From: a virus
Length of the DNA: 64,000 nucleotides
Virus record (IMG/VR): IMGVR_UViG_3300020733_000010
Span: 1-64,000 of that record
Direction: 5' to 3' (one strand)
Part shown: piece after piece, positions 1 to 64,000 of the stretch
How positions within the stretch are numbered: position 1 is the stretch's first letter
Layout: each line of letters opens with the position of its first letter
Made by a program: the position numbers and the translations under genes
Notes under the pieces: generated by a model
Told to the model about the DNA's origin: nothing
What the model saw: the letters and a program-made list of their open reading frames with translations, nothing else
Databases searched by the model: none

Positions 1-236
1 AATAAAAACCAGTCTCGGTCTGCTTTGTTCTTAAACCAAAACTTTGCATTGTTAGCGTACCAGCGACCGCCAGGTTTGAAGACATCTTCTTTTAGTGATG
101 GACCGAATGTCTCAACATTCCACTGTATCATGTCGAGCCATGTCTGTTGGATTTGATGATACATTTCAGGCACTACTGGTTTTACCGTATAGTATTTTGC
201 ACCATATACTTCACCTTCAGCAAGTTCAAAATCCAT
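1..236 (-). CDS. small protein of the C-terminal WFxLRW family (3' end runs off window)
   Basis: Manual translation MDFELAEGEVYGAKYY...FWFKNKADRDWFL; ATG overlaps the TGA of the upstream gene. Confidence 0.8.
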   Translation of the reverse strand, partial: MDFELAEGEVYGAKYYTVKPVVPEMYHQIQQTWLDMIQWNVETFGPSLKEDVFKPGGRWYANNAKFWFKNKADRDWFL

Positions 237-469
237 CACACCCATCTCCATAGGAACCATTGATAGTCTTTTTCTTCTTTGAAGTAATACATCATACCGG
301 TACTATCTTCAAGGATAAAGATTCTGTTGCGAATGTTCTCATTAAGATTTTCACGAATCCAATCAAGTCGTTCAGTGTTGGTAGTATCATTGTCATCCCA
401 ATTATCTTTATCTTTAAAATAGATATTATAGGGCCAAACACTTTTGTTTAATTTTCTTGTCATATCCAT
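236..469 (-). CDS. small protein, WFxLRW family
   Basis: Ends YYFKEEKDYQWFLWRWV; stop/start overlaps with neighbours. Confidence 0.8.
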   Translation of the reverse strand: MDMTRKLNKSVWPYNIYFKDKDNWDDNDTTNTERLDWIRENLNENIRNRIFILEDSTGMMYYFKEEKDYQWFLWRWV

Positions 470-684
470 CTTAGTGAATAAAAAGTTGCATCACGCTCAT
501 CTGTAAAGTATACATCAAGTCTAAACCAACAATCTCTTTCTTGTTTTTCTTCCCATTCAAGTTCAACTATCATAAACTTTTCAAAACTAGGACAATTAGC
601 AATCGCCCATTCTACTGCTTCATCCGAGTTGTAGTCTCCGTAAATGTATTTGCTAACAATCACAGCCATCGTAAAATGAACCAC
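460..684 (-). CDS. small protein, WFxLRW family (likely start 669)
   Basis: Ends VYFTDERDATFYSLRWI. Confidence 0.8.
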   Translation of the reverse strand: MVHFTMAVIVSKYIYGDYNSDEAVEWAIANCPSFEKFMIVELEWEEKQERDCWFRLDVYFTDERDATFYSLRWI

Positions 685-965
685 TCGGCATGTTTTTGTT
701 CTTTAAACGTATACGTACTACCAAACTTGTTCCACTTACCTGCACCTACATTAACTACACACCAATCATTAACGTCAACCGCATGCCTCATGTCTTTAAA
801 TCTAGGAAGCGCAACAACAGTCCAACCTTGTGTCTTGTGAATATCAACCATTGTTTCATTGTCAATTGCTTCTTGTATTTCTCTACTGAAAGCCGACATA
901 ATAGTATCAGTATCAGTGTAACTATCTTCTGTCGTCCAGTTTGCAATAAATGTTTTCATTTCCAT
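660..965 (-). CDS. small protein, WFxLRW family
   Basis: Ends YTFKEQKHAEWFILRWL. Confidence 0.8.
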   Translation of the reverse strand: MEMKTFIANWTTEDSYTDTDTIMSAFSREIQEAIDNETMVDIHKTQGWTVVALPRFKDMRHAVDVNDWCVVNVGAGKWNKFGSTYTFKEQKHAEWFILRWL

Positions 966-1399
966 CTTAACTTAAACCATGCTAAATCTTTTTCGTTTTT
1001 GAAGGCAAAGAACAACACATCACGACCACCTACATCATTCATAGAAAAATCTTCTGTGTCTCTCCATAACATTGTATCATCATATTCATTGTGAATCAAG
1101 CCTTTTTCCCGAATAACTCTATGGATATCGTATCTGTATTTGTCCAAACATGTATAATCACACCAATCTCTAACTTCTCGTAACCATTTCATCCAATCAG
1201 TTACACCCGGTGGCAACCATTCAAAGTAACAGAGATATGGGTAACCATGATAATATTGACTGACAAGTGTTACCCGATATAACACATCTATGTCATGTTC
1301 TTTTTTATATTGACGCCAAGTTTGGCAATTATGTTTCATTAGAAAGTTTTTATTCTTTCTAAGTTTGTAGTAGGCTTTGATTCGTCTAAGTAGTTTCAT
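956..1399 (-). CDS. small protein, WFxLRW family
   Basis: Ends FAFKNEKDLAWFKLRWK. Confidence 0.8.
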   Translation of the reverse strand: MKLLRRIKAYYKLRKNKNFLMKHNCQTWRQYKKEHDIDVLYRVTLVSQYYHGYPYLCYFEWLPPGVTDWMKWLREVRDWCDYTCLDKYRYDIHRVIREKGLIHNEYDDTMLWRDTEDFSMNDVGGRDVLFFAFKNEKDLAWFKLRWK

Positions 1400-1626
1400 T
1401 TGTGTTTAAGTAGGAACCAGGTATACAGACCTTCGTCTACAATTTCAAAAGTACCATCAATATTACCGTCATTATGAATCCACATTTTAATTCCATAATG
1501 TTCTTGTACATACTTGTCAAATGAATCTGTAAAACCAGTATATGATGGTTCATGATAACCATTATACTGTTTGTCATATTCTGTTTTAAGAACTCTTAAC
1601 AATCTCCAATAGTCATACTTGTTCAT
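1396..1626 (-). CDS. small protein, WFxLRW family
   Basis: Ends FEIVDEGLYTWFLLKHK. Confidence 0.8.
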   Translation of the reverse strand: MNKYDYWRLLRVLKTEYDKQYNGYHEPSYTGFTDSFDKYVQEHYGIKMWIHNDGNIDGTFEIVDEGLYTWFLLKHK

Positions 1627-1901
1627 CTATACCCGTCCATAGATATATCTTCATACTCACCAGCAAATGCAATTCTGAATATCTTAGCGGCTTCGCTGTG
1701 TTCAAACTGAATCACATCATAATTTATTGGTCTGTCCATTTTGGTGTACGCATCTTGCCACTCAACATGGAAACGACTGAAGGGACCTTGCTCTGGATAT
1801 GATGCTGCCCACCAATACATTTCACTAGTGCAAATTTTTACTTTGAATCTGTATATAAAGACTGGGCGATTGTTGCCACCGCTAGTAAAAAAGTATTCCA
1901 T
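1623..1901 (-). CDS. small hypothetical protein, probable divergent WFxLRW-family member
   Basis: IQFEHSEAAKIFRIAF has the family spacing; TAATG/ATGA overlaps. Confidence 0.7.
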   Translation of the reverse strand: MEYFFTSGGNNRPVFIYRFKVKICTSEMYWWAASYPEQGPFSRFHVEWQDAYTKMDRPINYDVIQFEHSEAAKIFRIAFAGEYEDISMDGYR

Positions 1902-2224
1902 TATCTCACCAACTCTTTAATCATGTTAAATTTACTGATAGCATCTAAGACATTCTTCCAAGCATCAATCTCTGCTGTAGTGGATATCTTATTAACAGGT
2001 TTGTAGTTATAAAAGTGATTAGGACATTCTGCCCAAATGCTTACTTGAACTCCATGACTATGAGATGCTGCCGATTCTCTCCAGTCAGCATATTCATTGT
2101 CCCAGTAGTACAATCCATAACCTTCTTCATCATCACCAAGAGTTGGCAACTTATATGCTAAGTAGTAACCGTCTTTTTTTGGACGGTAATCACCAACATG
2201 ATACCAAATACTTGTATACATCAT
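1901..2224 (-). CDS. hypothetical phage protein
   Basis: ORF with ATG overlapping the upstream stop; W-x-x-V-x-D-x-x-P-x-x-D-G-x-Y-L-A N-terminus of a type common in small phage proteins. Confidence 0.7.
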   Translation of the reverse strand: MMYTSIWYHVGDYRPKKDGYYLAYKLPTLGDDEEGYGLYYWDNEYADWRESAASHSHGVQVSIWAECPNHFYNYKPVNKISTTAEIDAWKNVLDAISKFNMIKELVR

Positions 2225-2469
2225 AGCCACCTCAACAAGAACCATTCATAATCTTGTTTGCGTTTGAATCCAAAGTATCTTCCACGATTACGCCAGTTAG
2301 AACTTTTGAAATTACTATAGCAAAATCTTTCAACCATGTAGATATGCTGCCAGTCTTTGAGTTCATACTGATAGGGCCAGTACTTATCATTGAGTTCTTG
2401 TTCTTCAAACCATTGTTTCATTAAACTATCTATCTTATTCATCGGTTTCAAATCTTTAACAATAGCCAA
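2221..2469 (-). CDS. small protein, WFxLRW family
   Basis: Ends FGFKRKQDYEWFLLRWL. Confidence 0.8.
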   Translation of the reverse strand: MAIVKDLKPMNKIDSLMKQWFEEQELNDKYWPYQYELKDWQHIYMVERFCYSNFKSSNWRNRGRYFGFKRKQDYEWFLLRWL

Positions 2470-2687
2470 GCATACTTCTTTTCGTCTAAAACTGTAATCC
2501 TACGCCAGTCACCTTCAAACTTACTAATCTTAACACCGTACTTGTATTTGGCAATCACACGCATACCTTCACTGTTGCCCCAGTTTGATTCTTTTGCTTC
2601 ACGCTCAATCAGTTCCATTATTGGATTGAATGCGGGTTCGTACCATTTAATTACTTTCATAACCACCTCAACAAAAACCAAGTCCAC
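2448..2687 (-). CDS. small protein, WFxLRW family (likely start 2660)
   Basis: Ends ITVLDEKKYAWLLLKI. Confidence 0.75.
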   Translation of the reverse strand: MDLVFVEVVMKVIKWYEPAFNPIMELIEREAKESNWGNSEGMRVIAKYKYGVKISKFEGDWRRITVLDEKKYAWLLLKI

Positions 2688-2923
2688 TGCTGCTCAGTAA
2701 ATTCAAATGTCATGGATTGATTTTCATCACGATAGATACGATTGATTCCGTAGTACTCTAATATCCACTCGTCAGCTAGTCCTTCATACCCATCCTTCAT
2801 CCATCTTTCACGAATTTCAGGAGTCATGTTTTTTTGAATGACACTATTTACTTTCGTCCAGTTCTCAAAATTCTCTTTTCCTGTACTAAGTCTAGCATTG
2901 TATCTCAGTAGTTTCATAGCCAC
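2657..2923 (-). CDS. small protein, WFxLRW family (likely start 2917)
   Basis: Ends FEFTEQQWTWFLLRWL. Confidence 0.8.
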   Translation of the reverse strand: MAMKLLRYNARLSTGKENFENWTKVNSVIQKNMTPEIRERWMKDGYEGLADEWILEYYGINRIYRDENQSMTFEFTEQQWTWFLLRWL

Positions 2924-3150
2924 CTCAAACTAAAATGAATTGCATCACATTCATTATGGAAGTAGAAGTCCATATAATCTTCTGTTGGGTGTGTTGTATA
3001 ACATGTACCAGGAACGCCAAACTGTTCTATTGCCCAGATACAGGTTTCATTCCAATCATTAATAGTATCACCCTTCTTCCAAGGTATGCGTACTCTAGTA
3101 CCCTGCCAGTTTGAGGGTTTCGGTGATTCGTTCTTTAAGTTCTGGTTCAC
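2914..3150 (-). CDS. small protein, WFxLRW family (start uncertain)
   Basis: Ends FYFHNECDAIHFSLRWL. Confidence 0.75.
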   Translation of the reverse strand: MNQNLKNESPKPSNWQGTRVRIPWKKGDTINDWNETCIWAIEQFGVPGTCYTTHPTEDYMDFYFHNECDAIHFSLRWL

Positions 3151-3814
3151 GATGAAACTTTAATGACCATTGTTCTGGATTTATGTTATCAGATATAATT
3201 CTAACATGGTCTTGATTTAATGTCTCTAAAAAATGGATACCGCTTTGACTGCAATACAACATCCATGGACTTATTTTGCCCGTAAACACGGCTTGGCAAA
3301 TCCTACCCTTGTTACCATAACGTAAAACATCTTTATGTTGGATGTTTTCTATTTCGGCTAGTTCAATACAGTATGAAACGCTACGATGTATTGCATCGAA
3401 GGCATCCTCACGCCTTAGGTAGTCACAAAGATATTGACTATACAAACTATCAGTTGCCCATTTGTCAATGCTCTTGTTCTCTTTTAACAACCATAACATA
3501 TACTGAATGGGATTAATCACTTTGGTATCTGAACAGTAGTTACCAAACTTCACAAATGCAGTATAGTATGCACTTTCAACAAATGCATCATAGGTGTTGT
3601 TTTTCTGCCTAACATGTAAAGGACTCTTTGAATAGAATTCTACCCATGTTTGGAATCCTATCCTGTTACCAACGTGGTCTTTACTGAGCCATCTTTCTTT
3701 TTTCTTGCATAGATGACTAACCAATGTGCGTTCACGTGCAAACTCTTTGTTACAGAATTCACATGTGTACTTAGAGATTTCCTCTGTCTCTTTCATATTG
3801 TTTAATATCTTCAT
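3095..3814 (-). CDS. protein with N-terminal C2H2/C2HC-type zinc finger, function unknown
   Basis: CEFCNKEFARERTLVSHLC motif; ends in TAG. Confidence 0.75.
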   Translation of the reverse strand: MKILNNMKETEEISKYTCEFCNKEFARERTLVSHLCKKKERWLSKDHVGNRIGFQTWVEFYSKSPLHVRQKNNTYDAFVESAYYTAFVKFGNYCSDTKVINPIQYMLWLLKENKSIDKWATDSLYSQYLCDYLRREDAFDAIHRSVSYCIELAEIENIQHKDVLRYGNKGRICQAVFTGKISPWMLYCSQSGIHFLETLNQDHVRIISDNINPEQWSLKFHREPELKERITETLKLAGY

Positions 3815-4358
3815 CGGTTACAAGTTGTGTTAATGTTTCAATGTCTGAGAGTTTTAAGTTAGGATAAATCGTTGCAAGATACATTTTCTTTTTATGTTCT
3901 TCCATGTATGCTGCAACCAGTTCTTCTAGTGTATCACTATCAATACCCTTATACACCTTTGTGTAGTATTCGCTGATTTGTTGCTTAGTTGGCTTCTCTC
4001 TAAATGTAGAAACCTTGTCACTAAGTTGTGGTATCCAACTGTGATAATATTTCATCGACTTTGGACTTACTGTGCAAAGCATCAACCATTGCAGTTTAGG
4101 ATGCTTCATTACATGTTCGTTGAACAAGTGCGTGTTTGCAAAATGTTCTGTTCGCACAACATGGTCACTTGCTTTACCATTTGTATTGCTGATCCACTTT
4201 GTCATCATAAAGGGAACAAACTTGCGTTGTTGTTCGTCTGTCAGATTGTCAAAGTAATCATAATCTTTTCTATCTAATGCTTCAATCGCAGGGAACAATG
4301 GAAAGTCCATGTCCTGAAATTTTTCATCTTTTGGTGTTGCTAGTTTCTTGGTTGCCAT
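3771..4358 (-). CDS. probable clamp-loader small subunit (T4 gp62-like)
   Basis: FVPFMMTKWIS...N...HPKLQW...W pattern resembles gp62 homologues; lies next to uvsW. Confidence 0.5.
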   Translation of the reverse strand: MATKKLATPKDEKFQDMDFPLFPAIEALDRKDYDYFDNLTDEQQRKFVPFMMTKWISNTNGKASDHVVRTEHFANTHLFNEHVMKHPKLQWLMLCTVSPKSMKYYHSWIPQLSDKVSTFREKPTKQQISEYYTKVYKGIDSDTLEELVAAYMEEHKKKMYLATIYPNLKLSDIETLTQLVTDEDIKQYERDRGNL

Positions 4359-4858
4359 TAGAATGCCTGATTGTAATCAATAATCTCACAGTTGCGACTA
4401 ATTTCTTTTACAAAGTAAACACAACGGGGTTTATCACTATCATCAATTGGCACACACAAGAACTGTCCATTCTTCAATCGTGGTGCATACCATGTTACAT
4501 CGTGATAGATATCAACAATCTCAATGTCTTGGAAGCTAGGTCTAAAACTACTGAGTGGATTAAATTCAAATGCTTTGAAACCTCTGTCATTGATACTTGT
4601 TAATGGTAATGTTTCCAAATCTCCCATTTCAGGTTCACCAATCAATATCTGCCAATCAACTGGCATCTTAACTGTTTTATCACCGATGCGTAACACAAGT
4701 GCGGGACTGTTAAATGATTCTAAAAAGATTAGTGGTATATAATGATAGTCTACGTTTTGTGGATTTGAGTTGTCAAGTATTGCAAAGCGCAAGTCATCTA
4801 CCTCTTCGGGTAATGTCTCTAAGTTATAGTATGTATTATCTAAGGTAAGTATTCTCAT
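4358..4858 (-). CDS. hypothetical protein with possible degenerate Hint fold
   Basis: 166-aa ORF with its own promoter; Hedgehog-Hint-like residue pattern but no catalytic Cys/His. Confidence 0.7.
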   Translation of the reverse strand: MRILTLDNTYYNLETLPEEVDDLRFAILDNSNPQNVDYHYIPLIFLESFNSPALVLRIGDKTVKMPVDWQILIGEPEMGDLETLPLTSINDRGFKAFEFNPLSSFRPSFQDIEIVDIYHDVTWYAPRLKNGQFLCVPIDDSDKPRCVYFVKEISRNCEIIDYNQAF

Positions 4859-4870
4859 AGTTGTATTCTA

Positions 4871-6358
4871 TCATTTATATTTGACTTTTTCAACATCAAA
4901 AGGGTAGTTAGCTTCTTTGTAAAAAGCCTTGCGTTGTGTTAGGTGACGTTTTGCAAATTTGCAACTAGAAGTTATGTCCCATATTTGGACAAAATCTTTA
5001 TCCTCAGCTTTTCTAATCCCTCGTCCAATAGATTGAATAACCCGAACGAAAGATTTGCCTGGTTCAATAAGTATAAGGTTAAATATACGAGGGATATTAA
5101 TCCCAACAGCAGCAACACCATAAGTAGCGATAATAACTTTATTAGTTGCAGTAGCAACTTCATCATACTGTTCTTTCCTCTCTACCATGTTGGTGTTACC
5201 AGACACAAAACTAACATCGTATTCTTCTTTTAAGATACTGAATATGTTGCTAAGTCTTACCTGTAATGCTTTACCTGCTGCAACACGATCAACCAATATC
5301 AATGTGTTGCCTGATTCCTTGATTTTATTTATGATGGATGCAATGTGATCTAGTCGCTTCTCGTCTTCAAGTAAATGTTTCAATTCACTTTGGTAATTGC
5401 TAAACTCCACTTCGTCTTGCAATTGCATAATGTTAACGTGACAGTTAGCAAGAACACCCATGTCTTGTAATGTGCTTGCTGCAAGTTTGTTAATCACATG
5501 TCCTAATGATACATACAATGCTTGTGCTTCAAATATTGCTTTAGGTATAGTACCAGTTAATCCCCAACGAATTGGAATGTTACTCATAACACCAGTCAAT
5601 AGTTCTTTCAACACTTCTGCTTTAGCCATGTGTACTTCGTCAACCATGACGCACACAACATCTTCCAAGAACTCACCGATTGGTATTTCTGCTTCGTCTG
5701 CTTTTGTTTTCTTAAGCATGTTACCTAGACTTTGCCATGTGCAAATTGTATGCTTCTTACCATACTCTTTTCTGTCACCATAGTATACACCAACATCAAG
5801 ACCTAAGTTGATATAGTCTGCTTCTGTTTGTGTAACCAAACTCTTGTTAGGAACAATAACAATACTACGCCCATAGTTTTCAATTGAATGTGATAATGCT
5901 GCTGTGATTAATGTTTTACCTGCACCAGTCGCAATCTCTTGTATTGATTGTGGATTAGCTAAGAACTGATTAATAATCTCAATCTGATAGTCACGCAATA
6001 CAACAGGTTGTCCTGCGATTGGATGTTTTGCAGGCCATACTTTGTGTGCAAATGTTTGTTCAGTGACTTGTCCAAACTGAAAGGTTGTGCTGTATGTGCG
6101 TAAGTCTTCTAACTCAATGTCATACCCTGCATTATCAAGTATAGGTAATATCTCTGGTAACAGATTTACATAACTGCTACCACCTAAACTAAAAAAGCTG
6201 ATCTTTCCATTCCAACGACCTAGTCGGACACTTGGCAAAAATCTTGCACCTGGCTTTTCATATTCAAACTTCTTCATCAGAGCCTTACGCTCTGACAAAT
6301 CCAGTCCTTCTATTTTTACATTAACTTCATCTTTGATGATTAGCTTACATTGTTTCAT
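4871..6358 (-). CDS. uvsW: UvsW-like SF2 DNA helicase
   Basis: LRDYQ, ATGAGKT (Walker A), DEVH, TGT, GINIP, QSIGRGIR motifs. Confidence 0.92.
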   Translation of the reverse strand: MKQCKLIIKDEVNVKIEGLDLSERKALMKKFEYEKPGARFLPSVRLGRWNGKISFFSLGGSSYVNLLPEILPILDNAGYDIELEDLRTYSTTFQFGQVTEQTFAHKVWPAKHPIAGQPVVLRDYQIEIINQFLANPQSIQEIATGAGKTLITAALSHSIENYGRSIVIVPNKSLVTQTEADYINLGLDVGVYYGDRKEYGKKHTICTWQSLGNMLKKTKADEAEIPIGEFLEDVVCVMVDEVHMAKAEVLKELLTGVMSNIPIRWGLTGTIPKAIFEAQALYVSLGHVINKLAASTLQDMGVLANCHVNIMQLQDEVEFSNYQSELKHLLEDEKRLDHIASIINKIKESGNTLILVDRVAAGKALQVRLSNIFSILKEEYDVSFVSGNTNMVERKEQYDEVATATNKVIIATYGVAAVGINIPRIFNLILIEPGKSFVRVIQSIGRGIRKAEDKDFVQIWDITSSCKFAKRHLTQRKAFYKEANYPFDVEKVKYK

Positions 6359-7383
6359 TTAATATTAATTGGTTTGCTTGTTGCAAGGTTCACTACCTTT
6401 GCAATGTATACGTTCCCTCTAGATAGAGAAGACCATAATCCAGTGTTGACAATCACTGGGTAGTTGTATTCTTTGATACTTGTATTGAGTTTTTCGTTCT
6501 TTGCTTTAACTACGTAATCAATGTCATATTTGATACATGAGTCAACTAATGCTGGTATAGATTTTGATCCACTCAAATGTGTTTCAGATATAACAATAAA
6601 ATCACAACCAAGTGTTTTCAAATCACCGATAACATTATCTAGTTCTTTGTACTCACGTATTGAAGTTGGTTCCGTTGCAAACTTCATCAACGGATCATCA
6701 GTTATTAATTCATTATCAATCTCAACACCGTACATTGATAGTTTTGCAATTGTTTCAGGAGTTGTAGTTAATGGAATATCTTTGGTTGCTTCATACAACG
6801 CATTGTTGATTCCTGCTATCAACAGATTACCATTGACAAGTTTCAATGTTGGATCCCAACATGTAGCTTCTTCATAGTCTGCAAAATTATTTATAATCTC
6901 AACTGTCTTGTCACAATATCTTATAACCTGAAAGTGTTTGTCTAAACAATTAATAATATGTTTCAACACATATTCACAATAGACACCGCTCCATGTTTTG
7001 TTCTCTCTATTCCAATTCAAAAAGATATCTGACTTTTTGATATCGGTAACAAAGTCTTTTTTGTAGGGAGTTCTTACTTCAATGATATCATCTTTGATTG
7101 TACAAAAAGCGTCAGTGTATTCGGGGACACTATCAATTGGTTCCATGCTCCAAGGTAGTTTAACCATTTCGTTTGCGTCAATCTCTTTACGTTTAAGTTG
7201 TTTGAAATATCGTAGTGTAATCTTGTCCAACAACTCTGATTGGTTACTAGTTGTAGGTCTCTTTTGTACAAATTGGATTTGTTGTAGGTTGGAAAGGAAC
7301 CGTCTATCATAAGTTCCTAGACTTATGTTTTGCAGTAAGTAATGTACCAGTTGTTCTTTTGTTGTTGGCTTCACTTTTGACAT
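6355..7383 (-). CDS. hypothetical protein
   Basis: 342-aa ORF; ATGA overlap with uvsW; own sigma70 promoter. Confidence 0.8.
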   Translation of the reverse strand: MSKVKPTTKEQLVHYLLQNISLGTYDRRFLSNLQQIQFVQKRPTTSNQSELLDKITLRYFKQLKRKEIDANEMVKLPWSMEPIDSVPEYTDAFCTIKDDIIEVRTPYKKDFVTDIKKSDIFLNWNRENKTWSGVYCEYVLKHIINCLDKHFQVIRYCDKTVEIINNFADYEEATCWDPTLKLVNGNLLIAGINNALYEATKDIPLTTTPETIAKLSMYGVEIDNELITDDPLMKFATEPTSIREYKELDNVIGDLKTLGCDFIVISETHLSGSKSIPALVDSCIKYDIDYVVKAKNEKLNTSIKEYNYPVIVNTGLWSSLSRGNVYIAKVVNLATSKPINIK

Positions 7384-7389
7384 TCAAGT

Positions 7390-7418
7390 ATTATAGTACT
7401 TATGATTAAGAAAAGCAA
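7390..7418 (-). promoter_or_regulatory. sigma70-type promoter, ATG 6 nt after -10 (leaderless)
   Basis: TTGCTT-17-TATAAT-ACTTGA-ATG. Confidence 0.7.
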
Positions 7419-7428
7419 TAGTAAAGGC

Positions 7429-7452
7429 AAAAAAAGGGGACCTAAGTCCCCT
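7429..7452 (-). terminator. intrinsic terminator
   Basis: GGGGAC-TTAG-GTCCCC followed by T7. Confidence 0.85.
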
Positions 7453-7472
7453 GAACCTTGAGAGAAAACCAA

Positions 7473-7577
7473 TTACCCGATTCGCACTACTGTGAAGCCT
7501 TGCTCGTGTAACAAGTCAGCCTCATCCTCGTCATAGCAATCAAACAAAAACAAATCACCATCAAATACTTCGTACAT
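7473..7577 (-). CDS. 34-aa acidic peptide (not in ORF track)
   Basis: AAGGAG RBS then MYEVFDGDLFLFDCYDEDEADLLHEQGFTVVRIG*; ends just before the terminator. Confidence 0.65.
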   Translation of the reverse strand: MYEVFDGDLFLFDCYDEDEADLLHEQGFTVVRIG

Positions 7578-7589
7578 AAAGTTCTCCTT

Positions 7590-7925
7590 TTAACGTTTCA
7601 ATTCTTCAAACACTCGCTCACGCTCTTCCAAAAAACACTCAAATGCTGCCTTGATTACATTATAAAAGAATGCAAACAATACCAGCCAGAAACAACCTGT
7701 TGTAATCATAGTCACTGTTGCTCTATCTTCAACCAACCATAATGAAGTTAGAATGATTACCATCATAAAAACTAAAGAAAGGACAACATAGCCGGCAGTA
7801 GCAAAGATGCGTTCCGCTGTATGCTTCTTTAACTCATTGCGAAAATTTTCTGCGGCAACAAAACAACCACCAAAAATCTTCATAAAACACCAACCGAAAA
7901 ATGCTAGATACATACGCCAATTCAT
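7590..7925 (-). CDS. membrane protein, paralogue of 7928-8287
   Basis: Two hydrophobic segments; C-terminus FxxFLEExERVFEELK. Confidence 0.75.
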   Translation of the reverse strand: MNWRMYLAFFGWCFMKIFGGCFVAAENFRNELKKHTAERIFATAGYVVLSLVFMMVIILTSLWLVEDRATVTMITTGCFWLVLFAFFYNVIKAAFECFLEERERVFEELKR

Positions 7926-7927
7926 GT

Positions 7928-8287
7928 TTATTCCTTAAGAATCGTAAAAGTCTTTTCGTAGTCTTCAATGAACATATCATACCACGATGCAATTAGGGCA
8001 CTCAAGTAGAACAATGTTACTGGTATTACGGAAGCAATTATACCAGTTGTTGCATCTAAGTCACGGTTAATTGATAGCTTTACCATGACAGCAAAAGCAC
8101 CGTATACTGCAACCGAAAAACATGAAGCCAACATATAAGTAAACAGCGTCATTGAAAGACTAGTCCGTGCAAGTTTTTTTGCTTCAATGAATGCTTCAAC
8201 AAATGACATTGCAGGTCGTTTGAAAACAATTTTTACAAACTTGCCAATCAACCAAACGATAAACTTACCTAGCATTTTTATTTTCAT
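7928..8287 (-). CDS. membrane protein, paralogue of 7590-7925
   Basis: Two hydrophobic segments; C-terminus YDMFIEDYEKTFTILK. Confidence 0.75.
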   Translation of the reverse strand: MKIKMLGKFIVWLIGKFVKIVFKRPAMSFVEAFIEAKKLARTSLSMTLFTYMLASCFSVAVYGAFAVMVKLSINRDLDATTGIIASVIPVTLFYLSALIASWYDMFIEDYEKTFTILKE

Positions 8288-8541
8288 TCTTCAACTCCGA
8301 AATGTTCTTTGATAATAACAGCACTATCAAGCATACCTTGCATATAGTCAGCATCAGTTTCAGAACCATCGTATGCCCCACCCAATTTTGTTAGTGTGGA
8401 AGCACATTCCCTGACAATCAACTCGGCGAACTTTTCTGCATCAATCAACGGCCATGGCTTTGTCATTGTTTTATCCGTGCATTGGTTCAATAGTTTTTTA
8501 ATTCGTTTGTGCATTTCAATAATCCTCAATTCTTCATGCAA
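8284..8541 (-). CDS. small hypothetical protein
   Basis: EKFAELIVRECA...IKEHFGVEE, a recurrent small phage protein type. Confidence 0.75.
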   Translation of the reverse strand: MHEELRIIEMHKRIKKLLNQCTDKTMTKPWPLIDAEKFAELIVRECASTLTKLGGAYDGSETDADYMQGMLDSAVIIKEHFGVEE

Positions 8542-9530
8542 GTTGCCTTAGCCAACTCACGCCAGTTACCACTGATCTTCACGAGGTCAGCAATCTTCAA
8601 ACACATACGCAAGGACACTTCACGCAATTTGCTGTGGTTCTCATTAACAAAGTGCATAATCTCGTCTGTTTGTTCTTGAGTAAAGTCATAGTCAGCAAAC
8701 AAACCACCATCAGCATCACGGTGAACTTGTTTGATACGCAACATTTTGTCACGCTCACTATTCACTGTCAAGTCTAAAAAGTGACAACGACTTTGCAATG
8801 CATCCAAGTGAGGCTGAATTTTGCTTGCTTTTTTGCTGTCAAAAGTTTTGTTAGTAATGAAGATGATGGAACCTTCAAAGTTGAAAGTATTGGGCACTCC
8901 CTCATCACGCAACAAACGACTGTCTTTATTCCAACTGATGCGGCGAGTTTTACCACTATCCAACGCACCTTTCAATACGTTGATAGCATCTTGATCTTCC
9001 CAAATATCACAGTCATCAAACACTAGCACATTCTTCTTGTCACTGAATTTGTACAACTTAGCGAACAAGCCGATGCCTGACATTGCACCTTTGACAATCT
9101 CAAAGCGAGGGCGTTTGCCTGCAATCTTGTCAAACATACTTGCCTTTTCCATTTGCAATGTGACACCATGACTCTTACCAATACCCGCAGGGCCTGTCAC
9201 AATCATAGCACGAATGTCACCTGCGATACAGGCTTTACTCATTTCATCAAGCACACCGAAACGACTAGCAATGCGATCCATTGCTTCTGTTTCAGATTCA
9301 ATCACTTTTTCTTCAACAACAGGTGTATCACCTGACACAAATTCAATACAATCATGTGTATCAACGTTCACACGAATTTCTGAACTACGACCTGGGAACT
9401 GACCCTCATTCTTAACAGTAACAAAACCACCTTTGGAACCAAGTTGATAGCCTTTGACAAGTGTAAAGACTTGATTGGACACTGGGCTGTTGCGATATGT
9501 ACCTGAAATGATGCGAACTGTGCTAGTCAT
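8526..9530 (-). CDS. AAA+ ATPase
   Basis: GPAGIGKS Walker A, VLVFDDCD Walker B, IIFITN sensor I, ALQSR arginine finger. Confidence 0.88.
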   Translation of the reverse strand: MTSTVRIISGTYRNSPVSNQVFTLVKGYQLGSKGGFVTVKNEGQFPGRSSEIRVNVDTHDCIEFVSGDTPVVEEKVIESETEAMDRIASRFGVLDEMSKACIAGDIRAMIVTGPAGIGKSHGVTLQMEKASMFDKIAGKRPRFEIVKGAMSGIGLFAKLYKFSDKKNVLVFDDCDIWEDQDAINVLKGALDSGKTRRISWNKDSRLLRDEGVPNTFNFEGSIIFITNKTFDSKKASKIQPHLDALQSRCHFLDLTVNSERDKMLRIKQVHRDADGGLFADYDFTQEQTDEIMHFVNENHSKLREVSLRMCLKIADLVKISGNWRELAKATCMKN

Positions 9531-9559
9531 GTGTGTTCCTGTGTTGTGTTAAAGATGTT

Positions 9560-9588
9560 ATTATAAACCCGAAATGATTTATTGTCAA
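9560..9588 (-). promoter_or_regulatory. consensus sigma70 early promoter, repeat copy 1
   Basis: TTGACA-ATAAATCATTTCGGGTT-TATAAT. Confidence 0.9.
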
Positions 9589-9920
9589 ATTTGATTCAAT
9601 GCTGAAACACGAATCTCATCATTGTCTACTTTAATGCTACGACTAAAGCTAGGGTTGTTTTTCATTTTTTGACGCAAACCCAATTTCTGATATTTGTCAA
9701 GGGCCAAGCGTTTGCCTTTAGTACCAATGCCACCACGGCCCATTGAAACCAAACACATCATTTGTTTACAAAAGTAGTAATTACTGTCTGTCAAATCAAT
9801 GCCAATGCCATTAGCAACAATGCGCTTGAGTTTGTATAGTGATGTTGGACCCGTAACACCCTCAACTAGTTTGTACTCAGCAGTTTTTGAGAATTCAGCG
9901 TAGTCTGTTAAAATGCTCAT
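9585..9920 (-). CDS. hypothetical early protein
   Basis: GGAG RBS; TGA stop lies in the -35 box of the next promoter. Confidence 0.75.
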   Translation of the reverse strand: MSILTDYAEFSKTAEYKLVEGVTGPTSLYKLKRIVANGIGIDLTDSNYYFCKQMMCLVSMGRGGIGTKGKRLALDKYQKLGLRQKMKNNPSFSRSIKVDNDEIRVSALNQI

Positions 9921-9954
9921 GTTTAGCTCCTGTTTGTTGACTGTTTAAGATTCT

Positions 9955-9983
9955 ATTATATACCCAAAATGATTTATTGTCAA
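9955..9983 (-). promoter_or_regulatory. consensus sigma70 early promoter, repeat copy 2
   Basis: TTGACA-ATAAATCATTTTGGGTA-TATAAT. Confidence 0.9.
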
Positions 9984-10153
9984 ATTTTAAAGGTATAAAA
10001 GATGCCAAATTCATTCAGTAATTCTTGAATGGTCCTAGAATCTAATGTGAAAAATTTACCTTTGTTGACTTGAATGATGTCAAAATACTTTACATTGTCC
10101 GAAGTAACATTCCACTTTGACATTTGTTTCATGTTTATTGAAATAGTTCCCAT
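9980..10153 (-). CDS. 57-aa early protein (not in ORF track)
   Basis: AAGGAG RBS, MGTISINMKQ...GIFYTFKI*; stop lies in the next -35 box. Confidence 0.65.
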   Translation of the reverse strand: MGTISINMKQMSKWNVTSDNVKYFDIIQVNKGKFFTLDSRTIQELLNEFGIFYTFKI

Positions 10154-10183
10154 GTGCGACTCCTTTAATCAATCAATACATGT

Positions 10184-10223
10184 ATTATATGCCCAAACTG
10201 ATTTATTGTCAAGTTTGGGCATA
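10184..10223 (-). promoter_or_regulatory. sigma70 early promoter copy 3 overlapping a 12-bp stem-loop
   Basis: TTGACA-ATAAATCAGTTTGGGCA-TATAAT; inverted repeat TATGCCCAAACT/AGTTTGGGCATA at 10188-10223. Confidence 0.9.
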
Positions 10224-10229
10224 CATTGT

Positions 10230-10466
10230 TTACGATTGATAGCCCAAAAACTGTTCAGTGTCGTACCAAGCTACTGCTTTAGTATTCAATTCGTACACTA
10301 GTACTGGGTACGCATTCTCGTTGATTGTGTCAAAAGTAATGTCTTTTTCAAAAGTTTCAGTCATCAGGTCCTCGTCATAATCAAACAACTCGCCATCAAA
10401 CTCAACATTAAATTTGTTAGTGTTCACAAACTCGTCAATATCGTAAGTCATAGTAGGCCCTTTCAA
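10230..10466 (-). CDS. small acidic early protein (likely start 10451)
   Basis: ORF immediately downstream of promoter copy 4. Confidence 0.7.
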   Translation of the reverse strand: MKGPTMTYDIDEFVNTNKFNVEFDGELFDYDEDLMTETFEKDITFDTINENAYPVLVYELNTKAVAWYDTEQFLGYQS

Positions 10467-10480
10467 GTGATTAAGAGTCT

Positions 10481-10509
10481 ATTATATGCCCAAACTGATT
10501 TATTGTCAA
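10481..10509 (-). promoter_or_regulatory. consensus sigma70 early promoter, repeat copy 4
   Basis: Identical to copy 3: TTGACA-ATAAATCAGTTTGGGCA-TATAAT. Confidence 0.9.
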
Positions 10510-11333
10510 CTTCTATCTAGTTCCCAATTGGTAATACTAAAGTGTTCAAAATCATCAAGTCTGCGTCTTGCAAAAGTGCCAAGTATTTTGATAGTTGCGT
10601 CATTGTTAAACATGTGTTCCCAAAGGTGCATCAATGGATTGTCTTTTGTAAGTTCGAGGACCACTCCTGCATTTAGTAAATCATCTTTGAACCAAAACTG
10701 ATATGTTGTTTTGTTTTTTGTTTTGCGAGTTAGTTTTTTAAGTGGAGTCAATACAACAGAGGTGTTTAGTGCCTTCGGTGTCATTCTTTTATCCATTGAC
10801 ACAAAATCTTGATTTAACTTTACTAAACTTTTAACCTCGTCTAACTCAATATCTTGGTCATAGAATGTAGGCAAGAAACATACTAGTCCTACATCAGTGC
10901 TTTTAACCTGTGTCACTGATCCATGAATAAACTTGTTCAGGTCTTGGCGATAGTTTGTCATTGCCAGTTGTTCAGTAAGTTTACCCATCATAATTTTCTT
11001 ACTGTAGTAATCTCTAATATCTTGTGCCCTATTTTTATCTTCGTGCTTGACATTATTGATAACTGTATCGTCCAATAGACGGAACTTAACACCAGGCTGT
11101 TCTTTACGCAATCTTTGCATCGCACAACTTAATGCAAGAACATCATTAGGTGTCTCGTAAATTTCAAGTTTCTTTACTTGATGAGATGTGGGGTATTCCC
11201 AACCTAAACTAACATTTTGCAATGTGCTTAATTGCGATGCAGTAAGTGGTGATAATCCTGATACTGTAATACCTGAACCAAAAGTTGTCGTTTGGTTTTG
11301 TGCAGTGATATTTCCTAAATTAAGTAATGACAT
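10506..11333 (-). CDS. hypothetical protein
   Basis: 275-aa ORF, AAGGA RBS, stop in the next -35 box. Confidence 0.8.
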   Translation of the reverse strand: MSLLNLGNITAQNQTTTFGSGITVSGLSPLTASQLSTLQNVSLGWEYPTSHQVKKLEIYETPNDVLALSCAMQRLRKEQPGVKFRLLDDTVINNVKHEDKNRAQDIRDYYSKKIMMGKLTEQLAMTNYRQDLNKFIHGSVTQVKSTDVGLVCFLPTFYDQDIELDEVKSLVKLNQDFVSMDKRMTPKALNTSVVLTPLKKLTRKTKNKTTYQFWFKDDLLNAGVVLELTKDNPLMHLWEHMFNNDATIKILGTFARRRLDDFEHFSITNWELDRS

Positions 11334-11351
11334 GTTTATTCCTTATGTTGC

Positions 11352-11391
11352 ATGATAGCAAAAACCTCGTACTGTTGTCAATACGAGGTTT
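11352..11391 (-). promoter_or_regulatory. terminator hairpin whose loop carries the -35 box of the next promoter
   Basis: AAACCTCGTA-TTGACAACAG-TACGAGGTTT followed by TT; TTGACA-18-TATCAT. Confidence 0.7.
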
Positions 11392-11394
11392 ACC

Positions 11395-11856
11395 TTAACT
11401 TACTACAATATCTTCCATTCCAGCTGCTCTTAACCGAACAATGTGCCCAAGCATGAAGTTTTTGCTATCCAAACCCTTCATAACACCTAACCATTTGTTT
11501 CGCAATAATGCGACTTCGTTGATTAGTGTCTCATAGTCAATTACTTCTGCCTCACCGTCAACATACTTTTCAGCAGTACGGTCAGTCAATGCACGATTAT
11601 ATGCTTCTAGGTATTTTTGGAAGTGTTTCCTACGAATTTTACGCAGTTGAATATTCATGTGATTGAGCACCGCTTCAATCTCTTGTAGTTGATTAAAACG
11701 ATGTTCGGTAATGCCAGGTAATGAAGCAATATTCTTTTCAACGTTACCAAAGATTCTTACATCATTCTTGGCATTAAGCCATTCATTGTTGTAGTGATCT
11801 ATAAAGTCAGGTAGTGTTGAAATATCACTGCTTACTTTCGTTAGCCAATTAGACAT
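11395..11856 (-). CDS. uvsY: UvsY recombination mediator
   Basis: YNRALTDRTAEKYVDGE...KGLDSKNFML..IVRLRAAGMED motifs; adjacent to uvsX. Confidence 0.88.
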   Translation of the reverse strand: MSNWLTKVSSDISTLPDFIDHYNNEWLNAKNDVRIFGNVEKNIASLPGITEHRFNQLQEIEAVLNHMNIQLRKIRRKHFQKYLEAYNRALTDRTAEKYVDGEAEVIDYETLINEVALLRNKWLGVMKGLDSKNFMLGHIVRLRAAGMEDIVVS

Positions 11857-12105
11857 TTAATACCAATCTTCGTCTTCGTTGTCGTCTTCGTATTCTTCGT
11901 AGTCTTCTTCTTGGAAGTGTTGTTCAGCATAACCCTTCAATGCTCTAGTGATATCTTTGTCACTGAACTCATCTTGGATATCATCAACTGAATAGTTGTT
12001 TTCAATCAAATAAACAACTAATGAATCTGCTGCATCTGCGCGGTCATTCAAATCAATATGCTCACGCAATACATCCCAAACTTCCGTAATAGTACTTAAA
12101 CTCAT
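11857..12105 (-). CDS. small acidic hypothetical protein
   Basis: ORF between uvsX and uvsY with overlapping stop/start. Confidence 0.75.
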   Translation of the reverse strand: MSLSTITEVWDVLREHIDLNDRADAADSLVVYLIENNYSVDDIQDEFSDKDITRALKGYAEQHFQEEDYEEYEDDNEDEDWY

Positions 12106-13175
12106 TCTGTAGTGTCTCCTTCTTCTGTTTCAACACTACTTATGCTTTGTTTTTCCATTCTTAATGGATAGTCTGCCATAACTACATCTAAACAGCCATC
12201 AGTATTTGCTTCCCATGCTTTACGGAATTTCTTAATGACTTCACCATCAAGTGTTGTATAGACAAGACTGTTACCTTCTTTCTTTAGTAACTCATTCTTT
12301 TCAATCATGTCAACTAGACCACTATATGGACTCATGCCTGTATCATATGGAATCTTCACTTGCACACCCTCGAAAGGTTTTGCATAACGAGTTTTCATAA
12401 TTTTACATGCACTACGAATACCACGAACATCAGTAACCTTGTTACCATCTTCGTCTTCTTTTAGTTTCAATTTCTTCATAGCAACAACAATACTACTTGC
12501 ATAGATAAAGCCTTGACCACCACTGATTTTATCATCAGGGTCAAACATATCTTGACTTGCGTATGTATGGTTAGTTGCAACTAATCCAATACCTAAACTA
12601 CCGAACATGTTTACAGTGTTGCGAACAAGTGCTGTAAGTGCTTTAGGCTTACGACCCATGTCACCTTTCATATCACCTGCTTCAAACTGATTAACGTCAG
12701 TTGGAGTCAATAGCATACCAAGACTGTCAACAATGAACAACACCTTTGGTCTGTCTTCTTCTGCTAATGCTCTATAATCAGCAACAAACTTGCTGATTGT
12801 CTTGGCTACGTCATCAATCATAGCCATATTTAATTTTAATAATTTTGATTCGTCAGTATCAACGCCAAGATTATGCAACCACTGTTCGTCTAATGCGTTC
12901 TCGCTATCAATTAGAACAACGAAAATACCTTGTTCCTGAGCGTGACGCACCAAGTTGCCAGAACAGATATAACTCTTGCCTGATCCACTTTCGCCAGCGA
13001 ACACAGTAACTTTACCAAGGGGTACACCTTTATTAAAGTCACCGCTAATAAGATAGTTAAGAGCGTAATTTCCTGTACTGACCCAATCAGTAGGGTCGTT
13101 AAATCCAATGCTTAATCCTTCAATGCTTTTTGTAATGTCCTTGCGGAACTTACTTATGTCAAATGGTTTTCCCAA
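12102..13175 (-). CDS. uvsX: UvsX/RecA-family recombinase (likely TTG start at 13175)
   Basis: GESGSGKS Walker A, IDSENALD, IVDSLG, SGGQGFIYASS; GGAG RBS 6 nt before TTG. Confidence 0.93.
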   Translation of the reverse strand: MGKPFDISKFRKDITKSIEGLSIGFNDPTDWVSTGNYALNYLISGDFNKGVPLGKVTVFAGESGSGKSYICSGNLVRHAQEQGIFVVLIDSENALDEQWLHNLGVDTDESKLLKLNMAMIDDVAKTISKFVADYRALAEEDRPKVLFIVDSLGMLLTPTDVNQFEAGDMKGDMGRKPKALTALVRNTVNMFGSLGIGLVATNHTYASQDMFDPDDKISGGQGFIYASSIVVAMKKLKLKEDEDGNKVTDVRGIRSACKIMKTRYAKPFEGVQVKIPYDTGMSPYSGLVDMIEKNELLKKEGNSLVYTTLDGEVIKKFRKAWEANTDGCLDVVMADYPLRMEKQSISSVETEEGDTTE

Positions 13176-13413
13176 TTTTATCTCCAATTTGTTTATGTAG
13201 TCTTTCAACGCTGAAAGGCTGTTTGTCTAATAAGTCAGGACAACTTTCCGCCATGTTATCAATCTCATAATCTTGAGGGTAGTGGCGTAATGCTGCACGA
13301 GCGCGGTCACGAACTATGCTCGGGACCCTAGGTGTTTTGCCAGGGTCACACAGTTCTTCCAATAGTTTTTTACCTTGCTTTAGGGCGCGGTATCTTTCGT
13401 CAGGTAGTGTCAT
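13159..13413 (-). CDS. conserved small phage protein (BPSL0761-like)
   Basis: MTLPDERYRAL...TPRVPSIVRDRARAALRHYP; AAGGAG RBS. Confidence 0.6.
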   Translation of the reverse strand: MTLPDERYRALKQGKKLLEELCDPGKTPRVPSIVRDRARAALRHYPQDYEIDNMAESCPDLLDKQPFSVERLHKQIGDKIGKTI

Positions 13414-13424
13414 GTGTACTCCTT

Positions 13425-13446
13425 AGTAGGGACCGAAGTCCCTACT
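13425..13446 (-). other. C(UUCG)G tetraloop hairpin between gp32 and the next RBS
   Basis: AGTAGGGAC-TTCG-GTCCCTACT; no U-tract, so more likely a stability/processing element than a terminator. Confidence 0.7.
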
Positions 13447-13451
13447 TCCTA

Positions 13452-14462
13452 TTAGGCTTTATTTTGACGAGCACGAATCATTGCTAGAATGTCGTTTGCT
13501 TTGTCACTAGATGCTGCTTTTGGCACTTCAATTGGTTGACTTGCTGCTTGTGGTTCATCATCACTTTGCCATGGAGTTGAAGACTCTGCTACGGGTTGAT
13601 TTGCGGGTGCGCTTGCTGCTGATGCTGGCGCTGATTGTTGAGCCGCTGTTGAACCTGCAGGTACATCTAAACCATATGGCTTGTAATATGCTCCCCATTT
13701 CTCTGGGTCATATGCTTGACCATCAACTGATGCTTCAAACATTTCTTTCATAATACGTAGTTCGGCTTCGCCTGGTTTCTTAGGCAAGAAGTCTTTCAAG
13801 TTATATAGACCGTGTGCTTCAATTGCTGCCAATTCAGCTTCGGTCAATGGGCTTTCTCTACGTGCAAAACTACTTGTTGAGTAATCAGCGTAACCGCCTT
13901 TAGTTGTTTTGCGAATGTTGAAGTCAAGACCACGTAAGTAGTCAGTTGGTGTTTCCAGCAATTCAGGATCCATCAAACCTGTACGAATGAGAGGGATGAT
14001 TTGTGGACTGATAACAAATCTGCGAATTGGATTTGCTGGTGTAGTGTCACTACCGATTGGGTTTTGACGAACAAAACCTTGGAAGATATAACTACGTTTT
14101 TTCCAGTACTTGTTTGCAAGTTCTTTCAAACTTTCATCTTTGTACCATGGACTAACTTCTGCCAAGATTGGGCAACGTTCACCTGTGTTGTACATTTCAA
14201 TACATGGAACTTGAACGATAACTTGTTTAACATTACTATCACCCTTGACACCATTAAAAGGCAGTTTGATAATTTGTTTCTCGACCCAGAAGAAATCATT
14301 CTTTGGATCTGCATCTGGCAAGAAACGTACGGTAGCTGTTGTACCTTCGTCCATGTTCCAGTGGGGATATACTGAGTTATCAGATTGGGCGTTAGAACCC
14401 TTGTTGCTTGACTTGTTTTCTTGCGCTGCAATACGAGCGCGGATTTCTGCTAATGATGCCAT
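13452..14462 (-). CDS. T4 gp32-type single-stranded DNA-binding protein
   Basis: ATVRFLPD, VPCIEMY...CPIL, YADYSTSSF motifs; acidic/Ala-rich tail. Confidence 0.9.
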   Translation of the reverse strand: MASLAEIRARIAAQENKSSNKGSNAQSDNSVYPHWNMDEGTTATVRFLPDADPKNDFFWVEKQIIKLPFNGVKGDSNVKQVIVQVPCIEMYNTGERCPILAEVSPWYKDESLKELANKYWKKRSYIFQGFVRQNPIGSDTTPANPIRRFVISPQIIPLIRTGLMDPELLETPTDYLRGLDFNIRKTTKGGYADYSTSSFARRESPLTEAELAAIEAHGLYNLKDFLPKKPGEAELRIMKEMFEASVDGQAYDPEKWGAYYKPYGLDVPAGSTAAQQSAPASAASAPANQPVAESSTPWQSDDEPQAASQPIEVPKAASSDKANDILAMIRARQNKA

Positions 14463-14539
14463 AATAATTTTCCTTATAAATTTTGAGATGGTCTCTGTTT
14501 AATATTCGATACTACCTATTAGTATCTAACGTAGAAGAT

Positions 14540-14579
14540 AGTATAGCAAAACTATTCATCAACGTCAAGTATATTTATC
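14540..14579 (-). promoter_or_regulatory. tandem late-type and sigma70 promoters for the SSB gene
   Basis: GATAAATA at 14572-14579; TTGACG-17-TATACT at 14540-14568. Confidence 0.7.
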
Positions 14580-14597
14580 ACCGGAATGAAAAAACTA

Positions 14598-15107
14598 TTA
14601 TTTTTCTTCATTTAATTTGCCCTTTCGTTTCCTATCAGGTGTCCATGGTGGCGGTTTATTTCCTGCAGCCCTTTGTGCTTTACTCATGTTAGCTCGATGC
14701 TCTGCACTTTTAGGCTTGCCCAACTTAGCCAATCTCATTTTCATTTTAGTTTCTTCACTACGTTTTTTACCGATGTTGCCTACTCGGCATTTTTCTTTTG
14801 TTTCATCAGAATGTTTCCATCCAGAGATACCATCACCACCGTCAGTTAGATTTCTGAGAATACCGGTATTGTTACTTTTACGTCCGTACCACCTGATATA
14901 TCTTCTTTCTAAAGCAAATGCTCCTAATTCTGTTAGATTAGTTTCTAGAAGCACAATAAGAGTATTGTTTTTTGGTTTTTGTATTCCACCGCATGGTTTA
15001 CCTGCCCACATTGTGTGGTCGGCCCATGCTCGTTGACCTGATCCTTTACCGATATAATAAGGGGTGCCATCTTTTCGTAGATAGGCATACACATAATAAA
15101 TACTCAT
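14598..15107 (-). CDS. free-standing GIY-YIG homing endonuclease with NUMOD3-like repeats
   Basis: [23 protein letters not shown]...[20 protein letters not shown]; GGAG RBS before ATG 15107. Confidence 0.9.
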
Positions 15108-15164
15108 GCTGATTGCTCCTATAAGCGTTAGAGTAGTTGGGGGAATTCCAGCTCCGCGAACTAC
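15105..15164 (-). ncRNA. structured 5' leader RNA of GIY-YIG gene (copy A)
   Basis: GTAGTT/AACTAC stem, CGC bulge, GGAG-CTGGAA-TTCC hairpin, TCTAACGCT..GGAGCAATCAGC-ATG; begins 5 nt after CTAAATA. Confidence 0.75.
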
Positions 15165-15230
15165 ACTATTATTTAGTCCATTTATACCGGATATGGTTAA
15201 CCTCACATTTTAAGTGAGGTTTTTGTTAAC

Positions 15231-16580
15231 TTATTCGCCCGATAATTTTTTTAATCTTTGTAATGGGTCAACACTTTCACTTGCACCTACTAGTTTACCA
15301 CGTAAGCCTTTTTGACTTTGTGGCTCATGACCTAAGATTGGTCCTGTGCTAACTTTATCAGTTGGTCCCATTTGTCCTGCACGTTTTTGATTTGCATCCA
15401 AACCTTCTTGTGTTTCTTGTGTCTTAACTTCTTTATCTTTAGTACCAACAGCATGTAATCGTCTTGCCAAATCTTTAATATCAACTGGCTTCTTCTTTGC
15501 TTTCTCACCAACACGTTTTACCATTGCTTGGTAATCATCACCATACTCGGCTTCACCTGGTACAGGATCACCGTCTATTGCATGTTCTAATGTAGTAATG
15601 TTATCTGCCCATTCTTCTAACTCGACAACTTCAGATAATTTAGTTTCACTGATGTTTTTGTTTAGTTTGCTTAATATAGGCATTGCGCTTTCAATACGTG
15701 GGTCAAGTGTTGAACTAGCAAACATCTCACTTAGGTCAACTGTTTCTTCACTCTCCATCAATGGAGGTGTCCAACTTTCAAAGTATGTGTTGTAGCCTTT
15801 TTTGCCACGCATCTTGCTTAAGCATTCACGTAGTTTAACATAATGGTTTAGTCCTTCATTGACTAACTTTTCAGTTGACTCATTGAATTGTTTACCACGA
15901 GTAGCACGTACAAATCCTGCCATCTTGTTATATTCTTCACATAAGCCTTTGATATGATTCCAACGTTCATCATGTGGTAGTCCACCTTCAGCGATATGAC
16001 GAGCATATACTTGTGCAACGCCTGGCTTAGTTGTAGGTGCTAATATTCTTTCACCTAATGCGTTCTCAATAAAGATACGTTCAACATTGCGATAACGTTG
16101 TTCGCCTTCTTCAATGTTCTTACTGTGCTTAATGATAATCTTTGTTTCAGGGATTACATCATTGTAACTTTGTTTTTTACCCATTGAGTGATAGCCTTCT
16201 CTAAGACCTTCACGTTTGCTGTATTCTCTTTTTGCCATATCTGATTTAAAGTTATCTTCATCGTCTGTTTTGAAACTTAATTGGTAGTTCTTAGCAAATC
16301 TACTCAAGTGTTTCAACAAGTCATACCAATTACCTTCACCCGCTTTTGGACTGTTAGCAACACTGTTTCCATAATAGACAATAAGTTGATGCAACCCGTC
16401 AATGGTTACTCTAACAGGACCATAATCCTCACCGTCCTTTACAAATTTAAATGCAAAAACTTCGGCTTCTTTTGGAACTGAAACGTCTTCATCGTTGCTG
16501 TCTTTTGGGACAGGACGTAATTGATGACTCTTTAGTAGGTCAAATAGTTTTTCGTTTAATGAATCTTGGTTCTTTGGCAT
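15231..16580 (-). CDS. hypothetical late protein, possibly head-associated
   Basis: 449-aa ORF downstream of terminase, preceded by GATAAATA; several L/I-x-E sites. Confidence 0.75.
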   Translation of the reverse strand: MPKNQDSLNEKLFDLLKSHQLRPVPKDSNDEDVSVPKEAEVFAFKFVKDGEDYGPVRVTIDGLHQLIVYYGNSVANSPKAGEGNWYDLLKHLSRFAKNYQLSFKTDDEDNFKSDMAKREYSKREGLREGYHSMGKKQSYNDVIPETKIIIKHSKNIEEGEQRYRNVERIFIENALGERILAPTTKPGVAQVYARHIAEGGLPHDERWNHIKGLCEEYNKMAGFVRATRGKQFNESTEKLVNEGLNHYVKLRECLSKMRGKKGYNTYFESWTPPLMESEETVDLSEMFASSTLDPRIESAMPILSKLNKNISETKLSEVVELEEWADNITTLEHAIDGDPVPGEAEYGDDYQAMVKRVGEKAKKKPVDIKDLARRLHAVGTKDKEVKTQETQEGLDANQKRAGQMGPTDKVSTGPILGHEPQSQKGLRGKLVGASESVDPLQRLKKLSGE

Positions 16581-16604
16581 AATTGTAATCCGATAATATA
16601 TTTA

Positions 16605-18152
16605 TCATCCCATGACTGCAAAGAAGGGAAGAGGTTCAATGTATTCTTCGTGGTCTCTGATATAGTTGTCTAAATCATAGTTAAAGTCGCTAAGTTGCTG
16701 TATCATGCGCACAGTCAACAAAGTAGCCATAATCAAGTCATCCGTCTCACCGATCTTAGCCTTATAGCTACCGCCCAGTGCTACAAAATTCTTTAGTTCA
16801 GAGATAAGACTGCGACTATTTAAAGTCATTTTGTTGCTCTCAATCAATGTTTTGAACTTGGCACAGGCTTTTAGTTTGCTAGTGCTTGACGTATTGAATC
16901 CGCGTTTCTTTCTTCCCGGTTCACTGATGAATACACCAGGAACATTGTGCATACCATATTCGTTAAGAGACACCAGTGCAGCTTCACCGACACCGTTTAC
17001 TTCAACCGAATAATACAAATTATTTGGTTCGTTTGTAATGTCTACGATATATTTGTTGATTTGTGCAATCAACTTAATTTGTTCTGGTATAGATGTTTTG
17101 TTATGTTTCCATTCACCTATTTGTGTAGCAGTGTTTGCTTCATAGATTTGGATAGCAGCGTTGTCACCGCCCGTGCCAACTGCAGGATCATGTGCTACAG
17201 TATAGATTCTACCCTTTTGCGGTGTCTTGTACCAACGTATTTGTCCTTGACGTAGTATAGGTTCAATACCTTCTAGGTCGATAAGTTTAGCAGGAGCAAT
17301 CAATGTTTCATCAGCAATAATGAACTCACAACCAATCTCTCGTCTGAAACGATCTTCGCCAAGTTGTGCTTTCATTTGTTCAGCCCACTTGTCATCACGT
17401 TCAGGATGTTCACGCCAATCAGCACGATATGCTTTGAAACCGTTTATACCCAATTCAGTTGTGTTACCAAATTCATCTTCACATTTGTTTGCTTGTTTCC
17501 AAATCAATGCAAATTGATCTTCGTCACTGTTTGGTGTGCTTGTGATAATCGCTTTACCACCAGTTGCTAGTGTAGGAGTAATAGATGTCCAGAATTCTGT
17601 AGCGATAGTAGGGCGAACGAATGCAAACTCGTCTAGGTATAACAATGTAATAGACATACCACGACCAGTGTTTTCAGTAGTTGTTGCACTTACGATACGA
17701 CTACCATTTTCAAAGTCTAAACTACCTTTGTTGTATGTAGTAACACCTGCTTTAATATGGTCAGGACAGTTTTCGTATGCATAACGAATACGTTGCATAA
17801 TTTCTTGTGCACCGGTGTACTTGTGTGCTGCGATAAGAATTGTACTGTCAGGTACAAACATTGCGTACCAAAGTAAATATCCAGTAGCACTTGTTGACTT
17901 ACCTGTTTGTCGAGGCATCAATGATATTGAATATCTGTTTTGATGATAGTTTTCAATTAATCGTCTTTGAAAGTCCCATGGATGATAATTCATTGATCCT
18001 TTTGTAGGATGTTGAATGATAAAGAAGTTATCCATGAAATACATTGGACCCGTGTCAGGATCACAACATTTGATAAAGTCGTCTAATTCTTTTTGATCCT
18101 TAAATTTAGTTTTTTCGTAAGGATTTTTAATTAAGGTAGGTGTTCCACTCAT
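16605..18152 (-). CDS. terL: terminase large subunit (T4 gp17-like)
   Basis: PRQTGKST Walker A, LYLDEFAFV Walker B, TSTP, RNase H-like C-domain with DDLIMA. Confidence 0.95.
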   Translation of the reverse strand: MSGTPTLIKNPYEKTKFKDQKELDDFIKCCDPDTGPMYFMDNFFIIQHPTKGSMNYHPWDFQRRLIENYHQNRYSISLMPRQTGKSTSATGYLLWYAMFVPDSTILIAAHKYTGAQEIMQRIRYAYENCPDHIKAGVTTYNKGSLDFENGSRIVSATTTENTGRGMSITLLYLDEFAFVRPTIATEFWTSITPTLATGGKAIITSTPNSDEDQFALIWKQANKCEDEFGNTTELGINGFKAYRADWREHPERDDKWAEQMKAQLGEDRFRREIGCEFIIADETLIAPAKLIDLEGIEPILRQGQIRWYKTPQKGRIYTVAHDPAVGTGGDNAAIQIYEANTATQIGEWKHNKTSIPEQIKLIAQINKYIVDITNEPNNLYYSVEVNGVGEAALVSLNEYGMHNVPGVFISEPGRKKRGFNTSSTSKLKACAKFKTLIESNKMTLNSRSLISELKNFVALGGSYKAKIGETDDLIMATLLTVRMIQQLSDFNYDLDNYIRDHEEYIEPLPFFAVMG

Positions 18153-18157
18153 AAAGT

Positions 18158-18165
18158 TATTTATA
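18158..18165 (-). promoter_or_regulatory. T4-type late promoter TATAAATA, 5 nt before terminase ATG
   Basis: TATAAATA-ACTTT-ATG, no SD. Confidence 0.8.
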
Positions 18166-18189
18166 TGGGTAATGTACCAAAAAAGTTAT

Positions 18190-19128
18190 TTAGTATCCAC
18201 CATTTAATGGACTACGTTTCCATGTATTTGTTGCAGTGCATACATAGATGTAATTTGAATCCCAGCAGATTTGTCCAGGTGTTCCTGTAGCATTAGATGC
18301 TTTAGTTGTTTGTGGTGCTTTCAATAAGCCAGTTATTGTGATGTTGTTGGCACCGATGTTGCCTGAATAATCTTTTAGTTGAGGTCCGTACTTAAACTCA
18401 CCGCTGTCGTAAGTTACTATATTGCCTTGGCCGTCTGTTGACCCAACTGAACTCACAAAGAATCCGCCATTTACCGATAATGTGGAACTACCATTAAATG
18501 CGATATTGCCATCAGTTCTTAATTCAATGATATCATTTTGATTGCTGTCCTGTACGAGGACATTGCCGGGTGTAGTAAATTTATTCGTGTCATCAAATGT
18601 CCAACTATTCTCTGAGCCAGCTACAGTTATAGTAACATTAGCATTACTGTCTAATGTTAGTGTACTATTACCAGAAACCAAGTTTGATTGTAATCCTGTT
18701 GCACCGTTAACTTGTAATATACCATTACTTACTGTCAGTTCAGCAACATTAGCAGTATTAGCACTATCAGTAATATAGATAGTACCTGGACCTAACCATA
18801 AGTTAGCCCAACGATGTGTTTCGTCACCCAAAAAATAAGTATTGTCTGTAACAGGAATGACATTACCAGATGTTAATGTGTTGTTAGTAAATGAAAGATT
18901 TGCTGAACCAGTGAATAAGTTGCCGCCAGCGTTTAATTGAACAGAACCAACTGGGCCTGCAGGATCAGCGTGTGCTCCACCTCCTACCGGCACGCCACCG
19001 ACTGTACTACCATCACTATAGAAAAGTGCATTAGTGTTTGGATCATACCAAATGCGACCTAATTCTCCTACATAGTTAGCTGAGTCTATGTTATTGACAC
19101 GACCTGTAAATAATTTTTGAATTGACAT
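18190..19128 (-). CDS. tail fibre/virion structural protein
   Basis: N-terminal GELGRIWYDPNTNALFYSDGSTVGG motif; Asn/Thr/Gly-rich beta repeats; C-terminal PGQICWDSNYIYVC-W. Confidence 0.7.
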   Translation of the reverse strand: MSIQKLFTGRVNNIDSANYVGELGRIWYDPNTNALFYSDGSTVGGVPVGGGAHADPAGPVGSVQLNAGGNLFTGSANLSFTNNTLTSGNVIPVTDNTYFLGDETHRWANLWLGPGTIYITDSANTANVAELTVSNGILQVNGATGLQSNLVSGNSTLTLDSNANVTITVAGSENSWTFDDTNKFTTPGNVLVQDSNQNDIIELRTDGNIAFNGSSTLSVNGGFFVSSVGSTDGQGNIVTYDSGEFKYGPQLKDYSGNIGANNITITGLLKAPQTTKASNATGTPGQICWDSNYIYVCTATNTWKRSPLNGGY

Positions 19129-19130
19129 GA

Positions 19131-19469
19131 TTAACCCTCAAAAGGTTCGTCACCGCCGAATAATGCTGCTGGATTGATACCTGCGTTCTTTTTGATAACT
19201 ACTAATTCGTCAGGATTGCCTTCTTCATCATAGTAATTAGGCACATCAACTGCTTTCTTCATCAATTCAATTTTTTGTTGTAGTGGAGGAATAAAGTCAC
19301 CTAATTCTTCACTAGCATCACTTGCTTTATTTTGATTGTCATTCTGTGTAGCTTTTGTTTGTTGTAAGAAATTTGCTGTTTGATTTTCTGAGTCATCCTG
19401 TGCAACTTCTCCATCGGCAATACCGTCTAGTTTGTCTGCTAATGTTCTTAATAGTTCGCTGATTTGCAT
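19131..19469 (-). CDS. small acidic virion-type protein with M-x-I-x-E-L N-terminus
   Basis: MQISELL; AAGGA RBS. Confidence 0.7.
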   Translation of the reverse strand: MQISELLRTLADKLDGIADGEVAQDDSENQTANFLQQTKATQNDNQNKASDASEELGDFIPPLQQKIELMKKAVDVPNYYDEEGNPDELVVIKKNAGINPAALFGGDEPFEG

Positions 19470-19494
19470 TTTATTTCCTTATTATATTGGTATA

Positions 19495-20469
19495 TTAAAT
19501 ACCAAATCTTGCTCGTTCTTGGTTAAAGTTTTCTGTAACCTGATCGGCAGTTAGTGCCCCGTTGTATATTCTGACTACGCCAACATCGCCAGGGAAGAAG
19601 TACTTACTAGAAGTATCACCGTCCCATCTACGACCAACACGCACTGTACCGTTACCTGATCCGCTGACTGCTCCTACTGTTACAACACTGGCGTATACTC
19701 CATTGTTATATTGTTTTAAATAAGTACCATCATATGTACCAACGACATGATACCATTCTCCAATCGTAGGAATTAACGGAGATGCTGGACTTGTAACATG
19801 CCATGATCCATTATAGAAACCTACACGAACACTACTCTCGGCACCAGATACACCATTGTAATTTGTAATGCAGAAATTAATTGCATTATAGAAATTACTA
19901 CCTTCTTGATATGTTGTTGTGACCAGTGCGGTTGCCCCTGTTGGGCCTGCTGCTGATAAATCAGCACTGGTTCTAAACCATGCTTCAACTGTCCATTGTG
20001 TTAAACTACCTAATGTAGCTGCCTCTGCATATTGTGCATTGCTAGGATTAAATGTAAAATACCCTGGCTCTGCTTGCGTATAAGTAGGTGAATTGTATAA
20101 TGTGAAGTTATTGGTATTGCCGCTAACGTCATTCCAAGCAGTTCCTGTACCAGGATAACTTGCATCGTTTACCGTGCTCAAATCAACTAATAAGTTGGAT
20201 TCAAGTGCTAAAACTTCCCAAGGTCTACCTATTTGTAAACCACCGTTGTTATTGTTATCTACGATATTGTTTCCACTATACTGTGTGGGCAATAATGTGA
20301 TATCGTAAATATTGTCGTTTCTATAATATGGTTTTGTAGGATCTACATTACCTGTTATTGTACCATCAATAGCTACAGTTTTTCCCTGACGTTTAGCCTG
20401 AGCAATATCCAGTTTGGCTTTTTGTTTAGCCTCTTTTGTTGATAATGTTGAAATTCCGTTAGCTGCCAT
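19495..20469 (-). CDS. LamG/concanavalin A-like lectin domain protein
   Basis: TGTAWNDVSG, WTVEAWF, WYHVVGTYDG, YNNGV, VRIYNGALTADQVTENF. Confidence 0.85.
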   Translation of the reverse strand: MAANGISTLSTKEAKQKAKLDIAQAKRQGKTVAIDGTITGNVDPTKPYYRNDNIYDITLLPTQYSGNNIVDNNNNGGLQIGRPWEVLALESNLLVDLSTVNDASYPGTGTAWNDVSGNTNNFTLYNSPTYTQAEPGYFTFNPSNAQYAEAATLGSLTQWTVEAWFRTSADLSAAGPTGATALVTTTYQEGSNFYNAINFCITNYNGVSGAESSVRVGFYNGSWHVTSPASPLIPTIGEWYHVVGTYDGTYLKQYNNGVYASVVTVGAVSGSGNGTVRVGRRWDGDTSSKYFFPGDVGVVRIYNGALTADQVTENFNQERARFGI

Positions 20470-20485
20470 AGTGATATCCTATATA

Positions 20486-20761
20486 TTATTTATCGTAGGG
20501 CTTCTCACCTGTCAGCCACGTTTTACTGAACCAAAGTCTGAACCACTCGTCAGATCCTGGGCGAATGTTGCGTTCACGCTGCATCTGTCCTAGATTAGTA
20601 GCGTTGTTTGTCATATATTCCCCGTAGCTAGTCTGCTCATTGACACCTGCTAATTTCTTCAGGTCTTCAAGTGAGTCAATATTTTGCTCGGGAATGGAAA
20701 CGGACTTGAGTTTATCAAATCCGTTCATTAGTTTACTTTGTTGAAATGGATCGAACATCAA
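20486..20761 (-). CDS. small hypothetical late protein (likely ATG 20758)
   Basis: ATAAATA 4 nt upstream of ATG; NIRPGSDEWFRLWFS. Confidence 0.7.
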   Translation of the reverse strand: MMFDPFQQSKLMNGFDKLKSVSIPEQNIDSLEDLKKLAGVNEQTSYGEYMTNNATNLGQMQRERNIRPGSDEWFRLWFSKTWLTGEKPYDK

Positions 20762-20765
20762 CTAT

Positions 20766-21458
20766 TTATTTGATATCCAACATATTTAATTTTGTGACCA
20801 CAATTGCATAATAATGTTCTTTGATTTTGGATTCTTGATTAGTGTCACGGTCTGTTACACTTAATTCAAATTCCATATCATTGAATCTGTCAAGTTTGAA
20901 TCCTGTACGTTGCAATAGTGCATCTAATTGACGTACACCCATAATTGAATAGTGATTGTTATTGTATTCGTGCTTACGGTCACAGTCGGGTGCAGGTACT
21001 TCAATGTACATTTTAGCTCCCTGTTTCAACAGACGATTATATTCAATCAAGTTAAAGATTGGGTATGGGCTATGTTGTAGTGTGTGACGCAAAAAGATAA
21101 AGTCAACACTTTCATCTGTAAACCCATCACTTTGTGGCAAGAAGCAAGGATCATATTCTTTTACATCAAGTCCACGTGCTCTAATATCTTTTGCGTTGTT
21201 TTCGCTAAGTGTGATACCAGTAACGTTTGTGTACTTTTTCTTTTTCATAACATCCAAGAAATATCCTGTGTCACAACCAATGTCAAGTATACGTGCATTT
21301 TTTTTAAGTTTGATTGGATCAACATAGTCTTTTACGACCTGATCTACAATTGTTCTTTGGAAGTCAACGTCTACCTCATCGTAAAGATGACTGGTATATA
21401 ACCATTCGTTGAAAAATTTAAGTTTAACTAAGTCTAGTGTTCTATTGATATCTAACAT
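20766..21458 (-). CDS. class I SAM-dependent methyltransferase
   Basis: ILDIGCDTG motif I, VDFIFLRHTLQH, LLKQGAKMYIEVP. Confidence 0.85.
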   Translation of the reverse strand: MLDINRTLDLVKLKFFNEWLYTSHLYDEVDVDFQRTIVDQVVKDYVDPIKLKKNARILDIGCDTGYFLDVMKKKKYTNVTGITLSENNAKDIRARGLDVKEYDPCFLPQSDGFTDESVDFIFLRHTLQHSPYPIFNLIEYNRLLKQGAKMYIEVPAPDCDRKHEYNNNHYSIMGVRQLDALLQRTGFKLDRFNDMEFELSVTDRDTNQESKIKEHYYAIVVTKLNMLDIK

Positions 21459-21514
21459 GGATTCCCCGTATAGTGTTTTTATTACTTATACGGATAGTTA
21501 GTATCGTTGAAATT

Positions 21515-21892
21515 TTATTTGAAGCCTTTGAACCCTTGAATTGGGCTGACCTTGTGTGTATCGTCAGGCTCTTTACTCTTGCTGCGTTTATTGTTAGTGT
21601 GGGCGTCACTAGGAACTGTCTTTAATGCAGATTGAACCATGTTATGTTCTTCATCGGTATATGGATGAATTGTGTTATATTTTTCAGTAGGCCCAGCAGA
21701 ATCCATTTTAACAGCTTTAGTTGATTTTCCATCAGCCATTGCCATAGCCATCCACAAACGGTTCATATGATAGACACGGTCATATCCACCTACGTCACGT
21801 GAAATAATAGTTCCTTGGTCAGCTGCTGCATGATGGTCATGCATTTTAGCCCTAGCAGGACCAGACTCAGTGATAAATTCGTGTGCTCTCAT
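21515..21892 (-). CDS. putative internal head protein
   Basis: MRAHEFITES N-terminus; CTAAATA 5 nt before ATG. Confidence 0.65.
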   Translation of the reverse strand: MRAHEFITESGPARAKMHDHHAAADQGTIISRDVGGYDRVYHMNRLWMAMAMADGKSTKAVKMDSAGPTEKYNTIHPYTDEEHNMVQSALKTVPSDAHTNNKRSKSKEPDDTHKVSPIQGFKGFK

Positions 21893-21900
21893 AATAGTAT

Positions 21901-22677
21901 TTAGTCTACAATAATATATTCAACAGTATGTGTTGAAACACTATTACGCAATGGATTTACCATGATACGAATATTCCCAAAAGCAACATCAACATTATAT
22001 CTTGTTACAGGGATGCCATGGAATAATGTTCCATATGCACTGTAATTTGCACCTGTACCATCATTGGTTGTCATAACTGCTAATGTAGCTTTTTGACTGT
22101 TGTTTGTACTTGCTTCACGGCTAGTAATCATAAACTCAGCAGAGTTAAACGAACCCACAGGAGCCTGATAAAGAATTTGGTTTGCTGTATTGTCAGGTGT
22201 AGTTACAGTGATTGTATTTAATGACAGATTACCTAGTACTAAGTCACCCTGTAATACTAAGTTACCAGTAGCATAAACATTACCTACACCAATATCTGCT
22301 TGTGTTCCGGGAACTGCAAAAGTAACTAGGTTATTGTTTACAACTAATGTAAGATTTCCTGTATGTAAACCATTGTTTGCTAGATAAATGTTTTTAAATC
22401 TATCGTTGCTTGCACCCAAACTAATAGTTGCATCAGTTAATGGTAATACGTTAGCACCTAGATTCAATATGTTATTGGCAACATCATATTGAATATTTGC
22501 AGTACCGTTATATAATCCATTTGCTGCAAACTGTAAACTACCATTTGGACCATTTGGTGCAAGTTGCATCAACTCTGCAAAGTTGTTGTTAATCTTATCA
22601 AACGCAACACGTAACGGATCACCTGATCCATCATTAGGTAAAGTACCAATATTAATATTTGCTTCTGTAATAGCCAT
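21901..22677 (-). CDS. baseplate/tail structural protein
   Basis: INIGTLPNDGSGDPLRVAFDKINNNFAEL, the T4 gp9/gp10-type N-terminal motif. Confidence 0.75.
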   Translation of the reverse strand: MAITEANINIGTLPNDGSGDPLRVAFDKINNNFAELMQLAPNGPNGSLQFAANGLYNGTANIQYDVANNILNLGANVLPLTDATISLGASNDRFKNIYLANNGLHTGNLTLVVNNNLVTFAVPGTQADIGVGNVYATGNLVLQGDLVLGNLSLNTITVTTPDNTANQILYQAPVGSFNSAEFMITSREASTNNSQKATLAVMTTNDGTGANYSAYGTLFHGIPVTRYNVDVAFGNIRIMVNPLRNSVSTHTVEYIIVD

Positions 22678-22755
22678 TGTTTTATCCCGTTATCTAGTAT
22701 TTATCTGTACATCAATAGTAACCGGTGATAAATAACTGACTATTAAGGAGCTTTC

Positions 22756-23577
22756 ATGCGTAAATTTATTATTGGATTCTCATTGCTACTACTTTCAATC
22801 AGTAGCTTTGCTTGGAATCAAAGACCACCATTCCCCGTAGATCAGTGTAAAGCACACGCACCCTACGGTTTTCCACAAGCACAAGGCGTACAGCCATTGT
22901 GTCAGCAAGCATATCTAGTTGGATATGACGCCGCTGCTAAACTACCAAAGTTTGTAACATATGAACTACTTCCTCAAAATGCTCTTGGCTGCGTTGCTCG
23001 CACTAATGCTTTTGCTACCAATCAGTTTGTTCCTAATGGAGCCGTACCTGGCGACTACGCCGGTACAGGATATGACAAAGGACACATGGCTCCCGATGGC
23101 GACCTATCATGGGATGTTCAAGTAGAGTACGAAAGTTTCTTGATGACTAACATGAGTCCACAAGCTGGTTCATTGAATCGTGGCATTTGGAAATTACTAG
23201 AAACTAGTGTTCGTGGTTGGGCAGTTCAGCGCAATCAATCATACACTGTTTATGTAGGTGGAGTATATAATGCACAAGACAAGAAAATCGGCAACGGCGT
23301 CGTTGTTCCGCATGGTTTTTACAAAATTGTTATCAATAATCAGACCAAAGAAATAGCAGGATGGGCATTCCCTCACGTTGCTCCTTATCCTAACTTAGGT
23401 AATGACTTGACCAAGTTCCGTTTGCCAATCAGTCAAATTGAACAAGCAGGTGGTGTACAATTTGCTTTCCCTCCAGGAGCAGTTGAACTAGCACCAGGTA
23501 AAGAATGGCCAGTAGACTTTGGCGCATTGACAAATGCAAAACGTCAAAAATGCGGTGCAAACGCAAGTGCTGATTAA
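22756..23577 (+). CDS. DNA/RNA non-specific endonuclease (NucA/Serratia family) with signal peptide
   Basis: YDKGHMAP, FLMTNMSPQ...LNRGIWKLLE, VPHGFYKIV; N-terminal signal peptide ending SSFA; AAGGAG RBS. Confidence 0.9.
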   Translation: MRKFIIGFSLLLLSISSFAWNQRPPFPVDQCKAHAPYGFPQAQGVQPLCQQAYLVGYDAAAKLPKFVTYELLPQNALGCVARTNAFATNQFVPNGAVPGDYAGTGYDKGHMAPDGDLSWDVQVEYESFLMTNMSPQAGSLNRGIWKLLETSVRGWAVQRNQSYTVYVGGVYNAQDKKIGNGVVVPHGFYKIVINNQTKEIAGWAFPHVAPYPNLGNDLTKFRLPISQIEQAGGVQFAFPPGAVELAPGKEWPVDFGALTNAKRQKCGANASAD

Positions 23578-23594
23578 TCAACACTGACACCCAC

Positions 23595-23623
23595 AAAAAA
23601 AGCCCCTTAATCGGGGCTTTTTT
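23595..23623. terminator. bidirectional intrinsic terminator
   Basis: A7-GCCCC-TTAATC-GGGGC-T6 between convergent genes. Confidence 0.85.
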
Positions 23624-23951
23624 ATTTTGTAGCGTTTTCAAATATCTTTTTCTGTATCTGATACCATTCAATCCATTGATCGGATTTTACAGCACATTGA
23701 TAATAAGTAGAATAATTAACATTCACTGTATCGGCAACATCGCTTAGTTGCGCTTTATCTTGCAACTTCTGTAAGTCGGGACAACGTTCTAGTGATTTAC
23801 TGCTAGGACTATCGGGAAACTTGGCAGTTACCCCAACTGTTGTGCTACAACCCGTTAACCAAATAACTATTAAACATATTAATATAGCAACAACTATACC
23901 TTTAACTGTATCTACCCAAGTATATTTTTCATCTGTATCGTCATCAATCAT
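23622..23951 (-). CDS. o-spanin (Rz1-like) lipoprotein
   Basis: Lipobox LTGC, Pro-rich segment, CPDL...Y..C...WIEWY..QK pattern. Confidence 0.7.
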   Translation of the reverse strand: MIDDDTDEKYTWVDTVKGIVVAILICLIVIWLTGCSTTVGVTAKFPDSPSSKSLERCPDLQKLQDKAQLSDVADTVNVNYSTYYQCAVKSDQWIEWYQIQKKIFENATK

Positions 23952-24205
23952 ACCGCACCTGCAATGTTAATTAATCCATTGATACACATGTTAATTGTAT
24001 TCAAATGGTTTTGCTCAACTTGAGCACTGTTAATATTTAATGTACGTTGAATATCTAATAACAATTCTTTGTACTCAGGGACAGATAGTTTACCTTGTTT
24101 TACCAATTCAGTGTATTGGTGGATTGTATCAATCTCACTATTAACTGCTGGGTTTTCGCTTTCTACACTATTAAGTGTAAATTGAATTTCTGATAAGTCG
24201 CTCAT
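23948..24205 (-). CDS. hypothetical protein
   Basis: ORF with ATGA overlaps on both sides. Confidence 0.7.
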   Translation of the reverse strand: MSDLSEIQFTLNSVESENPAVNSEIDTIHQYTELVKQGKLSVPEYKELLLDIQRTLNINSAQVEQNHLNTINMCINGLINIAGAV

Positions 24206-24612
24206 TTAGGTTTGCCTCCTTCAATCATCTGTAGTTTGGCTGCATTGTCTTCTAAGTTCTTAAACTTGATTTTGCAAAATACTTCACTGACTTTACCTGA
24301 ATCATACATCTTAGTAAATCCCTGGGCCATTTGATTTAGTTGAGTACTAGCATCTTGCATTGGTTTATTGTGTGGAAGATTCTCAGCATAGAACTGTAAT
24401 GCAGTTGTTGCATCTGCAATTTCCTTGCTGTTGATTTTGCTTAGTGTTTGGTCATTGCAAGAATTTTGACTTAGATTAGCTTTGACCCTAATGTCAGTTG
24501 CTAATTTATATTCATTGCCATCATATTTCATTAAGAATGCTTCAACTGTTGAACATCCAGTAAGTATTATTAGTAGAAACGCTAATATACCAAGTATTAC
24601 TCCATATCTCAT
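24202..24612 (-). CDS. putative lipoprotein
   Basis: Hydrophobic leader with lipobox ILTGC. Confidence 0.7.
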   Translation of the reverse strand: MRYGVILGILAFLLIILTGCSTVEAFLMKYDGNEYKLATDIRVKANLSQNSCNDQTLSKINSKEIADATTALQFYAENLPHNKPMQDASTQLNQMAQGFTKMYDSGKVSEVFCKIKFKNLEDNAAKLQMIEGGKPK

Positions 24613-25064
24613 TTTGGTGCCTCCGCTGCATCATTGTGTGCTTTGACGAATTCAGGAGGAATTACACAGGATTTATTGTATTTTGCAACTTCTCGTTGAA
24701 TGTATTCTTTGTTAACACCTTGACGTACAATAATGACTTTTTCTTTTTGTTTTGCTTTTTTGTCTAACTTGTCGTTAGCAAGTTTGCTTTCTTGTTCTGC
24801 TTTGTCTACTTTAGCCTGAATTTCTTCTGCTTTATGTCTCCAGAGTAGTTCAGTCTCATATCCGCCCTTAAAGAAGGCGCCACCTGCTAATAATACAAGT
24901 GCTAGTATATGAACCAATATCATGTATGCTTCAATAGCGGGAAACCATCGCTTGAACAAGCCAGATAGTATTGTTGAAATTAAAAACAATACGGCTCCAA
25001 GACCTAGGACGCCGTCAATGAATAATTGAAGATAACTGTCGGGTATAAAGTGTAGGAAGAACAT
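24609..25064 (-). CDS. i-spanin (Rz-like)
   Basis: N-terminal TM segments, coiled coil, C-terminal CVIPPEFVKAHNDAA. Confidence 0.7.
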   Translation of the reverse strand: MFFLHFIPDSYLQLFIDGVLGLGAVLFLISTILSGLFKRWFPAIEAYMILVHILALVLLAGGAFFKGGYETELLWRHKAEEIQAKVDKAEQESKLANDKLDKKAKQKEKVIIVRQGVNKEYIQREVAKYNKSCVIPPEFVKAHNDAAEAPK

Positions 25065-25068
25065 ACAC

Positions 25069-26025
25069 TTATTTAGCGAAAAAACTAGACCCTTTCAGCC
25101 AATCATAGTAAATTTGGAAACCTTCAGCAACGTCAATTTTGGGGTCAAAATTAAAGTCTCTACGTGCAGCATCAATATTCAATGCCCCGCGACTTGGGAA
25201 GTCTAAATCCCTGTTTCCTACAATAATCTCACCTTGACCCACGATTTTTACAGCTAATTTGGCTGCATCAAGTAGTGTGTGACTATGACTTTTTGTGATA
25301 TTGTATGTTTTATTGTCTGTATTATCGCTCAATGCGGCTGCAACGATACCGTCTGCTGCATCTTCTACAAACGTGAAGTCAAGTGTTTCACTGGCACCGT
25401 TAACATTAAGCGGTTGTCCTCGCATTGCACGGAGGATGAATTTTGAAATGACACGGTCTTCCACGTCAAGTGGACCATATACAGCAGAGGGGCGTATAAT
25501 AGTATGAACAAGATTAGTACGACGGCTATAGTCTTTAACAAGCCATTCGCCTGCGAGTTTGAGGATTCCATATTGTCCTTGTGGTTTACATTCATAATCT
25601 TCTTTTACATCATCGGTGAAGTCACCATACACCATTGAACTACTGATATAGATGAACTTGCGTACTTCATATTTGTCACAGGCTTCCAACAAGTTGAGTA
25701 ACCCTTCGCTCATTGTACGACTACCAAGTGCAGGGTTTGCATTAACTACCTTCTGTCTCGGGAAGCTAGCCATGTGAATCACAATCTCTGGTTCTTCTAA
25801 GTAAAAGGTTCTATCTACCTTTTCTACATCACATATATCCCTTAACCATATTTCACTCTTAAACTTTTTAGACCGTTCGGTCATTAGATAATCAATTTCA
25901 TCTTGGGGTATAATGCCATAGTTTGTTTGTATGTCCATGATACATACATCATGTCCAAGGTCTTCTAAACGACTAACGACATTATGTCCTATGAGTCCGG
26001 CTCCGCCTGTTACTAAAATTTTCAT
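25069..26025 (-). CDS. NAD-dependent epimerase/dehydratase (extended SDR)
   Basis: TGGAGLIG, SSSMVYG, YGILK (YxxxK), IRPSAVYGP, LDFTFVED. Confidence 0.92.
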   Translation of the reverse strand: MKILVTGGAGLIGHNVVSRLEDLGHDVCIMDIQTNYGIIPQDEIDYLMTERSKKFKSEIWLRDICDVEKVDRTFYLEEPEIVIHMASFPRQKVVNANPALGSRTMSEGLLNLLEACDKYEVRKFIYISSSMVYGDFTDDVKEDYECKPQGQYGILKLAGEWLVKDYSRRTNLVHTIIRPSAVYGPLDVEDRVISKFILRAMRGQPLNVNGASETLDFTFVEDAADGIVAAALSDNTDNKTYNITKSHSHTLLDAAKLAVKIVGQGEIIVGNRDLDFPSRGALNIDAARRDFNFDPKIDVAEGFQIYYDWLKGSSFFAK

Positions 26026-26285
26026 TCGTATTTCAACTTATAATATGTTAATTGTTTGTGTGTTAGATATGCTCTAATTTGATATTGATATCCATAGTTG
26101 TATATGTCATGATTACGATGCCAACTTGGTTTAGGACTAGAATTTTTCATTATCCACTTGCCTGCTTCAGTTTGTTGCCATTCATGTATCGGCTGTGCCA
26201 CAAATAAATCAGGATCTTCAACATCACTCATCTTAATAGTATGTGCTACAAATCCTATTGTTTTTGCTTCTTCTGAGTCAATCAT
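26022..26285 (-). CDS. small protein, WFxLRW-family variant
   Basis: Ends YLTHKQLTYYKLKYE. Confidence 0.7.
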   Translation of the reverse strand: MIDSEEAKTIGFVAHTIKMSDVEDPDLFVAQPIHEWQQTEAGKWIMKNSSPKPSWHRNHDIYNYGYQYQIRAYLTHKQLTYYKLKYE

Positions 26286-26312
26286 ACTGCCATATCTGCT
26301 TTAATTTGTCTA

Positions 26313-26900
26313 TCAATCTAATTTCCGAATGAGATGATTTTTAAAAACACTTTTGCTCGGCATTATACCTTTAGCCATTCTACTGATAGTAGCATGGACA
26401 TTAGCGATACTGACATTGAATTCATCGGCAATAGACTTTAACCCTACTACTTGTTTAATAGACCCATCTGGATAAATTATCTCATAATATGTTGTATAGG
26501 GCAACAAAGAAGGGTCAATCCCTTTGATCCAACTGTTAGTCAATTGATTCTCTCTAAGAACCTCACGGGTTTCTTTGGAGTGAGATTTTCCATAAAATGG
26601 ATTTTTATCACCCTTTCTTTTTTTAGCATTTTCTCGCAATGTTTCTTTACCTTCTACTGTCCAATTTTTAGGACCTAACATTTTTAAATAATTTGCTTCT
26701 TCTTTACCTATCTGGTTTGACAATGCCATGTACGCAATATAATCAAACTTATTCCCATATTCTTCAAATAATGTTTTATGAGCCGCAGCGTGTTCAGCAA
26801 TTGTTAGCTTAACTAAGTTAGAAGGATCATTAGTCCCTCCCATGTGTTTAGGTATAATATGATGGTAATGATACATTGATTTCATGTATCTATTTATCAT
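26313..26900 (-). CDS. free-standing HNH homing endonuclease with NUMOD3-like motif (likely start 26888)
   Basis: HHIIPKHMGGTNDPSNLVKLTIAEHAAAH; NPFYGKSHSKETR. Confidence 0.88.
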   Translation of the reverse strand: MINRYMKSMYHYHHIIPKHMGGTNDPSNLVKLTIAEHAAAHKTLFEEYGNKFDYIAYMALSNQIGKEEANYLKMLGPKNWTVEGKETLRENAKKRKGDKNPFYGKSHSKETREVLRENQLTNSWIKGIDPSLLPYTTYYEIIYPDGSIKQVVGLKSIADEFNVSIANVHATISRMAKGIMPSKSVFKNHLIRKLD

Positions 26901-26919
26901 TATGGTCTACCTTTTAATA

Positions 26920-27831
26920 TTAAACTGCCATTGGAGCCTTTAATTGCCCGTGTGATTGATAGTCAATTAATTTTATATCATCCATCTTGAAATTGTTTAT
27001 ATCTTTGATTTCGGGGTTAAGCCACAGTGTAGGTAATTGATAAGGTTCTCTACTCATTTGCTCATTTACTTGTTCTACATGATTCTGATATATGTGAGTA
27101 TCACCTGTACTAATAACTAATTCACCTACATTCAAATCACACACTTGAGCAACTAAATGAGTGAGTAGCGCATAGCTAGCAATATTAAAGGGGAGACCTA
27201 AATAAACATCAACACTACGCTGGTACATATGACAAGATAATTCTTTATTTTTGTTGACATAAAACTGACTCATAACGTGGCATGGTGGCAATGCCATTTG
27301 GTCAAACTCACCTGGGTTCCATGCACTGATGATATGTCTACGACCATTAGGATCGTTGATTAAGCCTTCAAGTAAATTTTTGAGTTGATCCGTCTCTTTG
27401 ACATGGAAGTGACCTTCTCTGTTGTATTGACTACCGAAGTCGTCTTTAAACGTTTCTTGTGTATGGTAGACAGGCGTTTGCCAGTGACGCCATTGTACTC
27501 CATATACACGACCGAGGTCGCCCTCAAATTTCGCTTTAGGCTTCCAATACGGTGCAAGCGCATTTGGCGTCCAAATTGTTGTGGTTCCATCACGACTACC
27601 GTGGGTGAGTTCTGCCAATCTACGCTCATCACCACTTCCCTCAATAAACCAAAGTAATTCACCGACAACGCTTTTCCAAGCAAGTTTCTTAGTGGTAATG
27701 GCAGGGAATCCTGTACGCAAATCAAAGCGAAGATTACGTCCAAAAACACTATAAGTACCAACGCCGGTTCTATCATCTTTTTCTTCTCCGTTATCTAAAA
27801 TATCTTGTAATAGGTCTAAGTATTGTTGCAT
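26920..27831 (-). CDS. thyA: thymidylate synthase
   Basis: DDRTGVGT, ELLWFI, YGVQWR, AWNP, LPPCH, YQRSVD.YLGLPFNIASY, DTHIY. Confidence 0.96.
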   Translation of the reverse strand: MQQYLDLLQDILDNGEEKDDRTGVGTYSVFGRNLRFDLRTGFPAITTKKLAWKSVVGELLWFIEGSGDERRLAELTHGSRDGTTTIWTPNALAPYWKPKAKFEGDLGRVYGVQWRHWQTPVYHTQETFKDDFGSQYNREGHFHVKETDQLKNLLEGLINDPNGRRHIISAWNPGEFDQMALPPCHVMSQFYVNKNKELSCHMYQRSVDVYLGLPFNIASYALLTHLVAQVCDLNVGELVISTGDTHIYQNHVEQVNEQMSREPYQLPTLWLNPEIKDINNFKMDDIKLIDYQSHGQLKAPMAV

Positions 27832-27876
27832 GGTTATAGTTTAACATTATTGTTGTATGATTACAACTATATTGGC

Positions 27877-27902
27877 AAAATGCCCTGAGTCGTGTCAGAG
27901 CA
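27877..27902 (-). terminator. probable intrinsic terminator upstream of the thyA promoter
   Basis: TGCTCTGA-CACGAC-TCAGGGCA-TTTT. Confidence 0.55.
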
Positions 27903-27948
27903 TCTTACCTTTAGCTTATTCCTCCTTTAGGATCACAAGCCAAAAACC

Positions 27949-28257
27949 TTATAATTTGTTAAGTAGTCTATCTGTCTCTGGTTGCACAATATCTGCAATA
28001 ATCTGAACATCAAATACAAAAGAGATACTAATAGAAATTGGATCAAGTTCTTCTAACTTACGATTTACTATTTGTTCAATCTCTTCAGGTTCAAGACCTT
28101 GTTTCAATAACGTTTGAATGTTGATAGTATGTTGCTTTTTACCAATCAATTTAACAACAACTTTTTTAACGAATTGAATGGGAACATCAGTCTTTTCAAC
28201 GTCCAGAAGAATATGTTCCCATTTTTTGATAAACTCTGGTGGTGCTTTTTTCATCAC
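27949..28257 (-). CDS. hypothetical protein
   Basis: ORF; ATAAATA 4 nt before ATG at 28254. Confidence 0.75.
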   Translation of the reverse strand: MMKKAPPEFIKKWEHILLDVEKTDVPIQFVKKVVVKLIGKKQHTINIQTLLKQGLEPEEIEQIVNRKLEELDPISISISFVFDVQIIADIVQPETDRLLNKL

Positions 28258-28261
28258 GTAT

Positions 28262-28984
28262 TTATGCTAGTGTTTTTGCCTTTGCAGGACGACCTCTTCC
28301 ACGTTTAGCAGGTTGATCTACAGATACAGTTGCTGCCTTTTCTGCAATTTGTGTACTAGTAGGAACACCTAACAATTGATTAGCTTCTTGTTGTAAGCGG
28401 TTACTCTCAGCTAACAAGCCTTTTGCTTCTGCTTCCATTTTACGTGCTTGCACTAACAAGTTATTTGCAATTTGATTATCAGCTAGGTAACCTTGTGCTG
28501 ACGATTGAATTGGTGGTTGTGCTGCTTGTGTTTGTGCTTCTTTGTTTTCACGCATTCTACGTGCAACATCTGCTGGACTTTGCAAACCACGTTGACTATC
28601 TAAGTCTTCAAGTTTCTTAACAGCAGCCTCACCTTGTTCCATCTGATCTAAGATTGTGTTTAGTTCATCCAAACGAATCTTGGTAGCTGCGTTAGGTGTC
28701 ATGATAACTTGTGATGTTTGAACCTTTTTAATCAGACCTTCTTGGTGCAACACTTGCAAAATAATCTTACCGTCACGTGTATAACTACGATTCAATGCTT
28801 CTGCGAATGTTTGTGTTGTTTGCCCAATATCGCTTTCCAATGCCTGCATCAATGGATCGTGAATGTGTGCGTTTAGTGTCTCAGTATTGCACACTAGACA
28901 CATGTGTGGTTCATTGGGCACCTCACGATAAAGTACAACGACTTTGCGATCACCAATTTTACCAACGTGTTTTAGAAAACTCAT
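28262..28984 (-). CDS. hypothetical protein with C-terminal AT-hook-like motif
   Basis: Coiled coil, then KRGRGRPAK; GGAG RBS. Confidence 0.75.
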   Translation of the reverse strand: MSFLKHVGKIGDRKVVVLYREVPNEPHMCLVCNTETLNAHIHDPLMQALESDIGQTTQTFAEALNRSYTRDGKIILQVLHQEGLIKKVQTSQVIMTPNAATKIRLDELNTILDQMEQGEAAVKKLEDLDSQRGLQSPADVARRMRENKEAQTQAAQPPIQSSAQGYLADNQIANNLLVQARKMEAEAKGLLAESNRLQQEANQLLGVPTSTQIAEKAATVSVDQPAKRGRGRPAKAKTLA

Positions 28985-29035
28985 ATTAATATCTCCTCAA
29001 GGATACTATATTTAATATGAGTTTTATTGTGAAAA

Positions 29036-29290
29036 TTATTTTCCGGACCAGCGTAGTTCGTACATCATTGCTTCACCTGGATCTTCAAAGTACATAAAAC
29101 TATCTAGGCCAGATAAAAACTCATTACTGTTTTCAGATATACCTACACCATATCTACCTTTGAGTCTTGTCATTACCCAAAGATTATTTTCAGTTGTCAT
29201 TGGGGTAGATGCTTTTACAAAATGGCGTGGAATGGGAGAGATTTCTCTCTCACCAAACCAAACATATGGATCAAGTTCTCGCTCAATCAT
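29036..29290 (-). CDS. small protein, WFxLRW family
   Basis: Ends MYFEDPGEAMMYELRWSGK. Confidence 0.75.
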   Translation of the reverse strand: MIERELDPYVWFGEREISPIPRHFVKASTPMTTENNLWVMTRLKGRYGVGISENSNEFLSGLDSFMYFEDPGEAMMYELRWSGK

Positions 29291-30561
29291 TTATGTTCAT
29301 CATACACCGCACACTGACCGAATGGGGGTTTTGGGTCAGGGTCACCATGAACGATCCAAGTTGTGTCACAGTAGTCAGGATCACCCCATGAACCACAAGG
29401 ATATCCGTCAGTGAAAACAATCAAGCGTTTTGGTACATTACCAATTTCTTTCAAGTAGTCAAAGATAACATCAAAGTCGGTACCACCGCCACCTTGTGGT
29501 TTGTATTCTTCAATACTATCCATGTTCTCGCTAGTAAAGTCTTGTGGATTGTACCACTTAGTGTCAAAACAGAATACATGGACTTTGTAGCCGTCAAAAC
29601 TACTCATCATGCCTGCAATTTCGCCCAAGAATGCTTGTGCTTGTTTGTCACTGATTGACCCACTCATGTCAATAGACACAACAACGTCAATCTCTTCACC
29701 CGGAGTCATGCCTGGCATAACTGCATCCATGTGCCAACCTCTGCGAGAAGGACGCATCCAAGAATAGTCAGTACGAATTGCACTAGTCAAGTTTGTTTGA
29801 ATCAGTTCACGCCAGGGCATTACTGGATCAGTAACTTGACGAACCAATCGTTCAACACCTAGAGGCAATGTACCTGCTTCTGCACTTTGTGCGGCGTTGA
29901 TAATTGCTTGTTTGACTTCTTGACGAATACGGTCTTTTTCTTCTTGTGACAGTTGAGGACGACCTTTGCCTTTTTGTTCACCATCGCCACCTTCACCCTC
30001 GTCACCATCACCATCCATGTGGTCGTCAAGCAACTGGTCAATCAATGAGTCAATGTTAATCTTTTGAACATTCTTCATCAAGTCATCATAGATTTCCTCT
30101 GCTGCCTTGCCATCATATTTTTGTTCATACAAGCAAGGAACAGTAGTAATGAATTGACCAACTTTGTGTCGCTTCAAGTCTGCGTTAACTGCATAGTCAT
30201 CAGCAATGTTCCAGATTTGAGGATCACGATGATTACGGCGACCCATGTGATCGTAGACCACGTGCAATACCTCATGTGCTACCAAGAACTCAACTTCTTT
30301 AGTTTTCAACATTTTAATGAAGCGGCTATTGTAATAGAATGTTTGACCATCTGTAGCCGCTGTACTCAACCACTCATCACCGTTGACAAGTTTCAAACGA
30401 GTAGCCAAGTTACCAAAGAAACTATGACGCAATAACAAACCAATACGAGCAGAGACAAGCAGTTCTCGTGCTTCTGCGTCAATCTTAGGGTCAGTAGGAC
30501 CTAAAAGATTATCAAATTTTGAATTGCGTGTTTTCTTTTTACCACCAATGACTTCGCTCAT
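29287..30561 (-). CDS. metallopeptidase-VWA fusion (DUF2201-like)
   Basis: TAATDG, HEVLH, WNIADDYAVN; VWA MIDAS DMSGS, FDT, GGGGTDF, VFTDG. Confidence 0.88.
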   Translation of the reverse strand: MSEVIGGKKKTRNSKFDNLLGPTDPKIDAEARELLVSARIGLLLRHSFFGNLATRLKLVNGDEWLSTAATDGQTFYYNSRFIKMLKTKEVEFLVAHEVLHVVYDHMGRRNHRDPQIWNIADDYAVNADLKRHKVGQFITTVPCLYEQKYDGKAAEEIYDDLMKNVQKINIDSLIDQLLDDHMDGDGDEGEGGDGEQKGKGRPQLSQEEKDRIRQEVKQAIINAAQSAEAGTLPLGVERLVRQVTDPVMPWRELIQTNLTSAIRTDYSWMRPSRRGWHMDAVMPGMTPGEEIDVVVSIDMSGSISDKQAQAFLGEIAGMMSSFDGYKVHVFCFDTKWYNPQDFTSENMDSIEEYKPQGGGGTDFDVIFDYLKEIGNVPKRLIVFTDGYPCGSWGDPDYCDTTWIVHGDPDPKPPFGQCAVYDEHK

Positions 30562-30609
30562 GTTAAACCTCTAATTAATTCTGATATGATGATTATAGCA
30601 CAAACCATA

Positions 30610-30762
30610 TTAAAGCGCAAGTCCACGATAACCTGCGTCAAACGCAATACGAGCATAATGGGCACCTGCTTCAATACAGTACAATGCCATTCCTTCGTCC
30701 TTGCTAAATCCTTGTGCGCGGACACGTTGACCAAGTGCATAGAAATATTTTTTACCTGACAT
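30610..30762 (-). CDS. 50-aa peptide with RMF-like motif spacing (not in ORF track)
   Basis: AAGGA RBS; MSGKKYFYALGQRVRAQGFSKDEGMALYCIEAGAHYARIAFDAGYRGLAL*. Confidence 0.65.
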   Translation of the reverse strand: MSGKKYFYALGQRVRAQGFSKDEGMALYCIEAGAHYARIAFDAGYRGLAL

Positions 30763-30774
30763 ATTAATTCCTTA

Positions 30775-30811
30775 GAAAAAATGGGGTGAGAACATTTCTA
30801 TCCTCACCCCC
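30775..30811 (-). terminator. intrinsic terminator after AAA ATPase
   Basis: GGGGTGAGGA/TTCTCACCCC stem followed by A and a T-run; a GCAA-tetraloop hairpin lies just upstream (30815-30830). Confidence 0.75.
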
Positions 30812-30854
30812 AAGAGTGTCTTGCGACACTAGGGAGTCAACTTACTGTTGACAA

Positions 30855-31973
30855 TCAGTTACCGGCATCAACAATGTATTTGCCGTATTTTTTGTGGAAC
30901 TCGTCAAAGTTTTTCAATTGAGTTGGTTCAATTGGCAAACGATATGTTTTCAACGCAATCTTAGCACCCATAACGACCAACTCTGTTTCAAAGTTTTTCA
31001 TCATGTATTCAATGAAGTTGTATGCCATTTCGTGGAACTTTTTGTTGTCCACTCGTTTGTTTTCAATAGCATCTTTCAATTCATAGCACATTGAAATTGT
31101 CAATGAGTACATCGCAGAAATTTCTTTGACCTGCAAGTCTTTGACCTTGCCTTCAAGAATGTCTGCTGGTGCGGGCATTTTACCTGCAACTTTACGGTGA
31201 GCCATGAACTTCACAGCAAGACCATCACCAACTGCACCTGCAACCAAGTTGAACAATGAATCAGTATCAATGTTGTCCTCGTCATTCAACAAGTCACTGA
31301 CAAAACACCATGAACGAGGTGTAGCGAATGCACGTGAACTTGACTTGGCATCAAATTCGTACATGTCATTTTTTGCGAATGAAAGATAACCAACAACGTC
31401 TTTGTGAATGTTGTTGTTCACAGCCCACAACTGCCACGCATTGAAGTCAGGTCGCATTTCCAAGTGAACGAAACGATTAGCGAGGGGCATTGGCATACGA
31501 TATGTAACACCTTTGTCGCTGTCACGGTTACCTGCCGCAACGATAACAACATTATCTGGCAACACATACTTACCAACACGACGGTTCAAGATAAGTTGAT
31601 AACCCGCAGCCTGTACAGCAGGAGGCGCACTGTTCATTTCATCCAAGAACAAAATCACAGTGTCAAATTGTGATGCAAACTCTTTGCTTGGCAAGTCAAC
31701 TGGCTCAGCCCAATCCATCTTGTTCAAGTCTTTGTTGAAGAATGGGATACCACGAATGTCAGTAGGCTCCATTTGTGCCATACGCAAGTCAATCATGGCT
31801 TCTTTAGAACCACCAAGCTCAATTGCTAGTTGTTGAACGACATCACTTTTACCGATACCGGGAGGGCCCCACAAGAACACGGGGCGTTTTGCTTTCATTG
31901 CTTGTTTCAGTGAACGAGCGGCTTGAATTGCAGTGATTGTGTGATTGTCACTGACGGGACTTACTGATGCCAT
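30855..31973 (-). CDS. MoxR/AAA_5-type ATPase partnered with the VWA protein
   Basis: WGPPGIGKS, LFLDEMN, AAGNR, PLANRF, TPRSW. Confidence 0.9.
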   Translation of the reverse strand: MASVSPVSDNHTITAIQAARSLKQAMKAKRPVFLWGPPGIGKSDVVQQLAIELGGSKEAMIDLRMAQMEPTDIRGIPFFNKDLNKMDWAEPVDLPSKEFASQFDTVILFLDEMNSAPPAVQAAGYQLILNRRVGKYVLPDNVVIVAAGNRDSDKGVTYRMPMPLANRFVHLEMRPDFNAWQLWAVNNNIHKDVVGYLSFAKNDMYEFDAKSSSRAFATPRSWCFVSDLLNDEDNIDTDSLFNLVAGAVGDGLAVKFMAHRKVAGKMPAPADILEGKVKDLQVKEISAMYSLTISMCYELKDAIENKRVDNKKFHEMAYNFIEYMMKNFETELVVMGAKIALKTYRLPIEPTQLKNFDEFHKKYGKYIVDAGN

Positions 31974-32042
31974 TATTAACTCCTGTTGTTGGCTTAGAAA
32001 AAAATTAAAGAACTTGTATTGTATGTTTGATTTGATTTTTCG

Positions 32043-32501
32043 TCAAGCATTTTTTACAAGTTTGTCAATGCGTTTGACCATTTGTTTTTCAACATAGATC
32101 ATTGCACGGGTAGCTAAGAGGCGTTCACGGGCGAACGCTTCCTGTTCCCAAGGACGCTCATGGTATTCTTTTAGAATACGCTGACCAAACCAGAGATTTT
32201 TGTTTCGTTTGCTCAATGATAGTTGACCTTTTGCAATTTGTTTAACATGAACCATTTCATGTGCGAGGCACAAGATCAAGTCACATTCACTAAGACCACC
32301 ATCTACAAACATTTGCATTTCACGGTCACCTGTTTTGGCAACCATTCCATTGTTGCCCTCACGCTTGCGTAAGCCTGGGGCATTATAAATTGTTAAACCG
32401 TAAGTGCTATTCTCTAACTTCAATTCTTTGGTCAAGAATGTAGTCACGAGGTCAATAACGATTCGGCGTTTGACTGAACTAGTTACGATTTCAATTTTCA
32501 T
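32043..32501 (-). CDS. putative zinc metallopeptidase
   Basis: LAHEMVHVKQ (HExxH) and PWEQEA. Confidence 0.8.
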   Translation of the reverse strand: MKIEIVTSSVKRRIVIDLVTTFLTKELKLENSTYGLTIYNAPGLRKREGNNGMVAKTGDREMQMFVDGGLSECDLILCLAHEMVHVKQIAKGQLSLSKRNKNLWFGQRILKEYHERPWEQEAFARERLLATRAMIYVEKQMVKRIDKLVKNA

Positions 32502-32507
32502 ACTGTA

Positions 32508-32536
32508 AGTATAGCAGGTGTTGGATTATTCGTCAA
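32508..32536 (-). promoter_or_regulatory. sigma70 promoter, ATG 6 nt after -10 (leaderless)
   Basis: TTGACG-17-TATACT-TACAGT-ATG. Confidence 0.75.
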
Positions 32537-32537
32537 G

Positions 32538-33059
32538 TCAGACAAAAGTATTAACTAATTGAGTAACATATTCCTCACTACTGTCACCCAAATCTTTTTC
32601 GTCTGTATAGACTGCAACATCGCCAAACTTTGCTAGTTTATGACCTGCGGCATCGTTGTCACAAACTGCAACAACTTTTCTATTCAAACAAGTAAGCCAG
32701 TTGCGTAAGTCAGGGCTGGGGTTGTTACTTAGTACTGCTAAAGCACTAACACCGCGACTTGTCAATCTTGCGGCGTCAAACAAGCCCTCTGTCAAAAAGA
32801 CAACATGTGGGGTTAAATGTAAACTTTCAACACCCCAAACTGCCAATGTGGGTTGTTTTCTGTATGTATAATACTTACCTAGCTTGGGATTGTTGCTGGG
32901 CTTTTTCTCGCCGAACCGACGATACTGCTGGTATCCACAAAAATTTCCTGACAAGTTCCAAAGGTAAAAGGCGGCAACATCGTTCTCAAGATCCAGCATA
33001 GGACGATGGAGTTCAAGATCCAAATGTCGCCTTTTCAGATGTTCAACTAAGGTTTCCAT
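32538..33059 (-). CDS. Toprim-domain primase-like protein (start 33059)
   Basis: VFLTEGLFDA, AVCDNDAAG, KDLGD Toprim motifs; lacks zinc-binding domain. Confidence 0.8.
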   Translation of the reverse strand: METLVEHLKRRHLDLELHRPMLDLENDVAAFYLWNLSGNFCGYQQYRRFGEKKPSNNPKLGKYYTYRKQPTLAVWGVESLHLTPHVVFLTEGLFDAARLTSRGVSALAVLSNNPSPDLRNWLTCLNRKVVAVCDNDAAGHKLAKFGDVAVYTDEKDLGDSSEEYVTQLVNTFV

Positions 33060-33086
33060 GTGCTTTTTACTCGCTTTTGATAAATA

Positions 33087-33115
33087 ATTATAGCACAAAG
33101 GGTAATTTGTGTCAA
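33087..33115 (-). promoter_or_regulatory. sigma70 promoter of the intact Toprim gene
   Basis: TTGACA-17-TATAAT. Confidence 0.8.
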
Positions 33116-33122
33116 TAAAAAT

Positions 33123-33180
33123 GTCCTTCGCGGTGGTGGAACACCCAAGGACTCTAACGCTACGAGGAGCAATCAGCATG
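33123..33180 (+). ncRNA. structured 5' leader RNA of GIY-YIG gene (copy B)
   Basis: GTCCTT/AAGGAC stem, CGC bulge, GGTG-GTGGAA-CACC hairpin, TCTAACGCT..GGAGCAATCAGC-ATG. Confidence 0.75.
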
Positions 33181-33711
33181 AATATTTATTCAAAATCAAA
33201 TCCGCCTATTGGATTTTATGTTTACGCATATCTAAGAGAATCCGATAATACCCTTTATTATATTGGAAAAGGTTGTAATACCAGAGCCACTGAAAGACAC
33301 TCAGTTGCGGTTCCTAAAATAGAATCAAAGATAATCATAGTAGAACAAAATCTAACTGAAATAGGTGCTGTGGCTATTGAACGCAGGCTTATTAAATGGT
33401 ATGGTAGAAAAGATTTAGGGACAGGTATATTACAAAATAAAACAGACGGTGGGGATGGTGGCAAAACAACATCTACTGAACGCCGAAAAGAAATCAATAA
33501 AAAAATGTGGGCAAATGGTGTGTTTGATAATAGACCAAAGCCAACTCAACAAACTATTGATAAAATCAAAGCAAAAAGAGCATTGCAGGTTATAACAAAA
33601 GAATCAAGAGAAAAATCAGCGGCTAAACAGCGTGGTCAACGAAGGACTCCGGAACAAAAAGAAAAAATGCGAATCGCTGCGTTAAACAGAAAATCCAAAG
33701 TCTCTAGATAA
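33178..33711 (+). CDS. free-standing GIY-YIG homing endonuclease
   Basis: FYVYAYLRE...[28 protein letters not shown]. Confidence 0.9.
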
Positions 33712-33823
33712 ATTGACCACTCAAGTTATACAAGTAAAATGTAGCCAAACCCTCATCTTCGTCTAGCATAGGACGATGCAGTTCTAAGTCTAAATGACGA
33801 TTGAGCAGGTGTTCTCTTAACAT
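33704..33823 (-). pseudogene. truncated 39-codon duplicate of the Toprim gene 5' end
   Basis: [39 protein letters not shown] versus METLVEHLKRRHLDLELHRPMLDLENDVAAFYLWNLSGNFC; has its own TTGACA-17-TATAAT promoter (33830-33858). Confidence 0.85.
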
Positions 33824-33896
33824 AACCATATTATACTATGTTTGGGCATTAGTGTCAACCTTTCAGCTAAATACAAAAGTACTAAGGAATTTCACT

Positions 33897-34994
33897 ATGG
33901 CATGGCCTGCTAATCCAACGAACGGACAACAAACAACAATCAACGGAACTACATTTCAATATGATTCTGCAAATGCGGCATGGAATCGTGTTTTTACATC
34001 TATCAATAACAACTTGCAATATGTAGGACAGATTTCAGCAAACGCACAACCTAACATTGTTTATGCCAATAACTTAACTACATTGGGTACACTAACAAGT
34101 CTTTCATTAGCCGGCAATGCTACAGTTAGTGGGGCAAACGTTATTACTGCTAACATCTTTACAGGTGCATACGCTAATGGAAATAGCAATATCAACATCC
34201 CAGCAAGTAATGGCAACATCAATTTCACTAGCGCAGGTAATGCTAATATTTTGATTGTTACTGGTACAGGTGTAAACGTAGCAGGTACGTTGAACATAGG
34301 AACAAACACAGCAAACGTAGGTAACTTGGGTGTTACAAGTAACGCAACTGTAGGTAACTTATTGTTTGGTACAGGTGTTGTGTCTGGTACAGGTAACGTT
34401 GTTGCTGGTAACTTATTGGGCCCACATGCTAATGGAAATAGTAACGTTAATATTCCCGCAGCCAACGGAAACATCACATTCACTAGTGCAGGTAACGCAA
34501 ACATTCTTGTAATAACTGGCACCGGTGCCAACATTACAGGCACTGGTAACATTACAGGTAACGTTGCAGTTGGTGGCAACTTAACTATTGCAGCAAATAC
34601 AACACATAACAACTGGGCTGGATTCTATTCTTCACAAGATAGAATGGTTCCATTAACAGGTGCTACTGGTGTTGTCAACCATGATATGAGCCAAGGTGCA
34701 TTGTTCTATCATACAAGTCCTGCTGCTAACTTTACACCAAACTTTACTAATATTGCAACAACATTTAGTAACGTAGTCACTGTTGCAACATTGTTGATTG
34801 TGCAAGGCACTACTGCATACATGCCACAAGCAGACGCTACTAACGTACAGATCGGTGGAAGTAACGTTGCAGTAAAATGGGTATACGGTGCAGCACCAAC
34901 TGGCACAGCAAGTTCTACCCAAATTGTTGCATACTCAATCATCAACAACAATGGTACTTACGCAGTACTAGGACAAAGTTCATTCTATCAATAA
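33897..34994 (+). CDS. tail fibre protein (start 33897)
   Basis: MAWPANPTNGQ...W N-terminal motif; Asn/Gly/Thr-rich repeats including duplicated ANGNSN(I/V)NIPA..GNI.FTSAGNANIL. Confidence 0.8.
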   Translation: MAWPANPTNGQQTTINGTTFQYDSANAAWNRVFTSINNNLQYVGQISANAQPNIVYANNLTTLGTLTSLSLAGNATVSGANVITANIFTGAYANGNSNINIPASNGNINFTSAGNANILIVTGTGVNVAGTLNIGTNTANVGNLGVTSNATVGNLLFGTGVVSGTGNVVAGNLLGPHANGNSNVNIPAANGNITFTSAGNANILVITGTGANITGTGNITGNVAVGGNLTIAANTTHNNWAGFYSSQDRMVPLTGATGVVNHDMSQGALFYHTSPAANFTPNFTNIATTFSNVVTVATLLIVQGTTAYMPQADATNVQIGGSNVAVKWVYGAAPTGTASSTQIVAYSIINNNGTYAVLGQSSFYQ

Positions 34995-35046
34995 TATTTG
35001 GGTAACATAAATCTCTGATACATAAATGTATTATATCGGAGATATT

Positions 35047-35388
35047 ATGCAATTAGAACAAGGTAATTTTTGCCCAATGCTTAAAAAAGACTGTGTGGGC
35101 TTAAAGTGTGCATGGTTTACAAAAGTTGAAGGTTATGATATCAATACAGGTAAACGTGTTGATGAATGGAACTGTGCAATGAAATGGTTGCCAATGCTAT
35201 TGATTGAAAACTCAGGCATGCAACGTCAAACAGGTGCAGCAGTTGAAAGTTTCAGAAACGAAATGGTCAAAGCAAATGAGGCATCACAAGAGTTATTCAA
35301 GGTAGCAGTTGCAAAGACTGCACAATTAGCACTTGATCCTACAAAACTTTTATTAGACAACGATGACAACCAATCAACAACTCAGTGA
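35047..35388 (+). CDS. Cys-rich hypothetical protein (likely start 35047)
   Basis: FCPMLKKDCVGLKCAWF...CAMKW; GGAG RBS. Confidence 0.7.
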   Translation: MQLEQGNFCPMLKKDCVGLKCAWFTKVEGYDINTGKRVDEWNCAMKWLPMLLIENSGMQRQTGAAVESFRNEMVKANEASQELFKVAVAKTAQLALDPTKLLLDNDDNQSTTQ

Positions 35389-36544
35389 AAACAATTATAT
35401 ATATCTTCCTAATTTCATTGATTCTACTGAAGCCAAAGCTCTTGCAAAAGAATTCAAAGACTTCTGTAAGAAACAACAATCAGTAGGTGATAGCCAAGTA
35501 CCTGAGAGTCAATCAGAATATAACTATATAGGCTTCTTAGAGTTACTGTGTGAAAAGACTCCTGAGATTACAAAGTTCTTGGGTGAGAAAGTGTTGCCAA
35601 CATACACTTACGCTAGAGTATATAAGAAAGGTGCAACACTAGAACGTCATCGTGATCGTGAAGCATGTGAGATAAGTTTAACATTACACTTAGATGGTGA
35701 CAAAGATTGGCCTATCTATATTCAGAAACCAAACGGTGATGAAATTAAACTAAGTTTAAAATCAGGTGATGCAATGATGTATCAAGGTATTATTGCCGAT
35801 CACTGGCGTGATAAGTATACTGGTTCTGATTATGTACAAGTGTTTATGCATTATGTACGCAGCAGAGGTGACAATGCTTGGGCAGTGTTTGACAAAGAGA
35901 AAAAGAAACCTGATGACTGGGTCAAAGCAGAAAGTGTAGAGCCTGAGGTTAAAAAGTTAGAAGCACCTAACATTATCACAGGATTACCTAACCTAGATGA
36001 CTATGTAATTGAACTAGAAAACGCAATTGACTTAGATTTGTGCAATGACATTTTATCAGAATACAACAATGCTAAAGACTGGGCACAGACTAGAATTGGT
36101 AATGGAGAAGTTGATACTAAAATTAGAAATGTAGACAGCATTTTACTTTCTGCAAGAAGTGTTATATCTAATAACCCTGAAGTTAGAACACAACTTGATG
36201 CTAGATTGTTCCAAGCAGCAAATAATGCAATACGTGAATACAATAAACGATTTCCCGATTCAGTAATTGAGCAAGATTCAGGATATGAACTATTGCGTTA
36301 TACTGAAGGTCAATTCTATAAAAGACACACCGATCATTTTAAAGCACAACCTAGAACAGTATCATGTAGTTTTTCATTAAATGATGACTATGAAGGTGGT
36401 GCTTGGAATTTCTTTGATGGTAAAATGATAGTTAGACCGTATGCTGGATCAGTACTTATGTTCCCGTCAAATTTCATGTTCCCTCACGAGATTTTACCAG
36501 TTACCAAAGGAACACGATATAGTGTAATTACTTGGTTTATCTGA
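35363..36544 (+). CDS. tandem two-domain 2OG-Fe(II) oxygenase (prolyl-hydroxylase-like)
   Basis: Domain 1 HRDR...HWR..Y; domain 2 HTDH...FPSNFMFPHEILPVTKGTRYSVITW. Confidence 0.88.
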   Translation: MTTNQQLSENNYIYLPNFIDSTEAKALAKEFKDFCKKQQSVGDSQVPESQSEYNYIGFLELLCEKTPEITKFLGEKVLPTYTYARVYKKGATLERHRDREACEISLTLHLDGDKDWPIYIQKPNGDEIKLSLKSGDAMMYQGIIADHWRDKYTGSDYVQVFMHYVRSRGDNAWAVFDKEKKKPDDWVKAESVEPEVKKLEAPNIITGLPNLDDYVIELENAIDLDLCNDILSEYNNAKDWAQTRIGNGEVDTKIRNVDSILLSARSVISNNPEVRTQLDARLFQAANNAIREYNKRFPDSVIEQDSGYELLRYTEGQFYKRHTDHFKAQPRTVSCSFSLNDDYEGGAWNFFDGKMIVRPYAGSVLMFPSNFMFPHEILPVTKGTRYSVITWFI

Positions 36545-36557
36545 CGATAAATATAGT

Positions 36558-37163
36558 ATGCCAAGATTTAATTCTCAACAGACTTTTGACTTTTACTTTG
36601 GTCAAAGTTTACAACCAGAAAACGAATACAATGGTGCAACAATGTTGTTCGCTATGTCTTCACCTCCACCTGGTTGGACAAAGGTTACTACATATAATGA
36701 TTATGCATTGAGAATTACTAATGGTACTCCTGGTACCGGTGGTTCAACTGCTTTTTCAACTGTCTTTACAACACAACCAGTATTCAATGGTGGTAACTAT
36801 GCAACTGGTCCATATCCAATAACTGTTGCCCCTCATACTATATCTGTTGCTGAAATGGTAACACACGATCACACATGGGGCCCTGGTGCTTATTTAGGTC
36901 CTGCACTAACTAGTTCATCTTCGGGAAGTCCATATAGTGCTCCGTTTAACCCGGGAGCACCATCTTGGACAGGTGTAGGTGGTTATTTTTATGGCATAGG
37001 TAATCCTTCTCCATATGTAAATTATTTAGGTGAGGCCACTGACTCCAATGGCATAGGTGGTGGGCATGTACATACTGCAACTGTATCCGGGGTTTCATTA
37101 TCATTATCAGTGAATTTCAACGTTAAATATGTTGATACAATTTTAGCAACTTACGTAGTATGA
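36558..37163 (+). CDS. tail-fibre tip/collar-like protein, paralogue 1
   Basis: PPPGWTK...NDYALR; two HxH motifs; C-terminal NFNVKYVDTILA. Confidence 0.75.
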   Translation: MPRFNSQQTFDFYFGQSLQPENEYNGATMLFAMSSPPPGWTKVTTYNDYALRITNGTPGTGGSTAFSTVFTTQPVFNGGNYATGPYPITVAPHTISVAEMVTHDHTWGPGAYLGPALTSSSSGSPYSAPFNPGAPSWTGVGGYFYGIGNPSPYVNYLGEATDSNGIGGGHVHTATVSGVSLSLSVNFNVKYVDTILATYVV

Positions 37164-37660
37164 CAACTCCTTCTATACCAAGCACTAGCATCACACTTTT
37201 TCGAAATAGTACTCCTCCTACTGGCTGGACAAAATTAACTACTAATAATGATTGTATGTTGCGTGTAACATCAAATGCTAGTATCACAACAAGTGGCTCA
37301 ATTAGTTTTAGTTCTGGATTGGTTAATAGTATTGCTACAAGTGCTACAGCATCTTTTCCAACAGTTACTCTATCCACTACTGTATCTGATGTTGCTTCTC
37401 ACAATCACAACGGGGGTACTCTTGTCAGCTATACGAATCGTTACACTGGTACTACTCTTGGACCAACACAGCAAGGTGTGTTTGCAGCCGGCGGTGCCCA
37501 AACACAAACACAACCCACTTATGGTCTTTTTAGTCCTTCTGGTGCGGGACACTCACACACAGGTTCAATGCCAGGAACCTACCCATCATTTCCGTTCACA
37601 GGTTCAACACTAAATTTTGGTGTTAACTATATTGACCTAATCGTGGCTCAAAGGAATTAA
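37160..37660 (+). CDS. tail-fibre tip/collar-like protein, paralogue 2
   Basis: PPTGWTK...NDCMLR; HNH and HSH; NFGVNYIDLIVA. Confidence 0.75.
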   Translation: MTTPSIPSTSITLFRNSTPPTGWTKLTTNNDCMLRVTSNASITTSGSISFSSGLVNSIATSATASFPTVTLSTTVSDVASHNHNGGTLVSYTNRYTGTTLGPTQQGVFAAGGAQTQTQPTYGLFSPSGAGHSHTGSMPGTYPSFPFTGSTLNFGVNYIDLIVAQRN

Positions 37661-37661
37661 T

Positions 37662-45824: not shown

Positions 45825-46343
45825 TTAACTCGCTACAACTTTACTTACACTATTAATAACACTTGCAATGCGACCAATATCTCGTAGTTGTTCTACGGTA
45901 TAGCCCATCTTTTTCAACCCTTCGTAGTGTGCTTTTACACAGAAGTGACATTTACCAACGATACTTGCAGCTAATGAATATGCTTCAAATCTTTCTTTGG
46001 TTGTTCCACCACTTGTACTAATAGCATTCATACGCAACTGTGCAGGTAAACCTTTTAAGTTTTCATCGTCAGCCATTTCAACAAATGGATACCAAATGTT
46101 GTTTTGTGCCATCAATGCACCTGCGGTTAATGCAGCTTGTGTTTCAGTCTTGTTTTGAATTTGACTTTCCATCCAAGCCCACAATTTACTGTTGCCAGTA
46201 GCAAAAGCAGCCGCTAGTGCAACCGCTTCTGCTTCTTCAACAGGTAGAGTACTACGCTTAATTACAGCGTCAATGTTTAGCTTGGTATCCTTGGCATAGT
46301 CAGGAATACTTTGCTCTTTTAGTGCGTCTACCCAAGCAGTCAT
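45825..46343 (-). CDS. ahpD: alkylhydroperoxidase AhpD (start 46343)
   Basis: IPDYAKDTKLN, AALTAGALMAQNN.WY, SIVGKCHFCVKAH (CxxC); TAATG coupling to ahpC. Confidence 0.88.
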   Translation of the reverse strand: MTAWVDALKEQSIPDYAKDTKLNIDAVIKRSTLPVEEAEAVALAAAFATGNSKLWAWMESQIQNKTETQAALTAGALMAQNNIWYPFVEMADDENLKGLPAQLRMNAISTSGGTTKERFEAYSLAASIVGKCHFCVKAHYEGLKKMGYTVEQLRDIGRIASVINSVSKVVAS

Positions 46344-46888
46344 TATAGTGTGTCTCCACCGATTGGGCGTGAGCATGGGCATAACTCGCCAGTTTGCAAT
46401 GCGTCAAGAATACGCAATGTTTCGTCTGGGTTACGACCAACATCCAAGTTGTTTACTGTAACATGTTGAATAACATTGTCTGGATCAACAATGAATGTTG
46501 CACGAAGTGCCGCACCTGCTGGACCATAGAAGATACCCAATTGTTCTGCCAATGAATTTTCATCACGAGCAACATCGGCAAAACTCCATGAAGTTGTTTT
46601 CTTCAAATCTTCATGTGCATTACGCCATGCTAGTTTACAGAATTCATTATCTGTTGAACCGATCAATAACACTGCATCACGGTCTTCAAAGTCTTGACGC
46701 AACTTGTCGTATGCAACGATTTCAGTTGGACATACGAATGTAAAGTCTTTTGGATAGTAAACGATGATTTTCCATTTACCTTCAAAACTTTGGTCTGTGA
46801 TTGTTTCAAATGCATTGTCTGGTGTCAATGCTCCTGGCTTAACGCCTGTGACTGCAAAACTTGTGATTTTATCGCCGATTGTTTTCAT
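46343..46888 (-). CDS. ahpC: 2-Cys peroxiredoxin AhpC
   Basis: YPKDFTFVCPTEI, ALRATFIVDP, VGRNPDE.LR.LDALQ..ELCPC. Confidence 0.93.
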   Translation of the reverse strand: MKTIGDKITSFAVTGVKPGALTPDNAFETITDQSFEGKWKIIVYYPKDFTFVCPTEIVAYDKLRQDFEDRDAVLLIGSTDNEFCKLAWRNAHEDLKKTTSWSFADVARDENSLAEQLGIFYGPAGAALRATFIVDPDNVIQHVTVNNLDVGRNPDETLRILDALQTGELCPCSRPIGGDTL

Positions 46889-46906
46889 TTTAATTTCCTT
46901 TGTGTG

Positions 46907-47278
46907 TTAATGAATTTTACTTTGTGCCCTACAATTGGGGCATATCAATTGTAGATTATTTTCTTTGTTGTTGTAACTGTCGCCGTCTTTGTAAATTACA
47001 TCTAACGGGACTTTGTCACCATTCCAAAACTTTGTATCACACACTTCACATGCATGTCCTCGGTTTTGAATCAAATACTGTTTGATATAGTCAGGAATCT
47101 TAGCCCACGCTTGTGGCGTTTTAGCTTCTTTCCATTCTTGGACTTTCTCAAACGCCTTGTTTCTGCGCTGATGTTCTTGCTGGCAACTATTATTACAGTA
47201 CTTGTTGGTGTAAGAAGATCCTTTGCTAGGATTATTCCTACCACAATTTAAACAAGTAAAACAACCTAAATTTGACAT
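46907..47278 (-). CDS. zinc-binding HNH-like protein, apparently degenerate
   Basis: CLNC, YCNNSC, CEVC, ICPNC; DVIYKDG and CPNCRAQ in place of DHIDG and CPNCH. Confidence 0.8.
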   Translation of the reverse strand: MSNLGCFTCLNCGRNNPSKGSSYTNKYCNNSCQQEHQRRNKAFEKVQEWKEAKTPQAWAKIPDYIKQYLIQNRGHACEVCDTKFWNGDKVPLDVIYKDGDSYNNKENNLQLICPNCRAQSKIH

Positions 47279-47375
47279 TTTCCTCTTTCTTATAGAGCAC
47301 TATTGTAGAGCACTCTATACTTTTACTTAGTGCTCTATGTTTTGTATTATATATGCATATATCGGAGAAAGCAAC

Positions 47376-47403
47376 AAAAAAGGGCACTTAGGTGCCCTTT
47401 TTA
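47376..47403 (-). terminator. intrinsic terminator after porin
   Basis: AAAGGGCAC-CTAA-GTGCCCTTT with T/A tracts on both sides. Confidence 0.8.
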
Positions 47404-47426
47404 TTAAGTTATGGTCTAATCAAATA

Positions 47427-48440
47427 TTAGAAACGAATGCGTAGACCTGCACCCAATGTTTGACCAGCAGTTTGTGCTGTTACATAAGTGCGACCAACTG
47501 TTGCATAAACATCAGTTTTCTTGCTTAGGTTGTAGTCATAGCCAACTGCATACTCATCGTATGTAGTAATTGCACCACCGTCATAACGAGTATGTGCAGC
47601 TTCTGCCAATACGCTACCTGGACCCATTGGAACATTTGCAGACACTTGAGTTGTCTTACCATCCATGTTCAATGCTTTGTCTTTACCTTCTGTGTAGGTA
47701 GCAAACAATTTAGCAACTTTCAAGTCATAGCTTGCGCCTAGACCACGCTCTGTTGATTGTGTGCCTGGGTTAGCTGTATAGATATCAGTTTGGAAACTAC
47801 CAGAACTATTGTAACCTGTCTTTTGATAGAATGCTGTCAAGCCCAAATCACCCTTGAAGTACAATACATTGCCACCGAAGTTTTGAGCACTTGTACCTTT
47901 AGAATTTTGCAAGCTAACTGTTGCACCACCGATGCTTGGTGTTGTGTATTTTACGCTGTTGTCCCATGCTGTATCATTGTACAACTGAGTTTGTGCATTA
48001 CCTGTGTTACCAAAGTAAGTAGCGTGCCATAATGGGCTATAAGCGCCACTGTCACCATAAGCGTTAAACAAGATCACTGGCAAGAATGTTGGGTTTGTTT
48101 GACGACCCAATGTTAGTTCACCAAAACTACCTTGCAAGCCAGCGTATGCTGAACGAGCAAATGTGTTAACTGTTGAACCACCTTGTACAGCACCGTTGCT
48201 GTCATTCAAGAAGCTACTTAATTCAAAAACTGCTTTAGAACCATTACCCAAGTCTTCACTGCCCTTGAAGCCAATAAAACTTGTTGTCATTCCACCACTA
48301 GTATAACCTGTAGTTGTTGTTGCAGCGTTTGGTGCTTTTGTGCTAGAATATCCAGCGTCCATTGTGCCGAAAACACTAACATCTGCCATTGCTGACATTG
48401 CGATTGTTAATGCGAATACGGCTGAAATTACCTTCTTCAT
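47427..48440 (-). CDS. Gram-negative general porin (betaproteobacterial type)
   Basis: Signal peptide ending AMA; VSVFGTMDAG, IGFKGSEDLGNG.KAVFEL, R.AY.GL.G.FGELTLGRQ, GYDYNLSKKTDVY, C-terminal GLRIRF. Confidence 0.93.
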   Translation of the reverse strand: MKKVISAVFALTIAMSAMADVSVFGTMDAGYSSTKAPNAATTTTGYTSGGMTTSFIGFKGSEDLGNGSKAVFELSSFLNDSNGAVQGGSTVNTFARSAYAGLQGSFGELTLGRQTNPTFLPVILFNAYGDSGAYSPLWHATYFGNTGNAQTQLYNDTAWDNSVKYTTPSIGGATVSLQNSKGTSAQNFGGNVLYFKGDLGLTAFYQKTGYNSSGSFQTDIYTANPGTQSTERGLGASYDLKVAKLFATYTEGKDKALNMDGKTTQVSANVPMGPGSVLAEAAHTRYDGGAITTYDEYAVGYDYNLSKKTDVYATVGRTYVTAQTAGQTLGAGLRIRF

Positions 48441-48471
48441 TTTTCAATTTTCCTTTAAAGTTTATGAAATT

Positions 48472-48639
48472 TTACCAGTGTCGTACTACACCGGCAACAA
48501 TAAACATGTTGGTTATAATATAACACAACACGATTAGTGTCCTGATTATAGCAACTTTGTCAGCAATGGCATCATCATTATGGGCTTTTTCACCTAATGC
48601 TTTAGACCAAATTGACCAGAAGTTATTCTTCCGACTCAT
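48472..48639 (-). CDS. 55-aa membrane peptide (not in ORF track)
   Basis: MSRKNNFWSIWSKALGEKA...ADKVAIIRTLIVLCYIITNMFIVAGVVRHW*, a recurrent aquatic-phage peptide type. Confidence 0.75.
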   Translation of the reverse strand: MSRKNNFWSIWSKALGEKAHNDDAIADKVAIIRTLIVLCYIITNMFIVAGVVRHW

Positions 48640-48934
48640 CTACCAACCCGTTGCTATGCCTATCTCTATGACCATCTAGGTCTTGAAACAAGCGATGTTC
48701 TTGTGCTGTGAGTTTATCTTTATGTGTTTTGCGTGGGTTACCACACATATAACACTTTGGATTACCACAATCCATAGCATGATGCTTAGCCAAACGATGA
48801 GGTTGTTTCTCGCTGGGACTACGCATTGTACCTGGAATATGCGCTGCTTTAGCAATCTTTAACTGTCTTGCGATTGCTACGTCGGTCTTATGACGGCGAC
48901 GGCTATTTAGAAATTTTGCTTGTTCGTTGCTCAT
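48623..48934 (-). CDS. basic hypothetical protein with C-x4-C-x2-C motif
   Basis: HHAMDCGNPKCYMCGNPRK; TATAAT 5 nt before ATG. Confidence 0.75.
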   Translation of the reverse strand: MSNEQAKFLNSRRRHKTDVAIARQLKIAKAAHIPGTMRSPSEKQPHRLAKHHAMDCGNPKCYMCGNPRKTHKDKLTAQEHRLFQDLDGHRDRHSNGLVDESEE

Positions 48935-48970
48935 ACTATATTATATATATGACAATATATTTATCGCAAG

Positions 48971-48994
48971 AAAAAAGGCTACCGAAGTAGCCTT
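48971..48994 (-). terminator. tmRNA terminator with UUCG loop
   Basis: AAGGCTAC-TTCG-GTAGCCTT followed by T-run. Confidence 0.88.
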
Positions 48995-48995
48995 C

Positions 48996-49254
48996 TTAAG
49001 TAGCGTTTGGTTATAAGGCGCTACTCAAACCTCATTTAGGCTGCAAGAGCCCAAACAGCATCATTGGCTGCATTTACTTTGTTTTCTTCTTTTTACATCG
49101 TTGCTGATGTGCTGTCCAGTCAAATACTGATTACCCAATCGATCACCATGTCCGCCCCACTAAAAAACTCTTTTTCAAAAAAAATCTTTTGGTGGAGCGG
49201 GGGGTTTCGAAACCCCGTCTTGAATACTTTTCTTTTTCCTTCATACAGCAATAA
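48996..49254 (-). ncRNA. ssrA: circularly permuted two-piece tmRNA
   Basis: Acceptor piece (about 49254-49190) ends GAC-GGGG-TTTCGAAA-CCCC-CCGCTCC-ACCA; 31-nt spacer; coding piece starts GGGGCGG at 49158 (G3-U70 Ala identity); tag ORF 49071-49036 AANDAVWALAA*. Confidence 0.92.
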
Positions 49255-49302
49255 CTTATATTTAATCATAATTGACAATACCTGTCAATTAGTTTGGGTA
49301 AG

Positions 49303-49866
49303 TTATTTTGCTAATGGGTTATCCATTGCTTTCTGTATCTTTGAATCAACTTCTTTACGAACTTCTTTTAGTGATTGATCTACTTCTTTGCTGTTGCGGC
49401 GTAGTTCTTGTTGTACATCTCGTACTGCTTGATCTGTTTCACGAGCACTTTGTTTTTGACTGCGCTCTACATTTTCAACAACACCTTCTAGACGACGGAT
49501 ATCGCCTTTAAGATCGTTTTTAATGTCACGAGTATAATCCGCTGTTTTGTTTGCACTGTCTTGAACCGCGGCTGCTGTTTCGTTTTGATTCTTTTCAATT
49601 ACTGACAAACGCTTGTCAAACTCGCTCAAGTCTGGGGCTACATATTCGGCAATCTTTTTCTTCATGCCCATGTAGTCATTGTAAACTTGAAAGCATCCAT
49701 ACAAGCCACCTATGATTGAACTTGCTAATGTAAATGCCACCATTAGTTTAGCTGGTGTGAATTCGTAGCCGCCAATACTGATTACAGTATCAGCACTTGC
49801 GTACTTCTTTACTGCTGCTTCTGCTTCGTCAATTTTTTGATTGACATCTTTAATTTCTTCTGTCAT
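49303..49866 (-). CDS. membrane-anchored coiled-coil protein
   Basis: One TM segment (LMVAFTLASSIIGGLYGCF) then a long coiled coil ending DNPLAK. Confidence 0.78.
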   Translation of the reverse strand: MTEEIKDVNQKIDEAEAAVKKYASADTVISIGGYEFTPAKLMVAFTLASSIIGGLYGCFQVYNDYMGMKKKIAEYVAPDLSEFDKRLSVIEKNQNETAAAVQDSANKTADYTRDIKNDLKGDIRRLEGVVENVERSQKQSARETDQAVRDVQQELRRNSKEVDQSLKEVRKEVDSKIQKAMDNPLAK

Positions 49867-49867
49867 T

Positions 49868-51853
49868 TTAGTTTCCTAGTTTATATTGGCTCTCAACCAT
49901 TTCTTCCCATTTGTATTCGCTGGGACCTGCTAACCTACGCTGTGCATTGCGATTGTCTGTGACTGGTTTACTATATTGTCTTGCCATTTGCAATGCATTC
50001 GTATCTGGTACAATTGAATTCTGATATGCAGTGAATCCTGGTACATAGCCCATTGCTGCTACTACTGCACCCTGTGCTGCAACTTGTGCTTCTAGTGTAG
50101 CTGCCTTCTTCATGTTTTCTGCTGCTGCCTTAGCTTTTGCACCTGCTTCTTTCTTTTGTTCTTCTTTACTTTCAGATTTGCTTGCTGTTGTAGTTGAACT
50201 TGAAGAACTAGAACTATTAGTTGTTGAACTAGTAGGGGTTTGTGCTAAACTTGTAGCACTTGTTGGGCTAGTTGCATTTGGTGTATTGATAACGCTAGTC
50301 ACACTGGTTACGCTTGTAGGGCTAGTTGTACTTGGTACAACTGTTGCACTTTGCACTGGTGTCTGAACTATAGTAGGTGTTATCGTATTGTTTGTAGTTG
50401 TTACTACAGTTACTGGTGCCACATAATTACTACATCCAGGTTGTGGATTAATTTTACAACTATCTGTAAATTGTTTGGCTTGATACGCTGCTTGATATCC
50501 GGGACAATTGCTTGCAAATAATGGACTAATACGACATTGTTGGTCATGGTATGCTGCTTGATATCCTGGACAACTTGTTGAATATAATTGACTCATGCTA
50601 CATTGCTGTGTCAAGTATGCTTGTTGATATCCAGGGCAAGTTACACTATACAATTGATTTTGGTTGCAACTTTGTGCAAACGCAGCCTGTTGGTATCCAG
50701 GACATGCTGTATTATATAATGGGTTAGCTGTACATTGTTGATTAAAGTATGCTTGTTGATAACCAGGGCATTGTGTACTATACAATTGATTTGCTGTACA
50801 TTGTTGTGTTAAAAATGCTTGTTGGTAGCCGGGACAATCACTTGCAAATAATGGACTGATATTGCATTGTTGAGCATGATATGCCACTTGATACCCGGGG
50901 CAACTTGTACTGTACAATTGATTTGCGTTACATTGTTGGTTAAAATATGCTGTTTGGTAACCAGGACATCCAGTATCATATAACGGGTTAGCCGTACATT
51001 GTTGATTGTAATATGCCTGTTGATAACCGGGACATGCTGTTCCATATAATGGATTTATGCTACATTGTTGTTGAACATACGCTGCTTGATAACCAGGACA
51101 TGTTGAAGCGTACAATGGATTGGAGCTACATTGTTGATTGAAGTAAGCAGTTTGATATCCAGCACAACTTGTACTGTACAAGGGGTTTGCGTTACATTGT
51201 TGTGTTAGGTACGCTTGTGCATAGCCATTGCAACTTGTTGAACTCAATGGATTGCTTGCACAAGGATCGCTGCCATAGTTTAATCTAACGTCAATGTTTT
51301 GTACTGCTGGTCCGTAGTAGCCAGCCCAACCTCTATTGTCATGCCCACTAAAGCTGATGCGTAGGCCACTGACCGCACTGAGTGCATAAGGGTTGGTGAA
51401 TGTCTGTGTGCCACTCATGGGCGTCCATGCTGCCGCTGTTGCGCCCATTGAGTAGTTATAGCTCTGTAGTGTGGCACCATTGGGTGCTGTCAGTGAGATA
51501 TTGCCAGTCAAAGTACCAGCATTGTAGCCATTGTTCCAATAGTTCCAGTAGTAGTTGTAGCCGCTGATTTGCACACCACTGCCTTGTAGCGCATTGTTGA
51601 TGGCGATGGTTTGTTGAACTGTGGCTTGGTTGTAACTGAAATAGATTCCGCCACCCGCCTGCAGATTACCGGTATCCACATAGGCAGTATTGCCAGTACA
51701 GCACCCAAGCACATTGCGTGGGTTGTTATTGATTGCCCCGCTCATTGCTTGTCCAGTCCATGCTGTTGGATTAACTAAGTTGTTGGTAGTTTGTGTCTGC
51801 GCTAAACTGATTGATACTACCAACGCTAATACTAGCGCAAATAGTTGCTTCAT
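49868..51853 (-). CDS. secreted protein with 12 tandem 22-aa two-Cys repeats
   Basis: Signal peptide; consensus QQC..NPLY.T.CPGYQ.AY; Ser/Thr-rich linker; C-terminal AMGYVPGF.AY. Confidence 0.85.
   Translation of the reverse strand: MKQLFALVLALVVSISLAQTQTTNNLVNPTAWTGQAMSGAINNNPRNVLGCCTGNTAYVDTGNLQAGGGIYFSYNQATVQQTIAINNALQGSGVQISGYNYYWNYWNNGYNAGTLTGNISLTAPNGATLQSYNYSMGATAAAWTPMSGTQTFTNPYALSAVSGLRISFSGHDNRGWAGYYGPAVQNIDVRLNYGSDPCASNPLSSTSCNGYAQAYLTQQCNANPLYSTSCAGYQTAYFNQQCSSNPLYASTCPGYQAAYVQQQCSINPLYGTACPGYQQAYYNQQCTANPLYDTGCPGYQTAYFNQQCNANQLYSTSCPGYQVAYHAQQCNISPLFASDCPGYQQAFLTQQCTANQLYSTQCPGYQQAYFNQQCTANPLYNTACPGYQQAAFAQSCNQNQLYSVTCPGYQQAYLTQQCSMSQLYSTSCPGYQAAYHDQQCRISPLFASNCPGYQAAYQAKQFTDSCKINPQPGCSNYVAPVTVVTTTNNTITPTIVQTPVQSATVVPSTTSPTSVTSVTSVINTPNATSPTSATSLAQTPTSSTTNSSSSSSSTTTASKSESKEEQKKEAGAKAKAAAENMKKAATLEAQVAAQGAVVAAMGYVPGFTAYQNSIVPDTNALQMARQYSKPVTDNRNAQRRLAGPSEYKWEEMVESQYKLGN
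50480..51270 (-). repeat. 66-nt coding tandem repeat, about 12 copies (approximate bounds)
   Basis: Recurrent acattgttg / ccaggaca / tacaa units at 66-nt period. Confidence 0.85.
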
Positions 51854-52314
51854 CTTTTCTCAGTTACAACTTTAGGTTGACGCTCTGGGTGTTCTTCCCA
51901 TGCTGTTTTTGCTTCTTGACCGATCTTACCATCAATAGGACATGGTGTGCCTGCTGCCATCATAGCATCAAATACACGACGGTCTTGACACATTGTAGCA
52001 ACTGCTGCAACTTTCATACCCATATCAAATAGTGTCTTGCTTAGTTTTAAGCGTTCACAGTTCCAGTCTGTTGTTGTACCGCCAAAGCTGATACCTAGAA
52101 TCTGTGTTTGTGCTGCACCACCAAAACCCACAGCACAAACATCACTATTAATGTTGGTAATAGTTGGACTGATTGCGCTAGGTGGAGGACTTTTAACCGT
52201 AGTTGTGGTTTCTCCGTTAGTTGTGGTTGTGCTTGTAGATTCTGTTACGATAGGTTGCGATAGCGCAGCCGTAGTAACCAAAAGGAATGTCAGGCTTGTT
52301 ATTATTTTTCTCAT
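51850..52314 (-). CDS. secreted Cys-containing protein (start 52314)
   Basis: Signal peptide; SPPPSAISP..., CA.G..GA.QTQILG.S.G...D.NCERLKL...MCQD..VF.AM..AGTPCP. Confidence 0.8.
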   Translation of the reverse strand: MRKIITSLTFLLVTTAALSQPIVTESTSTTTTNGETTTTVKSPPPSAISPTITNINSDVCAVGFGGAAQTQILGISFGGTTTDWNCERLKLSKTLFDMGMKVAAVATMCQDRRVFDAMMAAGTPCPIDGKIGQEAKTAWEEHPERQPKVVTEKR

Positions 52315-52371
52315 TATTGTTGACTCCCTAATATATTTAGTATTGGGTAGTGTCAAATAATGTCAATATAA

Positions 52372-52467
52372 TTACTCGCCGTCTTCATGTTGACTTTTCC
52401 AATCCATAATCCAATAGATTGCTGCGCCGACAACTAATAAAAATAGTATCCAAAATAGTGTTGTCAT
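52372..52467 (-). CDS. 31-aa single-TM peptide (not in ORF track)
   Basis: ATAAATA-ACAAT-ATG; MTTLFWILFLLVVGAAIYWIMDWKSQHEDGE*. Confidence 0.6.
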   Translation of the reverse strand: MTTLFWILFLLVVGAAIYWIMDWKSQHEDGE

Positions 52468-52471
52468 ATTG

Positions 52472-54193
52472 TTATTTATTGTAGTGTTCACTCAACCAAG
52501 CCCAGTCATAACTTAATTTCAGTTTTGTCATGTCCCCACCGACTTCATTGAAATAATCAATTGCATCTTTTGCACCTTTAACACTTGCTTGGGCAAAAGG
52601 ACCTTCTGCATTGTTTATCCATACTGATAAACGCTTTGCTGACTCTTTATCTGTTGCGTTTCTAAGTTTGATGCATTCTCTAAAAGTAGTACGCCAAACA
52701 TCCCACTCACTATTAAACACTGCGGTACCGGACAACATATCGACCACTTCCGTTTTGCTATCCATTGTAAAATCTAATCCTTGTCCTGTGGTTGCAAGTG
52801 TTAGTTTTTTATTGTTTGCAACCATAGCCATATGACCATAAACTAAGCCATTGATAGGATTCTTTGCTTTGAAAATATAATGTCTACGTGATTGCATGAT
52901 GTTAGGTTGCCAATTAAAATCAAAATCACTGTTGACTTTAAGTTTAGCATTGACAAGAAAGTACCAAGGTGTATCCGAACTGTTTGCTGCTGCATATTGA
53001 CTAGCAATGCGACCATTAACCTTGTCTACTCTAACAATTCTATTTGGTAAGTTAAGACTTAGTAAATGGTTGTAATTATCTTCTGCACAAGTTTCACCGT
53101 TGCTAAAGAATACAATGTCCAATGGTTTACGATAACCCATGAGTTTGTCTGTGATTATGTAAGGATAGTCTGTTAATTTTTCAACTAAGTGAGATTTGAT
53201 TGTATTAGGGACAATTGCACAATCTTCATATAACAATGCGTACTCACATTCAGGGTTGCGTTTATACAAAGCTGTGTTGTAATCTAATACGTGCTGTGTA
53301 TTTTGAAAGTGAACATATTTGGTTTTAAACTTATGTTCCATGACAGCATCAAATATAGAATCTTCAAAAGATAATTTTTCTATTTCAAGTTTTGCTTTTG
53401 GATAATCAACGTACTTTGTTTCTGTTGCACCCTTGACTCTATGCATAACCGTAGGCATAAACTCAGGTGTATGGAACTCGTTGCCAAAGATATAGGTGTA
53501 GGGAGGGTCATTAGGATTAGGTCTCCAACTATAATCAAAGTCAGTAATTGCTTCTAATCCTCTAAATTTTTTGTTATTGAGTTTGATGATCGCAAACATA
53601 TCATCAACATATTTTGTATCACCGTTAGTGCCTTTATACTTTAATGTAGGCATTGTTTTGCCGTCATACCACTGATTACCAAACACAAAATTCATAGGTG
53701 GCTCATGGTAACTAGGTATCCAGCTATAATCAAACTCTATGTCATCATCTACTAATATTTCAAAGTTATCTTTGTTGGGTAGTAGCGTTGCTTTTATTTC
53801 TGTAACAAACTTTTTCTCCGTTGCACCTCTAACTCTATATTGGTATGTGGGCATATCATCATGCCATTGATTACTAAACACATATATGAAGGGTGGCTCA
53901 GTATCATCTGGATGCCAACTATAATCAATTGTTGCATTAGAGACTAATGGTCTCCAGTTGCGATTATTAGGATCAGGTAGTTTCTTTACACGTTGACATG
54001 ACTGATACTTAACACCGTCATGCTCTTGTACTACAAATCTTGGTCCACCTGTCTTCTGCCACTGTGTACCAAACTGATGAATATAGGGAGGATCGTATGG
54101 GTCGGGGCGCCATGAGTAGTCAAACCCAATTGAATCTATATAATCAGGTACTTCCCAATAATTATCATCTTCAACATAAATTTTATGTAGCAT
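52472..54193 (-). CDS. four DYSWxP repeats fused to a glycosyltransferase-like domain
   Basis: FDYSW.P...PP.....FG.QW repeats; C-terminal domain paralogous to 57653-58597. Confidence 0.75.
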   Translation of the reverse strand: MLHKIYVEDDNYWEVPDYIDSIGFDYSWRPDPYDPPYIHQFGTQWQKTGGPRFVVQEHDGVKYQSCQRVKKLPDPNNRNWRPLVSNATIDYSWHPDDTEPPFIYVFSNQWHDDMPTYQYRVRGATEKKFVTEIKATLLPNKDNFEILVDDDIEFDYSWIPSYHEPPMNFVFGNQWYDGKTMPTLKYKGTNGDTKYVDDMFAIIKLNNKKFRGLEAITDFDYSWRPNPNDPPYTYIFGNEFHTPEFMPTVMHRVKGATETKYVDYPKAKLEIEKLSFEDSIFDAVMEHKFKTKYVHFQNTQHVLDYNTALYKRNPECEYALLYEDCAIVPNTIKSHLVEKLTDYPYIITDKLMGYRKPLDIVFFSNGETCAEDNYNHLLSLNLPNRIVRVDKVNGRIASQYAAANSSDTPWYFLVNAKLKVNSDFDFNWQPNIMQSRRHYIFKAKNPINGLVYGHMAMVANNKKLTLATTGQGLDFTMDSKTEVVDMLSGTAVFNSEWDVWRTTFRECIKLRNATDKESAKRLSVWINNAEGPFAQASVKGAKDAIDYFNEVGGDMTKLKLSYDWAWLSEHYNK

Positions 54194-55475
54194 GTTTGTC
54201 TAGTATATCTGCTAACCACGGTAGTACATCACGTAGTTTTTGATTGCGTAGTGCATCAATTGTTTTAGTTGAGTTATATAATTTTGGTAATAAAGCAGTC
54301 TTGTCTTCGGCAAACATGAATGTCAATATACCTGAATAGGACTGTCGTACTCCATCTGCCCAGTCTTTACCCATACAATTTTCAATCTCAATATAGAATT
54401 GTTCATATTGTTGTTTAATATATTGTTTAGTTTCATAAGGTAGCACTTGGACACACATTTCATTTGGTCCTACTAACATATGATAGCTTGGTATTCTTCG
54501 TAGTCTAGGATATCCTTTATCTAGTAACCACTTTGACATATTTAAAAAATCTAATATATTGTATACGTTAACCGTAGTTGATATAGATCCATGTATATGT
54601 TTACTAGTGTTATATCCTAGTTTATCTACGTTCTTTTGAACAACGTCCCATGTGCTAGGATTTCTCAAATAGAATGCTAGTTCTCCTGTGCCATCCAAAC
54701 TACAGCCAATTCCAACTTCTTTAAAGTTTTCCCATAGGTCATATAGTTTATCAGGTACTGCAAACATGTTTGAGTTGTATTCAAGCATGACTTGTTTACT
54801 GTACCCCATTTCAATTATCTTTTCTAATAACTTGAAGTGTGTTTTGTTGACGGTTGGTTCACCGCCGGTGAAGTAATATCTGTCAACGTATGGTATAACT
54901 TTTTCAATCTTGTTCCAAAATTTAGGATTTTCATACCAACTAAAGTCGTCTGAATCAACCTCATACTTGTTGTTCGTTTTTGATATTTGATATGTCTTTG
55001 AATTATAAAAATTCATAACTGCCGGTTGTTGACCAGACAGTAATGCATATTCTTCATACCACAAACTGCTATCAGTAGGTCCACAGTAACGACAACGCAA
55101 ATTACATAAATTACCAAATCGTAAGTCTAAGTATCTAACAGGAAACTTAGATGTATCAATAGTTCCATCAGTTAGTGTTTCTTCATATTTTACATCAGAA
55201 TATGCACGTAGCATGTGATTACGTTTACTATGTAATCCGTGACTTTCTTCTTCATAGCACAAGTTACATGTTGGATTCTTAATATCATTCAACATATCAA
55301 CACGTAGTTGTTTGAACTCAACTGAATTCCTAACATCGTTAATTTCAGTATTGTTGATTGTTGCTCCTTTGATCTTTCCAAAAGGAGGATGAACTGCTTG
55401 GCAACATATTCTATAATCACCGTTTTGTTGTACTGCTGTGTGTACCCAAGGAATAGGACAAATACTACTGTTCAT
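54183..55475 (-). CDS. radical SAM protein with N-terminal twitch/SPASM-like Cys cluster
   Basis: GNLCNLRCRYC (CxxxCxxC), FTGGEP; N-terminal CPIPW...ICC, CNLC. Confidence 0.92.
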   Translation of the reverse strand: MNSSICPIPWVHTAVQQNGDYRICCQAVHPPFGKIKGATINNTEINDVRNSVEFKQLRVDMLNDIKNPTCNLCYEEESHGLHSKRNHMLRAYSDVKYEETLTDGTIDTSKFPVRYLDLRFGNLCNLRCRYCGPTDSSLWYEEYALLSGQQPAVMNFYNSKTYQISKTNNKYEVDSDDFSWYENPKFWNKIEKVIPYVDRYYFTGGEPTVNKTHFKLLEKIIEMGYSKQVMLEYNSNMFAVPDKLYDLWENFKEVGIGCSLDGTGELAFYLRNPSTWDVVQKNVDKLGYNTSKHIHGSISTTVNVYNILDFLNMSKWLLDKGYPRLRRIPSYHMLVGPNEMCVQVLPYETKQYIKQQYEQFYIEIENCMGKDWADGVRQSYSGILTFMFAEDKTALLPKLYNSTKTIDALRNQKLRDVLPWLADILDKHAT

Positions 55476-56761
55476 TGATATTTAAATTTCTCTAGTTGTT
55501 CTTCTGTGTATTCTACTAACTTTCCGCCATCAAGTAATGAACGAATTGGAACTAGGCTTAACATTCCTTTTATTCTATTATTTGCTCCTGGTTTATTTAG
55601 TGTACCTAAACTTTCAATCTTTGATTTTAAGTTAACTGCCCTATCGACATACTGAGGCGGAGCCATAAGTTTAATCTCTAGCCAGTGGTCATCGTCATGT
55701 TCATCAAAGTGTTTGCATATTGCTTCAATGTTTCTTACAAACCTATCTTCTTCTTTTTCAGTTGTCAATCCATCAAAGTGTGCGCTTAAATTGATACTGT
55801 TCATGTATTGAACTAACTCACCCCAGTACTTGTAATCTCTAGTTCCATTACTAGTAACCATTGTCCATTGATTTCTATTCTTTAGATGTTTCATTAGTTC
55901 TAAAAATTGTGGGTGTAGTGTAGGTTCTCCTCCACCAAAATTCCAACGTATTGATTCTCCGTGTGACCAATCATCTATTATTTTATCCACTGTATTGACT
56001 AGCACAGAAAAATCTTTATGTTCTTCAACTCTATTGTGTACTCCTGCCCAACAGTAACTACAATCATAGTTACAACGTCTTCCTATATCCCATAATATTT
56101 GATAAGGTATAGGAAAGTTCATTTCAACTGCGACTTGCTCATCTATTGAATCTACTAAATCATTCATGGTTTGTTCTTTGCCTTCCCATGAGTTATTGGT
56201 TACTACTAGTAATTCTTGATGTTCCGAAGACTTTGCTTTACTAAGTACAACATCTGCACCACATCCGCAATTATCCCAAACACAATTGAACCATTCTTTA
56301 GGTAGATCATATCCGTCAAATATATTACCCAAAAATCCCTGATACTTCTGCTTCATTTCGTCTGTATTTGGAATAAGAAACTTATGTGCATTAATAGTTT
56401 TCTTATATGCTTTGCCTAACAACTTACGTTTTTCCCACCAAGATGCATCAGGAATCTTTGGTGTTAATGGAATTATAAATTCATTCCAGCCTTTATAGTT
56501 AAATCTATCAATAACTGCACCTGCGTTATTACAAGCCCACAAATTACCATCATAGTCAATATATAGACCGCGTACACCTGCACTGCATGACCAATCTTTC
56601 CAATGATTATATCCTCTAGCTATAGTTTCATCTACCGACAGTCTTATATACTTTTTAGAACTGTCATAGATTCTAAACTGCTTGTTTGTGTTTGCATCAT
56701 CCATTAACATACTCTTTCGTTGACATAATATCAAAATTACAATGGCACATTGTTTTATCAC
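55472..56761 (-). CDS. radical SAM protein with N-terminal SPASM-like domain (likely start about 56710)
   Basis: RRCNYDCSYC, FGGGEP; N-terminal WSCSAG...ID.DG.L..C...C.WDNC.C..D. Confidence 0.9.
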   Translation of the reverse strand: MIKQCAIVILILCQRKSMLMDDANTNKQFRIYDSSKKYIRLSVDETIARGYNHWKDWSCSAGVRGLYIDYDGNLWACNNAGAVIDRFNYKGWNEFIIPLTPKIPDASWWEKRKLLGKAYKKTINAHKFLIPNTDEMKQKYQGFLGNIFDGYDLPKEWFNCVWDNCGCGADVVLSKAKSSEHQELLVVTNNSWEGKEQTMNDLVDSIDEQVAVEMNFPIPYQILWDIGRRCNYDCSYCWAGVHNRVEEHKDFSVLVNTVDKIIDDWSHGESIRWNFGGGEPTLHPQFLELMKHLKNRNQWTMVTSNGTRDYKYWGELVQYMNSINLSAHFDGLTTEKEEDRFVRNIEAICKHFDEHDDDHWLEIKLMAPPQYVDRAVNLKSKIESLGTLNKPGANNRIKGMLSLVPIRSLLDGGKLVEYTEEQLEKFKYQ

Positions 56762-57653
56762 AAATAACTGGTTCTGATGGAAGTTTCAAATCAGTGTCAT
56801 CAATATATCCAATATGTTCACCTACTTTACACCATCCTCGATGGATGCTACCGTCCATATCAACAATCAACTGCTCTACGCCTGAATAGCATTTCCATCC
56901 AGACCAATCATTTATTTTACCACTTATGAATCTATGTGCCGACGCAACTTGCGATATGCCATCAGGAAAAACAACACGCATAGCGCCGCGATAATAGTCA
57001 AAAGATTTCGTAAACTTGATATGTTTTGTAATCAAATCATGTTGTTTATCAAACACTTCCTTTTGTTCATTAGTGTAGTCATACAGTACTTCACCAAAGT
57101 CATGTATCAAAGGTTGTAATGCCATTGACAAGTTACCTAAGTCTTTGATTCTATTTGCAACTTCAAAACATTCATCAAACTTTTCTGGGCTCATCATAAT
57201 ATTAACGTGAGTACGAATGTCATTGTGACAAATCTTTACTACTTCAATAAAATGTTCAACGTCAGCGAACTCAGGATGATAACTCAAACATACATGGTCA
57301 AAGTATTGTTTGTTTTCTTCCCAGTATCTTAATGTACGTGATCCATTTGATATTAATCCAACTTTAACACCTAACTCAGTACAGTATTGACATATTTCTA
57401 AAAAGTGTTTGTACAATGTAACTTCACCACCGGTAAATTCAAAATACAATTTCTTTTCTGGATGTTGTGTCTTTACTTTTAGTATAAAGTTTTTGATTGA
57501 TTCTAAATCAGGCCAACGTTTTGAACCATCATGCAAACCTGAAGGACAATAACTACATGCAAAGTTACATGTGTTACCTAGACACCAGTTAACAACGAAC
57601 CAATCGTTGTGTACAGGATTGCTGTGTTCTATTCTAATATATCTGTGTTCCAT
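56697..57653 (-). CDS. radical SAM protein with C-terminal SPASM/twitch domain
   Basis: NTCNFACSYC, FTGGEVT; C-terminal KCYSG...DGSIHRGWC...CDKTMCHCNFD. Confidence 0.92.
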   Translation of the reverse strand: MEHRYIRIEHSNPVHNDWFVVNWCLGNTCNFACSYCPSGLHDGSKRWPDLESIKNFILKVKTQHPEKKLYFEFTGGEVTLYKHFLEICQYCTELGVKVGLISNGSRTLRYWEENKQYFDHVCLSYHPEFADVEHFIEVVKICHNDIRTHVNIMMSPEKFDECFEVANRIKDLGNLSMALQPLIHDFGEVLYDYTNEQKEVFDKQHDLITKHIKFTKSFDYYRGAMRVVFPDGISQVASAHRFISGKINDWSGWKCYSGVEQLIVDMDGSIHRGWCKVGEHIGYIDDTDLKLPSEPVICDKTMCHCNFDIMSTKEYVNG

Positions 57654-58597
57654 TACCATCCCTCTATTTTTCTAATTACATCAATCTCTTTAACGAGAGG
57701 ACCCAAATTATGTTTATCTTTGTTATAATGTCTTTTAAAAAACTTTGATTGTTCACGATCAAGTGTATTGATTGGCAAGTCTAACTTATTGCGTAAACTA
57801 TTACCAAATAACTCTGCATTAATTCTTGGGTCGTTATCTTTATGGTCTTGCCATAACTTTTCTAAGTTGTCGAACCATTGAACTTGTATTGGATCAAAGT
57901 CTTGTGTCATTGTCATGTGTGTGCCAAGTCTTGCACCGTAAATAGCCCACATACCATTTTCTATATCCGCACCTACGTTATGCCAAATAGTTAAATTGTC
58001 TAAGTTACGACTTGGGATACGTTTAAATTCACTTATATTGGGGACTAGACCGCCTACTAAACACATCTTTACACCCTCACGAAATCCTGCACGCCATGCT
58101 TGAAAGGGTGTATAGTTAGGATATGTTGTGCTATAGCAATCATGCATTGCCCAGTATAATCCATCGTTATAATCTAAACAGAAGTCAACAGTTGTTTTAT
58201 TGTTGCCTTCACTGTTTTCGTGTGTCTTCATGTTCATCACATATTCTTTTGTCCATGAACTGATGCCACCGTTACCATACACCAAACCATTGATATTGTT
58301 TTTTGCTCTCCACCGATATTGTGCTTTGGTATATGATTCTTCTTTGTCTGTATAGTCTAGTGTTAGGTTAAAGAACTCAGGATCAGGTAAGTTGTCACCG
58401 TCGATTAAAATAAATCGTTCAGTATCAGACTCTTCCGCGGCTGCTTTATGAGCTGCATCACTGCCCTTAACACCGTCGACACGTCTGGCCCAGGGTACCA
58501 TGTTTTTAATCTTTAGCCAAAATTCTTCTTTTTGTGGTTCGTCATAGCTTAAGTAGATGCAATCTAAATCTTGTACATCAATTTGGTTTGAGTTCAT
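57653..58597 (-). CDS. GT-A-fold glycosyltransferase-like protein
   Basis: IYLSYDEP, RVDGVKGSDAAHKAAA, FILIDGD (DxD), NGLVYGNGG, AWRAGFREG. Confidence 0.7.
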   Translation of the reverse strand: MNSNQIDVQDLDCIYLSYDEPQKEEFWLKIKNMVPWARRVDGVKGSDAAHKAAAEESDTERFILIDGDNLPDPEFFNLTLDYTDKEESYTKAQYRWRAKNNINGLVYGNGGISSWTKEYVMNMKTHENSEGNNKTTVDFCLDYNDGLYWAMHDCYSTTYPNYTPFQAWRAGFREGVKMCLVGGLVPNISEFKRIPSRNLDNLTIWHNVGADIENGMWAIYGARLGTHMTMTQDFDPIQVQWFDNLEKLWQDHKDNDPRINAELFGNSLRNKLDLPINTLDREQSKFFKRHYNKDKHNLGPLVKEIDVIRKIEGW

Positions 58598-58877
58598 ATG
58601 TTTTTATATCCCATGTAATTGTTTTACCTATATAACTGTTATCTACTATAATACACGCATCTTCACTTGCACAACGAATGCCGGTAGTGCTAGGTGCGAG
58701 TTTTGAAATGGTTACTAAATCGTTTAGTTTAACTATCTTGCCATCAATGACTTTGATATCATGTCTGCATTCTGCAAACGTCATTGCATCAATCACAATA
58801 TAATTGCCCGGTAAGTCTTCGCCTGTATAACAGATAATAGCACCGGTGTCGTCATAATATAATCTGAACTCAGCCAT
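58578..58877 (-). CDS. hypothetical protein
   Basis: FRLYYDDTGAIICY; overlaps both neighbours. Confidence 0.75.
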   Translation of the reverse strand: MAEFRLYYDDTGAIICYTGEDLPGNYIVIDAMTFAECRHDIKVIDGKIVKLNDLVTISKLAPSTTGIRCASEDACIIVDNSYIGKTITWDIKTYELKPN

Positions 58878-59658
58878 AAAATGCTTTCAATGTTTTAGCA
58901 AAATCTTTTACATAGTAATGTACAGGATTCCATTGTGGTATTGATTGTATTCGTAGTGGATTACCATACTCACATACCAGTTCTTGTGTCCAATCATCAG
59001 TGAAGGTATCATTGATATATTGTTTAAGATGTGCCATCTTAAATCCATCAATACTAGTTGTCTGTTCAACGCCCATGATATGACATGCGATACTATAAGC
59101 CCAATCAGTTGTTATTAGTTCGTCAACGTTGCAAATAAAGATTTGCTTATACCTATCCCAGTTTTCAAATACATCACGTACAATTTGAAAGAACTGTTTA
59201 CTATAATCACTTTTATCAAAATAGGTTAATGCGTTATAAACATCAGGTAAATCGTTGTCAGTTATAAACTTACGATATGCTTTTACTGTAGAAACGTTGC
59301 CTTTATAATCTGTTATAGTGTTGCAGACATTTACATTCACATTACTAAATTTAGTAAAGAAGTGATCCATGTTCATGGGTATATACATGTCAGCTTCTAG
59401 TTTGATAGTGTAATCGTATGGACTAGCGTCAAACACTTGCCAATCATTGATTAGTTTCCAATCACTGTCAGGGGCTAAGTCTCCATAAGGTAGTTTAACT
59501 AATTGATTGAATGCCGAACAATCACTATTGTCATTACTAATCAACGTGATATCAGCATTTGGATTTGCAACTTTCAATGAGATAGCCAATGCTTCGGCAC
59601 ACTCAACATAATTAGTTGTTGAGGTGTTCTGTGCTAGTACTACATAACCTTTAGTCAT
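58870..59658 (-). CDS. glycosyltransferase-like protein (GT8-like)
   Basis: GYVVLAQN...Y..CA..LA.S; SPYDYTIKLEADM; VYNALTYF. Confidence 0.7.
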   Translation of the reverse strand: MTKGYVVLAQNTSTTNYVECAEALAISLKVANPNADITLISNDNSDCSAFNQLVKLPYGDLAPDSDWKLINDWQVFDASPYDYTIKLEADMYIPMNMDHFFTKFSNVNVNVCNTITDYKGNVSTVKAYRKFITDNDLPDVYNALTYFDKSDYSKQFFQIVRDVFENWDRYKQIFICNVDELITTDWAYSIACHIMGVEQTTSIDGFKMAHLKQYINDTFTDDWTQELVCEYGNPLRIQSIPQWNPVHYYVKDFAKTLKAFYG

Positions 59659-60427
59659 TAACCAAACTCATAAAAACATTTTTATCCATACAGTGAAAGT
59701 CAGTGTTAGATATTGTGATATACTCAGGTCTTTTACCTGTTTCTTGAACCACATTATAGCATGTGTCATTGATTTTGTAAATCCTAGTATCAGTCATAAG
59801 ATGCACAAGATTCCAAGGAATGTACATACTATTATCTTCGACTTGCCCATTTACTATTCTTGTGGCAATTGTTAATCCATAATCGTTGCGATACATAGCA
59901 CCCATAATGTTATATAGTCTAACATAGTGTGGATAGTTCTCCTGTACCATTTTCAAACATTCAAAGATTTGTTGTGTTCTATCTGTTTTACGGAATGCAA
60001 TCACTGTTGCCCACAATGTTTGAAAACTCGTTGGACTAACCATTTCTTGTCTAGTATCAGGTTTCATCAACAAACTTGTATTCTTGTGGCACATAAAGTC
60101 GTCATACAAATCAAATATATTGTTCAATGCATTGCTATTGATTAGATAATCAGTATCCAATATGATTGTCTCATCATATGGAGTATATTCGTATGCACGA
60201 TATCTACCCTTGTTATACCATGGATTATTATTTCTAGTGTTTGTTGTTTGTGCATCGGTAAGTATAACACTATCAAACTTATAGTCTGTATTGGTTATAC
60301 TATTTGAGTCAGTTACTACAGTTACAGGTAGGTCTAAGAAACGGTTCGCTCTTTTTGCCGTAGCGACTGCCATTTCATAGTAATTTGTAGTGTCGTTGTT
60401 AAACGCAAAAAGCAATATGCCTTTCAT
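59651..60427 (-). CDS. glycosyltransferase-like protein, paralogue of 58870-59658
   Basis: GILLFAFNN..NY..MA; TPYDETIILDTDY (DxD); RNDYGLTIA. Confidence 0.7.
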   Translation of the reverse strand: MKGILLFAFNNDTTNYYEMAVATAKRANRFLDLPVTVVTDSNSITNTDYKFDSVILTDAQTTNTRNNNPWYNKGRYRAYEYTPYDETIILDTDYLINSNALNNIFDLYDDFMCHKNTSLLMKPDTRQEMVSPTSFQTLWATVIAFRKTDRTQQIFECLKMVQENYPHYVRLYNIMGAMYRNDYGLTIATRIVNGQVEDNSMYIPWNLVHLMTDTRIYKINDTCYNVVQETGKRPEYITISNTDFHCMDKNVFMSLVND

Positions 60428-60729
60428 CTTTTATTCTGTAGTTCTGTGAATTCAGTATGCCATTGTTCCATTACTTCTAAGTAGATACCATTGGCTTTTA
60501 ATAATAGTGCCACACGATCAACCTTTACAGGATTGTCATAGTCATCAAGTAAGATAAGCATAGTCGCAGTTGAACTTGCTAGACTAGAAAGAAATGTAGG
60601 CGTAATTGTCCACATTCCACCTTGATCGGCAAATGTGAGTTTTGCTTTATATTTGTCTTTAAGTTGTTGTTTAGATTTTGTGTGACCAAAACGAGCTTTA
60701 ATGTCACTTAGTAATTTGTCTGTATCCAT
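60424..60729 (-). CDS. hypothetical protein
   Basis: AGGAG RBS; GGMWTITP, LLDDYDNPV. Confidence 0.75.
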   Translation of the reverse strand: MDTDKLLSDIKARFGHTKSKQQLKDKYKAKLTFADQGGMWTITPTFLSSLASSTATMLILLDDYDNPVKVDRVALLLKANGIYLEVMEQWHTEFTELQNKR

Positions 60730-60776
60730 AAATACTCCTGAAAGTATTTAATGAACACAGACACTGCCCGTTAATT

Positions 60777-61736
60777 TTAACTGCCTGTTACTGAACCAAC
60801 AACTGTTACTGTTCCCCAGCTTGCAGTTGCTAAATAACCTGTTGCAGGTGGTTTGATTGTAACCGCGGTAGTTGTACCTGAAGTCATAATTAACCCATTA
60901 GGAACTTGATCCCATACTGTAACAATAGTAATTTGACTACCATTATCACCGTTACTACCGGTGGCACTATTAGTATTTACTTTAACAGTGATATTAGAAC
61001 TATCATAGCCTGTTGGGTTACCTGTTGCTAATTGACTGAATACTGCGGTACTAGTTGTTGTTAAACCATAATAACCATAACCAGTCGATAATGTCTGAGG
61101 TGTTCCTGTGTTACTCAAATTAGTAATACCAGTATATGACACACCAGCAATAGTAACGCTTCCTGAATTTGGACTACTCAATATAATAGTACCACATGCT
61201 GTTGCCAAACTGCTGAATAATGCATTGATACCAGTTCCAGTAGGGTGACTAAATGTAAGTGCAATTTGTCCGCCTGCGTTAAAGAAATACCTAGCCTGAT
61301 CACCTGAACCAAATGTTACAGTGTGTGTGAATGTTACTTTATCTACCCAAGTTGAACTATTTGTCGTTGTAGTTGTACTTGTTGTACCTACTTGACCTGC
61401 TGCTAGGTTACCTCTACCGTTATAAATGTTAGAGATATTAGTTGACAAACTACTATTATATGTAATGGTTCCACCTGCTGATGGATTAGTTAGTGCAGTA
61501 ATTGCAGTACCTTGCAGTGATGCAATATTTGTAATTGTTGTATACAACGCTGCCCAATCACTTGCTAAAACTTTGTTGTTTTGTGTTACTTGAGGAACAG
61601 GAGTTTGACCATAGCCAGATTTACCATTGCCTACAGCCCAGATTGTGTTTACTTGGTTAGCGACACTGCTTGGGCTAGTTCCATCTAAACCATTGAAATC
61701 TGCTGCCGCAATCGTACCGTACTGTGCGTATGTCAT
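60777..61736 (-). CDS. virion structural protein
   Basis: YAQYGTI.A.DFN, GYGQ, V.A.DW; F...DQARYFFNAGG; Thr/Ser/Gly-rich. Confidence 0.75.
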   Translation of the reverse strand: MTYAQYGTIAAADFNGLDGTSPSSVANQVNTIWAVGNGKSGYGQTPVPQVTQNNKVLASDWAALYTTITNIASLQGTAITALTNPSAGGTITYNSSLSTNISNIYNGRGNLAAGQVGTTSTTTTTNSSTWVDKVTFTHTVTFGSGDQARYFFNAGGQIALTFSHPTGTGINALFSSLATACGTIILSSPNSGSVTIAGVSYTGITNLSNTGTPQTLSTGYGYYGLTTTSTAVFSQLATGNPTGYDSSNITVKVNTNSATGSNGDNGSQITIVTVWDQVPNGLIMTSGTTTAVTIKPPATGYLATASWGTVTVVGSVTGS

Positions 61737-61745
61737 TTCTAATCC

Positions 61746-62963
61746 TTATTTTGTGATTGATACAACAGCAAGAACAGTTCCTGTTGCTGCATCTGTTTTA
61801 TTCTCTAACGCACGACCGATAACGTTGAATGCTGTCATTTCATCTCTCTTAGCAGCACGAGCATATCCTTTGATACCTGCACTGACTAAACGTTGACCCT
61901 TCTTAACTTTACCAATGACTTTAACTGGTACACGACCTGATACAGCGATTGCAGGGTGTGTATCGTTTCCGCCGGCAGCTCCGTTCATTGTGAAGCCAGC
62001 TGTTGTAGAAACAACACCAAATACTTCTTCGCTTGCATCGTCTGATACAGCAGTAATTTCTTTGTCACCGCCAATTTCAACAACTGTACCAGCATCATAG
62101 ATATCATCAGCTTCAAAACGTTCTGCCAAGTCAGCGTATGTTGCATTCAATTGAGCACCTGCTGCTAATGTCCAGATACCACTTATAGTACCGCCACCTG
62201 CGATGTAACCGGTTGTAATTTTAGTTGGGGCGATGTTACCTGTAAATTGAGAAACACTGTTTGCACCAGTTAAGTAATCACTTACATTAGTATTTGTATA
62301 TGTTCCTGATGGGTTAAAAGGTGCACCGTTACCATACATGTAGTTGTCACAACGAATACCATAACTTGCACTACCAAATGCCAAATTACCTTGAGCAACA
62401 GTAAATGCTGCACCAGCAGAGTTACCTGTAACTGACCATGAACCAGTGATTGAACCTGATGTTGTTGCACCGCCTGTACTAATTGTACGTGTGTTCAATG
62501 TTGCAATATTAGCTGTAGTAGCAGTAGCAAGGTTCATTGTTGTATTTGCTGATACTGTTGCATTAATTGCAACAATGTTTGCAGTGCTAATATTATTAGA
62601 AACTGTTAAGTTTGCACCAATTGACACACTACCTGTAACTGTGATGTTACCTAATGTTGCACTACCGCCAGAAGTTGCTGTTGCAACTGCTACCCAATCA
62701 CCCGCATTTGTAGTACCATCTGCTGGGCAGATATTCATTGTACTGTTAGTTGTGTTGTACCAAAGTTGACCTTTTAATGGGTTTGCAGGTGGTGTTGAAG
62801 ACGCAAAATTCTCCAACATTCTTACAAAGTTTGTATCTTGGATCTGTCCGTATCCTGCATAGTTTCTACCAATCAACCCTATAGACGTACTTGTTGTATT
62901 GATTGTCCCGTCCTGAATGGTTGTTAATGTAGTACCATTAGTTCTAATAATTTGATATGCCAT
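61746..62963 (-). CDS. virion structural/tail protein with C-terminal chaperone-like domain
   Basis: GLIGRNYAGYG...NFVRMLENFA...PL.GQLWY; YADLAERF...GTVVEIGG...AVSGRVPVKV.G. Confidence 0.8.
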   Translation of the reverse strand: MAYQIIRTNGTTLTTIQDGTINTTSTSIGLIGRNYAGYGQIQDTNFVRMLENFASSTPPANPLKGQLWYNTTNSTMNICPADGTTNAGDWVAVATATSGGSATLGNITVTGSVSIGANLTVSNNISTANIVAINATVSANTTMNLATATTANIATLNTRTISTGGATTSGSITGSWSVTGNSAGAAFTVAQGNLAFGSASYGIRCDNYMYGNGAPFNPSGTYTNTNVSDYLTGANSVSQFTGNIAPTKITTGYIAGGGTISGIWTLAAGAQLNATYADLAERFEADDIYDAGTVVEIGGDKEITAVSDDASEEVFGVVSTTAGFTMNGAAGGNDTHPAIAVSGRVPVKVIGKVKKGQRLVSAGIKGYARAAKRDEMTAFNVIGRALENKTDAATGTVLAVVSITK

Positions 62964-62992
62964 CGTGTTACTCCGCTATTCTTATATTTATC

Positions 62993-63610
62993 TTATACCG
63001 TTACCAAATTCGTTAGACTTTGGATGCGAATCGTGTAATCCACTTGGATTTGACGGTTCAAGCTCTTTTGTACAGGGTGAAAAATCACATGAGTCAGTAG
63101 TTTTGTGATTTCATTACCCGCAGTGTCAATTCCATAATATCCTAGCAAACCGATTTCATCAAATGTGTAGCTGCTAGTAATTTGAGAACTGTTGTCAAAC
63201 GCCGTTTGACCAGCTGGTTCGCCGTAATCTAATGTACATTGAATAACAATATCAGAATAGACTTTACCAGCAACGTGCCCTACAGTCATTTTGTTTTTCG
63301 TAGGATTTGTGTTACTGATATTTGTGTCGTCAACCAATTTTGCATAGGTTTGATTGTACAAATTAGCACTTTGACCAGTACTATTTGGTGGTAAATAGGT
63401 GACAATTCCGGTTTGGTCAATGCTTGCACCACCGTTACCAAATGCCATTTTATAGATAGAACCGATACCTCGGTTACTTAGTGCATCTGCTAGGGCAATA
63501 CTCATATTCTCATAGTGAATAGCATTGCATTTGTCTACAAAGACTTCTTTGGTTTCTGGATCATAGACTTTTAAAAAGCCAAGAATCTCAAATGGGATTA
63601 AGTTTGTCAT
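62993..63610 (-). CDS. conserved structural protein
   Basis: NAIHYENMS, MAFGNGG, LDYGEP.GQ.AFD, FDEIGL, THVIFHPVQKSLNRQIQVDYTIRIQ. Confidence 0.75.
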   Translation of the reverse strand: MTNLIPFEILGFLKVYDPETKEVFVDKCNAIHYENMSIALADALSNRGIGSIYKMAFGNGGASIDQTGIVTYLPPNSTGQSANLYNQTYAKLVDDTNISNTNPTKNKMTVGHVAGKVYSDIVIQCTLDYGEPAGQTAFDNSSQITSSYTFDEIGLLGYYGIDTAGNEITKLLTHVIFHPVQKSLNRQIQVDYTIRIQSLTNLVTV

Positions 63611-63759
63611 TATTCGTCGCCTCGTACTTGGACCAAGACTTGCTGTGTGTCCGGGTCTGTTATTTTTACCATAGAACTGAAGTAAATTCCACCGATTTCG
63701 TTCGGTTTCTGTGTTACTTCAGTTTGATCGGATTTCTTATCTTCAGGTTTTGATTGCAT
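63610..63759 (-). CDS. 49-aa peptide resembling the N-terminus of the downstream gene (not in ORF track)
   Basis: ATAAATA-AATT-ATG; VKITDPDTQQVLV versus LKVYDPETKEVFV. Confidence 0.7.
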   Translation of the reverse strand: MQSKPEDKKSDQTEVTQKPNEIGGIYFSSMVKITDPDTQQVLVQVRGDE

Positions 63760-63773
63760 AATTTATTTATCTC

Positions 63774-64000
63774 TCAATAATTCTGGTCTGATAAGAATAG
63801 TGAAACAGGTGAATCACTGATTTGCAATGGATCTCCGTAGCTTGCGCTGAAGACATTAGTGTTCCAAACTTGGTTATAATAAACATCTGGTACTTTCTTA
63901 GTAATGTTAATTCCATAAACAATTTCATATTGTGCATGGTCCACTACCGGAGTTCCTTGAACACCCCTGATTAATCCAGAAATTGTATTATTTACTAAAT
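63774..64000 (-). CDS. 3' end of a large structural gene (partial)
   Basis: Open frame LVNNTISGLIRGVQGTPVVDH...SLFLSDQNY* running off the window. Confidence 0.7.
   Translation of the reverse strand, partial: LVNNTISGLIRGVQGTPVVDHAQYEIVYGINITKKVPDVYYNQVWNTNVFSASYGDPLQISDSPVSLFLSDQNY

What the first reader, a model, noticed from the sequence alone, without database searches (positions are those of the whole stretch)
48996..49265. Phage-encoded circularly permuted two-piece tmRNA with its own degradation tag
Seen on the minus strand in this order: a late-type TTAAATA box; an acceptor piece ending ...GACGGGGTTTCGAAACCCCCCGCTCCACCA; a 31-nt A/T-rich spacer; a coding piece starting GGGGCGG, which pairs with CCGCTCC to give G3-U70; TAAAT-GCA resume context; tag AANDAVWALAA*; and a UUCG terminator. 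The inter-piece helices TTGGGTA/TATTCAA and TTGCTG/CAGCAA are present. Established: permuted ssrA occurs in alphaproteobacteria, some cyanobacteria and some betaproteobacteria, and C-terminal LAA is the ClpXP/ClpAP signal. The phage tmRNAs I know best are one-piece. Inference: this is host-derived ribosome rescue retooled for late infection, and the Trp in the tag may alter SspB/protease recognition.
Basis: partly seen in the sequence, partly recalled or inferred. Interest (0 to 1): 0.82.

Follow-up and report, generated by a model that had tools for sequence, protein, structure and literature searches.

The report
Mosaic two-piece tmRNA gene in giant phage
This uncultured giant freshwater phage really does carry its own split ("two-piece") ribosome-rescue RNA gene with its own degradation tag, a kind of phage gene already published, but here its tRNA-like core has been swapped in from another phage lineage and has an unusual shortened T loop.

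Summary
Window 48971-49288 (minus strand) is a complete circularly permuted tmRNA gene. It scores above Rfam's cutoffs for tmRNA_permuted (96.8 bits) and beta_tmRNA (106.1 bits), and ARAGORN calls it once the threshold is relaxed, with tag AANDAVWALAA. Twelve distinct relatives give strong covariation: 98.5% of cells paired, 16 of 35 pairs changed on both sides, G3:U70 in 12/12.

- Phage two-piece tmRNAs are already published (Melnitz; 53 forms in phage genomes).
- The promoter is sigma-70-like (TTGACA-N17-TTAAAT), not late-type.
- The Trp sits at the tag's conserved aromatic (F/Y) position.
- One inter-piece helix partner was mis-assigned.

New here:
- The gene is a mosaic. Its flanks, tag and terminator are 100% identical to a sister phage. 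The 120-nt tRNA-like core with its 31-nt spacer comes from another phage tmRNA lineage.
- That core has a 6-nt T loop, seen in 18 phage or metagenome contigs and in none of 185,579 species genomes.
- Two complete relatives (364 and 436 kb) have the tmRNA but no SmpB.

Relatives' spacers often hold real small genes, including a thioredoxin. This scan has noted phage permuted tmRNAs and spacer genes many times on other DNA.

Verdict: a new member of a known kind, of moderate interest.

The parts
49260..49288 (-). Sigma-70-like promoter: -35 TTGACA (49288-49283), 17-nt spacer with TG at 49268-49267, -10 TTAAAT (49265-49260). The predicted start is near 49253.
   Evidence: Read directly. The same hexamers and spacing occur before the L019 tmRNA, and at G000 172308 inside the tRNA array and at 43278. 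The consensus scanner did not list it because the -10 lacks A at position 2.
49190..49253 (-). Acceptor piece, the 5' piece of the precursor. It holds the terminal-helix strand UGCUG (49250-49246), P2a strand UAUUCAA (49226-49220), T stem GGGGU/ACCCC (49216-49212 with 49205-49201) with a 6-nt loop UUCGAA (49211-49206), acceptor 3' strand CCGCUCC (49200-49194), discriminator A (49193) and encoded CCA (49192-49190).
   Evidence: Rfam alignments, ARAGORN -ps, covariation. The 5' end is inferred from the promoter, not measured.
49159..49189 (-). Intervening spacer of 31 nt, A/U-rich. It folds into a hairpin that extends the acceptor stem, has U at -1 of the presumed RNase P site, and holds no ORF.
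   Evidence: Spacer length ranges from 4 to 273 nt in relatives while the flanking tRNA-like halves are conserved. The -1 base is U in 84 of 88 distinct spacers.
48971..49158 (-). Coding piece. It holds the acceptor 5' strand GGGGCGG (49158-49152), a D-loop-like segment (49151-49139), P2a strand UUGGGUA (49138-49132), terminal-helix strand CAGCA (49114-49110), hairpin ACAUC/GAUGU (49110-49095), the tag reading frame, the post-tag hairpin and the terminator.
49036..49071 (-). Tag reading frame: resume codon GCA (49071-49069), encoded tag AANDAVWALAA, stop UAA (49038-49036).
   Evidence: ARAGORN. An open Ala-initiated frame is kept in all relatives although the tags differ: 73 distinct tags in 138 loci, and 80 of 113 end in LAA.
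48998..49033 (-). Post-tag domain: hairpin GAGUAGCG/CGCUACUU (49026-49019 with 49005-48998) with the conserved loop CCUUAUAACCAAA. The upstream GAGG (49033-49030) can pair with the loop's CCUU (49018-49015), a candidate pseudoknot.
   Evidence: Rfam beta model alignment and fold. The loop motif is shared with relatives and with cellular beta-type genes. The pseudoknot pairing is inferred from conservation only.
48971..48995 (-). Intrinsic terminator: GAAGGCUAC-UUCG-GUAGCCUU followed by a U run.
   Evidence: The simple terminator scan did not list it.
49119..49238 (-). Recombinant core: both halves of the tRNA-like domain plus the spacer, replaced relative to the sister phage.
   Evidence: Against L153, the flanks 49325-49239 and 49118-48960 are 87/87 and 159/159 identical. 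The core has 24 mismatches and a 180-nt length difference against L153, but 0-1 mismatch against L006/L009.

Best explanation
The locus is a functional, circularly permuted (two-piece) tmRNA gene of a giant, probably T4-like, freshwater phage.

How it most likely works:
1. Host RNA polymerase starts at a sigma-70-like promoter and makes one precursor that ends at the UUCG terminator.
2. The precursor folds so that the two halves of the tRNA-like domain pair across a 31-nt spacer hairpin.
3. Host RNase P cuts before G49158. 3'-end trimming exposes the encoded CCA at 49190, and the spacer is lost.
4. This leaves an acceptor piece of about 64 nt and a coding piece of about 187 nt, held together by the acceptor stem, helix P2a and the terminal helix.
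5. Host AlaRS charges the RNA through G3:U70 and A73. Host SmpB delivers it to ribosomes stalled on broken mRNAs.
6. Translation resumes at GCA 49071 and appends (A)AANDAVWALAA, and the LAA end sends the product to ClpXP-type proteases.

Shown here: the gene anatomy, the structure by covariation, conservation of the tag frame, the absence of SmpB in complete relatives, and the mosaic origin. The tRNA-like core and spacer were acquired by recombination from another phage tmRNA lineage, replacing a canonical core whose 211-nt spacer holds a 65-codon ORF in the sister phage.

Inferred, not shown: transcription, processing, charging, SmpB use, tagging, and the benefit to the phage. The likely benefit is keeping ribosomes free while mRNAs are being degraded during infection.
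For: - Detection: Rfam RF04321 96.8 bits and RF01850 106.1 bits, both above their gathering scores. ARAGORN -ps calls a permuted tmRNA with the tag.
- Structure: covariation on 12 distinct relatives gives 98.5% paired cells against 35-52% when slid. 16 of 35 pairs change on both sides. The acceptor stem has four sequence versions, all keeping G3:U70. The terminal helix has six versions. The free-energy fold recovers the same helices, z = -4.37.
- Spacer excision: spacer length runs from 4 to 273 nt beside conserved tRNA-like halves, and the -1 base is U in 84 of 88 distinct spacers. This fits excision at an RNase P site.
- Tag: 73 distinct tags in 138 loci, all open Ala-initiated frames, 80 of 113 ending LAA.
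- Conservation in phages: all 5 relatives picked through an unrelated neighbouring gene carry a permuted tmRNA above the cutoff. Two of these are complete genomes with terminal repeats. None of 11 records has SmpB.
- Mosaic.
- Promoter class.
Against: - There are no expression or processing data.
- The T arm is non-canonical: a 5-bp stem with a 6-nt loop, or a 4-bp stem with an 8-nt loop. ARAGORN therefore scores the gene below its default threshold. Whether such a T loop supports SmpB and ribosome function is untested.
- The -10 hexamer TTAAAT lacks the usually essential A at position 2.
- The invariance of the T stem among relatives comes partly from my search pattern.
- The window's record is only about 51% complete, so an SmpB gene in the missing half cannot be excluded for this phage itself.
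Confidence: 0.8

Rival explanations
1. One reading: a host-derived rescue system expressed from a late promoter and retooled for late infection, with the Trp changing adaptor or protease recognition of the tag.
For: TTAAATA resembles the T4 late box TATAAATA in 6 of 8 positions. Earlier notes call the phage T4-like, which I did not check. The tag is the only short tag in the sample with W at the aromatic position.
Against: A perfect -35 TTGACA lies at 17 nt, with TG at -15/-14. The same promoter form occurs in the tRNA array and before the L019 tmRNA. Other relatives have different upstream sequences. W replaces F or Y at a conserved aromatic position. The family is old and phage-borne, not a recent capture from a host.
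Confidence: 0.08
2. The RNA acts mainly as a decoy. Its odd tRNA-like domain titrates host SmpB or AlaRS and damps host trans-translation, rather than rescuing ribosomes.
For: A tRNA-like-domain-only RNA of mycobacteriophage DS6A is reported to inhibit tmRNA, perhaps by titrating SmpB (PMC4131195; PMC11915505). The non-canonical T loop is absent from 185,579 species genomes. No phage SmpB was found.
Against: A full mRNA-like domain is kept, with a conserved resume context, an open tag frame and a protease-type C-terminus. This holds in every member that carries this T arm, across 12 different tags. That conservation would not be needed for a decoy.
Confidence: 0.07
3. The gene is a non-functional recombination scar or decaying pseudogene. 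The core swap produced a chimera that no longer works.
For: The gene is a mosaic. ARAGORN flags this subclade as low-scoring. The window lacks a hairpin that most relatives have (a 23-nt gap).
Against: After the swap all inter-piece helices still pair: the terminal helix UGCUG/CAGCA lies in the flanks, and P2a and the acceptor stem lie within the core. The junctions fall in segments conserved in both parents. The donor-type core is kept unchanged in 12 contigs with intact tags. L019 independently lacks the same hairpin.
Confidence: 0.04
4. It is a fragment of a bacterial ssrA gene picked up at a prophage attachment site, or bacterial contamination of the contig.
For: tmRNA genes are common integration sites, and phages can carry ssrA fragments (PMC9004378).
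Against: The gene is complete, with both halves, promoter and terminator. It is conserved in at least 120 viral contigs, including complete genomes with terminal repeats. No cellular genome has this T arm. The surrounding DNA is phage-like at 38% G+C, with 29 tRNAs in the record.
Confidence: 0.01

Closest known systems
Phage-encoded two-piece tmRNA (ssrA) of marine T4-like myophages: OM43 phage Melnitz, pelagimyophages, and 53 ARAGORN-called permuted forms among 18,146 phage genomes (Buchholz et al. 2022, PMC9004378)
   Same: It is a permuted gene order in a large lytic-type phage, with a complete tRNA-like domain and tag, no phage smpB reported, and a proposed role in keeping the hijacked translation machinery running. 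An early-type promoter was suggested for Melnitz too.
   Different: Melnitz's gene is alpha-type and placed with a glutamine riboswitch. The window's gene is beta-like (alpha model 25.6 bits, below cutoff). It comes from a freshwater-type giant phage, has a 6-nt T loop and is a recombinant. blastn against 50,697 phage records found no match for it.
Betaproteobacterial two-piece tmRNA (Rfam RF01850; Sharkady and Williams 2004, as cited in PMC9004378), e.g. Accumulibacter, Thauera and Azoarcus with tag ANDERFALAA
   Same: It has the same gene order and the same helices (terminal helix, P2a). The spacer frame is AAAG...CUUUUGAU. The hairpin after the terminal helix is the same. The tag type is AND-x-x-aromatic-ALAA. 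The post-tag loop is of the CCUUGUNACC type.
   Different: The window scores 106 bits, against 169-296 for genuine members. A cyanobacterial gene cross-scores 87.9 on the same model. The T loop is 6 nt rather than 7. The spacer is longer than in many cellular genes. The sequence is low in G+C, and the gene is carried and exchanged by phages.
Alpha-type permuted tmRNAs of cultured Rhizobiales jumbo phages: Sinorhizobium phage Phosso and Rhizobium phage RHph_I1_18
   Same: These phages are distant relatives by a shared neighbouring gene and also carry a permuted tmRNA. RHph_I1_18 keeps it in a tRNA cluster with a tRNA(CUA).
   Different: Their tmRNAs match the alpha model (108 and 60 bits), not the beta model. 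Related phage lineages therefore carry different permuted tmRNA types.
tRNA-like-domain-only RNA of mycobacteriophage DS6A, and one-piece tmRNAs of Bxz1-like mycobacteriophages and Bacillus phage G (Hudson et al. 2014, PMC4131195)
   Same: They are phage-borne members of the tmRNA family.
   Different: Those are one-piece genes or lack a tag. The window's gene is permuted and has a full tag.

Membership tests
tmRNA, permuted (two-piece) form (Rfam RF04321) | Score at or above the curated gathering threshold of the family model | tested here: met
   96.8 bits against a gathering score of 47, with the full model matched 1-213.
tmRNA, permuted (two-piece) form (Rfam RF04321) | The 3' half of the tRNA-like domain (T arm, acceptor 3' strand, ACCA) lies upstream of the 5' half, and the two form a 7-bp acceptor stem | tested here: met
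   CCGCUCC at 49200-49194 pairs with GGGGCGG at 49158-49152. Four covarying versions occur among relatives, with 100% of cells paired.
tmRNA, permuted (two-piece) form (Rfam RF04321) | Alanine identity: G3:U70 wobble pair and discriminator A73 | tested here: met
   G49156 pairs with U49196, and A49193 is the discriminator. G:U is kept in 12 of 12 distinct relatives. Actual charging was not tested.
tmRNA, permuted (two-piece) form (Rfam RF04321) | Canonical T arm: 5-bp stem and 7-nt T loop | tested here: not met
   The arm is GGGGU-UUCGAA-ACCCC, a 6-nt loop with one position deleted relative to both Rfam models. This departs in one element and does not exclude membership: the whole-model scores pass, and the variant is conserved in 18 contigs.
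tmRNA, permuted (two-piece) form (Rfam RF04321) | Tag reading frame with an Ala resume codon, an in-frame stop and a hydrophobic protease-type C-terminus | tested here: met
   The frame runs from GCA to UAA and encodes AANDAVWALAA. The frame is conserved across 73 distinct tags.
tmRNA, permuted (two-piece) form (Rfam RF04321) | The precursor is cut into two RNAs, with the spacer removed | not testable with these tools
   Support is indirect only: variable spacer length and U at -1.
tmRNA, permuted (two-piece) form (Rfam RF04321) | Works with SmpB | tested here: inconclusive
   No SmpB (PF01668) was found in the window's record or in 10 relatives' records, including two complete genomes. A host SmpB is presumed but the host is unknown.
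Betaproteobacterial tmRNA (Rfam RF01850) | Score at or above the gathering threshold, and in the range of genuine members | tested here: inconclusive
   106.1 bits is above the gathering score of 84, but genuine members score 169-296 and a cyanobacterial gene cross-scores 87.9. The gene is beta-like in layout. It is not shown to be a member of the cellular clade.
Betaproteobacterial tmRNA (Rfam RF01850) | Clade-specific elements: terminal helix, hairpin after it, post-tag loop CCUUGUNACC, terminal hairpin | tested here: met
   All are aligned, and the motifs are shared with Thauera, Azoarcus and the low-GC genome G079.
Alphaproteobacterial tmRNA (RF01849) and cyanobacterial tmRNA (RF01851) | Score at or above the gathering threshold | tested here: not met
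   The alpha model gives 25.6 bits (gathering 50) and the cyano model 33.1 bits (gathering 70).

The most novel reading that the evidence does not exclude
In giant-phage tmRNA genes, the tRNA-like core and its spacer behave as an exchangeable cassette. Recombination occurs at the conserved segments CUGUAUGAAG and UGGACAG that flank the core.

In this window such a swap replaced a canonical core, whose spacer carries a 65-codon gene in the sister phage, with a short-spacer core that has a phage-only 6-nt T loop.

If such swaps are selected, they would be a modular way for phages to retune ribosome rescue and to gain or lose spacer-borne genes. Possible selective reasons are matching a new host's SmpB, AlaRS or RNase P, or escaping a host factor that recognises the tRNA-like domain.
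Probability: 0.3. Interest if true: 0.6.

Novelty: new member of a known kind. Interest (0 to 1): 0.4.

Why it matters
It confirms that giant freshwater phages carry their own ribosome-rescue RNA while relying on the host's SmpB. It also shows that a default ARAGORN run misses this subclade.

The beta-like type hints at a betaproteobacterial host, because the Rhizobiales phages carry alpha-type genes. Melnitz shows that this rule can fail.

The clean mosaic is direct evidence that phages exchange parts of a structured RNA gene. Because the two parental forms differ in T loop and spacer content, they are a natural pair for testing what the tmRNA T loop and the intervening sequence tolerate.

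The wider family offers many natural tag variants, and a slot in the excised spacer that is repeatedly filled by small genes. Both are easy to test in laboratory strains.

Tried and rejected
- ARAGORN at default settings finds no tmRNA. It needed -ps.
- blastn ('distant') of 501 nt against 50,697 phage records found no match.
- The standard tmRNA model RF00023 gave only tRNA-level noise in the record.
- The first genome-collection scan, for the exact T-arm form, found nothing, which is informative.
- The second genome-collection scan used too general a pattern. It mostly returned one-piece tmRNAs of Chloroflexota, Chlorobia and others, plus Rhodocyclaceae.
That tally of 151 genomes includes one unpublished genome (G040), which gave only a sub-cutoff hit. 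No sequence from it is used.
- I considered a functional link between the tmRNA and the amber-suppressor tRNA: readthrough creates non-stop complexes, and the two genes are adjacent in L006 and 3.4 kb apart here. I rejected it as a general rule because only 9 of 138 tmRNA loci have a tRNA(CUA) nearby.
- I considered TAG recoding. It is not supported: recoding does not lengthen the long ORFs, although TAG is a rare stop (3 of 123).
- The simple promoter and terminator scanner listed neither the promoter nor the terminator of this gene.
- The two spacer ORFs of L153 and L154 have no significant family matches and are unrelated to each other.

Full report
WHAT IS THERE

The window is the first 64 kb of a 178,144-bp IMG/VR virus record that CheckV rates as 51% complete. 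It has 36-41% G+C and 29 tRNA genes.

On the minus strand between 49288 and 48971 lies a complete circularly permuted tmRNA gene. Rfam reports two matches above curated thresholds. tmRNA_permuted (RF04321) scores 96.8 bits against a gathering score of 47. beta_tmRNA (RF01850) scores 106.1 bits against 84, aligned end to end. ARAGORN at default settings misses the gene. With the threshold relaxed to 95% it calls a 'Permuted' tmRNA with tag AANDAVWALAA.

Anatomy, read:
- Promoter: -35 TTGACA at 49288-49283 and -10 TTAAAT at 49265-49260.
- Acceptor piece: about 49253 to 49190.
  - terminal-helix strand UGCUG at 49250-49246
  - P2a strand UAUUCAA at 49226-49220
  - T arm at 49216-49201
  - acceptor 3' strand CCGCUCC at 49200-49194
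  - ACCA at 49193-49190
- Spacer: 31 nt, 49189-49159.
- Coding piece: starts at G49158.
  - acceptor 5' strand GGGGCGG
  - P2a strand UUGGGUA at 49138-49132
  - terminal-helix strand CAGCA at 49114-49110
  - hairpin at 49110-49095
  - resume codon GCA at 49071-49069
  - stop UAA at 49038-49036
  - post-tag hairpin at 49026-48998
  - terminator at 48995-48971

IS IT REAL?

Pattern scans found relatives. The window's exact T-arm form occurs in 10 IMG/VR contigs and 8 metagenome contigs. It occurs in none of the genomes representing 185,579 bacterial and archaeal species.

All these relatives are permuted tmRNAs. On an alignment of 12 distinct sequences (A2) I wrote out six helices and had them counted.
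- 98.5% of cells form standard pairs, against 35-52% when the 3' partners are slid by 1-3 columns.
- 16 of 35 pairs change on both sides, and 0 of 500 shuffles reach this.
- The acceptor stem has four versions: GGGGCGG/CCGCUCC, GGGGGUG/CACCUCC, GGGGCUG/CAGCUCC and GGGCCCG/CGGGUCC.
- G3:U70 is kept in 12 of 12.
- The terminal helix between the two pieces has six versions.

The T stem is invariant, but my search pattern required it, so that invariance carries no weight.

A free-energy fold of the precursor recovers the same helices and adds a spacer hairpin stacked on the acceptor stem (z = -4.37).

Every relative keeps an open tag frame that starts with Ala, although the tags differ.

1. The partner of UGCUG is CAGCA at 49114-49110. 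The CAGCAA at 49106-49101 lies in the loop of the next hairpin.

2. The 'late-type' box is the -10 element of a sigma-70-like promoter, TTGACA-N17-TTAAAT with TG at -15/-14. Exactly this form precedes the tmRNA of the distant member L019. It also occurs inside this phage's tRNA array at 172308. The record has six canonical TTGACA-N17-TATAAT promoters, and the T4 late box TATAAATA is not present here. The -10 lacks the usual A at position 2, which is why the simple scanner skipped it. The promoter assignment is therefore likely but not proven.

3. Trp sits at the aromatic position, fifth from the C-terminus. That position is F or Y in the short tags of the family, for example ANDEQFALAA and ANDESYALAA.

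WHICH KIND OF PERMUTED tmRNA?

Scored one model at a time, the window gives alpha 25.6 bits (gathering 50), cyano 33.1 bits (gathering 70) and beta 106.1 bits.

Genuine cellular beta-type genes score 169-296 bits, and a cyanobacterial gene cross-scores 87.9 on the beta model. Only 4 of 151 sampled Burkholderiales genomes reach the cutoff. That tally includes one unpublished genome, G040, which gave only a sub-cutoff hit.

The gene is therefore beta-like in layout but is not a member of the cellular clade. Features shared with cellular beta-type genes, most clearly with a low-GC 2.0-Mb genome (L170, tag ANDENFALAA), are the AAAG...CUUUUGAU spacer frame, the GCUG/CAGC terminal helix, a UAGGCGAAGA-type hairpin loop and the post-tag loop.

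THE PHAGE FAMILY

- All 5 records tested carry a permuted tmRNA above the cutoff (89-119 bits). Two of them are complete genomes with direct terminal repeats, 364,247 and 435,856 bp.
- None of these 5, none of 5 other tmRNA-bearing records, and not the window's own record encodes SmpB. These phages must use the host's SmpB.
- Distant cultured relatives are jumbo phages of Rhizobiales. Phosso and RHph_I1_18 carry alpha-type permuted tmRNAs, and Atu_ph07 has none.
- The complete relative G007 also encodes a true ClpP (NCBIfam 298.8 bits, cutoff 249) and a 143-aa protein that matches only the GGQ domain of release factors. Neither gene is in the window's half-genome.

THE MOSAIC

The sister phage L153 (IMGVR_UViG_3300006112_000022) is 98% identical in the neighbouring protein.
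- Upstream (49325-49239) it is 87/87 identical to the window.
- Downstream (49118-48960) it is 159/159 identical. That stretch includes the same tag and terminator.
- Between 49238 and 49119 the two differ at 24 positions, and L153 has a 211-nt spacer.

Over that same core the window matches L006 and L009, a different tmRNA lineage, with 0-1 mismatch. Relatives at 84-85% identity (L152, L154, L155) have the L153-type core, so the window's core is the one that was replaced. The junctions fall in segments conserved in both parents, CUGUAUGAAG and UGGACAG. All inter-piece helices still pair after the swap.

MECHANISM

This part rests on established tmRNA biology and is inferred here, not shown.
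1. One precursor is transcribed.
2. RNase P cuts before G1. The -1 base is U in 84 of 88 distinct family spacers.
3. The 3' end is trimmed to the encoded CCA.
4. AlaRS charges the RNA through G3:U70 and A73.
5. Host SmpB delivers it to stalled ribosomes.
6. Translation resumes at GCA.
7. The LAA end targets the product to ClpXP-type proteases.

The window's RNA is compact, about 251 nt when mature. It lacks a second hairpin that most relatives have between the terminal helix and the tag (a 23-nt gap). L019 lacks the same hairpin.

NOVELTY

Phage two-piece tmRNAs are published:
- Melnitz, plus 53 permuted forms among 18,146 phage genomes, mostly marine or aquatic (PMC9004378).
- tmRNAs and SmpB in huge phages (PMC7162821).
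- 79 phage tmRNAs in the 2025 database (PMC11915505).

This scan has also noted them very often on other DNA: 750 notes in at least 635 genomes, including genes nested in the spacer.

What I did not find described is the beta-like phage family with a 6-nt T loop, and the clean swap of the tRNA-like core between phage lineages.

A link between the tmRNA and the amber-suppressor tRNA was tempting, because the two are adjacent in L006 and 3.4 kb apart here. It does not generalise: only 9 of 138 loci show it.

LIMITS

The host is unknown. The window's record is incomplete.

Noticed in passing
L197-L316 (IMG/VR relatives), e.g. L260:213-464:-, L201:1266-1460:+, L208:5658-5861:+: In the common form of this phage tmRNA family, the excised spacer often holds a small protein gene. 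20 of 23 distinct spacers of 120 nt or more have an ORF covering at least 80% of the spacer, against a mean of 0.46 and a maximum of 4 in 1000 shuffles. Eleven spacers of 82-93 nt encode 22-26-aa hydrophobic peptides. The ORFs are unrelated to each other, and one is a true thioredoxin (PF00085, 75 bits). The spacer's SD-like 5' end UAAGGAAG pairs with its 3' end UUCCUUA, and the stop codon lies 1 nt before the RNase P site. The papers I searched do not describe this, but this scan has noted it before on other DNA.
   Followed up: partly
window 45498-45574 (-); L006 2627-2703: An amber-suppressor tRNA (anticodon CUA) lies 3.4 kb downstream of the tmRNA on the same strand. In L006 it lies about 40 nt after the tmRNA terminator. 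TAG is a rare stop in the record (3 of 123 long ORFs). Earlier notes cover this tRNA. The linkage with the tmRNA holds in only 9 of 138 family loci.
   Followed up: partly
L014 (Ga0208868_1016924, 1119 nt): This contig has the window-type acceptor piece ending in CCA, but no coding piece in the 986 nt downstream. It may be an acceptor-piece-only gene, a very long spacer, or a rearrangement.
   Followed up: no
L152 spacer (L152:1563-1655): The 93-nt spacer of this relative's tmRNA contains a tRNA-like T arm (GUGG-UUCGAUU-CCAC), but ARAGORN calls no tRNA there.
   Followed up: no
L317 (G007:171280-171825) and L319:1438-1866:- (G007): The complete 364-kb relative encodes a true ClpP (NCBIfam subfamily cutoff passed). 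It also encodes a 143-aa protein matching only the GGQ/peptidyl-tRNA-hydrolase domain of release factor 1, an ArfB-like architecture. It has no SmpB. G008 has two ClpP-family hits.
   Followed up: partly
L006 7073-7534 (-): A GOLLD RNA (RF02032, 203 bits) lies within the tRNA array of the phage contig that also carries the window-type tmRNA core.
   Followed up: no
window 9560-10509 (-): Four near-identical canonical promoters, TTGACAATAAATCA...TATAAT, are repeated within 1 kb.
   Followed up: no
family tags, e.g. L207, L236, L209, L289: Many family members encode unusually long tags of 23-33 residues, such as ANADTFDFSAMSFTGNTVSGKSKVALAA. These fall into recurring sequence classes beside the short AND-x-x-F/Y-ALAA class.
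   Followed up: no
window 46907-47278 (-): An HNH endonuclease gene (PHROG hits at E about 1e-11) lies between the tmRNA and the tRNA(CUA). This fits the insertion of mobile genes into this RNA-gene region.
   Followed up: no
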